Shown here piece after piece: positions 1 to 64,000 of a stretch of DNA of 64,000 nucleotides (position 1 is the stretch's first letter; each line of letters opens with the position of its first letter). The notes beneath the pieces were generated by a model. The model made no database searches. It saw only the letters and a list, made by a program, of their open reading frames with translations, and was not told the origin of the DNA. Source of the DNA: Octopus vulgaris (lineage: Eukaryota). The stretch is taken from NCBI GenBank assembly GCA_951406725.2, contig OX597814.1, forward strand, positions 106,454,001-106,518,000. The letters run 5' to 3'. The translations under genes were made by a program, and so were the position numbers.

Positions 1-209
1 AGACCAGTGGTCTAGCATATTAAAAAAGAATCCGAAGATTAAAATATTTATATATACCAATTAAGGACTGAACACGAAAAGTGGACAGTCAACATGCTAG
101 ATATAGACGTCAAATCGTCATTCTCCACAAAAGATTATGTTCTCAGATCAAACTCAACACAAAACCATAGCAATAAACAAGTGAAAAATATACGAAATAA
201 AATAATTAC

Positions 210-274
210 CCATGTACTAACTTAGTTTCAGCTGTTATTTTCCGCAAGGAAAACTGCAGCCATCATCAGCATGG
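210..274 (-). ncRNA. Type I hammerhead ribozyme (identical copies at 715-779, 1220-1284, 1725-1789)
   Basis: Minus strand reads CCATG-CTGATGA-T-GGCTG(CAGTTTTCC TTGC GGAAAATAA)CAGCT-GAAA-CTAAGTTAG-TA-CATGG: stems I, II and III pair, core intact, GUA cleavage triplet. Confidence 0.88.
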
Positions 275-1989
275 TCCGTTATAAATGTAATTTGCTGGAC
301 TAAATGCAAACACGATACCGAAATATCGCGTGCATGGAGTTCAACCTATTACATTTGAATATATCTTTCAAATGCCTTTACTTTGGCGCGTTGGAACCCG
401 AGAAAACTAGCCTGCAGCTAATAATTAGCAGCAGTTAATTTATCGGTTAGAGAACATTTATTTATATAAAATTAATTAAGGGTAGAAATTGATATTTATC
501 AATTAAGACCAGTGGTCTAGCATATTAAAAAAGAATCCGAAGATTAAAATATTTATATATACCAATTAAGGACTGAACACGAAAAGTGGACAGTCAACAT
601 GCTAGATATAGACGGCAAATCGTCATTCTCCACAAAAGATTATGTTCTCAGATCAAACTCAACACAAAACCATAGCAATAAACAAGTGAAAAATATACGA
701 AATAAAATAATTACCCATGTACTAACTTAGTTTCAGCTGTTATTTTCCGCAAGGAAAACTGCAGCCATCATCAGCATGGTCCGTTATAAATGTAATTTGC
801 TGGACTAAATGCAAACACGATACCGAAATATCGCGTGCATGGAGTTCAACCTATTACATTTGAATATATCTTTCAAATGCCTTTACTTTGGCGCGTTGGA
901 ACCCGAGAAAACTAGCCTGCAGCTAATAATTAGCAGCAGTTAATTTATCGGTTAGAGAACATTTATTTATATAAAATTAATTAAGGGTAGAAATTGATAT
1001 TTATCAATTAAGACCAGTGGTCTAGCATATTAAAAAAGAATCCGAAGATTAAAATATTTATATATACCAATTAAGGACTGAACACGAAAAGTGGACAGTC
1101 AACATGCTAGATATAGACGGCAAATCGTCATTCTCCACAAAAGATTATGTTCTCAGATCAAACTCAACACAAAACCATAGCAATAAACAAGTGAAAAATA
1201 TACGAAATAAAATAATTACCCATGTACTAACTTAGTTTCAGCTGTTATTTTCCGCAAGGAAAACTGCAGCCATCATCAGCATGGTCCGTTATAAATGTAA
1301 TTTGCTGGACTAAATGCAAACACGATACCGAAATATCGCGTGCATGGAGTTCAACCTATTACATTTGAATATATCTTTCAAATGCCTTTACTTTGGCGCG
1401 TTGGAACCCGAGAAAACTAGCCTGCAGCTAATAATTAGCAGCAGTTAATTTATCGGTTAGAGAACATTTATTTATATAAAATTAATTAAGGGTAGAAATT
1501 GATATTTATCAATTAAGACCAGTGGTCTAGCATATTAAAAAAGAATCCGAAGATTAAAATATTTATATATACCAATTAAGGACTGAACACGAAAAGTGGA
1601 CAGTCAACATGCTAGATATAGACGGCAAATCGTCATTCTCCACAAAAGATTATGTTCTCAGATCAAACTCAACACAAAACCATAGCAATAAACAAGTGAA
1701 AAATATACGAAATAAAATAATTACCCATGTACTAACTTAGTTTCAGCTGTTATTTTCCGCAAGGAAAACTGCAGCCATCATCAGCATGGTCCGTTATAAA
1801 TGTAATTTGCTGGACTAAATGCAAACACGATACCGAAATATCGCGTGCATGGAGTTCAACCTATTACATTTGAATATATCTTTGAAAGGCATTTGAAAGA
1901 TATATTCAAATGTAATAGGTTGAACTCCATGCACGCGATATTTCGGTATCGTGTTTGCATTTAGTCCAGCAAATTACATTTATAACGGA

Positions 1990-2054
1990 CCATGCTGATG
2001 ATGGCTGCAGTTTTCCTTGCGGAAAATAACAGCTGAAACTAAGTTAGTACATGG
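1990..2054 (+). ncRNA. Type I hammerhead ribozyme in the inverted arm
   Basis: CCATG 1990-1994, CTGATGA 1995-2001, GAAA 2035-2038, stem III CTAAGTTAG, TA 2048-2049, CATGG 2050-2054; predicted cleavage after 2049. Confidence 0.88.
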
Positions 2055-2205
2055 GTAATTATTTTATTTCGTATATTTTTCACTTGTTTATTGCTATGGT
2101 TTTGTGTTGAGTTTGATCTGAGAACATAATCTTTTGTGGAGAATGACGATTTGACGTCTATATCTAGCATGTTGACTGTCCACTTTTCGTGTTCAGTCCT
2201 TAATT

Positions 2206-2291
<86 letters not shown>

Positions 2292-2315
2292 CACACACGC
2301 ATATATATGTATATA

Positions 2316-2525
2316 TTCTTTTACTCTTTTATTTGTTTCAGTTATTTGACTGCGGTCATGCGGGAGCACCCGCTTTAGTCGAACAGGTCGACCCCTGGAC
2401 TTTTTTAAGCCTAGTACTTATTCTATCGGTCTTTTTTGCCGAACCGCTAAGTTACGGAGACGTAAACACATCAACATCGGTTGTCAAGCGATGATGGGGT
2501 GGGGAGACAAGCACAGACACAGAAA
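2316..2525 (-). mobile_element. tRNA-derived SINE family A, 3' half
   Basis: Matches the 3' half of the full copies (TTTCAGT..TTGACTGCGG..ATGC..GAGCACC; GCCGAACCGCTAAG). Confidence 0.8.
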
Positions 2526-2922
2526 CACGCACACACACACACACATATATATATATACATACATACATACATACATACATACATACATTCATACATACAT
2601 ACATACATACATACATACATACATACATACATACATACATACATACATACATACATACATACATACATACAAATATAATTACATATACATTATATGTATA
2701 GCTACATATCTATGTATGTGTGTATATATCGATATACATAAAGTAAAAATTGAATATTAATTTTTACTAGTGTTCAGCGTGAGTAAAATTGTCCGTAGAC
2801 TTCAAATATTATTATATTATATGAGTGTATAAAAATTATACACGAAGAGATAGGCCACCATGTCGATTTCCAGCACGCTAGAAATAGGAGTTAAATCCCA
2901 AACCACAAAAATAAGAATACAT

Positions 2923-2966
2923 ACGATCGTACTACATTACCTCTGGATATCCTTTGTTGCTTATTT

Positions 2967-3028
<62 letters not shown>

Positions 3029-3146
3029 AAATAAGCAACAAAGGATATCCAGAGGTAATGTAGTACGATCGTTTCATGCGACTCTATTTAATCGAACAAT
3101 GCAAATATTGCATCAACTTAAATTGTAGAGCAATCTTCAGTTGCAT
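2923..3146 (-). repeat. ~48-bp inverted repeat flanking (TA)n, with a decayed hammerhead (3058-3146, minus)
   Basis: 2923-2970 is the reverse complement of 3025-3072. Minus strand reads ATGCAA-CTGAAGA-TTGC...GCAT-GAAA-CGATCG-TA-CTACAT, with stem I partly mismatched. Confidence 0.65.
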
Positions 3147-3506
3147 AAAAAAATAGAATTTAGTTAAATTCGAAGGATTCATTCGTATAGATTTTTATCC
3201 AAAATCACCAAGAGGATAAGGAGATAGAGAAAGAAGATGTTTTACCAACAACATCACAGTTGTAACTGAGATTTTTTAAAAAAAGATACTGATTATCACT
3301 GATTATTTCTGTTATTTAGATTTACTCATGGCGGGGGAGGGGTTCAGTTTTATGTATGTGTGTATAGGCATATATTTATATATATATATATATGTATATA
3401 TATATGTATATACACAGACAGAGACAGAAACAAACAGACAGGCAAACAGACAGACAGACAGACAGATAGATGTATGTGTGCGCGTGTGTGTACATGTATT
3501 TTTTGT

Positions 3507-3777
3507 GGCATCCCGTCGCTTGTAACGATCAATGGAGCAGTCTGCTCGTGAAATTAACGTGCAAGTGGTGGAGTGATTCCCTTATCGTAGTTCTCAGGGA
3601 AATTCAGCGTAACACAGAATGTGACAAGGCTGGTCCTTTGAAATTTCAGGTACAACTCATTTTTGCATTGGAGCAACGTGAAATAAAGTGCCTTGCTCAA
3701 GGACACAACGCACCGCTGGAGATTGAACCCAGAACCTTGTGATCGTGAACCAAACGCCCTAACCACTAAGCTACGCT
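3507..3777 (-). mobile_element. tRNA-derived SINE family B (related copies 16420-16752 and 47905-48278)
   Basis: Minus strand has a tRNA-like head (TAGTGGTTAGGGCG...GGTTCAATC) then GTGTCCTTGAGCAAGGCACTTT. The tail CTGCTCGTGAAATTAACGTGCAAG is shared with ~47965. Confidence 0.7.
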
Positions 3778-3782
3778 CTTAG

Positions 3783-3825
<43 letters not shown>

Positions 3826-4131
3826 CATAATTATATACATATATATATATGAGAAAACAGAGAAATATGAAGGACGAAGCCAGTGGATATTAGCAATATG
3901 AGAGCCAACGAGCTAGAACAACGCTGCAGTTGGAAAAATACGCTGTTATACATGCATGCATGTATACATATATACATATGTATGTATTTATATACATATA
4001 CACCTACTATATATGAATGTATGTATGTGTATATAATATTATATAATATTATTATATTGTATATATTATGTATATTATATAATATATAAAATTTCTGTAA
4101 TATATATTATATATGCAATATATTTTATTAG

Positions 4132-4186
<55 letters not shown>

Positions 4187-4189
4187 TAG

Positions 4190-4253
<64 letters not shown>

Positions 4254-5290
4254 TCATATATATATATATATATATATATATACTCCTGCGTACATATAAA
4301 AGAAACACGGCAAAAGACAGCGATAAAGGGAATCAACTTGTAGATAAATGGTGAGTTTAATTCGATCTGCTGGTTCTTTTCTTATATGTTATTATATAGC
4401 CACGCATGCGCGCACACACGCACGCATACACGCGCACACATATAGAACTAATATGATGCGATATGTATGTATATATCATAAATACACGAATGAAGTTAAG
4501 CTGAAAAAATATATTGAGAGAAGAGAAAAAAACGGAGATGAAAGAATTTTATTGAACATTCAGGGATTCTGTTGTGTGGCCTTTGTTAAGATCCAACGAA
4601 TTGTGGTGCTGGCATTTTGGTTGCTGGAATCATGGAACGGTAGAACATAACAATGAAGTCGAAGAGTTTGGAAAACAATTTAGGGAATCAAAGCAACAAG
4701 TTTGGTTTTTGTTTATGAATGGAATAAAACGATATAAACACACAAACATGGCAAGACAATTCAATTCGCTTCGGGCTCCATATCTTACCCTTTTTTTCTA
4801 CAAATCACCACTCCTCTATCTACGCATGTATATACATATATATGTGTGCGTGTGTGTGTGTGTGTTTTCAGGGTACGTATATGTATGTATGAATGTATGT
4901 ATGTATGTATGTATGTATGTATGTGTGTATGCATGTATGCATATGTGTATGTGTGTATGTATCTACAAATGTATGTATGTATGTGTATATCTACGCATGT
5001 ATATATATATATGTGTATTTATATGTCTATGTACGTATGTTTATATATATTTCTATTTGTATGTACGTATGTATGTACGTATGTATGTACGTATGTACGT
5101 ATGTATGTACGTACATACGTATGCATGTATATATATATATGTATGCATGTATGTATTTATGTATGTATGTGCATGTTTTTCTATGTGTGCATTATTACCG
5201 GTGCGCTTGGCAGTAGGTGTGTCTGTGTGAAATCAAGAAGTTTGCAAAGAAATGTGAATTGAAATAAAAGCATGTATATATATATGTATG

Positions 5291-5349
<59 letters not shown>

Positions 5350-6207
5350 AGGTATATATTTTAAACATGTATGCATGCGTGTTACATAAAACGTATGTAG
5401 GTGTATTAATAAGTTTGTGTGTGTGTGTGCGAATATATTGAATCAAATACACTAACACACATTACAATTGTATTTCAATATCTTGGTAACACACACACAC
5501 ACAAACGAACACACACGCAAGTACAAACACACACTCAGATATGTAGAGTAAAAGACGGTGCAGAAAATATACATAGGGAAAGAGGAGCACTGACATTCAT
5601 CTGTATATTCGAAGGTATATGGAAGATTAAAAGACAGACAGACAGATAGAAAGAGAGACAGACAGACAGACAGACAAACAGAGAGACCGATACAGGCAGA
5701 CAGGTACAGAGAGATACCGGTACACAGACAGAGTGACAGACAAATAGACAGACAGATAATAGATAGATAGAATGAGAGCAGACAGACAGATAATAGATAG
5801 ATGGAAACAGAGATAGGTTGAGAGACGGCGAAGTATAATAAAGATAGCTTGAAGAAAGTCTAATAAATAGCAAGATGAGCAATTTATATTTAAACTGTTT
5901 TCGGAATGCCATTTTTGATTACGGAGACAAAAAGCGAGGGAAAAAATTGCGAGGCCCAAAGTGAGTTTGCATGTTTGTCGGGGATGAAGGTTTGGATGCG
6001 TGTCAAATGAAGCTGTGAGAGATGATTAAAAGGAGGATATGCCAAAATGAATGGCATGGTGGCTTGTAAAAGAGGGGAATGTGAAATGAGGCGGAACACA
6101 ATCATCATTATTAATTCTTGCTGTTTTGATGGAGCCCTACTCTGCCGTTTGCTTAAAATATGACGTATGGAATGTGGAAGATAGGGGAAACACAAATATT
6201 AACACAG

Positions 6208-6251
<44 letters not shown>

Positions 6252-6585
6252 CGTATCATATCTTATATACAAGCGCGCCTCGTGTGTGCTTGTATGAAAA
6301 TTCGTATATGTATGTGTATATGTGTGTGTGTGTTTGTGTGCATTAAAGGAAATATGCATTTGTCTACATGAATATATACATAGATAATTAGACGTGCAAG
6401 CACACACACACACACGCACACGCATACACACGAAGTGTTAAATGTGCCTGTATCGGTGCAAACAAGTAAATATAGCATACATTCGCTGATAATCAATTTA
6501 CGTAAATGCACTTATCTATTGGCATACTTTCTAACGTTCTATATATACCTATACATTCATACATACAGACATACATATGTGCATA

Positions 6586-6956
6586 TACTCTTTACTCTCT
6601 TTTTTTACTCTTTTACTTGTTTCAGTCATTTGACTGCGGCCATGCTGGAGCACCACCTTTTAGTACTTATTCTATCGGTCTCTTTTTGCCGAACCGCTAA
6701 GTGACGGGGACGTAAACACACCAGCATCGGTTGTCAAGCAATGCTAGGGGGACAAACACAGACACACAAACACACACATATATACATATATACGACAGGC
6801 TTCTTTCAGTTTCCGTCTACCAAATCCACTCACAAGGCATTGGTCGGCCCGGGGCTATAGCAGAAGACACTTGCCCAAGATGCCACGCAGTGGGACTGAA
6901 CCCGCAACCGTGTGGTTGGTTAGCAAGCTACTTACCACACAGCCACTCCTGCGCCT
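6586..6956 (-). mobile_element. tRNA-derived SINE family A, full length
   Basis: Head AGGCGCAGGAGTGGCTGTGTGGTAAG (A box) ... GGTTCAGTCCC (B box), internal TA/CA tract, tail GAAACAAGTAAAAGAGTAAA. Many copies in the window. Confidence 0.88.
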
Positions 6957-7029
6957 ATATATACGTATGTATATATATATATATACGTATGTATATATAT
7001 ATATATACGTATGTATATATATATATATA

Positions 7030-7420
7030 TTCAAAAATGGAACAAGAACGCAAAACATCCAGACAGTTAGGTAACACAAAAAAAGGGACAACAAATATCT
7101 AGACATACAAGGAAAACAAGAACGGTTCATTCGGAGTTTTTTTTATCCTCAGTCGAGTTCCAGATTATCTTTGCAATTCCGGCTGGTTATACACGAGATT
7201 GTTCCAGTTTGGACAGCCCCAAGGAAAAAAATAAGCTAAGAGCATTACATTCCTTGGAAGAAATCAGCAAATATATACGAAAACAAGGGCGGAAAAACAG
7301 AGAAACGTTACACAAATACAAATAATAGTACATAACAACAGGTGTCTTTCAACTAAGAACAAGTTAAGTTAAGCTGGCGTGTGTGGAAGTAAAGCCTTAC
7401 GGCAGGGATATAAGATTTAA
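7030..7420 (-). repeat. Dispersed repeat, probable PLE 3' end; related copies 12415-12720 and 32986-33183
   Basis: Shared AAATGGAACAA(G/A)AACG..., TCATTCG...CCTCAGTC(A/G)AG and, in two copies, TAAGCTAAGAGCATTA. Two copies abut (TA)n and one lies next to a GIY-YIG fragment. Confidence 0.55.
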
Positions 7421-7695
7421 CAGGCACAGGGAAGATTATAGATGTTGCACGGATGGTAGTCGAACCAAGAACACCGGTCACTTGGGGAAAGAAGAGACGG
7501 AGGTAGAGGCAGAGGGATATGGATTTGAGACAGGTATTCTCTGTATAGAATATACTTCGTAGTACCCAAGGGATTTGAATTTGAGCAGGTAGAGGATAAG
7601 CAAATTAGGTAAGTTGATATACAAAAAGTATTAAAAACATTTAATACATAAAATGTAAATATGTATACATATGAAAAATGTCCAACTTAACATAT

Positions 7696-7924
7696 ATTCT
7701 TTCTTTTTATTCTTTTACTCGTTTCAGTCATTTTGAGTGCGGCCATGCTGGAGCAACAACTTTTTAGTCGAGCAAATCGACCCCAGGACTTATTCTTTGT
7801 AAGCCTAGTACTTATGCTATCGGTCTTTTTTGCCGAACCGCTAAGTTACGGGGAGGTAAACACACCAACATCGGTTGTCAAGCGGTGTTGGGGGACAAAC
7901 GCAGACACACAGACACATACACAC

Positions 7925-7986
<62 letters not shown>

Positions 7987-8169
7987 ATGTATATATATAC
8001 ATATATACGACGGGCATCTTTCAGTTTCCGTCTACCAAATCCACTCACAAAACTTTGGTCGGCCCGAGGCTATAGTAGAAGACACTTGCCCAAAGTGTCA
8101 CGCAGTGGGACTGAACCCGGAACCATGTGGTTGGTAAGCAAGCTATTTACCACACAGCCACTCCTGCGC
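7696..8169 (-). mobile_element. SINE family A, full length
   Basis: Same head, body and tail as 6586-6956. Confidence 0.88.
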
Positions 8170-9162
8170 ATATATACATATATATATATATAATCAATGT
8201 ACACATCATCATCATCGATGTCGTTGTTACTAGCAACCACCAATCAGCGGGAATTGCATATATATTGCAAAGATGGCGCGAGTTAAATAAGATTTGAAGC
8301 CGTTACTAATAAGCCATTCAAATCAGCTACTTGACCTGTTCTTGTGAAATATATTGCTCCGACAGTAAATATTATTTTAATTCCAAGACCCAGATTTTTT
8401 TCTGGTGGCAATTCGATTGAAGGGGCTCATATGTACCGCTAACAGTCACAGCTGTTTCAGGTTTGAAGATTTCTCATTGGCTGATGTAATTTATGGCCTA
8501 TAATCTAAACGTAAGTATTGGTTCATTCATCTCTGGCAAGTCTTTGCCGTTCATATCCACCATAGCGGCAAAACATTAAAGATTGAAGTTAAAAACATTT
8601 ACTGAACCCTGCAGCCTTTTCCCTGAAATCCGAATACCAATGAATGCTAGACATCAAACGATTTATTTATGAGACACGTGACTTTTCACGGGGTTGTTGA
8701 AACGACATTCAGGGAATGACCCTTGCCGTAAGATGAAAAATATAAAAAGTTCTAAAATAATTGTGGTTTTTGTGATATATATCCGAGACAAAAGCACATG
8801 TAAACTGCCTTTTCATTGGTTAACCAGAACAAGTAGATGTGGAATCGTGTAATCAGCACGCTGAGACACGGTCAGCGTCGAGAATTCAACAAAAGAACAT
8901 AAATAATGATTTAGCAATAAAAGAAACAGACTGTAGTCTGCTTGGATGGGCACGGAGCTTTTCACCTCGGTTGAAAGTTTGGTCTCTTTATTGTGAAATG
9001 TTGAAATAAGTTTCGAACAAGTTAACGCGTTTGAAGTTAAATTTAATTATGTCCGTTTTTGAATTTGTTTTAATCTGATTTTATAAAACATACACAACAA
9101 ACACACTCACACAAACACACACAGACACATATGTATGTATATATATATATATATATATATAC

Positions 9163-9194
<32 letters not shown>

Positions 9195-9322
9195 TTGTAT
9201 GTATGAGCGTAATAGTGCGTCAGTCTATAAGTTTGCATGTGTGTATACACACATATATATGTGTGTATGTGTGCGCGTATGTACGGACATATACATATAA
9301 GAATATAACTCATATAGCTAGA

Positions 9323-9353
<31 letters not shown>

Positions 9354-9741
9354 CATATGTATGTGTATGTGCATATGTACATGTATATATATGCATATAT
9401 AATACATATATATATGCATCTGCGTTTGCATGTATGTATGTACACACATGAGAGCACGCGCGCACACACACGCACAAACACACACGTATATATACATAAA
9501 TTTGACGGGAAAATTATAGTAAACTGAAAAAATATATAATTATGAAATGAATTTCGTTAATTCCGTTTACTTTTTGAGAGACTCTTACAGAAGTAAAATG
9601 TGCAGAACAACAACAACAACAGCAACAACAATATTAACAATATTTTAAAGAATGGTAATTAAATTTAAAAATTACGAAGAACTCATAAAAAGTTACACTT
9701 TGATACATATATATGTGTGTGTGTGTGTGTGTATGTGTGTA

Positions 9742-9772
<31 letters not shown>

Positions 9773-10026
9773 GCTTGAACAAAGTTGTAGGAAAAAAGAA
9801 AAACTAACGAATGTGGCGAAATAACTTTTGAAATGTCAGGATATAAAAACTACACATGAAACTGTACGGCATAAATGGAAGGATTCAAGATGACAGCCTT
9901 AGACATTTTTTTTTATCCAATGGCTTTTTCTAACCCAAAACTCAGACCTCTTCGTTTATTGGTTTATCTAATTCAAGACCAAAAGTTCTTAAAGATAAAT
10001 ATCTATCTATCTATCAATCTCTCTAT

Positions 10027-10105
<79 letters not shown>

Positions 10106-10258
10106 CATACATACATACATACATACATACATACATACATACATACATACATACATACATTAGACTGCTGCCATGCTGGAGCACTGCGTTGAATTTTTAG
10201 CTGACAGATTCGGCCCTAGTACTATATTTCAAGTTGGTTCTCTCGGTCTCATTTGTAG

Positions 10259-10305
10259 GGCTGTCCGACAATGGCTCAGCTGGCCGAAACCTCGAAGTTA
10301 CAGTC
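10259..10305 (+). ncRNA. Decayed hammerhead motif
   Basis: GGCTGT-CCGACAA-T-GGCT..GGCC-GAAA-CCTCGAAG-TT-ACAGTC: stems pair but core positions 4 and 8 are mutated. Confidence 0.5.
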
Positions 10306-11162
10306 AAAATTTGGTCACCACAAAAATTTAGAATAACCCAATGTAAAACTGTCTCAAGCATAACTGAACATAAAACAAAAATAAATTATATATATATACT
10401 GTATATACGCACATGGATATGTATGTATATATATATCAGAGGTGACATCAGGTCATTAGTGTCACTCGGGCTCATCACAGATTTCGCATGACACATGCCT
10501 GCTCGAAGCATTTCATGTTTTTCCGCCATATTTCTAACCCTTAATGGCTTATTTTTTATATCTTGCACTATGTCTTTCTCCATTTCTAAGTTAAGCGTAA
10601 AAATAAAGCAACCCTGCAAAACACAACTGATCTTTACACACAGACTCACAAAATATCAGCAACCAAATAACAACAGCGGAGTGCACAATTGTTGCTCTGA
10701 CTGTCGCCTGTACTCTTGACAAGAGATGCCAGTTTATTCTTTTACACCTGCCAGTCTCATTTGTATTTGCCTGAGTTGATGAATAATTTTTTGTTCCTTT
10801 AAGAATATTGTTAGTATATATATATATACAGACATATAGCGAGAAGTTGAGGTCATAAGAGATAATGGTGTCATTGAGACCCAAATTTGTCAGGTAATGC
10901 TGAATAAGTGGTATAGACAGACCATAGTTTAGTTCTAGAATCGGTAATATTGCGAATAAAAGGTTCAACGTTGGTTCTATGTCAGCGTGTGTATATAAGA
11001 ATTTTTTGCGTAAAAAGATAAAAAAACCAAGGCTGCATAGATATTAATATCTATACAAACTTGTTTTTTTTATCTTATTACGAAAAAAATATATATATAT
11101 ATATATATTACGGAGATGTACTTGCATAGCAAGTGATTTGATCTGAGATCGTGTTCTGAAAC

Positions 11163-11454
11163 GAAAACAATTGCAGCGTGGAAGGTGTTTGTAAGCCATT
11201 TAAGAAACTCAAAAGCCATTCGATTCACTACGACATTTAAGTTTAATTTGTCAAAATATTTTCGTCGCTTTAAGACCGCGACCTGTTCACTGACAAAAAT
11301 CTGTCTGAGATGCAGCACGCATTTTTATCAGTGAATAGGTCGCGGTCTTAAAGCGACAAAAATATTTTGACAAATTAAACTTAAATGTCGTAGTAAATCG
11401 AACGGCTTTTATGTGTTTCTTAAATGGCTTATAAACACCTTCCACGCTGCAATA

Positions 11455-11459
<5 letters not shown>
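11163..11459. repeat. Fold-back element between (TA)n tracts, ~140-bp diverged arms
   Basis: ATTGCAGCGTGGAAGGTGTTT...TGACAAAAAT (to ~11300) mirrored by ATTTTTATCAGTG...AAACACCTTCCACGCTGCAAT (11321-11453). Confidence 0.85.
11247..11297 (-). ncRNA. Hammerhead variant with G3-C8 core (GUGAACA)
   Basis: TTTGTCA-GTGAACA-G-GTCGC(GGTCTTAAA)GCGAC-GAAA-ATAT-TT-TGACAAA: 7-bp stem I, 5-bp stem II, palindromic minimal stem III. Confidence 0.6.
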
Positions 11460-11511
<52 letters not shown>

Positions 11512-11669
11512 GGATAAGAAAACGAATGGTTTACACCTAGTAGCTTATTGGTAAAGCAGGATCACTTTCACAGTGATCGTTGTGTATATGGCAAATAAAA
11601 GACGGAAGATGGGATATACGTATGTTTGTAAATTATATTAACAGTAATTCGAAATTCATTATCACTGCA

Positions 11670-11960
11670 TTATACGAAAGTACATTTATATGCGTGTAGG
11701 CATTTCGAGAGTCTTTCAGAAAGTCTATTAATGATCTTCTCGTTAGTCCAGAGAATAGACAGGGCTTCCTCAGAGCAGAGACGGCATCTCCTTGAAATTA
11801 TATTGTATGGTTTCGTGTGCCTTACTATGGACCAAGTTATGTTGTATTTCATTTTATCCTCCTTTAGTCGCCATACAAAATCTATCAAAGGTGTTGTATG
11901 TCTCTTACTGATTGTCTTAAAATTGGCGATATGGTTACGATAACGATTCTTAAATAAATG
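11670..11960 (-). pseudogene. PLE GIY-YIG endonuclease C-terminal fragment (Naiad/Chlamys-like)
   Basis: FKNRYRNHIANF...LIDFVWRLK...ITWSIV...PY...CRLCSEE...INR..E..SKCLH resembles the C-terminus of Naiad-type PLE proteins. Confidence 0.7.
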
Positions 11961-13139
11961 AATCAGCCGTCTGTCCAATATAAACATACAGCCCTCCCCT
12001 TGTGTGCACGGTACATTTTTATACAATATTTGTACTCATACAGAGATTCATCAATAGACATTTTTATTTTTCTGTGCATGAGCATTTGTCGTATTTATTT
12101 GTATATATGACAGTCTCGACTCCATTTACCGACATTGTTACCGTGTCAACTGTATCATAAGTATTTCTACTATTACGATTTGGCCGTAATTGGTGTTTTT
12201 CATTGCAGCTTATATCTCCTTTGTTAGTATTTAGATGCGCATGTTCTCTAAATCCAGTAGGTGGGTTATTGAACCTGTGTCACATTTTGCTATTGTTTAT
12301 ACGATGCATAGGCTGGTCTAAATTAACGTAGGATACCTTCATGGAGGCTAATGAGAAGATCATGAATAGACTTTCCGAAAGACTCTCAAGATGCCTACAT
12401 ATAAAAATAAATATAAAAATGGAACAAAAACGCAATAGAGGGCTTTAAATATTCGGAAAAGACAGACGATGCAAAGGCGGACAAGAGAAACAATAATTAG
12501 AAGGACAGCCCAAAAAAGACGGGTCATTCGCGGCCTTCCTCCCTCAGTCAAGTCCCAGAAGTCACGACCATTTCGGGCAGTCACACTTGAGATATTACGA
12601 TCTGGCTGCCCCCCAAAATGTCTAAGCTAAGAGCATTAGACCCCTTTGAAAGAAAACAAGTGAGTGTATACGACAACAAAGACAAAAAGAAAACAAACAC
12701 ACAAAACGAAACGGAGAACATGATACATAATTACGAATACAAAAAACGGGAATGAATTTTGAATAACTGTTAACATAATTTACTTATGGATGACTTAAGT
12801 TTATTTTTAGCCTCTCCATTGTTACAAACACTAAGTAAATAGTTAAGTCGCTTTGTGATCATAAATGCACCAAACCCCACGTGTGCACATGCTTGTATGA
12901 GCGAGTGTACTCGCGCCATGTCGCTTGCCCGAGGGTGTTTATACATCCATATCTATTAACGGTTATTTTTAATACTATTCTCGCTGTATTGCGAGTTCAT
13001 TCCCTTTTTTTTTCGCATCTGTGATTTTATTTTTGATCTTCTATATAAATGAAGATATTTCCTCCGTCAGGCTGCTTTTCTCTCTACTAAACAGAAAGTT
13101 ATATTACAGAACAATCATTTTAATGAGTTGTATTTATTT

Positions 13140-13245
13140 ATCACCCGATGAGATACATCTGCACCGACGGATGCTCCTGAACCAATTGTTGGGTGTCCCA
13201 ATCGTAAGAGATCGATGCTAGATGTATCGAAACAATTGTTGTGAT
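13140..13245 (+). ncRNA. Type I hammerhead with long stem II (core CCGAUGA); decayed inverted relative at ~15168-15280
   Basis: ATCAC-CCGATGA-GATACATCT...AGATGTATC-GAAA-CAATTG-TT-GTGAT: 9-bp stem II base and palindromic stem III. Confidence 0.72.
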
Positions 13246-13291
13246 TAATACGTTCTCGTATCTTCCATCTTCCGTCTTTCATTTGCCATAC

Positions 13292-13352
<61 letters not shown>

Positions 13353-14134
13353 TGTGTGTGTGAGTGAGTGAGTGTGTATGGCAATGCTCCAATAAAGGAA
13401 TCATATATATCTCAGCTAATAAAAACCAGTTTACCTAGAGCTCATCCATAGATTTACAATATTAAAATGTGATGAACCGTAACTTGGAACCCTACCACAA
13501 GATTACCTGGTGTTTTTCGTTAATCTAACAAATATTGTTAGCCTGGAATGACAACAGTGAGCTTATGAAGTATTTTGACTGGATTATATATATATACATA
13601 TAAGCGTATATATAAACAATTCTTGGAGTATGACTTTTTGCATACACATACTTGTATAAGAATTTAAGCTGCACAAAATCCTGCAATTTTAAAATTTGAA
13701 CACTTAAAAGTTAATATTTAGTTGCATGTACACCTTGTCGCCAAGTGTCTATCATAAGTTTTGGCGTCAAAATTTTGCAGTTTTTGTAATTATATCCCTA
13801 AAAGTTATTCCCCTTGTTTTCTAGTTTTTGTAAAATTATCTCATTGTGAAGTTCAGTAAATTTTCGTGCTTTAATCAAAAATGAAGGCGAACACCAAACT
13901 ATGTGATCAGCTTGAAAAACTGTTGAGCTATTTAACAAAGTATTCGAAAAATATATATAATATGTACATACATACATATATATATATATATAGAGAGAGA
14001 GAGAAAATAGTAAAGAGTGACAAAACTACAGAAGGCTTAAATGTTAAAATATATATATATTTGCGTCAATATGTCTGAAGAATATTAGAAAATTTTTTTA
14101 AAAAATTTTTTTCTCTTATAATGACGTAATTTAA

Positions 14135-14173
14135 AAGAAAGACCGGTTTCGCGTGTAGCTTTTCAAATTTCTT
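14135..14173 (-). ncRNA. Minimal hammerhead-like motif with possible U3-A8 core, just 3' of a PLE ORF fragment
   Basis: AAGAAA-T-TTGAAAA-GC(TACAC)GC-GAAA-CCGG-TC-TTTCTT. Same strand and expected position for a pseudo-LTR HHR, but stem II is only 2 bp. Confidence 0.45.
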
Positions 14174-14269
14174 GCGACGTTATGTTTATGTTGAATAGAG
14201 TTATCGTTATGTTTATGTTCAGGAGAGTTCTAAATAAGGGGAGGTAGTGAGTGATTTCTTCCGGTGTGA

Positions 14270-15010
14270 ATTTCTCTGTATCAGTATGTTCGGATGGTTG
14301 AGTCTGGGCTTGTACTTTTCAATGAAGAATGTTTCCTTGTTTAGTCTAATTTGTGTTGATGATCCGAAAGCACATTGGTAAAATGGAAAGATTAAAAATT
14401 GTGGTAGTAGTTGCTTTGCGCATTTCTCAATGTGCTCACTAAAAGGTATCATTCTATATTCTAGGAATGCAATCTGTTGTTGATGCAGTGTGCATCTACG
14501 TCTGAGTGATAGTCCCGTGGAACCCACGTAGTCTTGGTGGCAGCCCGAGCATTTTATGACATAAATTATGTTTTCAGAGGCACAAGTAAAGTTAGATTTG
14601 ATCTTGAATTTCTGTCCCTCTTTAAAGAGGAATTCTGATCCTTCTAGCAGTTTAGGACATGTTGCACAGTTCGATCTACCACATTATTTTACTTTTGCAT
14701 CCGTAATTTCAGAAGACAATTTTGCCTTTGTGAGAATCTTTTTAAGTGATTTAGGCTGTTTGTAGCTTTTAATGATTTGGTGTATGTTTAGAATTTCCTT
14801 TAATTTGGGGTCTTTATGAAGTATTGGTAAATTCTGGGTGATGATGGTGAAGGCTTCTTTGTTTCTGGGGTTGTATGTAGATATGTAAGGTAGTATTTTC
14901 GGGGAAGGTGTGTTGTTGTGTTGAACTTTTCTTAAAGTTTCTATGTTGATTTCTGTTGCACGTCTGATCCCATCCTCTATGAGTTGAGCTGGGTAATGTC
15001 TGTCAATTAG
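14270..15010 (-). pseudogene. PLE fragment: RT C-terminus/linker plus GIY-YIG endonuclease (Neptune-like), with an internal stop
   Basis: Hand translation: K*CGRSNCATCPKLLEGSEFLFKEGQKFKIKSNFTCASENIIYVIKCSGCHQDYVGSTGLSLRRRCTLH...RLNKETFFIEKYKPRLN. Truncated at (TA)n. Confidence 0.85.
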
Positions 15011-15032
15011 GGTGTTTTATATATATATATAC

Positions 15033-15124
<92 letters not shown>

Positions 15125-15374
15125 CAAATGAAAGGCAGAAGATGGAATATACGAGAATATATATTGTTAATCACAACAATTGTTTCGATGCATGTAGCAT
15201 TAACTCCTCTTATGGGACGCACAAAAGACAAAAACTGGTTCAGGTGTATCCGGTGGTGCAGACGTATCTCGTCGAGTAATAAATAAATAAATAATATAAA
15301 CTCGTTAAAATGACTGTTCCATAATGCAACTTACCGTTTTGTAGAGAGAAAAACAGCCAGATGGAGGAAAGTTC

Positions 15375-15427
<53 letters not shown>

Positions 15428-15428
<1 letters not shown>

Positions 15429-16077
15429 AAATGTGAGGATAAAATTCTTTCGAAAAAAAAAAGTTTTCTCGAAAAAAATTTTATCAGCATATTAAAAAAT
15501 ACCTTTAACGGTTAAATTTATAAACAATTCATAAATGAGGGCAAAGGAAAAAAATTCTAATGCCAAATATGCCGAAAAATTGGACATATTGTCCATTAAC
15601 CATATAATTTTTTCACAATACGTACGCTACTCGAAAAAAGGTCGACAGAAATTTCTAAAAAAATCCATTATTACCATATCGGACCGATTTCAGAGTTAGC
15701 TACTAAGAGCCCTCTCTTCGTCAGTGATACATGTGGCCAAAGAAATAAATGAGATACTTACTCATACCCATGGAAAAAGCAAATACTAAGTCACGGGCAC
15801 AACTAAGTACCCCAAATACATCCAAAATAGAAATACTCCAGCCCATTCGAGGCACGAGCGATTTGAAAAAATCGTATTGTGAAAAAATTATATGGTTAAT
15901 GGACAATATGTCCAATTTTTCGGCATATTTGGCATTAGAATTTTTTTCCTTTGCCCTCATTTATGAATTGTTTATAAATTTAACAGTTTTGGGGATTTTT
16001 TAATATGCTGGCCATTGATAAAATTTTTTTCGAGAAAATTTTTTTTTTTTTTCGAAAAGCATTTTATCCTCACATTT
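15428..16077 (-). mobile_element. Fold-back HHR element (arms 15428-15622 and 15873-16077), related to the 505-bp unit
   Basis: ~200-bp inverted arms beside (TA)n, a hammerhead between them, and the shared motif CAGCATATTAAAAAA..CC. Confidence 0.8.
15672..15729 (-). ncRNA. Type I hammerhead ribozyme
   Basis: TATCA-CTGACGA-AGAG(AGGGCTCTTAGTAGCTAA)CTCT-GAAA-TCGGTCCGA-TA-TGGTA; canonical core. Confidence 0.82.
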
Positions 16078-16762
16078 GATATAAATTTAAGCGTTCACTT
16101 CCGAACTAACTAACTCACTCTGTGAGAGCCTCAATTCAAATCGCTCGTGCCTCAAATCGCTCGTGTAGCATAGGAGTTCCTGACATTTCGTTCCTGTGTA
16201 CATCTTTGGTATTTTAAACTATCAGCTTTATTGTACATTATGCAGAGTATCCATAAAATACCTTTACAATTTGATAGATTTGATAGTAAGGAAACGGAAA
16301 AGATAACTGAATAGAGTTTATCGGAAAGTATAGGCAAACAAATAAAGTTTTATTACAAACAACAGAAAATGTTCACAAACTCTGATGAGTTATCATTTAT
16401 TTTAGGTAATATATGGTCACCCTGTAAAAGAGTAAAGACCCCCTTCGGTCATGAATTGCACCTAAGAAGTTCCCCTACCAGGATACAAGTCCTGACTAGG
16501 TTGTTTATGGAAGAACAACAGTCGCCCATGAATACCAGCCTTCCCTCTCCACACCACTGATGTTATCCAAGGGAATGGTAAAAGGATCGATACAGCTTGG
16601 CACCAGTGACGTTGCAACAATAGCTGAGTGAACTGGAGCAATGTTAATTAAAGTGTCTTGCTCAAGAACACAACACACCACCTGATCCGGGAATCGAACT
16701 CACTGCATCATGATTGTGATCCGAGGCTCTAACCACTGAGCCATGCGCCTTCACATCGTCAT

Positions 16763-16837
<75 letters not shown>

Positions 16838-16946
16838 TTATATATATAACGGGAAGCTTTATGAAAATAGACAAAAGACGAAGGCAGGTGGAAAACAAAC
16901 GAACAATTGTATTAGTATGGCGCTCAGGAAATATAAATAAAACAAG

Positions 16947-16984
16947 TCTTTAACGTTTCGAGCCTACGCTCTTCAACAGAAAGA
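16947..16984 (-). ncRNA. Minimal hammerhead in the PLE 3' region, A6U core variant (second copy 35813-35850)
   Basis: TCTTT-CTGTTGA-A-GAGC(GTAG)GCTC-GAAA-CG-TT-AAAGA. The second copy is TCTTT-CTGTCGA-A-GAGC(GTAG)GCTC-GAAA-CG-TA-AAAGA. Confidence 0.72.
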
Positions 16985-17490
16985 TACACAGAGAGAAAAA
17001 AAACACAGAAAGAAGGAGAGAAAAAAATGCGTGCAGTAGCTAACGAATCAACATGGCGATCTGATTTCGGCCAGAGGTCAAAGATCAAACATGAGACGCG
17101 AGAGCGAAATAAGGGGAGATAATAGGGTTGATAATAGGGTTGAAGGACCAGCTAATAGTGCGTAGGAGGGGTCTGGACGTGTGTATGTATAGGGTTGGTG
17201 TATGTATTAGTATGTATAAGGGTGTGTGTGTGTGTGTGTGTGTGTATGTATGAGAGAGTATTGGTGCGTAGGATTGGTCTGGACGTGCGTATGTATGGGG
17301 TTGGTGTATGTATTAGTATGTATTAGTGTGTATTAGTACGTATTAGTATGTATAAGTGTGTGTGTGTGTGTATGAGAGAGTATAAGTGCGTATGAGGGGT
17401 CTGGACGTGTGTATGTATAGGGTTGGTGTATGTATTAGTATGTATTAGTATGTATTAGTACGTATTAGTATGTATTAGTTGGTGTATGTA

Positions 17491-19140
17491 TTAGTATGGC
17501 ACATCATATATGATGTGATGTGTAAAGTCGTGTGGTGTAGTGAGGAGAAGATGGGGAGGGGGAGAAGAGGGGGGAGAGAGAGGAGGGGGAGAAGGAAGGG
17601 GAGGAGGGGGAGGAAGGAGGAAAGAGGGAGAGGGGAGAGGGGAGAGAGGGGAGAGAGGGGGAGGGGAGAGAGGGAGAGGGGGAGAGAGAAGGGGAGTGAG
17701 GGAGCAGAGGGAAGGGGAAGAGGGAAGGAGGGAGGGAGAAAGAGGGAAGAAGGGGAGTAGGGGTGAAAGGATGAAGGACTGAAGAAGTAGGGGTCGGGGG
17801 GAAAGGATAGGTGAGGGGGAGAGGGGGGTTAGATGAGGAGGGGGGGGAGAGTTGAGACCAAATGGCGTATAAGAGCGAAGAGAGAAGATTAATTCCTGTT
17901 CATGGCGCAAACGGGAATCCGGATGGCCTCTGTGTAAGGACAAACCATACACAGATAGGTGTTGCAAGGAGTGACCGGTGGAGCGGAAATGGCGTGAGAC
18001 CGGTGTGTCGTTCGCAAGGTGGATGTCACGAAGGTGTTCCGCGAACCGGTCAGCCAAGCGGCGTCCCGTTTGTCCGATGTACAAGGAATTGCAGAGAGAG
18101 CAAGAGATGCAATAGATAATATTGCTGGAGGTGCAGGTGAAGGAGTGGATGATGGGATAGGGTCGATGGTGGGTGCTAGTGAGGCGGGTGGTGTTGGAGA
18201 GGTAAGGGCAAGTGCGGCAACGTGGGCGGGAGCAGGGGAACGAGCCGGGTTGGGAGGTAGGGTCAGGGAAGGAGCTATGGACCAAAAGGTCTCGAAGGTT
18301 GTGGGCTCGTTTGAAAGAGGGGAGGGGTCGGTGAGGGAAGAGGTGTGAAGTGGACGGGTCGGACTGGAGATGACGGAAAGCTCGAAGAATGGTGCGTTGG
18401 AGACGTAGGGTCGTGGGGTGGTAAGTGAGGGGAAAAGGGAGGCGGGAGGCTACAGGGCGGGTTCGGGGAGAGAGAGCAGATACACGGTCCACGGACCGTG
18501 CTCTGGCAAGGGCGGTGTGGATAGTGGTGAGGGGGTATCCACGTAGGGTGAAATGGTGAGCCATACGTTGAGACTGAGTCTCAAAGTCATGGTCGTCACT
18601 ACAGAGCCTACGTAGACGTAGGAATTGGGAATAGGGGATGGAAAGCTTGGTGTGTTCTGGGTGGGAGGAAGAGAAGTTGAGGTATGAGTGTGAGTCTGTG
18701 TGTTTGTAGTGAATGGAGGTGGTAAAAGTGGAGTGAAGAATGCTAACCGAAATGTCGAGGAAGGAGACAGAGGTGTTGGAGATAGTGGAAGTAAAGTGGA
18801 GGGCTGGATGGAAAGATTGGACGAAAGAGAGGAAGGAATGTAGATGTTCGCGGGAGAGTGAGGTGGCACCGATAATGTCGTCGATGTAACGACCATATAG
18901 TTCAAGAGTGGGACCAGTGAAATTAGAGAATATTTGGGCCTCAACATAGCCAACGAACAGGTTCGCATAGTTGGGGCCCATTCGCGTTCCCATGGCCACT
19001 CCCGAGACCTGATGGTAGAACTCGCCCGCGAACGAGAAGCAGTTCAGAGTAAGGACAAGTTCGGCCAGACGAATGAGTGTGGAGGTGTCAGGTACAGGGT
19101 TAGAGCGGAGGTCAAGAAAGTGTCGAAGGGCCTGCAGTCC
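17491..19140 (-). CDS. PLE reverse transcriptase (partial) + GIY-YIG endonuclease; frame open from the truncation at ~19140
   Basis: LAELVLTLNCFSFAGEFYHQVSGVAMGTRMGPNYANLF, RYIDDI, SFLD, YLNFSSSHP, IPYSQFLRLRRLCS, CSRPRCRTC linker, IIYCISC..C..LYIGQTGRRLADRFAEH, PFGLN. No stops. The Pro-rich tail after ~17830 is probably read-through. Confidence 0.93.
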   Translation of the reverse strand, partial: GLQALRHFLDLRSNPVPDTSTLIRLAELVLTLNCFSFAGEFYHQVSGVAMGTRMGPNYANLFVGYVEAQIFSNFTGPTLELYGRYIDDIIGATSLSREHLHSFLSFVQSFHPALHFTSTISNTSVSFLDISVSILHSTFTTSIHYKHTDSHSYLNFSSSHPEHTKLSIPYSQFLRLRRLCSDDHDFETQSQRMAHHFTLRGYPLTTIHTALARARSVDRVSALSPRTRPVASRLPFPLTYHPTTLRLQRTILRAFRHLQSDPSTSHLFPHRPLPSFKRAHNLRDLLVHSSFPDPTSQPGSFPCSRPRCRTCPYLSNTTRLTSTHHRPYPIIHSFTCTSSNIIYCISCSLCNSLYIGQTGRRLADRFAEHLRDIHLANDTPVSRHFRSTGHSLQHLSVYGLSLHRGHPDSRLRHEQELIFSLRSYTPFGLNSPPPPHLTPLSPSPILSPRPLLLQSFILSPLLPFFPLSPSLLPSSPSLCSLTPLLSPPLPLSPPPLSPLSPLPSPSFLLPPPPPLPSPPPLSPPSSPPPHLLLTTPHDFTHHIIYDVPY

Positions 19141-19144
19141 TTTT

Positions 19145-19282
<138 letters not shown>

Positions 19283-20814
19283 CTAGCATTATGACCCATC
19301 GTTGCCGGGTCTTAGTGCAAGTGCATGTATGTATGTGTATATATATGTGTACATATTACAAGTACATCTATATATATATACATCTACAAATAAAATACAA
19401 AATACAAAGTTATATCTTGATATCGCTAGTGATAACAATACTCAAAATATATAACACACTGGAATTGTAGACCCGTGTCTTGCAATTTTGATCAATTAGA
19501 TCTTGTCCTCCCTCTTGTATAGAAGTGTGGCTACAATCCAGCCTACTTCTACTTCTGGGGGGACATTTTAGATTTTTATCCGGGACGTCCTACGTCCCAG
19601 ATATAAAGGTAAAAATAAAATATTTCCACTTTGAAGGTTCGAATCGAGTACTCGAACCTTGCTTCTATTGTGGCGAATTTACCGCCTCTGGTTAGATATC
19701 TTTCATAGTCGCACTGAGACACTTTTCGATGGTGCTTTCCTCCAGGTGTTCAAATCTTTTTTTCTCTATATTGTATACTTTATAAACAATAGTTTTTTCT
19801 TTAATTTAATTTTTTATTTCGTTCGGTGGTGTTATCCTAGATTCACCGTCTTTGTCAGTGATCAATCCGTATTTCTTCCATTTTAATTTCAATGAGTTTG
19901 CGCCCGCCGACGGCTGCAGCGAAATTCATTTTTGGACTTTCTTCTATCGAAGGCATTCTAACAAAAATGCTTCCGTGTAAACAGTGAAAATATTGTCAAT
20001 TTCCCCAAACAGGGACACAATTCAATTTTTAAACAATAACCAAAGCTCCTTCTCCCAAAGGGGGACGGTTACAGTTTACAATTATTTAACAAATGCAACA
20101 CAACAATGTTTCCTTTACGAGGAAACAACACAGTGATAACAATAGTTAAACAGTAATAATAATAACAACAAACCTTACGATGAGTCAGAAAGCAGTAAGC
20201 AGTTGAAGCTTTAGTCATTTATATATAAGTAATAAACCAACAGCAGTACTCTGTAGGAGCAGCTGTTCGAGAAAACAAATATTACATACAGCCAAACTTC
20301 ATATAGATACTTAATGCTAGCTAATTAGCAGATAATCTAATGTAAAAGCACAGCTCCATCTGGACTATTCCATTTCTGCACGCTAATTTTATTTTTAATT
20401 TATTCCCATTCATGTGAAACCACTTATTCAATTTCAAGTCATTGATGCAATTTTATACCAATTGCTATTTTTACTTTTGTTATGTTACGATTATATTATA
20501 CTTTAGTTTGATTTTAATTATTACTTACTACATATAATTCAATTGTTATTATTATTTTTATTGTTAAAGTGCAAGTATCTGACATAAAATAGAGAAATGT
20601 TTTTGTTTCACTTTTAACACGTAATACTGAATTAGTTGAGAAGATATGATATTGCTATGGGCTCGCCCTAGGCAAGAAATTGAACATTGTTTTTCGCTCA
20701 TGAAACTACATGTACCCTAAGTAAGGCATGTGTAAAATTTGAATGAAATTGGTTGTGTATTTCTCACGTTTTAGGGAAACACACAGACAGACAGACAGAT
20801 ACACATTCTCAGTT

Positions 20815-20820
<6 letters not shown>
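19283..20820 (-). mobile_element. Non-autonomous Helitron-like element
   Basis: Minus-strand 3' end: hairpin GACCC(GGCAACGAT)GGGTC (19293-19311) 6 nt before CTAG (19283-19286) then T. The 5' end near 20820 merges with (TA)n and is followed by (CTGT)n, as in many animal non-autonomous Helitrons. Confidence 0.7.
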
Positions 20821-20850
<30 letters not shown>

Positions 20851-21109
20851 GGAAAGTACAAAGAAACAAAGCGAAAATGTACAATGAATATCAAAAAATA
20901 AAGGCTTTTTTGTGAAAAGTAGCGATAAATAAATACAATTAGATGGAATGAGGTAGAATTAAGAGGAATTAAATTCATTATTTTGAATTAAGAGATTCAA
21001 AATCAAACCGGTATCGTCATTGCTGTTCACTGGCTTTGAATGCTCACCGGTTATCAAAGGGTGTTGGGTCTACTAGTCCCTGAGTAAAAAGATTGTGCAA
21101 GGGAGTGCA

Positions 21110-21154
<45 letters not shown>

Positions 21155-21155
21155 T

Positions 21156-22399
21156 CAGGCTGAATAAAAAGTAAGCAACGTTTTGAAAGATGAAATTCAT
21201 CACAATATATTTCAACAATGCAGAAATATTATTCATCAAAGTACCATTCAAATCAACACATTTTTGCCAACGAGTTACAAGTTTGTTTATTCTGGTCATG
21301 TAAAAATCTGGAGTTCTGGAGCTGATGAACTCTTTGAACGCACTTTCAGCATCGGTTTGATTTTTGAACTCCTCTCGCAGGAAAACATCAAGGTGCTTTA
21401 AAAAGTAGTAGTCAGTAGGAGACAGGTCTGGGGAATAAGCTGGGTGGAGAAGAACTTCATAGCCAATTTCCTCAGTGTCTGGAGCATCATTAGTGAAACG
21501 TGTGGTTGAGTATTGTCATGAAGAATGATTGGTCCTCTTCTGTTGACCAGTCTGGGACGGAGGGGTAGCAGTTTTTCGTTCATTTTGGCAATTTCATGGT
21601 AATATGTTTCTGTAGTAATGTTTTTGGGGGTTTTTATAGTGGGTGAGTCCAGCAGTGCACAACCAAACAGTCATCATAACCTTCTTTGTGAAGAGCTTGC
21701 GTTTAGGGAAGGTTTTCAGTGCTTCATTTTGTTCCAACCACTGTCAAAAGCGTTTTTTTATTATAGTACAGAATCCACTTTTCATTGCAAGTTACAATAC
21801 GGTTGAGAAATGGATCAATTTGGTTATGAAGAAGAAGCAACGAGTAAATTTCATATCCGCGCATTTTCTGATTTTATTCAAATCGCGTGGTACCCATTTG
21901 TCGAGATTTTTTGATTTTCCGATCGCATGCAAATGGTTGCAGCCTGTTTTCTGGCTAACTTAAAATTCTTTTGCCAGTTCTCGAGTGGTTTTATGTGGAT
22001 CTTTCTCAATAACGGTCTTTAATTGACTGCAATCGATGATGGATGGGCGTCCACTGCTCTCACGAACTTCAAGGCTCAGGTCTCCATTGCGAAATCATTT
22101 AAACCATTTTCGAGCTGACCAAACGTTTCGTTGACATCGCGAGCGGTTTCAGCTGCTTTACATCCTATTTTGAAGTTGAATATCAAAATTGATCGAATAT
22201 CGCGCTTTGACAGTTCCATTCCAGATGATTGTAAGAACGTTGAAAAAAAATCAATGTTAAGATATTGATTCATTTGGGTAATTCTATGTCTGTATTATCA
22301 GACAATTGCAAAAACAAGTTCAAATACAATCCAAACCTCTGCAAAAATTCGGTACAAATTCTACTTAGTTCAAAACGTGGCTTACTCTTTACTCAACCT
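21156..22399 (-). mobile_element. Mariner transposon, full length, decayed transposase
   Basis: Imperfect TIRs (AGGCTGAATAAAAAGTAAGCAACGTTTTGAA / TTCAAAACGTGGCTTACTCTTTACTCAACCT), TA flanks, and peptides MELSKRDIR..GCKAAETARDVNETFG, RRGPIILHDNTQPH and YSPDLSPTDYYF in broken frames. Confidence 0.9.
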
Positions 22400-22432
22400 T
22401 ATATATATATATGTGTGTACATGTATACATGC

Positions 22433-22564
<132 letters not shown>

Positions 22565-23274
22565 GTAAGTAGGTAGGTAGGTAGGTAGGTAGGTAGGTAG
22601 GTAAGGCATAAATACAATACGTGCGTACATATATGTGTATTCGTGTGAGATGGAGAAGAGTTTTACATTTCCGGTTCCCAAACTAGATTTAAAAAAAACT
22701 TATATATACGTATACCATAACACTTTTTAAGACAGAGATATTATAAGTATTCGACTCGCTGAACATAGCAGCCATACCTTTTTGTAACCAGACCATATCT
22801 TCTTAAAAGAGGAAGGACATTAGTAAATGTTTACTTCAACAAACGACACACTACTCGCAACGGGAACATATCCATTAGCTGTGACACAGCATAAATGATA
22901 GCAATGAATAAAAAAAAATGCACCTACGTAGAATAAGATTACAAAAAGAAAAAAAAACATTGTTAATGGTTTTCAACTAATGAAACATTTCCCTGGTTAT
23001 CTATTGGCACTTTTCGATGAGTTAAAGTGTAAAATTGAAGAAAAGAAAGACGAAACGATTCACTGTGCTTCAGGTATATTCAATATCGCAGTACCATGTT
23101 GTTATGGTAACGATAATTAAAATGTTTAATTCTATTTCTGACAGAAAATTGTTTACTGACTCCTCGTAACGAATTGCAATCATTGTTTTTTTTTTTTAAA
23201 GAAGTTTGCTGTAGAATTGATTTTAGAAATAAATTATATGCTTGTTGGATCAAGTACATTCATACTTACATACA

Positions 23275-23365
<91 letters not shown>

Positions 23366-23911
23366 GTGTGTGTGTGTCTGTCTATCTCTGTGTGTATCTG
23401 TGTGTGTATGCGATTGTATATATATATATAAACGTTAAATCCTCCTTCTTTCTTTGCTTTCCTGGGCGTCCAATAACACTATACTTGTTCAACGTCTTCG
23501 CGTTGTGTTTTCTCTTTGTGGTTTCATGTTCGGATTAACATATATATATATAATTGTGTGTATATATATATATATATATATATACATATACACACGCACA
23601 TATATACGTATACGCATACCCACCGCCATACTATAGGCACGAACATATATACACTATACACACACACACACGTACACATGAATACGTGCGCATGCATTTA
23701 TGCATACATCGATTTGCACCTATCTGTCTATCTGTGTGTGTGTGAAGGTGTGTGTGCTTGTGCGCGTGTGTGTGCTTGCGTTTTCTGAATAAATATTTGT
23801 CAAATAAGTCAGGAATATATTTCTGTAGAAAATTGACCGAAATGTCTTCAATGGCCCCCTATAAACCTAGACTGATAACAACTATTCTAAAGAAATAGAA
23901 TGAATTAAAAC

Positions 23912-23982
<71 letters not shown>

Positions 23983-24550
23983 TTGCAATAAAAATACGTG
24001 AATTTTTTACCCTGGCCATAATTATATACATGAGTGGGATAAACACATATAAAGTTATACATACATGTCTTCCCCACTCCTGGGTTTAGCATTTCCATGG
24101 CGAAGCGGAGGCGGCCGTTGTATCCCATAGATCAGAGGGAGCGCTACCGTCAGGAGCTTTGCTCCTGGTCGGTGCACCCAAGGCGAGCTGATCTCTAGAG
24201 GATGTTCCAGACTAACGATGGATTGTGATGCGTTGACTCGTCGCTAACATAGCAGCCACATCATCTGATTATTCTGCGGAGGGCCAACAACCGGCCCAGA
24301 AGAATCTTCAGCCTGTTACGACACCGACCAGGAGAAACGAGATGGCCCAACATTGGAACAGACTCCTGTATACCCCCAATCAGGAGAGCACAGAGGGTCT
24401 TGCACAGGTGGACCTGGTCGGCTTTTGCACAATGGAACCTCTGGGACCACTAACATGGGATAATCCCCAGCCTCATCAACCAAGAGTATGAGTGCAGTGA
24501 TGCTTGTGTTCATATCATCCTTTATACTGCAAGTAAGTAAAATGGTCGTA

Positions 24551-24627
24551 CAAAATCTCGTTCGTATATACAAAATCTCGTTCGTACATATAAAATTTCG
24601 TTCTTTATACAAAATCTCGTCGTATAT
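24551..24627. repeat. ~20-bp minisatellite, about 4 copies
   Basis: CAAAATCTCGTTCGTATATA repeated with variants. Confidence 0.75.
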
Positions 24628-26250
24628 GCTCTTGATTGACGAGACGTGACGTGAACTACTAATTAGTGTCGACAAAATATTGTCAATGAATTCCTGTTAA
24701 CCAAGACATGTAGATCTGGTCTCACAATTCCCTACAATCAGATTATCAGCAGAAAGTGTATTAGAGCAGCTAATTCTCCATAATTTGATGATTTTCTACA
24801 CCTTAGTAAAGTTACATTCGCTTACATTTAGGCAATTATTGCCCCGATCCCCACCGCCGCACAAATATGACACATGTCGTGTAATATGAACCTCCGATCA
24901 TGTCTCGTACTGTAAAGTAATTTATCCACTGGAATATTGTCTTGAGAAATTGTCTTGAGTAATCTAAGTTGGAAAGAAATTGATGGGCTAAATCTATTAA
25001 TTCACACATCTATTCTAGTTCCTTGAATATTCATTACAACGTGAAATAAGTTCACCAATATCAAAAGCAGTTTCTCTCTTTGTCATTGGTAAATTATTGT
25101 GTTCTCTCGTTCCGAGCTTCTTCTACAGCGATATGAGTGAAACAAATGCATATTCAATGATGTCCTTCGCATACAATGTATCGTTAGTCATTGGATATCT
25201 GTTTAAACACATTGATAAAGTCAGTCAACTCTTAAGCCAAGCACATGTGTTGCTTTATTTGCCAAGATCGTCTTGAAATTGTTTAGTTAATTAAACATGG
25301 CCTTAATCAATATTTGCATTAACAAGTTATTTAAATACATCCATGAATTATTCACTAAAACTAATGAAATTATCAATCGGATGATGAGGATTTCTCCTTC
25401 ACCTTTAAGCTATTTCGCACTCAGATACACATTCACTGAACAAACGATAAGAATAATGGATTAAACTAAACATCCTTCACTGCTCTTGCTTTCAATACAC
25501 TCTCTTCTACACACATTTTAGTTGTATAGCTAGCACACAATCCTGTTTAACACCAGCGCCGGTTTACTGGGGGTTCTTTAGCAGAGTCTATTCTGTTGCG
25601 GGCAACGCGTGAGAAATGAAGTGGGACTTGTTACAAGGAACTATTCCCAGGTCATTTCCCACCCACGTTTCACTTGCAGATGTAGAGTTTACTGATCATC
25701 CGCATTGACCTCCTTGTTTTTGAGGCCTGAAAAACGTCTTAGATAATTGCCTCACCCCACTGTCCCCTTCATAAATTCAGCTTAATGGCTATTTCCAGCA
25801 AGAACGCTCGACTTGCTGGAAATAGTAACCAAATCTCTTGTAACCATCTTAGAAAACTACACATTTGATAATATGAACTTGGGGGCTTTGTATATTGGAA
25901 AAATACGGGTTGATCTCAGCTGAAAGATCTTTGATCATAGGTTTACACAGCTTGGGATGAGCTGAAGTAAAACAACAATAACTACAACGACTATAGTCTT
26001 TAAAGCTGTTACAAGGGCCACTCTTCACAATGTTATCGCATGAAAATAGATTCCTTCTAAGCTTATACCCCAAACACAAAATTTATTCTTCAAAGACAGA
26101 AACTGTATCAGCACTGTGATCAGTCTTTGCTTTTCTAAATGTGACACAAAATATAAATTCTGATCCCAACTCAAAGAAACACTGACAGAGTGAAAGATCT
26201 TTCTCTCTATCTATCTAGCTGGCTATCTATATGTTAACATGTGACATTTT

Positions 26251-26503
26251 TGACCGAGGTTACCGTGGTCTTTTCCGTAGGCTTTTCTTTCCACGGATAA
26301 ATCTTATCTGCTTCCCTCTTTACAATTTACATCATGATATTTCTGTGATACATGATCCCTGTTGATCGTTTTGTTTTCTTTCCCTTTTATGATCCCTTTT
26401 GATCGAAAACCTACCCCACTTTTTCTTTCTCTCCCCAAAAAGAAAAACTCTACTTTGTAATCTGTCCCGTCTGTGTGCAGTCCTGTGTGGCTAATAAAGA
26501 AGC
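26251..26503 (+). mobile_element. Retroelement 3' end next to (TATC)n; inverted relative at 44585-44888
   Basis: GAGGTTACCGTGGTCTTTTC.GTAGGCTTTTCTT...CTGTGTGG.(T/C)AATAAAGAA occurs in both copies, each ending in AATAAA directly against a TATC/GATA-type tract. Confidence 0.65.
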
Positions 26504-26504
26504 A

Positions 26505-26606
<102 letters not shown>

Positions 26607-26640
26607 GCTATCTGTCTGACTGTCTGTCTGTCTGTCTGTC

Positions 26641-26672
<32 letters not shown>

Positions 26673-26712
26673 TGTCTGGCTGTCTGTCTAAGACTGTATG
26701 TTTGTCTGTCTG

Positions 26713-26759
<47 letters not shown>

Positions 26760-26823
26760 GTCTGTCTGTCTGTCTGTCTATATGTATGTATGTATGTTTG
26801 TATGTCTGGCTGTCTGTCTAAGA

Positions 26824-26937
<114 letters not shown>

Positions 26938-27239
26938 GTCTATCTATTTGTCTATCTGTCTATGTGATTGTCTGTCCAAGACTGTCTGTCTAAGACTGTC
27001 TGTCTAAGACTGTCAGTCTGTCTATCTATCAAGCTATTTATATGTCTGTTTGTCTAAGACTGTCTATCTATCTATCTATCTATCAGAAGGAAAAGAAATA
27101 CTAAAGTTATTGATTCTCTTCTACCTCTAAGTTAAAGTAAACCTCCCGTTTGGCCAGGTTTCGATTCCTGTAATTATCTTTTACGCATCTCTTAAATTGC
27201 TAACATCCTTCATAACATATCATGAGCATTACACAAATA

Positions 27240-27375
27240 TATTGGTTTCAAATGTTGGCACAAGGCCAGCAATTTTGTGGGAGGAGGGTAAATCGATTAC
27301 ATCGATCTCAGTGTTCAACTGGTACTTATTTATTTTATCGACACCGAAAGGATGAAACGCAAAGTCGAACCCCGA
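27240..27375 (-). mobile_element. SINE family C with Meta-like domain (copies 30605-30793 and 45265-45835, the last split by a family A SINE)
   Basis: Minus strand TTTCATCCTTTCGGTGTCGATAAAATAA..AAGTACCAGT resembles the MetaSINE central domain; shared end TTGCTGGCCTTGTGCCAA. Confidence 0.65.
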
Positions 27376-29735
27376 AGAATTCTCTCTCGTTGGACGTGAC
27401 TTTACGCTGACGGTTATATGGGTTACACTTTAGTTCGTTGATTTTTTGCGAGGAGGGGATGTCACAATATCCCCCTTGCTATCTACACTCAGGCACCAAA
27501 ACATTAGAGGGAGATCAAGCTGTTCAGGAAAATGTAGACAGTAAATATGGAAACCTGTAAAAAGAGTGCGAAAGAATTTGTTTTTAGTGAAACATCTTTC
27601 ATTTGTTTTTCAGAGATCAGATATCTTCTGGGATGTGATATGGAATTACCAATTTCCTTATAACGGTATTCTAGTTTCACACTTTACTTGGCTTTATTAA
27701 CAAAATTCGCTTAGAACAGAGAACATATTTTAAAATTAAAACAAAAAGGAGGAAAAAAAAACCTCGTCAAAAAATGTTCAGAGAGACTCTTTTTATTGAA
27801 GTAGAGCGTCGGGAAGACGTCATGGTGTGAAAGTGTGAATATGGTGTTACCTATGTTACCTGTGTGATGTAAGTTGAGTTCGATACTTTTTGCTATAAAG
27901 AAAGACAGGATAGGATGTTATCAACTTAATGTAACAGTCTCATGAACGGGAAGAATGCTACTGTTATTTAGCCCTAGGAAACACCGTTTCCTGTTGAACT
28001 TGACACATTTCCTGTGACAACATACTATCACTTTATCGTGCTGCTACTGCATAAATCTCTCTGAGAGATTTAGAAATGTATCATTTCTCTTTTCAAAGAA
28101 AGAAGAATACTGACAATTTAGCTGGACCTTGGGATATGACTTAAATTATAGAATATACGAGTTAGGGATGTCTATCTGGGAACATCCAGGTGACTAAATG
28201 AGAAACGGGGTAAATGGGCCGGGTAACTTCTGTAAAACAACCGTCAGTAAAACAGGTCTCAGAAAATTGTATTGAGAACATAGTGTGAGTATATGATAGA
28301 CCAGTAGATAGCAACTGGATGTTAAAGTGCTAACGGTAGATTCCTGCGGTGTAAAAAAACTGTATCAGTTTGTGAGAAGATGATGGTAAAAACGTGTGTA
28401 TTATAAAGAGAGAGAGAGGGTGAGAGAGAGATTCGAACGAACACTACTGGCACGTACACACATATCCAAATGCACGTGCACACGTACGGACACTATTGAC
28501 GCAAACAAATATACAGCCGACAGTTAGCTATGTGTGTGTGTATCAGTCTGAGAGATTATTGGATGTGTCTATGCGCATACACCATCAGCATTCATGTGTG
28601 GGTGTATGCGTGTATGTGTGCACGTGACAGGAGCATTTGTTTCATGTGACCGAAGAGAATAGAAATTTATTAAAAAATGGTGAAGAAAATCACAGGATAT
28701 TATTAGCGAGTGCGGAAGATATTTCTGGCTGACACTGTATCACAAAATGGAATTTCTACTGATGCTGCTCGGAAATATAAGTTATTCAATATTGTAGTTG
28801 ATTATAATACAATTAAACAATCACACGGAATGTAGGAAATTGCGCTGCACTCTTATACAAATATCATATCGCTGGCACTTTACCTTCGTGAATAGAAAAC
28901 CTAGCTTTAGAAATGATCCGTTTTCTGTCTCAAAGTTTCAAGATGTCACATTCCTTGCATGTTTTGTAAAAGTAGAATGAACTAATAACAAATACAGATG
29001 ATTTAGTAGTAGCTGTCAAAACTTCATTTGCCGTGAAATTAAACAGCATTTTCGACTAATAACGAATTCATCGGTACACCAAATATCTCCTATTTAATGG
29101 TGAGAAAAATTGCAAAGAGATTTCGAGCATTTCAAAAGATTTAGGCCAACATTTTTGCATAAATTATTCCGGTAAGATATGGAGCAACGAATGGAACTTG
29201 TTATTCTTTTTCATATCGTTTGCATTAGCGATTGTCGATGCAACATATTAGGCGGATCCCAAGGCATGGTATTTCTTCAATTAAATCTCACATTTGGGAT
29301 TTTGAAAATCCGCGTGTTCAACTTCAAAAACAGTTTGTTTCTTCAAAGCTAACAATATCGCTTTTATTCACATCAAATACTTCGTCCTGTCATATTTCTT
29401 TGATGTTGTTGGAAACTTGATAATTATATCGACATGATAAAAAGGATTTTATTCATCGCAGAAAATAACGTTGAAAGACGCTAAAAGGAACGATTTTCAG
29501 ACGACAAGTAACTTCTTTATCTACAATGATATGCGTGTTAATACGGGATAGTTTTAAAGATTGCAGAAACAGAGAAATCCTCGAATCCGTTGCCAGGCGT
29601 TTAATAAGAACACTGAAACTCAGAGACCCCTAACTAGCACCAGTCAGGAGATATACCAAGAAGTTGGGCTCCATATTTATGACGTCACAGTTTGAGCGGA
29701 AGAATGCCACACAAGGTTGCCGTTGAGGTCAAATC

Positions 29736-29779
<44 letters not shown>

Positions 29780-31033
29780 TTATTTCATATATATGGAAAA
29801 GGGGATTACATTGGCAGTGATCTAGCATGGCCGCAGCCTTAGGGCTGAAACGTATAAAAGAATATTAGAAAAATGCCATTATCAAAAGATGAAAGACTAT
29901 TCTTTGTCTTAAAATATAACGAATAATTCGTACAAGTCAAAGAAATATATGTAGCAAAATAATAGTCAATTGGAACCCTCCAATCCATTCTGAAAGCTTT
30001 CAAAGCAACAGGCTGACTTGAAGAGCTACCTCGGCCAAGAATGCCAAATTGTCTCAGCGAAACACACCATTCCTTTTAAAGAATATCCGCACAGTTTAGT
30101 ATCGCATTTTCCCAGAGTGTTCTCTCTCTTACAAAACTATGCAAAGGTGTCTAAAACCTGGTGACATAAACACCTTTCCCTTATCACTGCTTTACAATTT
30201 ATCTGACGATGATAAATGAGTGAAACTGAGGATCTATGTAAACATATCATTCACTTAATGGCCTATTTTAAAAACTGGTGATACAACCAAAGATACAAAC
30301 AGCTTATGTGTGAACATATCATTGACTTGATAACGGTTAGTAATACACACTATCGTAGGAAGATGTTTTGTTTCACTAATGGCGATGCATTTCATACTGG
30401 AGACACCATCAACACGTTTGACTGTCGAGAAAGAGGAAATGGAAAACCTCAGAAAACATTTGATCATTTTTTTTTTCAATTGCTAAACGTAACTGTTTAG
30501 ATCGGCTCCACAAAATAGACATGTTTTTCTCATCACTGACTATTGTTGGCACCAGGTTAGAACGGGACACCGCTGAAACGTTACTAAAATGGTATTATAC
30601 AAAATATTGGTTTCAAATTTTGGCACAAGGCCAGCAATTTCGGGGGAGGGCTTAAGTCGATAATAGCCATCCCAGAGCTCAACCGGTACTTATTTTATCG
30701 ACCACGAAAGGACGAAATGCAGAATCGGTGGAATTTAAACCCAGAACGTAAAGCCGGACGAAATACCGTTAAGATTCTGTCAGCTCACCGCCTTTTCCTT
30801 ACCAAATATTAAAAGGGAAAAATATTTTCGAGTACGATTCTACAATATGACGTATCTTCTCTTTAGGTCTCACTGTTTGCCAATGCCTTAGGGCACAATT
30901 TCCCAACTAAAATATTTCTCGTAACCTTCAGGCCCTAATCTTCCTCCTTTGGATATCTTTGATTTGGGATTATCTTGAAGATCAGCTCCGAAACCTCCAT
31001 TAAATTACGTTTGTCACACATTAACCCTTCATG

Positions 31034-31108
<75 letters not shown>

Positions 31109-31300
31109 CACAGGTGCTATCTCTCAACTACAAACACCGACATAGGGGTATTTAAAGCAAAGGATCAAAGAAGTGATGGAAATTCGAACCATAATATATT
31201 TGTCCGTTCCCATTTTATCTGTCGAGAACAATATATATCGACCAAGTATCGATTATGTAAGTGGAAATATTGATTGTTTTACAAAATAGTTTCTACCTAC

Positions 31301-31460
31301 ACGCAAGCATGGCTGTTTGGTAAGAAGCTTGCTTACAAACCTCATGGTTCAGGTTTCAGTCCCACTGCGTGATACCTTGGGTAAGTGTCATCTACTATAG
31401 CCTCGAGCCGACCAGAGCCTTGTGAGTGGATTTGGTAGACGGAAAGTGAAAGAAACCTAT

Positions 31461-31494
<34 letters not shown>

Positions 31495-31509
31495 CGTGTG
31501 TGCGCGCGC

Positions 31510-31542
<33 letters not shown>

Positions 31543-31715
31543 CCCCCTCCATCACTTGACAGCCACTGCAGTTCGGCAAAAGAGATCGATAGAATAAGTA
31601 CTAGGTTTAGAAAGCATAAATCCTGGGGTCGATTTCTTCGAATAAAACTCTTTAAGGCGTTGCTCCAGCGTGACAGCAGTCAAATGACTGAAACAAGTGA
31701 AAGAATAAAAGAATA
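31301..31715 (+). mobile_element. SINE family A
   Basis: Head GGCTGTTTGGTAAGAAGCTTGC through tail GAAACAAGTGAAAGAATAAAAGAATA. Confidence 0.85.
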
Positions 31716-31851
31716 TTTATTAAGAATATTTACGCTGCGCTTTTTTCTTGGCACCTTGGTTGGAATGGAGAGAATTGAGAGGCGAAAAGGATTTTGAATT
31801 ACCTTGTTTATACGCACAAATACGCACACACACACACACACACTCTCACTC

Positions 31852-31887
<36 letters not shown>

Positions 31888-32589
31888 ACACACACACTCA
31901 CGCAGATACGCACGCAAATACATACATGTGTGTATGTATTCAAAAATATACATTTGGCCGTGTGTACATATATGTATATGTGGATGCGCGTGTTTGTATG
32001 TGTGGTGCAGATTGCGAGATCCCCGTTTGGATTCTATATTTACTATCGGAAACAATGCATTGTAATTAAAATGTTGCCTTTAATGTTTGTGCAGATGTTT
32101 ATTTTATGGATGACTAAAAGAGACAAAAGGAGAGTGTACATGCGAGAGTATATTATATAAATAAAGGAGAGAGACAGATACAGAGAGGAAGAGTTGTGTG
32201 GTTAAAACTCTGATAGCAAAGTAAACCGAGGAATATTTAAGGACTATTTTGAATTCAATGGATAGAAAAGTCCGAAAATATCACTCTTCGCTTTGTTTTC
32301 TATGTTGGCAATTTTATCAGCGTACAACGAAAATGTCAAACAAAATTGAATTCCTGTCTTCCTCTATACCTCTATTCCGTTATTCTTTTTATTCCTTTCG
32401 CGAATCTGGTGTGTGTTTGTTGAACTACGTTTGTCGAAGACTATAATTTCATAGGCTTCTTTGCATCTACGCCTCTCTCCTTCTCCCCCCTCTCTCTCTC
32501 TCTTCCTGGAGTTATATGTGAGTGTGCGTGTGTATGTGAATGTATATATGTATATAAATATATATCTATTCATCCTTTATATATATATA

Positions 32590-32938
32590 TTCTTTTATTC
32601 TTTTACTTGTTTCAATCATTTGACTGCGGCCATGCTGGAGCACCGCCTTTTAGTAGAGCAAATCGACACCAGGACTTATTCTTTGTAAGCCTAGTACTTA
32701 TTCTATAGGTCTCTTTGGCTGAACTGCTAAGTTACAGGGACGTAAACGTACCAGCATCGGTTGTCAAGACACACAAATATATACACACATACACATATAT
32801 ATAAAAATATACGACGGGCTTCTTTCAGTTTCCGTTTACCAAGTCCACTTAGAAGGCTTTGGTCAGCCCGAGGTTATAGTAGAAGACACTTGCCCAAGTG
32901 CCAAACAGTAGGACTGAACCCGGAACCATGTTGTTGGC
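32590..32938 (-). mobile_element. SINE family A, head truncated
   Basis: Same body and tail as other copies. Confidence 0.83.
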
Positions 32939-32990
<52 letters not shown>

Positions 32991-33183
32991 GGAACAAAAA
33001 CGTAATAGAGGACAATAAAACATTCGGACAGATAGACGATGCAATGGCGAACAGGGGAAACAACAATTAGAAGGACAGGCAAAAAATAACGGGTCATTCG
33101 TGGCCTTCTTTCCTCAGTCAAGTTACCAGAAGCCCTTACGGTTTTGGGCAGTTACACTTGAGACAGTTCAATCTGGTTGGTCC

Positions 33184-33221
<38 letters not shown>

Positions 33222-34021
33222 ATGTGTGTGTATATGTATGTATACCTATCTATATATGTTTCTATGTATCTATCTACATATTTAAACACATATATACTCA
33301 CATATATATTTGTGTATATTTGTATGTAAACACAAACATTTATATACACACATGTATATATATAGATATATGAATAAATAAATGAACATGTAAACATGTA
33401 TGTGTGCGTGTGTGCGTGTATATTGTATGTATATATCGTCTCGCTTTCCTCTCTCTCCTCTCCTATTTGCCAGTCTAATTCAGTCTTATTCTGATGCCAG
33501 CAACTGTTTTCCAGGTTAATTTCATATTCCCAATACAAATGTATGTATTTACGCTTAGTTTGATAAAAATATGGAACGAGAAAAAGTTAAAACAAAAACA
33601 ACAACAAAAACAATAACAATACCAATAAAGATAACGACAATAATAATAACGATAATAATAATACCAATGATAACAAAAGAGTCCTCAGGGTTTTCTTACT
33701 TGGCTGCGTATTGTTGTTGATATTAGTTTCTATTTAAAGATATTGATCGAAATGTAAAGCGAGAACAAAACATCGTTAGTGCAAAGGCCTTCTGTAACAA
33801 ATGATCTTTTAGCACGATTCGTTTAACACATTGCTGATTGTGAGAGAACGTCGATCGCAGTGTCTTGTGTTGATCTAACAAAGATAGCGAATGGCAACAT
33901 CAACAGGGATACGGGCAGACAGACAAAAGCAGGGAAACAAGGACAACATCTTGTCATGATGCTAACATTAACTGAAAGCAACATAATACAGAACAAAATA
34001 GCATCGTATGAACACATGGCA

Positions 34022-34078
<57 letters not shown>

Positions 34079-34083
<5 letters not shown>

Positions 34084-35112
34084 GTCATTCCATAAATACA
34101 TGAATTAAAGTAGGAGGGGGATAGGATAAACTATCTGCATGAACCTGCTATAAAAGCAGGTAGTAATTTTACCTTGTATTTATTCTTAGTGCATGTTTTG
34201 AAGAGTGTAGTTCGATTTTAACAGTTCTTTTTCAAAGCTATAATGGATGTGACAAAGGACCATATTCGGCACATTTTGCTTTATGAGTTCAATAAAGGCA
34301 ACGAGGCAATGGAAAGTGCGAGGAATATTAATGCAGTATATGGGGATCGAACAATAAGCGTAAGCCAGTGTCAACGGTGGTCCCAGAAATTCTGAGCCAG
34401 AAACTGCAGCCTAGAAGACGAGTCTCGTCCTGGAAGATCTGTAGAGCTCGACGAGAACGTCCTCCAAACCCTGGTGAAACAAAATCCCATCGTAACAATT
34501 GCGGAACTAGTAGAATTGCTTGGATTTGGTCATTCACCCATTCATCGACACCTGCGTACCATCGGAAAAGTCAGCAAATTGGGTCAGTGCGTTCCTCTCA
34601 AACTTTCCGAGTCTAGTCGCGCTGAGAGTAAATGTGTGCTCTTCTTTGCTGACACATCTCACGAATGAAGCTATTTTTTGACCGATTAGTGACTGGTGAC
34701 AAGAAATTGGTTCTCTATAAAAATGTCAAGCACTGAAGACAGTGGGTAGGGAAAGGAGAAACACCAGCACCCCAAGCTAAAGAAGGTCTTCACCCACGTA
34801 AGCTGTTCTTATCTGTTTGGTGGATATTAAAGGTTTAATCCACTTTCAACTTTTAAACCCAAACCAAACAATAACAAAGGAGTTCTACTGAGAGCAGCTT
34901 GAGCGGCTTAAGAAAAGCAACCATCTTTGGTTTCAAGACGAAAGGTATTCTTCCATCAGGATAATGCTCGGTCACATACAACGAGGATGACATTCCAATG
35001 GCTGGAGCAGTTTGAACGGGAAACGATGTTCCACCCAACATATTCGCCGGACATTCCCCCATCTGATTATCATTTATTCCGCAGTTTTATGAATCAATTG
35101 AATGGAAAAATT
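34079..35112 (+). mobile_element. Mariner remnant, 3'-truncated, decayed transposase
   Basis: HIRHILLYEFNKG...ARNINAVYG...LEDESRPGR...RHLRTIGKVSKLGQCVP, LVTGDKK, FHQDNARSHT, HPTYSPDIPPSDYHLF; stops and frameshifts. Confidence 0.9.
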
Positions 35113-35607
35113 ATATAAACCAAGTCTATATACGCACATACCCTTATGCACGCACACACACACGCTTATATACGCGTATATAGACGTGGTTTACTCTTTG
35201 TATACTCCCTTATGCCTCTTTTCTGTATTGTTAGCCTTAACCCTGTTTTTTCTTGTGCTTGTACGTATATAGACGTGTGTATGAACTTTTATGGTGCGCG
35301 TGTGTGTGGGGGGGTTGTATGTATATACATATACATTTGGCGAACGATGAGAATGAGGATGTGTACGTTTTCAAGTGAGGGTGGATGAATGTATATTTTA
35401 GGCGCACGCACGTGGGTGTGCGGGCGTACATGCGTAGGTATGAACAGACGCGCTTACGCGAATACTATGAACTTTTTTACCCCTTACTTTACTCCATCCC
35501 CTTACTTAACAGTCGTTCAAATAGCTCTTTTGTCTTAGTAACGTTCAATCACACAGTAATTTCCCTTTGTATAACGGTCATTTTTCATAGCATTTTTCCG
35601 ATGGCCG

Positions 35608-35668
35608 GATAACTGAAGAGATTACGGCGAGAATTTCCACCTCGGCATCCGAAACTCGGAGTTTTATC
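35608..35668 (+). ncRNA. Type I hammerhead
   Basis: GATAA-CTGAAGA-GAT..CGAG(AATTTCCAC)CTCG..ATCC-GAAA-CTCGGAG-TT-TTATC; base of stem II imperfect. Confidence 0.7.
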
Positions 35669-35714
35669 ATGGCTACCGAATAATTTTCACATATTACATT
35701 TACAGATATATATA

Positions 35715-36150
35715 TAACGGGAGGGTTTACGAAAATAAACAAAAGACGAAGGCAGGTGGAGTACAAACAAACAATGAATTAGTATGGCGCTCAGGAATAG
35801 AAATAAAACAAGTCTTTTACGTTTCGAGCCTACGCTCTTCGACAGAAAGATACACAGTAAAGAAACAAGGAGAGAAACAAGGAGAGAAAAAAATTGCGTG
35901 TAGGGGCTAACGATCCAACATGGCGTTCTGATTTCAGGAGAAGTCAGAGATCGGAGGTCAAACGTTAGAGGTCAGACGTTAGACGCTAGAGGGATAGTAG
36001 GGGAGATAACAGGGTCAAGTGACCTCGCTCCAATCTGAAGGTGCGTGTGTGCATAAGAGAGTATGTATGTGTATGTGGAAGAAGGCTGCTGGTCTAGACG
36101 TGTGTATGTATGTATGATGTGATGTGTAATGTTGTATGGTGTAGTGTGTG
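35715..36150 (-). mobile_element. Solo 3' (pseudo-LTR) fragment of the PLE family at 16845
   Basis: AACGGGAGGGTTTACGAAAATAAACAAAAGACGAAGGCAGGTGG...ATGGCG aligns with 16848-17060 and contains the A6U HHR. Confidence 0.85.
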
Positions 36151-36470
36151 TGTATATATATATATATCTCACTCCTCCTCATCTCTCTCACAGCCGGGTC
36201 GACGAACTTCCTTTCGCTGGCGGTCTCCTCCAAGTAAACATGTTTCTTCCTGCGCTCGTGAAATTTTTTTTTCCTCGTCTAGGCTTATAGGCCTTGTGTT
36301 TGTTTTCCTGTCCTGTTTTTATTCCTTCTTGTACTGTATTTTTTGTAATTGTATTTTTATTTTGTATTTGTTTTTAATTGTATTGTTTTTACGTCCTATT
36401 TTTGTCATATTTTTTTCCTTGTTTTTACCCCTCTGCAAAGGAATTTTATTTAATTCTTTCGCAGGAAGGA

Positions 36471-36527
36471 CTAGTTCGACGAGTCGTGTTCTGTCCTCAC
36501 ATTCGAAACACGCTGGAGTTGAACTAG
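36471..36527 (+). ncRNA. Decayed hammerhead; similar decayed motif at 53922-53972
   Basis: CTAGTTC-GACGA-...-GAAA-C..G-TT-GAACTAG (core missing 2 nt). Both loci include GACAGCTGAT at the 3' side. Confidence 0.4.
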
Positions 36528-36860
36528 GGACAGCTGATGAAGGGGATTTTTCCTTGTGTAGTTGTCTTGTACTCTGTTTTTTCGTTGTTAAAAAAATGGT
36601 CCGTTCCATGGTGTTTTTACTTTTTCGTTTCTCGGCGAGTTCTACGTCTATTTGTGGTGTCCTGTACACACGTATATATATTTATATATGCATGTATATA
36701 TACATGTAGATGTAGGGACGTACATATATGTTTGTATGTATGCATATATTTTATTTATTACACTATTGTATGACTGAGCGCCCTCGCGTCGATTCGATTC
36801 GATTCGTTTCGTTTCGTTTCGTTTCTTCTTCCTCTCTGAGCCGGTTTTTATATATATATA

Positions 36861-37367
36861 TTCTTTTCTTTGTTTCAGTCATTTGACTGTAGCCATGCTG
36901 GATCACACCCTTTAGTCGAACAAATCGCCCCAGGACTTATTCTTTGTAAGCCTAGTATTTATTCTATCGGTCTCTTTTTGCCGAACCGCTAAGTTACGGG
37001 GACGTAAACAATAACATCGGTTTCAAGCGATGGGGGGGGGGAGACAAACACAGACACTCAAACACGCGAGCGCGCACTCACATATGTATATATATATATA
37101 TATATAAAAGGAAATGAAGAAAATGCTGACAAAATAATTTAAGTAATTTAAGTAATTTAATTAGGTGAAAGTTCTTTTTACCGGTTGCGCATTTGTTATG
37201 CTCATCAAAAGATTAGAGTTCTAATCTTTTCATAAGCATAACAAATGCGCAACCGGTAAAAAGAACTTTCACCTAATTAAATTACTTCAATTACTTAAAT
37301 TATTTTATCAGCATTTTCTTCATTTCCTTTTTTATATATCACAACTCGTGTTTCACATCTCCTTGTT

Positions 37368-37421
<54 letters not shown>

Positions 37422-37586
37422 CATAAGATGGGCCTCTTTCAGTTTCCATCTACCAAGTCCATTCACAAGGCTTTGGTAGGCCCGATACTGTAGTAAGAAG
37501 ACACATGCCCAAGGTGCCACGCAGTGGAATCGAACCCGGAACCATGTGGTTTGTAAGCAATCTACTTACCACACAGTCACTCCTGC
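36861..37586 (-). mobile_element. SINE family A interrupted by a fold-back insertion
   Basis: 3' half at 36861-37060 and 5' half at 37425-37586; the internal TA tract holds the 37106-37331 hairpin. Confidence 0.82.
37106..37331. repeat. Near-perfect fold-back (~112-bp arms) with a variant/decayed HHR (37173-37212, minus)
   Basis: AAAAGGAAATGAAGAAAATGCTGA...GATTAG / CTAATC...TCAGCATTTTCTTCATTTCCTTTT. HHR-like TCTT-TTGATGA-GCAT(AACAA)ATGC-GCAA-CCGG-TA-AAAAGA. Confidence 0.85.
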
Positions 37587-38332
37587 ATACATATATATAT
37601 GTATGTGTGTATGTGTTTCGTATAATACAGTTGTAAAAAAAAATCCTTTTCCACATCTTAACACACTTGCTTCGTTTATTTGTCTTGATTTTTGTTTTCG
37701 CCATAAATATTTCAAGTTTTATATGAAAATAACTTATGTAACATGTGTAGAAACTATTAAACAAATACCTTTCTCTTAAACCTTTGATCTGTTTAACTAC
37801 AGAGCTATACACCACTTTCACATTCTTTTTTAACTATTTTGATATGGTCTCAGTGTAGACTAGGTTACGTGTAATGCTTGACTGCTTCTCTCCTATTTGT
37901 GCCGACTGAGGTCATTTATATACACCCTGTATACAACTGGAATATATTTTCTTCATTTTGTGCTCTTTAAAACTTTTATCGTGAATGTGTGTAAATTTAA
38001 AAGTTAGTTAAATTCATGCTCAATGATTCTTACTCTATCTATTTAACTATCAGTCTATCTCTCTATGTATATGCCTGCTTATCTGTTTATCTACCTGTCT
38101 ATCCATCTATCTGTCTGTCTGTCTATTTATCTATCAATTTATCCATCTGTCTATCTATCTATCTACCTATTTATCTATCGATCCATCTATCTATCTGCTT
38201 GTTTTATCTGTTTATCTGCCCGTCTCTCTATCAACCTATCTACCTATCGATCTATTTATCCATCTGTATGTCTGTTTATCTGTCTGTCTCTCTCTCCATC
38301 TATCTATCTATATGCTTATATATATATATATA

Positions 38333-38528
38333 TTACTCTTTTACTCTTTTACTTGTTTCAGTTATTTGACTGTGGCCATGCTGGAGCACCGCCTTTAGTC
38401 GAGCAAATCGACCCCGGGACTTATTCTTTGTAAGCCCAGTACTTATTCTATCGGTTTCTTTTGCCGAACCGCTAAGTGACGGGGACGTAAACACAAGCAA
38501 TGCTAGGGGGACAAACAAAGACACACAC

Positions 38529-38561
<33 letters not shown>

Positions 38562-38725
38562 CGATGGGCTTCTTTCAGTTTCCATCTACCAAATTCACTC
38601 ACAAGGCTTTGGTCAGCCCGAGACTATAGTAGTAGACACTTGCCCAAGATGCCACGCAGTGGGACTGAACCCGGAACCATGTGGTTGGTAAGCAAGCTAC
38701 TTACCACACAGCCACTCCTGCGCCT
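38333..38725 (-). mobile_element. SINE family A, full length
   Basis: Head ...CCACTCCTGCGCCT ends at 38725; tail TACTCTTTTACTCTTTTAC. Confidence 0.88.
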
Positions 38726-38838
38726 ATATATATATATATATATATACGCATAAATATATACACACATATATATATACATATATGCATATATTCACATACA
38801 TATATATATATACATGTATATATATACACACATATATA

Positions 38839-38896
<58 letters not shown>

Positions 38897-38907
38897 CATA
38901 CATACAC

Positions 38908-38953
<46 letters not shown>

Positions 38954-39182
38954 TTATTAATCAATATAGGGTGGCAAAAAAAAATTTTGTAGAATTCTTT
39001 TGCCACCAGCGGCCTAGTGGGAAAAAATTAAATAGTCATAAACCATTTTTAAGTTCAACATCACAATCAAGGAACGGCCATAATAGGCCATTCACCCACT
39101 AGAAATAACAGCCAAAAGCTTTAACCGCAAAATAACGTCAATTCCGTAAACCAGGAGAAAATTGAAAAACATTTACCCTGTA

Positions 39183-39289
39183 ATTTCTTAGACGATGCAC
39201 CGTTTCATCTTCTGTTTAATGGAAAACTAACCTGATTAAATTAAATCAAGCCAATCTACCATAGGCCCTTAGATTCATCAGTAAGAAAT
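39183..39289 (-). ncRNA. Type I hammerhead with extended stem II (second copy 39675-39781)
   Basis: Reverse complement of 40419-40525. Confidence 0.8.
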
Positions 39290-40418
39290 AGCCAAGCCGG
39301 AACAGATATTTTTCACGAGGCATTCTCGTTGCTACCTCGTCAATATCTGACCTAAAATTTTCAAATCGTCGCACTCGCGCCAAATTTATCGGCAGCAAAT
39401 AAATATAAGCCGCCGATTCCATTACGGAATTAACCAGAAAATTCATAATTAATCAATATAGGGTGGCAAAAAAAAATTTTGTAGAATTCTTTTGCCACCA
39501 GCGGCCTAGTGGGAAAAAATTAAATAGTCATAAACCATTTTTAAGTTCAACATCACAATCAAGGAACGGCCATAATAGGCCATTCACCCACTAGAAATAA
39601 CAGCCAAAAGCTTTAACCGCAAAATAACGTCAATTCCGTAAACCAGGAGAAAATTGAAAAACATTTACCCTGTAATTTCTTAGACGATGCACCGTTTCAT
39701 CTTCTGTTTAATGGAAAACTAACCTGATTAAATTAAATCAAGCCAATCTACCATAGGCCCTTAGATTCATCAGTAAGAAATAGCCAAGCCGGAACAGATA
39801 TTTTTCACGAGGCATTCTCGTTGCTACCTCGTCAATATCTGACCTAAAATTTTCAAATCGTCGCACTCGCGCCAAATTTATCGGCAGCAAATAAATATAA
39901 GCCGCCGATTCCATTACGGAATTAACCAGAAAATTCATAATTAATCAATATAGGGTGGCAAAAAAAATTTGATTTAATTTAATCAGGTTAGTTTTCCATT
40001 AAACAGAAGATGAAACGGTGCATCATCTAAGAAATTACAGGGTAAATGTTTTTCAATTTTCTCCTGGTTTACGGAATTGACGTTATTTTGCGGTTAAAGC
40101 TTTTGGCTGTTATTTCTAGTGGGTGAATGGCCTATTATGGCCGTTCCTTGATTGTGATGTTGAACTTAAAAATGGTTTATGACTATTTAATTTTTTCCCA
40201 CTAGGCCGCTGGTGGCAAAAGAATTCTACAAAATTTTTTTGCCACCCTATATTGATTAATTATGAATTTTCTGGTTAATTCCGTAATGGAATCGGCGGCT
40301 TATATTTATTTGCTGCCGATAAATTTGGCGCGAGTGCGACGATTTGAAAATTTTAGGTCAGATATTGACGAGGTAGCAACGAGAATGCCTCGTGAAAAAT
40401 ATCTGTTCCGGCTTGGCT

Positions 40419-40525
40419 ATTTCTTACTGATGAATCTAAGGGCCTATGGTAGATTGGCTTGATTTAATTTAATCAGGTTAGTTTTCCATTAAACAGAAGA
40501 TGAAACGGTGCATCGTCTAAGAAAT
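40419..40525 (+). ncRNA. Type I hammerhead with extended stem II
   Basis: ATTTCTTA-CTGATGA-ATCT(~60 nt with a G-U-rich hairpin ATGG..AGATTGGCTTGATT/AATCAGGTTAGTTT..CCAT)AGAT-GAAA-CGGTGCATCG-TC-TAAGAAAT: 8-bp stem I, GUC site at 40515-40517. Confidence 0.82.
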
Positions 40526-40643
40526 TACAGGGTAAATGTTTTTCAATTTTCTCCTGGTTTACGGAATTGACGTTATTTTGCGGTTAAAGCTTTTGGCTGT
40601 TATTTCTAGTGGGTGAATGGCCTATTATGGCCGTTCCTTGATT

Positions 40644-40692
<49 letters not shown>

Positions 40693-40963
40693 GTAACCAT
40701 GAATATGCATGTATATATCTATTCTCATTTATCTTTTACTCCTTTCAGTCATAAGACTGCGGCCATCCTGGTGCACCGCTTTGAAGAATTTTTAAGCTGG
40801 TAAGCTACAGTGGTGGGGGTGTACATACATCGACACCGGTTGCCAAGAGACACAAAGACACACGCACACACACACATAGATGTTTTCACCTCCCAAATCC
40901 ACTCACACGACCCAATGCTATAGTGGAACTGAACCTGGAATCGTATGGTTATATATGTTAGTT

Positions 40964-41058
<95 letters not shown>

Positions 41059-42123
41059 TGTATACCCACTCAATTGAAAAATATGCGAGTGTATATTTTC
41101 CCTGACTTATGGTCTCTTAGGCGTATATATATATACAAATTCGCGCGCGCGCGTGTGTGTACATGTGTATATGTTTATGTATTTATAGGAATATACATGT
41201 ATACGTGTGTGTGTGCTATGATTACATTTGTTACTTGAAAGTGCATTTTGCGAATATATGTATTTCAGTGTGTGTATATAGATGTGCTAAATAAATGTAA
41301 AAACACGCACACATCATTATGAAGACATGAGCGAATGGCAATTTAATTAGCCTGTGTTATGCGGGAAATATCTATATAAATATTCACTCACTAACAGTCA
41401 AGCTATCTACATTTACAAACGTATAATATGTGCAAAGGAGAAGACAGAGGTATACTTTAGAAACATATACAGATGCTTAGCGTAAATGGAACTGACTGAT
41501 GTCGTAAATAATAAACATAAACCGCAAATGGAAGTTACTGAAGTAAAGACAAATCTTTAAGTGTGTTTGACTTACTGTAGACCTACATGGCAATTAGTCG
41601 CTCACACAAACTATCTCATTCTCTTTCTATTCCTCTATATTCTATATCCATATGTTATATATATATTTGTACGTGTGTAGGTGGAGTTGTTTGGATGCAA
41701 CTACAAACAGAAAATGAAGCAGTTTTACTGAGTTATGACTGAGGGCAAAAACTTGAAAGAATTGGCCTTCTGTTACTTGTTGTTCAATATGCATGAAGAT
41801 ATGTTAAAATTTTAGCGACTTCGATAATTTCATGACCAACCATTTCATGTTGCTGCCAATAGTTCTTCGTATATTTCAGGGGTTTTTTGGCTTTTTTAAT
41901 TTTTTTTATTATTATTATATTTTTTTGCTTTCTTTCTTCCCTGTTAATATTCCTCTCTTGGCATATCTTCACATTTTTACGGCTGCCAATCTAATCATTG
42001 TTTCTTTTTGCTCTCCACATCTTCCGCTTCTTCTTCTGTCTGTCTGTGCGTCTGTTTTATTTTTTCATTCCATTACTTCTCACTTTTTGATCTCTTCCTT
42101 CTCTCCATGGTTCTTTCTCTCTC

Positions 42124-42181
<58 letters not shown>

Positions 42182-42291
42182 GCACTTAACCTTTCTATAT
42201 CTGTGTGTCTCACAACCTTACCTTCTCTCATTCACTACAGGTGTACATGCATGTGCGTCTATTTTATACGTACACGTGTGTGTAGATAGAC

Positions 42292-42341
<50 letters not shown>

Positions 42342-42342
42342 T

Positions 42343-42373
<31 letters not shown>

Positions 42374-42414
42374 GTAGGTAGGGAGGTAGGGAGGTAAGTA
42401 GGCAGGTAGGTAGG

Positions 42415-42490
<76 letters not shown>

Positions 42491-42987
42491 CAGACAGAAA
42501 GACGAACGGACGGACGGATAGACAGACAGACAGACAGATAGATACACAGACAGACAGACATGCAAACAGATGCACATGTGTCTATATATATGTAATACAT
42601 AAATACACGCATACACACACATACATATATATATATAACTGTATTCCTTCCGAAAAATTCCCCTCTCCTTCTCCCCATCCCTCTCTCTCTCTCTCTCTCT
42701 CTCTCTCATTCTCTCTCTTTCTCTGCATCACTATGCCAGCCTGTTTCTCTCTCTTCCTTCTCTATTTCTTTTACCATCGTTTGTGTATCATTGCTCCTAA
42801 ACGTATTTAGCCCACACCAGAGAAAGAAAGAGAGAGACAGAGAGACAGAGAGAAAGAGAGACAGAGACAGAGAGAAAGAGAGACAGAGACAGAGAGAAAG
42901 AGAGAGAGAGACAGAGAGAAAGAGAGAGAGAGACAGAGAGAAAGAGAGAGAGAGAGGGAGAAGGAGAGAGAGGGGGAAATATTATTA

Positions 42988-43027
<40 letters not shown>

Positions 43028-44538
43028 TATTATTATCATCATCATCATCGTCATTATTATGATTATTGCCTACTATTGCCAACCTAGTTGTATATTAATT
43101 ATGTCTTTGAGTAACTTCCACAGACATTTTGCTTCTTTTCTTGCTCTGCCTGCGATAAAATTTTGTATAATTTTCTTTTTTTTTTCCGGGCAATTCTTAC
43201 TCGGATAATCATCATTATGTAAGAACCTAATTCCTCATTCTCGCCAAATAATTTCATTCTCTCCTTAATCTTCTCTTTATTTTTTTTTTTTTCTGGGGTT
43301 CTATATATTTATTTCGCTGTTCCGTACAGCAACTTGGAACCGGCTTTAGTTTGAATATTGAAAGGAAGTTCCATCATCTTTGATTATGGAAGCATATGAT
43401 GGTTATAGGAACAAGACGCTTTTAGGGGGGGGGCATATTAGAAAAAGAACCTAGCTGCTCATAAGATGTATAAGTTCAGCTTTTAGGAGAATAGAGAGTT
43501 TCGTAAAGAGTCCCACTGTCCTATAAATAGGACACTAAATGAGAACATTAAATAAGCTATATCACATTGTCTCCGTGTCCTATTTATAGGACATCGAGTA
43601 TTTCCATTTCTACTTGAAGTAAAGGAGTTTTAATAATTATTTTTTTCATTTTAACCTATTTTCAATCATCGGTAAAAATTTAAAAGTAATATTCAGAAAT
43701 TTAAGTACTCTGGGACTTAATGGGTTATTGAGGGCGCTATGTTGCAGTGTTTACTGACAGTGGGAGACATAGGGAAGAGAATTCTTCAGAATTAGAATTA
43801 GAATTTCATGTACATACATTCATATATACAGAAAAGCATGCACATGCACGCATGCACTTATTTATATAAACAGGCGTGGCAGTGGGGTAAGAAGCTTGCT
43901 TCCGGTTATAGACTACGGTCGTTGGTTGTGCTTCGTGCTGAAATTATCGTTGGATCTACCGTTGGATTATATTGTTACTCCTGCTGGTATCGTTGAACTT
44001 GTTAGTATTATTTGTTGAACTGTTCTGTTTCTCGGTTACGGGAAATAGAAATTGTTACATATTTTCTGTGGCCGTTGTGGCGTTGTATATATTTTTCTGT
44101 TAAAAAATTGAACTGTTTAAAAGTCTTTGCGGACTAATTTGTGAGCCCCGCCCCCAGCGGGGTGGGAACTAAACTGTTTTTGAACTGTTTTAAACTGTGT
44201 CGTACTGTTTTGAACTGTTTTTGAACAGTTGACCTCTTCTTGGGGAGAATTTAAATTATTTTATTCTCCTCCAACAGTGTGGATACGGAGAGAAAAATAA
44301 TTTTATATACGCCTATATAAATATTTATGTGAATATGTATGTGAATATGTAGGTAGATAGGTAAGTAGATAGGTAGGTAGGTAGGTAGGTAGGTAGGTGG
44401 GTAGATAGGTAGGTAGGTAAGTTGATAGGTAGGTAGGTAGATAGGTAGGTATATACCATGAAAGATAAGTAAATAGATAGAAGGATAGATAAGTAGATAG
44501 ATAGATAGATAGACAGATAAATAGATAAACAGACAGAC

Positions 44539-44581
<43 letters not shown>

Positions 44582-45377
44582 TAACTTTCTTTATTGGCCA
44601 CACAGGGCTGAAATACAGAGGGGACAAATACAAATGTAGAGCTTTTCTTTTCGAAGAAGGAAAAAGAAAACAGGAAACATAAAAGGAAACAAATGTAAAA
44701 TTCCGATCAAAAAAGATCGGAAAAAAAAGAAGAAAAAAAAAGGGAAAAAAAGGAAGAAAAAGGAAAAAAAGAAAAAAGCGATCAAAAGGGATCTGATCAC
44801 AGAAACCCATTTTTTAACAGTAAGAAACAAAATTAGGCTCATCCGTGGGAAGAAAAGCCTACAGAAAAGACCACGGTAACCTCAGTCAGGGAGGAAATAA
44901 ACACATGAGAGCAAAGTGCTCTCTCTCTCTCTTTCTCCCCCCTCTCTCTCTCTCTCTTTTACGATTTACAGGATCATGCTCAAAGTGGTTTCGTCACTCG
45001 CACGCACCATCTTTGCTACATTCACCCACCCTTTTTTGAAAGTTTCGCGAGACAGACAGATAGATAGAGAGATATGTTTCAGCTGAGAAGCTGCATGTAC
45101 CCCATCTTATCCACTAGACCGTCACTACTATATTTCTAACCCTACTCATCCAGGCCCCTGTCATATATCCCGGTTTACCTTTTCTGTAAATACTGTTGAA
45201 AATGCACACCACCCTCAAGCATTTCTGAAATCACGTTTCAATATTTGTGGACAGACCAGATATATTGGTTTTAGCTTTTGACACAAGGCCAGCAACAGTT
45301 TGGGGCAAGGCGTCAAGTTGGTCACTTTGACCTCATATCTCAACTAGAACACATTTTATCGATCCCGAAAAGATGAA

Positions 45378-45765
45378 AGGCGCAGGCGTGACTGTGTGGT
45401 AAGAGGTTTGCTTACCAACCACATGGTTCCAGGTTCAGTCCCACTGCATGGCACCTTGGACAAGTGTCTTCTATAGCATAGGGGCCGACCAAAGCCTTGT
45501 GAGTGTGGATTTGGTAGACGGAAACTGAAAGAATCCCGTCGTATATATGTATATATGCCTTTGTTTCTGTGTTTGTCCCTCACCAAATCGCCTGACAATC
45601 GATGTTGGTGTGTTTATTTACCCGAAACTTAGCAGTTTGGCAAAAAAAAAAACATAGAATAAGTACTAGGCATACAAAGAATAAGTCCTGGGGTCGATTT
45701 GTTCGACTAAAGGCCATGCTCCAGCATGGCCGCAGTCAAATGACTGAAACATGTAAAAGAGTAAA
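45378..45765 (+). mobile_element. SINE family A nested in a family C SINE
   Basis: Family C sequence stops at GATGAAAGG and resumes as AAGTCGGCGGAATTTGA after the family A tail. Confidence 0.8.
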
Positions 45766-47515
45766 GTGGAAGTCGGCGGAATTTGATCTCAGAACCGACG
45801 AAATGCCGTTATGCATCTTGCCGGGCGTGCTTACGACTTATAAACGCTTTATTACTACACAAAAGGTATGGGTCGGTCTGCTTTCAAAAGAAGACTGCAT
45901 TCTGCTTATTTAAATGTTTATTTTAATGTGTAATTGTTTTACCAAGGGAGCCGTTTCACTGAATATTCCAAGTAGATTTCAAAATACGGATTGTTCTGTT
46001 GGTGATAACCTGAGCGCACTGTTTTGTCTTTTAAATGAAATCCCTCCCCACATAGCAGAATTTAGCTTACAAACACAATGTAGAAGCGCGCACACACTTA
46101 CGGAAGCGCTCGCAAATACACATGCACAGACAAGCATATATTCACGCAAGTGTGCTCTGTTTGTTAGTGTGTGTGTGTGTGTGCGCGCGCGCGCATATGT
46201 TGCTTGTATATATATAGTATTTGAAATCTCAATGACAATCTCAATTGAGTTGCCTGTTGCCTGATTGAAAAAATAAGATAAAAATATCTTTGAACTGTTT
46301 CATGTTATAAGCTTGAATTTCTGAATTTGTAATTGGATAAAATAATAAATAAATAAATAAAATAAATACATAACTACAGCATGTAAATAAAATAAATACA
46401 TAAATACAACATATAAATAAAATAAATATATAAATCAATTGAATATTTTTCTATTTCAAAATGAAATCAAATTTGACAAATATTTCGTAATATATATAAA
46501 AATATTTTTTAAAAACACTTGTAGCTACAAAAACAACAGCAAGCAAGCAAAAATATTAATTGCAAATGGAAACAAATTATTAATTTAAATAAATTTATGA
46601 ACTAAATTTCAACTCTTTTATCCAGGAAATATATTCTGCTGAGCACGTAGAAACTGAACATTGGTATTAATGAAGCGGATCGTTTGGAATTAAAACTGAA
46701 CGCAATCGATTTTAACAATCATTACCATTATCGCTAATTATCATGTTAACAATATTTCCTCTTCAAAATGGACCCTTTTCCGCCAGAAAGCAATTGATAT
46801 TCACAACAATATTAACAATGATAAATTTATTAAAGGACGATGAATGTTAGTGGAGACTGCCTAAAATTTTAATAAATATATTGCAAAATTTTATTCCGCT
46901 TCCTTTGGTTCCGTAATCTAAAACCGCTGAAGACTTCACCGTTTTGCCCCGAAGGCTCAATTCACAACAAACGGAATTGAACACCCGACTCTAATCCGAA
47001 ATAATGAATGGCTGAAGAGAATAATTATTTAGTATTTGTGTTGTCGTTGTAGCGTTTATTTAGCTCCCGGTCATCCTTCATTTGGATCCACATTTTATTT
47101 GACACAAAACACACCCTACATCCGTTTCAAGAAACAGTGGAAAATGAGAGAAATCCAACTGTTATTTCTACCAGTTCCACCGATCACATCGAGGTTCCCG
47201 TAAAGCTAAAAAAGAATAAAGAGAAATTGTTTCTGCTTAATCAGATATAATCGATTGTCCAGGTTGATTTAATTACCAGAATATATTTTTTGATACTAAG
47301 TTGGCCACGACTAACAACAGCGAAGCAGTTCTTTGGAAAAGTTAATCAAGAAATGAAATATGCACCGGAAATAGTCTTCGCAGTTCGTGAAAAATCTCAC
47401 ATCAGAATGGAAGCGTTTGAATTAAGACACATGCATATTTAATTCTACAGAGTCTGATCACGACAAAACATTCTTCTTTTTATTCGCTGAGAAAGTCAGA
47501 GGGAAAAAGTCTGTA

Positions 47516-47573
<58 letters not shown>

Positions 47574-49122
47574 CGTTTCTTTTGGAAATCTAGGAATTTA
47601 TATTTCCTACGAAAAATAATGCTCCACGTTATATATGAAACGCGACGACAGTTAAAAAATTGATACTTTAAAATGTGATGTAAGAAAAATGCATATCTAA
47701 TGGACGCTATGTAGTAACAAAGGATATAGCTGTAAATTCTTTAGTTAACACGATCTATGTTGACAGGTGCAAAAATCCTATCTTTACATATTTTATCATT
47801 GTGGCCAGAAAAATAAAAATCAACCGCATTAGTTTCAGTAGAGATTGCATGAATGACAGACGACCATCTTTCATTGTCCACAGCAACGCTACTTATAATT
47901 CAATCCATGGCACTCCGTCGGTTACGACGACGAGGGTTCCAGTTGATCCGATCAATGGAACAGCCTGCTCGTGAAATTAACGTGCAAGTGACTGAGAACT
48001 CCACAGACACGTGTACACTTCACATAGTTCTCGGGGAAGATTCAGCGTGACACAGAGTGTGACAAGTCGGGCCCTTTGAAATACAGGTACAACAGAAACA
48101 GGAAGAAAGAATGAGAGAAAGTTGTGGTGAAAGAGTATAGCAGGGTTCGCCACCATCCCCTGCCGGAGCCTTGTGGAGCTTTTGGTGTTTTCTCTCAATG
48201 AACACTCACTCTGGGAATCGAAACTGCGATCCTACGACCGCGAGTCTGCCGCCCTAACCACTGCACCATTGCGCCTCCACTATTATTCTATTATTATAAA
48301 TAGTCTTAGTAAATCGGAAAGACCAATTTGCATATGTAACGCATTATTGACAGCTAGTAATAGTGGGTTTGTTTGTGAGGCTTCCATGTAGAGTAAGAAA
48401 GGTTACTCAGTCGATGATGGCTACCCGATACAAGGTTAAATCAAGTCTGTTGAACCCTTTTTTTCGGTCTGCAAAAGACATTGCATAGAGCGACAAGATG
48501 ATTACTTTTATGCATTTCACACAGTATTTACTAAATTAAACCGGAGAACGACTCTATATGATAATTCAGTATCGAAACGAAACACTGTTTGCGTAGTAAT
48601 GATTTAGAGGCGAAGAATAATGGCAAATATTGCAAAGGAAGAAAACCACCAGAGAACACAAAAGAAACTGCTTTTCACTTCTGGTCAGACAACCATTATA
48701 AAATAGTGTCTAAAAAGCTGAGAAGAAAGTGAATTTTGTAAGAGATTAGTAAACATGAAAGGCGATGATATAAACGAATATGATGAGAGGATGGACTAGA
48801 CAAATTAGTACGAAGTAGAAACTAGACATCAGTGAATAGATTACGAGTTGACCCTTAACAAGTGAGAACTGCTTGAGGAGATTAGAGATGAAAGTCGAGA
48901 CGGCAAGAGTTTTTTTTTATCGCTATTGGTTATTGATTGGTAGTCTTTATCGATCTGAGATAATCCTACGCGAAACAAAGCTGAATGTAGATGGAGCAGA
49001 CAGGCGGGTGGATGACTGCGGAGAACAGATAATCAATCACAAAGAGTCTATACAAAAATGTGAGCCAAAGCCAAACCTTTTGGCGAATATGACAGCTGGC
49101 TAAGGACTGATGTTCAGCGACT

Positions 49123-49123
49123 C

Positions 49124-49189
<66 letters not shown>

Positions 49190-49577
49190 TGCAGGAGCAG
49201 CAGCAACAGTAATAGTGGTGATGGTGGTGGTGGTAATAGCGGTGCTGGTGGTGGCGGCGGCTGTAGTCTTCGTCGCCGTGACAGTGGTGGTGGTGGTGCT
49301 GCTGCTGCTGCTGCTGGTCTTTGTTGTCGTCGTGGTCGACGTCGTGGTCGACGTCGTGGCAGTGGTGGTGGTGGTGGCGCTGCTGCTATTGCTGCTGCTG
49401 CCTGTGGTGGTCGTCGTTGCAGCTGTGGTGGTGGTGGGGGGGTGATGGTGGTGGTGGTGGCGGTGGTGGTAGTGATTGTGGTGGTGGTGGCGGTAATGGT
49501 GATGATAGTGGTGGTAGTGATAGTGGTCGTGATAGTGGTAGTGGTGGTGGTCATCGTCGTCCTCGTCGTCGTCGTGG
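49123..49577. repeat. Compound trinucleotide tract (GTA/GTG/GCT/GTC)
   Basis: Directly visible simple repeats. Confidence 0.9.
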
Positions 49578-49776
49578 TAGAGTCAATAACATTTTAGATT
49601 GACGTTAGGTGGAATCATTGAGACAATTCCGGAGATATAACAACCTTCACAGGAAGTATGGCACCAAAGAATACAGTTGACATGGTAAAATAAGGTCAGG
49701 CATGGTTAGTGTACGGACGGCTATATATACAGAGGATCGATTAACGAACAGTTATCTATAGAATGGATACTTATAC

Positions 49777-49812
<36 letters not shown>

Positions 49813-49816
49813 GTAT

Positions 49817-49856
<40 letters not shown>

Positions 49857-49887
49857 GTATATATATATATATATTTATATATATATG

Positions 49888-49935
<48 letters not shown>

Positions 49936-51310
49936 GTATGATTGTAAACAGGGCAAATTTTAGCAATGTGTCCACTGACTGAAAAAATTATGAACAACCT
50001 TAATCGATTTTCGAACCTTATTGTGTTCTCACCAGAGGCTGGTTACATATATAGTGTAAGGTGGGGGTGATATTATGAAAGAATAATTAAACCGGTTAAG
50101 TGTTTGGAAATGAAATTGTATGAATAGTATGCCTGGCATGGGAGACAGACAGACAGACAAAGACAGACAGACAGACTGACAGATAGAAATACAGAGACAG
50201 AGAGAGACTGGCAGACAGATTGACAGACAGATAGACAGAGAGACAGACTGACAAACAGAAAGATAGAGACAGAGACAGACTAACAGACAGACTGACAGAC
50301 AGAGACAGACTGACAGATAGAGAGAGACAGAGACAGCGTGACAGAGATGGAGGAGCAAATACTGTTTTATAGAGAGGAGAGGAGAAAAAGCAATGTTGTG
50401 CACTGGAAGAAAAGGAACACTTTATGATGCAGAGATCGATAAACGGTGATTGATATTTCATCGAAGCACTCGTCTTGTAAGATCTGAAGAATATCTTAAT
50501 CAGTAACTGTGGTCTGGCAGGCTTCGTTGACCTGTGGTTCCAGATTACAATCCACTGAGTAGAAACTTGGGAAGCACACTGACGGAGATCTACATCCACA
50601 ACAACTTCAAGCTCCGGTAGACGGAAACTGTGAGGAATCCTGCTGAAAGGACGCTACATGATCTTAGATAGTAGTCTGCATCAATCACCTGATAACTGAG
50701 GTCTTTTATTAAAGTCTCCTCTGTTTCAAGCATTTGTACAAGGTCAATGGACTGAGAAGAACTTGATATTTTTCTCCATTTTCCTCGTTCCTAATCTTAG
50801 GCTCCCTGTAAATGGACCACGAGCATTGACTACTGATGTTGCCCATGTCAACCATTAAAAGTACTTATTATCGTGTAAGCACTAGAGGGGTATTACTAGC
50901 TAAAATAAAATCATGAACGTTTGTTTGTTCTGTAACTTGGAATCCGGCAAAGATTTCTTCCATCTTAAACATGAACAAATGATAAGAATACAAGAATGGA
51001 ACCAATTAAGATGGAAGCAATGTTAGTCTTGTATACCGTTAATCAAAGAAAACAGTTAATCCTGTATTGTCCGAATATCTCGAATAATCGTTAGCAAGGA
51101 TTGTATGAACATGTTTGGTATTGCAACAAGGATTCTGGAAATAAGATCGTCTGTTAATCAAAACATTCAGTTTGGAAACAAAAGCAAATAGGAGACTTTG
51201 GTCAATAAAACAACAAAATTCTTTGACTTGACTTTAAATCGGACCTTTAAATGCACGCACACATATGCACACACACACACATACATACATATTTATATAT
51301 ACATATACAT

Positions 51311-51363
<53 letters not shown>

Positions 51364-51439
51364 TGTGTGGCCTGGTGGTAAAGATGCTGCAGTCGCGATA
51401 GCTAGAAAGTGGGTTTGATTCCATGACTGGGTGGTGCGA

Positions 51440-51878
51440 AAAGGAGGAGGAGAAGAGGAGGAGGGGGAGGAAGGAGAGGAGAAGAAAGAGGACGGGAAAG
51501 GAAGAGAAGGGGAAGGAAGAGGAGGGGAAAGTAAGAGGACGGGAAGGAAGAGATGGGAAAGAAGAGGAGGGGAAGGAAGGGGAGGGGAAGGAGGAGGAGG
51601 AAGGGGAGGAGGAAGGGGAGGGGAAGGAGGAGGAGGAAGGGGAGGAGGAAGGGGAGGAGGAGGAGGAAGGGGAGGAGGAAGGGAAGGAGGAGGGGAAGAT
51701 GAGAGGAGGGGAAGATGGGAGGAGGGGAAAGATAGGAGGAGGAAGAGAAAGAGGAAGAGGAGGAGGAGGAGGGGGAGGAGGAAGGGATGGAGGAGGAAGG
51801 GATGGAGGAGGAGGAGAGGACGACGACGACGACGACGAGAAGAAGAAGAAGAAGAAGAAGAAGAAGAAGAAGAAGAAG
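51440..51878. repeat. Polypurine tract (GGA/GAA-rich)
   Basis: Almost only G and A, ending in (GAA)n. Confidence 0.9.
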
Positions 51879-52008
51879 GTTTCTCTTTATGAATTCTTGC
51901 AAATATTGGCATTATGGCATTGTGTTAATTCTTTATTATTGGATTGTAACGTTTGAGTTCTTTGTTTTCATTAACAGGGGAAAAGAGGAGAGAGAGAGAA
52001 GCAGAGTG

Positions 52009-52053
<45 letters not shown>

Positions 52054-52329
52054 GAGAGAGAGATGAAGAGAAATTGAGAGGGAGCGAATGATTTGCTAGA
52101 AGACAATTACAGAGCTATGGCACCAAATATCGTGATTATACAGTAACGAATTCGTGTAAAAGAATTCAGAATCGCTGATTTATTTGAAAATTATTCAAAG
52201 ACAAACCTACCTTTGCACTGACATTTTCGAACTGGCATTAATATCCATATTCATAAACATGCAGAGAAACACACAGCTTGCATAATCAGTTTTCTAGGAA
52301 TGCTTGTGTGCGGGTTTTTTCATCTGCGT

Positions 52330-52411
<82 letters not shown>

Positions 52412-52486
52412 GTCTATCTATCTACCTCTGTCTATCTATCTGTATACATATGTACATACATACACACACACAGACACATATATGAG

Positions 52487-52645
52487 CTGGCGTTGCTATG
52501 TGGTAAGAAGCTTGCTTCCCAACCACATGGTTTCGCGTTCAGTCCCACTGCGTGGCACCTTGGGCAAGTGTCTTCTACTTATATAGCCTCGGCCCGACCA
52601 AAGACTTGTGAGTGGATTTTTTAGAGGGAAACTGAAAGAAGCCCG

Positions 52646-52701
<56 letters not shown>

Positions 52702-52910
52702 TTGTGTATATGTTTGTGTGTCTGTGTTTGTCCACCCAACATCGCTTGACAACCGATGCTGGTGTGTTTACGTGCCCATAACTTAGCGGTTCGACAAAAG
52801 AGACCGATAGAATAAGTCCTGGGGTCGATTTGCTCGACTAAAGGTGGCGCTCCAGCATGGCCACAGTCAAAATGTCTGAAACAAGTAAACGAATAAACGA
52901 ATAAAAGAAA
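52487..52910 (+). mobile_element. SINE family A
   Basis: Head ...GTGGTAAGAAGCTTGC, internal (TA)n, standard tail. Confidence 0.85.
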
Positions 52911-52917
52911 GATATAG

Positions 52918-52967
<50 letters not shown>

Positions 52968-53403
52968 TGCCAGTGTATGTGACTGTGGCCACTCCCTGTG
53001 AACGTTACGCATATATGTTTATGAAAACGGATTATATACAAGCGCACGAGGTTTCAAACATACGTACTCGGCTATATGCACAAACACATGCGCATACATA
53101 ATGTACGCATGCACCTGGACAAACAATGCAATTATACACACACGCACACATACATATGGATATACTTACATACATGCATATAAATTTACAACGAAAACTA
53201 TATATTAGCATAAATTTCAAAGAAAATAATAATTACAGTTATTTACGTATGATATCAAATCTATCATTATTGGTTTATCATTCGTGTGTGCATGATATGT
53301 GCGTGTGTGTGTACGTGTGTGTGTGTGAAAGAGAGAGAGAGAGAGAAATAAGAAATAGTGGCACAATGTTTGCTGGAAATAGCAGTCGATAACCTCTGGA
53401 TAG

Positions 53404-53475
53404 TCTAGGACCCGAGTTTCGGACTACCCGAAATACGGTTGTTAGCGTAAATTTAATTAGTCCTCTTCAGCTAGA
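53404..53475 (-). ncRNA. Canonical type I hammerhead within a longer hairpin (53346-53537)
   Basis: TCTAG-CTGAAGA-GGACTA(...)TAGTCC-GAAA-CTCGGG-TC-CTAGA. Flanks 53360-53393 and 53479-53513 are complementary. Confidence 0.88.
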
Positions 53476-54117
53476 TTTGTTATCGACTGCTATTTTCAGT
53501 AAACATTGGTGCCTTGTTGTACCACAATTTCTTATTTATTATTCTATCTTTACAGTGCTTCATTTGACTAGAAAATGATATTATTGTATTGTACTGCAAT
53601 GATATTTAAATTTTTTTATATGTGTATATATCAACCCCCACTTTTTCTCTCTCTCGTTGCCCAAACGTGACCATCGTCTATCTTTCCTTTCCTCACGCGA
53701 CCATCTTTTTTTTCCTGCACGGACGTTCAAAGGACCGGGCGTTTTTTTCTGTCTTCTATTTTCTCTCTTTTGAAAGAAAATAGTTCTGCCAGCATTCACT
53801 ATTTTCTTCACGTTCTGGTCTAACGACCTTCCATGTTTGTGTTCGTTCGGTTTCCTTGTATGTCTCCACTGTCCTGTTTTTGTTCCCTCCTGAATTTTAT
53901 TTTAGAATTTATGGGGGAAAACTGTTTTGAAGACTCCTATTGTCGTTGAATGCTCGAAATGAAGATAGACAGCTGATAATAAATTAAGGGGCGTTTCTCT
54001 ATGTGTTACTTGTCTTGTTTTCCACTTCTTCATTGTTTACGCATTTAACTCGTTTGTCTACGTATTGCATGTTGTTTACACAGTTGGTGACGTCCCATAT
54101 ATACATATATATGTATG

Positions 54118-54172
<55 letters not shown>

Positions 54173-54173
<1 letters not shown>

Positions 54174-55510
54174 AAGGTTGTCAAGAAAGTTCTTGTGGCT
54201 TTTAACCTTTAAATTTAGATGCACATATCTCGGCTCAAACAAAACATTGTTAATCAAAGTAAACACCATCAGAATCAACACACGTTTGCCAACGCGATAC
54301 AAGTTTATTTATGCCAGTAGCGTAAAAATCCTGCGTTCTGGTGGCGATTAAGTCGTTGAAGGCATGATTGATTGATTGATTCTAGTTTCAGCTCATGAGC
54401 TGTGGCCATGCTGGGGCACCGCATGTTTGGCATTGTTTTGGTTTTTGAAGCATTTCTCACGCAGGAAGTTGTCGAGATGCTTGAAAAAGCAACAGTCGGT
54501 AGGCGAAAGGTCTGGTGAGTATGAAGGATGAGGCAGAGTTTCGTAGCCCAATTCGTTCGACTTCTGCAGGGCCAGTTGTGCGACGTGTGGACGAGCGATG
54601 TCGTGGAGAAGAATTGGTCCTTTTCTATTGACCAATGCTGGCTGTTACTGTCAGAGTTTCTTATGCATTTCATTCATTTGCTGAAGGTATTTCTCTGCCG
54701 TAATGTTTTCGCCTGGATCCAAAAAGCTGTGATGGATGAGACCACCAAATTGTCCCCATGACCTTCTTTTGGTGCAACTTTGGTTTCGGGAAGTGCTGTG
54801 GAGCTTCGTCGGTGTCCAACCACTGAACTGAGCGTCGCCGGTTGTAAAGAATCCACTTTTCATCGCAAGTCACAATCCGGTTCAGAAACGGGTCGTCCTT
54901 ATTGCGTAAATGAAGGGAAAACGACACTTCAAAACGGCGTGTATTTTAAATATTTTTTTGGTTGTCGTTCAGTTCCTGCGGCACCCATTTCTCAAGTATT
55001 TTTATTGTTCCAGTCTATTTCAAGTGGTTAGAAATTGTCGTGTACGTTACGTCTAATTCAGAAGTAAGCCCTCGAACAGTTGTGCCGGGATAGGCTTCGA
55101 CTAAGGCTCTTAGTTGATTGTATCCAACATCGGATGGTCGACCACTACGCTGATCATCTTCAAGACTCTCGTCGCCGCTACGAAATTTCTTGGACCACCA
55201 TTGTGCTGTACGTTCATTAGTGGTCGCTGGGCCAAACGCATCGTTGATATCGCGAGCTGTTTCAGCAGCTTTTCGGCCTAGCTTGAACTGGAATAAGAAA
55301 ATTGTGCAAATTTGCTTTTTGTCCCTGTTGTAATCAACGTTTCGGAAAAAATGGTCTAATTATTCAAAAAGGAAAAGAGTGACACGATTAGATAGTGCGA
55401 AAAACGGGCTTTAAAATGATAAAATCAAAGTAATTGAACGAAAATTAATATTAAAATACATCATTTAAAACCAAAATTAAAAGTTCCGCAAGGATCTTCT
55501 TGACAACCTA
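54173..55510 (-). mobile_element. Mariner transposon, full length, decayed
   Basis: TIRs AGGTTGTCAAGAA... / ...TTCTTGACAACCT and peptides [51 protein letters not shown] short SINE tail is inserted at ~54365-54423. Confidence 0.92.
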
Positions 55511-55580
<70 letters not shown>

Positions 55581-55649
55581 GTGGGTCCCGGGTTGATTCG
55601 GGGTTAACCACAGTAAGTAAGGTACTCAATACATAGCAGAGTAAAATTA

Positions 55650-55796
55650 ATTTATTATATAGAAGGAGCTTCTACAGGACTAGTACTGTTTCATTCAAGA
55701 GAAATCTTCAGGAAGCTCCTGAAGCTCCTGCTTCCTGAAGATTTCTCTTGAATGAAACAGTACTAGTCCTGTAGAAGCTCCTTCTATATAATAAAT

Positions 55797-55797
<1 letters not shown>
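55650..55797. repeat. Perfect fold-back with mirrored hammerheads (55730-55778 plus; 55668-55716 minus)
   Basis: GCTTC-CTGAAGA-TTTC(TCTT)GAAT-GAAA-CAG(TACTAGTC)CTG-TA-GAAGC; stem II weak; flanked by (TA)n. Confidence 0.75.
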
Positions 55798-55848
<51 letters not shown>

Positions 55849-55900
55849 GATATACATACACACATGCACACATACATACATACATACATACATACATACA

Positions 55901-55929
<29 letters not shown>

Positions 55930-55931
<2 letters not shown>

Positions 55932-56515
55932 CAAAAGTAAATGTAACAGACAGGATATTAATGTTTGGGATAGAAGGACAAAGGTAGGTACCATTATAGA
56001 GGTCAGCTGCCCTGCAGATATAAATATCTGTTTAAAAATCAAAGAAAAGAGAGGATATCTGTGGACAACTGCTTCGAAACCTCCAGCTTCTATATCCAGA
56101 CTATGAATTCATATTCATACCAATAATAATTGGAGCACTAGGTTTTGTTAGTAAATGCTTAAAGGAGAATCTGGTTAAACCAGGATTTTCAGAAAGAGAA
56201 ATCGACCAACTAATTCGTACATTATAAGTACAATCTGTGAGTGGAACAGTAAAAATATGCAAGACTTTTCTCAAGTTCCAAATGTGAATTTGTCTGTGTT
56301 AACTGCATCCCAAAGATGGAGCCTCGTATCTTTGTTGGAAACTAGCTCCCTCCTCAGTGGAAGATTTATAATAATTTAAAAAACAGAAGAGACATACAAA
56401 CAAAAAGTACCCTGTTTTTAATTTTGAAATTCCAATGAAGGAGCCTTGGATCAAGGTTAGAAAACGGCTCTTTCTGTATTGGCAAGAAATTTTGAAATAA
56501 AACATCAGAATAATG
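55930..56515 (+). mobile_element. R4/Dong-like non-LTR retrotransposon 3' end (restriction-like endonuclease remnant + 3' UTR) in (CATA)n
   Basis: NRQDINVWDRRTKVGTIIEVSCPADINICLKIKEK / GQLLRNLQLLYPDYEFIFIPIIIGALG...GTVKICKTFLKFQM*; AATAAA near 56497; (CATA)n on both sides. Confidence 0.75.
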
Positions 56516-56958
56516 ACATGCATACATACATACATACATACATACATACATACATACATACATACATACATACATACATACATACATACATACATACATA
56601 CACACATACACACACATACACACATACATACGTACATACACACATACATACACACATACATATACACATACATACAAACATACACAAACATACACAAACA
56701 TACATACATAGCATGCACACATACAAACATACATCCATACAGACACACACGAACACAAATATGCACATACATACATACACACATATGCTTATACACACGT
56801 GAGTGGATACTCATATGAGAGCGTTTATGAACATGTGTGTTCATGTAGGTGCACGTGTATCTGTGTGACGGAGAGAGAGAACTGGAGTCCCGTCAATTTC
56901 CAATATACATCCACTTATTTACAGTGGGCGGACAGGTGCCCTTACCCTATTTGTTGTT

Positions 56959-57004
56959 AACACAACGTTTCGGCTCATGTAATCTCCAGCCTTCATCAGG
57001 TGTT
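56959..57004 (-). ncRNA. Minimal type I hammerhead; inverted partner at 57643-57688 (plus, A15.1G)
   Basis: AACAC-CTGATGA-A-GGCT(GGAGATTACATG)AGCC-GAAA-CG-TT-GTGTT. Both copies lie in ~120-bp diverged inverted repeats (56950-57066 and 57579-57697). Confidence 0.85.
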
Positions 57005-58003
57005 CTGGTGGAATTTCGAACCCAACCCTTTATTTGACTAATAGGGTACTCTGTTCTCATTCGTAGGCTATTCTTGCTTTTATTTCCTGGTGTAATATTT
57101 TTCTGATGATACAAAAGACATTCGGTCCATGTGATACCATGACAGTATTCAGAAGTAATACACTTCAGAAATATCTTCACCGAATAAATCCACCCATAGA
57201 AGAGAATGTGACCAAAAACTGCGTGTAGCCCATCCCATGCAGCTGTGGTTGGTTATACAAAGGTGAAACATTTCTCCTCCTTCCATGTGGGGATGAAGTA
57301 AACACCACTGGAAAATACGAAAATCAAAAGAGGCAGCAGATATGCTAGGACATAATAACCCCCTAAACAGACCGAGTGCGGATATGAATGTAATAAGGGA
57401 ACCAGTATTAAGAAAAGATAAAATACTAGGTTTATAAACCCTAAAAATCCACTCTATACTTGCCTATGAGCATATAGCGTAGTAGATAAGAGCGCAAGCT
57501 GTAATCCTCGGATTATAAGTTCAATCCCAGGCAGGGATAAAAAATAAAATCATCAAAAAAAGAAAATTAACAAAATATCTTAGGAATGAGAAGAGAGTAC
57601 CCCATTAGTGTAATAAAAGGTTGGGTTCGAAATTCCACCAAGAACACCTGATGAAGGCTGGGGAGTACATCAGCCGAAGCGTTGTGATAACAACAAACAA
57701 GGGGAGGACAAATATCCGTCTATTGTAAATAATGGACATAATTCCTCATCTCAGGATTATAGATTTAGTTATACATTTACTTACCTAGATATTCCTGTCT
57801 ATGCTTGTAGCGTTGCACTAAATTGTATTTGTCTGTGCATGCCTGGTACGTGCGTGTGTCTGTCTATGCGCTTGCGTTTGTGTATGCTTGAAGATATATA
57901 CATATAAAGGAAAATTCGTTTGAAAACGCACCTGAATCTAAAAAAATCTGTAGACGTTTTTAATAGTTTTATTCACACACCAAACTAATTTTTGCTTATC
58001 AAT

Positions 58004-58044
<41 letters not shown>

Positions 58045-59231
58045 AGGGTGGGGTGAGGAGGGTTTAAAGCTACAAGGTAAAAATTGGACAAACATACTTA
58101 AATTATGAAGTGTTCAAATATATATTAACAGAATGAGATAAAAAAAATCCAAAGCTGTGAATAGTTTTCAGAACATTTATTAAGAGAAGGTATTACAGCT
58201 GTTTCTGGGATATTTTATATATCCCTTCATCTGAGACGGTGTGAGTAAATGTTTAAGTAAAAGTTATTATGGAGAAGATATGAAATACAGAGTGAAGTGG
58301 ATGAATGAAAACAGACGTAAGACACATGAGGATATTGTATCTGCAGTTTCATTATTTAAGCAGAATGGTGCATATAGAAGTTTCCTGTACCTTGTGTGTG
58401 AGTTTCAATGATGTTTATAATTGGTCCTTCGAAGCAGTGTCCTGTAAACGGTGTTATTCGATCGAGGGTTTTTTTTAAGTGACTTAAAGAGAGAGAGAGA
58501 GATGTGGGTGTATATGAGAGTCTCATTGTATGTTGGTGCATACGTGTGTGTTTGTGTGCATATGTATATATTATTGTATCATAGTGTTATGTATTCCAAG
58601 ATATTCTAAAATATTTTCTTAAAGCAATCAGTAAAGAGAGAAAATATGCGTCAATAGTTTTGAAAATATAATTAGTTGTTCTGTGGCATCACGTGAAACG
58701 AATGTTGGTCTGCATACGCTTGACAGCACTCTCAAATATCCACAGACACACACACACACATACGCACACACCACAAACAACACTCAGTCATGTCTATTCA
58801 AGCGTATATGCATACATACATGTACATACATTTGTGAGTACACATGCAGACTTTTAAAACAAAAGCTGTGAAAAGTATTGTCTATGTGCATGTGTACATG
58901 TTTGTGTATGCGATTGGTGTATGTGCTCGCGACCAAATGCTTGTGTGTGTGTATGCGTGAGTATGTGCGTGCATGTGTGTGTGTGTGTGTATTCCGAGTA
59001 AATATCGCTGTGCGTATATTTGTGTTCGTTTCGCCACGAACATCATCAGAGATGGTAAGAAGATCTAACGTGATGTCAGATGAGAGGATATGATTATTTG
59101 AAGAGAATTGGCAGGGTAAAAAAAAACGAAAAGAAAAGAAAAAAACAAATAGAATGTGTGTTTACCATATATTGGAACCACTTTGGAACAATATATCAAC
59201 GGAAGATCAATAACAGCACTAAATGGTCACC

Positions 59232-59232
59232 G

Positions 59233-59307
<75 letters not shown>

Positions 59308-59461
59308 TTGTTGTTGCTGTTGTTGTTATTGTTGTTGTTGATGGTGATATTTAATTTTTTTTTATTTCCTTCTCATTTTATTTATAAACATCAAAAAGTG
59401 TCCTTTCGTTATACTGGCTTCAGCAATAATAATAATAATGATAATGATGATGATGATGATG

Positions 59462-59510
<49 letters not shown>

Positions 59511-60180
59511 CAAGAACAACAACAGCAGCAACAATAATAATAATAATAATAATATAAAAAAATAAAAGAAGAAGTAAGCCTAACTGTTCACCTGGAACTA
59601 GTGTTGCCGGTTCGACATGGTGCAGCATTTGTTGATGTTGAGCCACCATGTCTATTGTTAACTCATTTCTTTGGAAACACTTAAATTCCCTCTCTATCCA
59701 CCTCTTTCTCTCACTCTCACTCTCCCTTTTCTCTTTTCCTCTGTGTGTGTGTGCGTGTGTGTGTGTGTGTGTGCGTTTGTTCGTTTTGTTTATTATGGCG
59801 TGTGTTGGACAAGCAAAACGACATGTATTTTAAATAACAACAAAACAGCCACAACAACAACAACAACACTTTTTATTTGCCAACGGAGCATAGAAGAGAC
59901 GGACGATGATGATGAAAGTGGTAGTGATGATGATGATGATGATGATGATGTGGAGGAGGAGGAGGAGGAGGAAGATGATGAGGAGTAGGATGATGATGAG
60001 GAGGAGGGGGAGTAGGATGATGACGAGGAGGAGGAGGAGGAGGAGGAGGAAGATGATGATGAGGAGTAGGATGATGATGAGGATGAGAAGGAGTAGGATG
60101 ATGATGAGGATGAGAGGGAGTAGGATGATGATGATGAGGAGGAGGAGGAGGAGGAGGAAGAAGATTATGAAGATGATGGA

Positions 60181-60223
<43 letters not shown>

Positions 60224-60254
60224 CTATCAATTCCACGACTTCTGCTATAAAAAC

Positions 60255-60287
<33 letters not shown>

Positions 60288-60658
60288 TAATGATGATGAT
60301 GTATGTATGTATGTATGTATGTATGTATGTATGTATGTATGTATGTATGTATGCATGCATGCATGCATGTATGTATGTATGTATGTATGTATGTATGTAT
60401 GTATGTATGTATGTATGTATGTGTGTGTGTAGGTAGGTAGTCGGTTCGGCCAGGGTGAATACGTGACTGCTTAAGTCAACATGGCATGAAAACGAAAGTT
60501 GTATCACGAATCCTATTGTGGCGAAATTGTTCTGATTTAATGGTCTAGTCACAAATAATAACCGACATGGCGAGATAGACGGGGCAGGAAGAGAGCTAAT
60601 AATGATAACAACAGCAACAACAATAACATTAATAATAATAATAATAATAATAGATGAC

Positions 60659-60735
<77 letters not shown>

Positions 60736-60909
60736 CAACAATAAGAATAAGAATAAGAAGAATAGATGATGATAATAAATAATGATAATAATTATAATAA
60801 TAATCGTAATAATTATAATAATAGTCACAACAGTAATAACAAAAGAAAAATAATAGACATAACGGTAATAGTATTAGTCGTAACAATTAGATAACAGCAA
60901 TAAAAATTA

Positions 60910-60971
<62 letters not shown>

Positions 60972-61160
60972 TGAGGAGGAGGAGGAGGAGGAGGAGAAGA
61001 AGAAGAAGAAGAAGAAGAAGAAGAAGAAGAAGAAGAAGAAGAAGAAGAAGAAGAAGAAGAAGAAGAAGAAGAAGATATAAATAGCAGTACTAATAAAAAT
61101 GCTACTAATAATAACACAGCAACAATTGCAATAACAACAACAGCATCAACAACAACCAAC
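59232..61160. repeat. Cluster of tri- and tetranucleotide microsatellites (TTG, AAT, GAT, GAG, TATG, GTA, GAA)
   Basis: Directly visible simple repeats. Confidence 0.9.
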
Positions 61161-61862
61161 AACATTTTACCGCAGCGGCGACAACAATAAAGATGGCGAC
61201 GATGAAAAGCTAATGCAAGCAACAGCCTGAAAATATTACATCGACTGCTGTTATTGGTTATTGAAATAGGAAGATGAAATTTAATCAAAAAGTCAACGAC
61301 AAAAGGATATTCTATTCAGACGGTAACAAATGAAAGAAAGAGAAACTGGTGGTTGTGAAATCGAATTTGTCACAGTTGTAAACTCCAGTGTTTGTTTGAA
61401 TAAGTTTAAAACAGTTGATCAAAAGTAACAATACCAACCATTGTTGTGGGAGAGGGATTTTACAAAGAGGCCCTTTGGTCTCCAATTTACTAACTTACTT
61501 ATTGTAGATGTTCAATACAATCAAATATAACATTAAACACACACACACGCATCTACATAAGTGTGTGTGTGTGTGTGTGTACATGCATATATACATGTGT
61601 GTCTGTCCATATATATATATATATATATGCAACACAGATATTTCTAAAGCCTCGTTTATGTACACAGAATTATCTAAAAATAACAGCGTACCTACTCACA
61701 GACTTGTGTTATTGTAAAGAAATATATATATATATATATATGCGGTTATATATTCGTTTTAGTTATATATATATACGTATATTGTTATATAAATATATGT
61801 ATGTAATTATATATATATATATATATGTGAATATATATATATATATATACATATACGTATAC

Positions 61863-61905
<43 letters not shown>

Positions 61906-62222
61906 TTCATATACGTATATATATCTATATATATAAGCTTAAATACATAGACATGTATACATGCATGTTTGTATGTATGTACGCATGCATAACACACATA
62001 TATATATGCATATATATATATATATGTATGTATATATGTGTGTGTGTGTGTCTATATATGTGTGTGTGTTTGTGTTTCTCTTTATTTGCGTGCATCTACA
62101 TTATGTGCGCGTGATATAAATGCGCATCGAGTAATTGTTTATTGCTTATATAAGACAACTATTTCTGTCTTTTTCAATTTATATCTATGTGGGCTCCATG
62201 TGCATGTGTGCGTGTATATACA

Positions 62223-62258
<36 letters not shown>

Positions 62259-62264
62259 TATATG

Positions 62265-62307
<43 letters not shown>

Positions 62308-63344
62308 GCTTGATCAAAGAGCTTATACTTAAATATAAAGTAAATATATTTATACTTCTATGATTGTACACATGAAGACATGCACGGAAATGGCCACAAA
62401 CCCACACACAAACCGGTGCATTCGCTCACACCACACGCACAAATGCTGACACGCACTTTCTCTTATATGCATCATTCGTTTGTGTGAGTTTTTGTATATA
62501 CGTATATATTGTTAACTGTGAAAAAGAAATAAATATAGGTCTTTAAAATGACTTTAATAATAAAGCACAGAATGAGATCATTATGGCACAATGTGCCGCT
62601 GGGAAAGACATTGATGTGTGACATTCCCAATTCAATCAAGTATGACCAGACTAGAATGTAATGTTGCCGTGCATGAATGGTAGTTCTTTGTGCCTGCTCT
62701 AGATATGTGGTGTACGTGTAAAATAACCTACAAGATATATCTCTCTCTGTATGATATATGGCAGCATGTGATGTATCTATATCTTCCAGGTTCAATATAG
62801 AAACAAAAGTGAGGCGAGTTAACTTTATGTAAAAGCTGACGAAATATATTTATTATAAATAACAACGAAAACAACAGTTATACACACGGCGTTATACGAA
62901 AATAAGACTTGGCAGCAACTGTGAGATATATAATTCTTTTGTATCTGATGATAATATATTTATACAGAAATCATAAAGTTGTGTTGTATATTGCCAATCC
63001 TTTTATGCACCAATCATAAATGTATGTAGATAACATCAATCATTTTACACACTGGTAATCGTATATTTGCGTGTTTGTCACTAAACCGGTGCTTTTATAA
63101 CGAAATCATCGACTTGTCTGTATACCCCCAACTTGCTTATACACTGCTAACCATAATGCCATACACATTCCTACAAGCAGAAATATGCAGGTACACATTC
63201 ACACATATATACACGCATATGCGCATGTTTGATTCAAACAAAAGTGGCTGACAGTGACTTCGAAGTTCGACTCACATGCTATCATGAAACTGATGACAAG
63301 TAAACCGAAACATTTGAAGTCGCTCTCAAACTTTCCCGTGTAAA

Positions 63345-63778
63345 AGGTGTGGCTGTGTGGTAAGAAGCTTTCTTCCCAACCACATGGTTCCGGGTTCAGT
63401 CCCACCGCGCGGCACCTTGGGCAAGTGTCTTCAACTATAGCCTCAGGCCGGCCAAAGCCTTGTGAGTGGATTTGGTTGAGAGAACGTGAAAGAAGCCCGT
63501 CGTGTGTGTGTGTGTTTCTGCGTGAGTGTGTGTGTGTGTGTGTGTGTGTGTATCTACGTGTATGTGTCGTTATGTTTGTGTTCTCCCCCTCCCATCACCT
63601 CTTGACAACCGGTGTTGGTGTGCTTACATCCCCGTATCTAAGCGGTTCGGTAATAGTAAGTGATAGAATAAGTAATAGACATAGAAAATAAACCCTGGGG
63701 TCGATTCGTTCGACTAAAACCCTTTAAGGCGGTGTCCCAGCACGGCCGCTGTCAAACGACTAAAACAAGAAAAAGAAT
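63345..63778 (+). mobile_element. SINE family A
   Basis: GGTGTGGCTGTGTGGTAAG...GGTTCAGTCCC...standard tail. Confidence 0.85.
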
Positions 63779-64000
63779 TTTTTTTAAATGTGTTCAGCTT
63801 AAATGTATGTGTAATGAAGTTAATTTTCAGCTGGTTATTATAACTTCCTACATACATACATACATACATACATACATACATACATACATACATACACACA
63901 CACATACATACATACATACATACATACATACATGTGAAATATACTTAGAAAATCCCTCTGTTATGGAATACATTCATAAACACCAGCTCAAGGAATACTG

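Follow-up and report, generated by a model that had tools for sequence, protein, structure and literature searches.

An insertion without an open reading frame (ORF; the longest stop-free frame in the concatemer of its 492-nt unit is 68 aa) lies between two microsatellite tracts in the window, by which we mean the whole 64,000-nt stretch of Octopus vulgaris DNA that was analysed. The host assembly (2.8 Gb, 227 contigs) is microsatellite-rich. The insertion is bounded on the left by a (TA)n-rich target tract (38725..38957; period 2 in Tandem Repeats Finder, TRF) and on the right by a (TA)22 target tract (40647..40690; TRF). The left arm (38956..39970, minus strand; TRF, self-BLAST, and arm mapping) is 1015 nt long and amounts to 2.06 units of 492 bp; for 38956-39967, TRF reported period 492, 2.1 copies, and 100% matches. 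Its 3' end is the long site (L, unit position 235; L motif at 38956-38965), and it is 5'-truncated at unit position 205. Core search located in it two type I hammerhead cores whose stem II is extended by 60 nt (39191..39281 and 39683..39773, both on the minus strand). The right, inverted arm (39969..40648, plus strand; self-BLAST and arm mapping) measures 680 nt, and its 3' end is the short site (S, unit position 131). This arm contains a truncated half hammerhead recognized in the sequence (39969..40027, plus strand), a complete hammerhead (40419..40525, plus strand; core search, folding, and pairing alignment), and an S initiation site, whose CC-TTGATT motif serves as the right end (40636..40648, plus strand; by motif). 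In the left arm, the S motif is internal (39060-39072), and the ~104–107-nt segment between the S and L sites (38956..39059, minus strand; from S/L motif positions) forms a tail found at the left end only. The sole substitution among the units of the insertion is G490A, a G to A at 40025 that changes GUC to AUC in the half hammerhead.

The 5'-truncated ends of the two arms (unit positions 205 and 434) meet head to head at 39969..39970 with a 2-nt overlap (arm mapping). An earlier note on this DNA had proposed the order (TA)n, two 492-bp units, inversion, and (TA)n, with an inverted arm of about 1.4 units; TRF, self-BLAST, and arm mapping bore out this plan, and the inverted arm measured 1.38 units. 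The note had also described both ends as visible. They were mapped as such, with one refinement: on each arm the ribozyme strand faces outward, so the RNA 3' ends lie at the two outer edges and the 5'-truncated ends face each other at the centre.

The complete hammerhead consists of stem I (40419-40426 with 40518-40525), CUGAUGA (40427-40433), a 68-nt stem II domain (40434-40501), GAAA (40502-40505), and GUC (40515-40517), with the predicted cut after 40517. Its core (40427-40517, plus strand) is of type I, with an 8-bp stem I, a 4-bp basal stem II carrying a 60-nt insert, and a short, self-complementary stem III. The insert is predicted to fold into an 18-19-bp G-U-rich helix. The suspicion that a length-limited motif search could miss such a hammerhead was justified, as Rfam at gathering thresholds called zero hammerheads in the window. 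The exact hammerhead pattern had 613 genomic matches versus 0 for the reversed control, and the 492-nt unit RNA is highly self-paired (z = −6.67 as a linear molecule and, with 25 shuffles, −7.79 as a circular one). The match counts and the linear folding score argue that the hammerhead is not a chance occurrence. Further type I hammerhead motifs are present in the window at 53409-53470 (minus strand; 43-nt stem II domain) and 15677-15724 (minus strand).

Pairing was assessed in an alignment of 17 variants, picked from 44 distinct sequences plus one further copy, with singletons near the main types omitted. In this alignment, 96.8% of cells were paired, versus 19–46% in slid controls, so that the stem pairing is conserved among genomic copies as the earlier note had anticipated. 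Changes on both sides were found in 6 of 28 pairs, and these represent few independent events because most of them separate just two subfamilies. As MAFFT puts a gap in the wrong place at the fourth stem II pair, this count covered only three of the basal pairs, and the anchored pairs were listed separately. In the anchored count, stem II pairs 2–4 and the extension helix were kept throughout, and stem III was self-complementary in all variants, surviving a two-base change. The first stem II pair was unpaired in nine of the 17. Compensatory changes support the predicted 60-nt stem II extension, which had been noted before as ~60 extra nucleotides in a G-U-rich helix. On this comparative evidence, the CUGANGA, GAAA, and NUH core and three stems kept by compensatory change identify the motif as a type I hammerhead. 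The lowest-energy fold of the monomer buries the core (−27.6 versus −24.4 kcal/mol for the active fold), so the monomer is predicted to be inactive; a stem III self-dimer with a second copy is predicted at −17.5 kcal/mol. Such a predicted inactive monomer and dimer pairing fit the dimer-dependent hammerheads described for Penelope-like elements (PLEs; PMC4209133). Eight of nine frog retrozymes tested did not cleave (10.64898/2026.07.22.740005).

Searching the genome with the unit gave 981 candidates, and the best 40 scored gave 238 unit matches, with 95–100% identity among the matches listed. The 40 loci analysed are the window locus and 39 others; they scored best of the 981 candidates and over-represent long arms. 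The insert is one young member of a dispersed, non-coding, hammerhead-bearing 492-nt repeat family with hundreds of copies. With its tandem hammerhead units, lack of coding capacity, lack of LTRs, and multiple copies, the family is a non-LTR retrozyme of the PLE system. An ORF for reverse transcriptase (RT) plus GIY-YIG nuclease, which defines an autonomous PLE, was absent from the element. PLE coding sequence was joined to the unit in none of the 40 loci, and the few PLE matches in the flanks lay beyond the TA tracts or at a distance. The statement that the insertion is non-autonomous thus holds at the family level. It is highly improbable that, instead of representing a separate non-autonomous family, the insert is what is left of a truncated autonomous PLE, namely its 3' terminal repeat region: its layout is the standard tandem-plus-inverted form of PLEs (PMC8557442), but arrays reach up to 11 consecutive units without coding DNA, and no ORF adjoins the unit in any of the 40 loci.

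Related designs recur in this genome. Family 7 is a sister subfamily of 473 nt and 72% identity (152 pattern matches versus 0 for the control) and shares the whole-unit fold: both sides change in 8 of the 136 consensus pairs and one side in 29, and 16 pairs break. Family 1, found at window positions 1-2220 and also at L070, has a 505-nt unit of unrelated sequence with a 33-nt stem II domain; its copy in the window begins 49 nt before the window and has a fold-back junction and a ~93-nt tail. At 3714-3775 (minus strand) of the window is a weak tRNA match, probably the head of a SINE. At least four further non-coding hammerhead tandem families (3, 4, 5, and 7; loci L214, L215, L231-L260, L217, L219, L261-L290) have units of 473–584 nt and the same end motif or plan. 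Among them, family 5 (584 nt) was considered as the 3' end of an autonomous element and rejected, being another non-coding tandem family. The CC-TTRATT motif just before the S end is common to families 1, 2, and 3 and varied in family 7. The end motif followed by (TA)n had 1025 genomic matches versus 25 when reversed, and this search yielded further families of the same plan.

The ends of the arms follow a strict rule. Counting from the predicted cut, the arm ends fall at ~131 (site S) or ~238 (site L). Among the 40 loci, 33 were S+L, none was S+S or L+L, four had one atypical end, and three were single-armed; the chance of such pairing under independent, even-odds choice is ~1e-10. A partial tandem with an inverted, 5'-truncated arm was present at 37 of the 40 loci. 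All 33 typical loci had a tail of ~107 nt, bounded by S and L, at one end only, and 76 of 77 outer ends met (TA)n. Family 1 obeyed the rule in all 15 two-armed loci (among 21 loci). For family 5, 30 loci were chosen by their S end; of the 16 that were two-armed, 14 were S+L, one was atypical, and one was dropped as cut by the locus edge. A chimeric assembly is unlikely because 37 of the 40 loci are inverted with differing junctions and the end rule is strict. The inversion junction of the present insertion was unbridged in four coded sequencing runs, which proves nothing. Loose contig ends in two of these runs had the L site joined to (TA)n. Contigs of the four runs cover the 492-nt unit and its tandem joint, and a circle junction would equal the tandem junction in DNA. 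Two irregular structures were also seen: a mixed insertion at L066 (5530-5600), where a family 2 arm has a family-3-like piece next to it, and, at L050 (6944-6985), a foreign piece of 40 nt that replaces the second arm.

For one PLE protein, cleavage and extension of both strands have been described, as have starts at two internal RNA sites, which bound the tail; the protein is predicted to form a dimer (PMC11167929). We consider it likely, with fair confidence, that the retrozyme is mobilised by the reverse transcriptase-endonuclease of a PLE, probably of the Hydra clade, that primes both DNA ends on one RNA at two fixed sites. The helper would cut both strands of (TA)n. Priming would then take place at S (131 nt past the ribozyme cut) from one DNA end and at L (238 nt past it) from the other, and each cDNA would run on round a covalently continuous template. 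The template would most likely be a circle produced by dimer-dependent hammerhead cleavage and ligation, and sometimes a multimer. The two cDNAs would end at differing points and be joined via short microhomology. With its ribozyme, S, tail, and L, the unit resembles a PLE monomer that has lost its ORF. It counts against this mechanism that, in vitro, no difference in start site was seen between the strands and hammerhead cleavage was unneeded (Frangieh et al., PMC11167929).

The arms themselves bear on how many priming events took place. The S arm was the longer one in 13 of the 33 S+L loci, and arm lengths were uncorrelated (rho −0.25, p 0.17), which indicates that neither arm copies the other. 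Since either arm may be longer, both were likely made independently on a template that was continuous across the ribozyme site. A single priming event, after which the cDNA folds back, the inverted arm is copied, and the endonuclease resolves the product at a fixed site to leave the tail on one side, is very unlikely. It would suit the four fold-back junctions among the 37 two-armed loci, in which the inner ends fall at the same unit position, two of them at a strong hairpin, and Craig et al. (PMC8557442) ascribed the tail to endonuclease resolution. Against it, inner ends differ in the other 33 loci, and either arm can be longer by kilobases (4143 versus 1516 nt; 41 versus 5544 nt). Junctions of the arms overlapped by at least 1 nt in 26 of the 37 two-armed loci.

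The nature of the template can be judged from the cleavage site and from variants. The cleavage site was crossed once by 71 of the 77 arms, partly through selection, and at least twice by 47. Inner ends were not piled at this site (6 within 15 nt, versus 4.7 expected), and they were non-uniform along the unit (KS p = 0.009). This repeated crossing and the lack of enrichment rule out a cut linear monomer as template and uphold the circular or concatemeric template suggested earlier from the long inverted arm. In comparisons of 124 full units, two units differed by 2.27 substitutions when they came from one locus, by 2.41 when they lay on opposite arms, and by 4.47 when they came from different loci. 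At L061, L062, and L069, private variants are shared by all units on both arms, consistent with repeated reading of a single circle. On the other hand, L031 and L034 are haplotype mosaics, and the eleven-unit array of L051 has a four-unit higher-order variant pattern; a single monomer circle explains neither, so that multimeric templates or later recombination must also occur.

These observations have to be weighed between a circle and an uncut linear multimer transcribed from a tandem array, on which the same two-site PLE priming would operate, with the hammerhead as a passenger or acting elsewhere in the cycle. The mosaic and periodic arrays of L031, L034, and L051 would suit the multimer, as would the predicted inactive fold of the monomer ribozyme, and unprocessed RNA was the main in vitro substrate of the anole PLE (PMC11167929). 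The fixation of new variants across all units of both arms at L061, L062, and L069 points instead to a bottleneck of one unit, subfamilies of 72% identity have kept the ribozyme pairing, and related metazoan retrozymes accumulate as circles (PMC7229834). We regard the uncut multimer as a minority possibility, and the circle is moderately favoured over it as the template. A more specific version of the two-site mechanism is put forward tentatively, at somewhat less than even chances: a dimeric Hydra RT would engage one circular RNA at two sites ~100 nt apart, each (TA)n end would be primed separately, and both would roll simultaneously, the long-stem-II hammerheads marking an overlooked class of circle and helper.

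Starting from a Hydra-type fragment, the search for a helper reached several families of intact Hydra-type PLEs with 842–1091-aa frames, long 3' regions, and long-stem-II hammerheads (L371-L387). All four intact Hydra-type families examined (frames of 1091, 981, 842, and 960 aa) carry type I hammerheads, with stem II domains of 57, 60, 51, and 85 nt, respectively, and self-complementary stem III. By motif scan, the four proteins have RW and DKT motifs, a CxCx5C linker, and CxxC and CxH in a C-terminal nuclease. They are assigned to the Hydra clade by comparing this motif scan with the published description (PMC8557442). Pfam matched no family in the three of three Hydra-type proteins scanned, and the RT core aligned weakly with a Neptune RT (E = 0.001). 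In the 981-aa family, a two-armed locus has its ends 37 and 155 nt past the cut, and in an intact copy the start codon is 209 nt past it; the ends of a two-armed locus of the 960-aa family are at 205 and 432. In the 842-aa family, one copy (L375/L381) passes from its own 3' region into a 234-nt segment that is 84% identical to retrozyme family 3 and ends in (TA)n. This chimera, a single locus, suggests a template switch within one reaction. A separate hammerhead family with a 54-nt stem II domain, at L108 (45-117, plus strand) and L217 (8285-8357, minus strand), has the same stem III palindrome as the 842-aa Hydra family.

The 492-nt unit had no significant nucleotide match to any autonomous element fetched, including the four intact Hydra families, and the exact CC-TTRATT motif was absent from the Hydra ends seen; the helper is thus only inferred. 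The long-stem hammerheads in four intact families and the fusion to a sister retrozyme nevertheless make a Hydra-clade PLE the likely helper. Six stretches upstream of further Hydra families had no terminal repeat in the sense direction.

Several other candidates were examined and gave no sequence match to the unit. A GIY-YIG family search returned 148 matches, mostly Neptune-type (30 loci and 20 longer stretches viewed). The outcome was the same for 30 of the 150 loci of an old Hydra-type family represented in the window, for 30 of the 992 pattern matches of a second Neptune family, for Nematis-like and other relics with C-terminal nucleases, and for a degenerate Naiad group, of which 20 of 38 places were extended. 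At L360, the family-1-like piece next to a Naiad turned out to be a small insert of its own, with TA tracts on both sides. The window also holds PLE relics at 17491-19143, 14219-15016, and 11670-12035 (all minus strand), which we take, partly by their motifs, to be Poseidon-, Neptune-, and Hydra-like, respectively.

A Neptune or Naiad PLE acting as helper in place of a Hydra element is unlikely. Neptune-type families are very active in this genome, are flanked by (TA)n, which they target, and had one-of-each ends in both two-armed loci seen (L166, L179). However, their tails are ~40 nt, their ribozymes short or degenerate, and their end motifs different. Some Naiads have widely spaced hammerhead half cores, but in the one group found none of the 38 matches lay in a frame above 218 aa, and its ends are unrelated; the search may have overlooked further Naiad lineages. 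An extra upstream ORF of ~480 aa in another frame is a feature of two very active Neptune-type families, whose ribozyme core was degenerate or not found (L161-L167, L179, L295-L320). In the old Naiad group, GAAA and CTGATGA stand in reversed order around a hairpin, resembling the published 'half core' (3' regions of L352, L355, L358, and L363). A mixed insertion at L178 (3426-3908) has a Hydra fragment between two Neptune arms.

How PLEs make tandem, inverted, and tailed insertions, and whether PLE proteins carry retrozyme circles, are stated as open questions in the literature (PMC8557442; 10.64898/2026.07.22.740005). The present family offers a minimal test system: its 492-nt non-coding RNA has two start sites that have been mapped and has left hundreds of young insertions, and the same genome contains intact candidates for the helper. 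A strict one-of-each rule leads to the prediction that both DNA ends are primed in a coordinated way on a single RNA, a step beyond the reach of bulk in vitro data. So long a stem II also implies that Rfam-type and short-descriptor surveys undercount animal hammerheads. The value of the insertion is that it exposes the mechanism and makes it testable.

In LINE-1 twin priming, both target ends prime on one RNA, giving a 5' inversion joined by microhomology. There, the second site is variable, whereas it is fixed here; the octopus insertions moreover have no poly(A) tail and a repeated template. Non-LTR retrozymes and their circles were described by Cervera and de la Pena (2020; PMC7229834) and were tied to PLE terminal repeats by Li et al. 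(2026; 10.64898/2026.07.22.740005). The present family shares with those of metazoans the non-coding tandem units of a few hundred bases with one type I hammerhead each, low GC content, high self-pairing, and a proposed PLE origin. Its unit of 492 nt compares with 170–400 nt typically (PMC7229834) and 51–972 (10.64898/2026.07.22.740005). The 68-nt stem II domain, the head-to-head arms, and the fixed ends in (TA)n set it apart from metazoan non-LTR retrozymes. The word 'inverted' is absent from the 2020 paper, and head-to-head fixed ends do not appear in the portions of the 2026 preprint covered here. In the openly licensed literature searched, we found no description of the strict S/L pairing, the ~100-nt tail, or stem II domains of 50–85 nt.

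Tails, inversions, and two-site initiation are already known traits of PLEs. Tails at one end, inverted arms, and a (TA)n bias were described by Craig et al. (2021; PMC8557442). With endonuclease-positive PLEs, the retrozyme shares partial tandems, an inverted 5'-truncated arm, a one-end tail, two internal RT start sites, AT-rich or (TA)n targets, and a hammerhead in the terminal repeat (PMC8557442; PMC11167929). It differs from them in having no ORF, a tail of ~107 nt versus 30–40, and often multi-unit structure in both arms. One-of-each site use is strict here, in contrast to the strand-indifferent starts of the PLE in vitro (PMC11167929). The Hydra clade comes closest in that it inserts into (TA)n (PMC8557442) and, in this genome, has long-stem-II hammerheads and a tail of >100 nt upstream of the ORF. 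Published Hydra elements are <3 kb with canonical hammerheads (PMC8557442), whereas those found here have 842–1091-aa frames, long 3' regions, and 51–85-nt stem II domains. Ribozyme architecture, tail length, and the (TA)n target are common to the retrozyme and the Hydra-clade PLEs of this genome.
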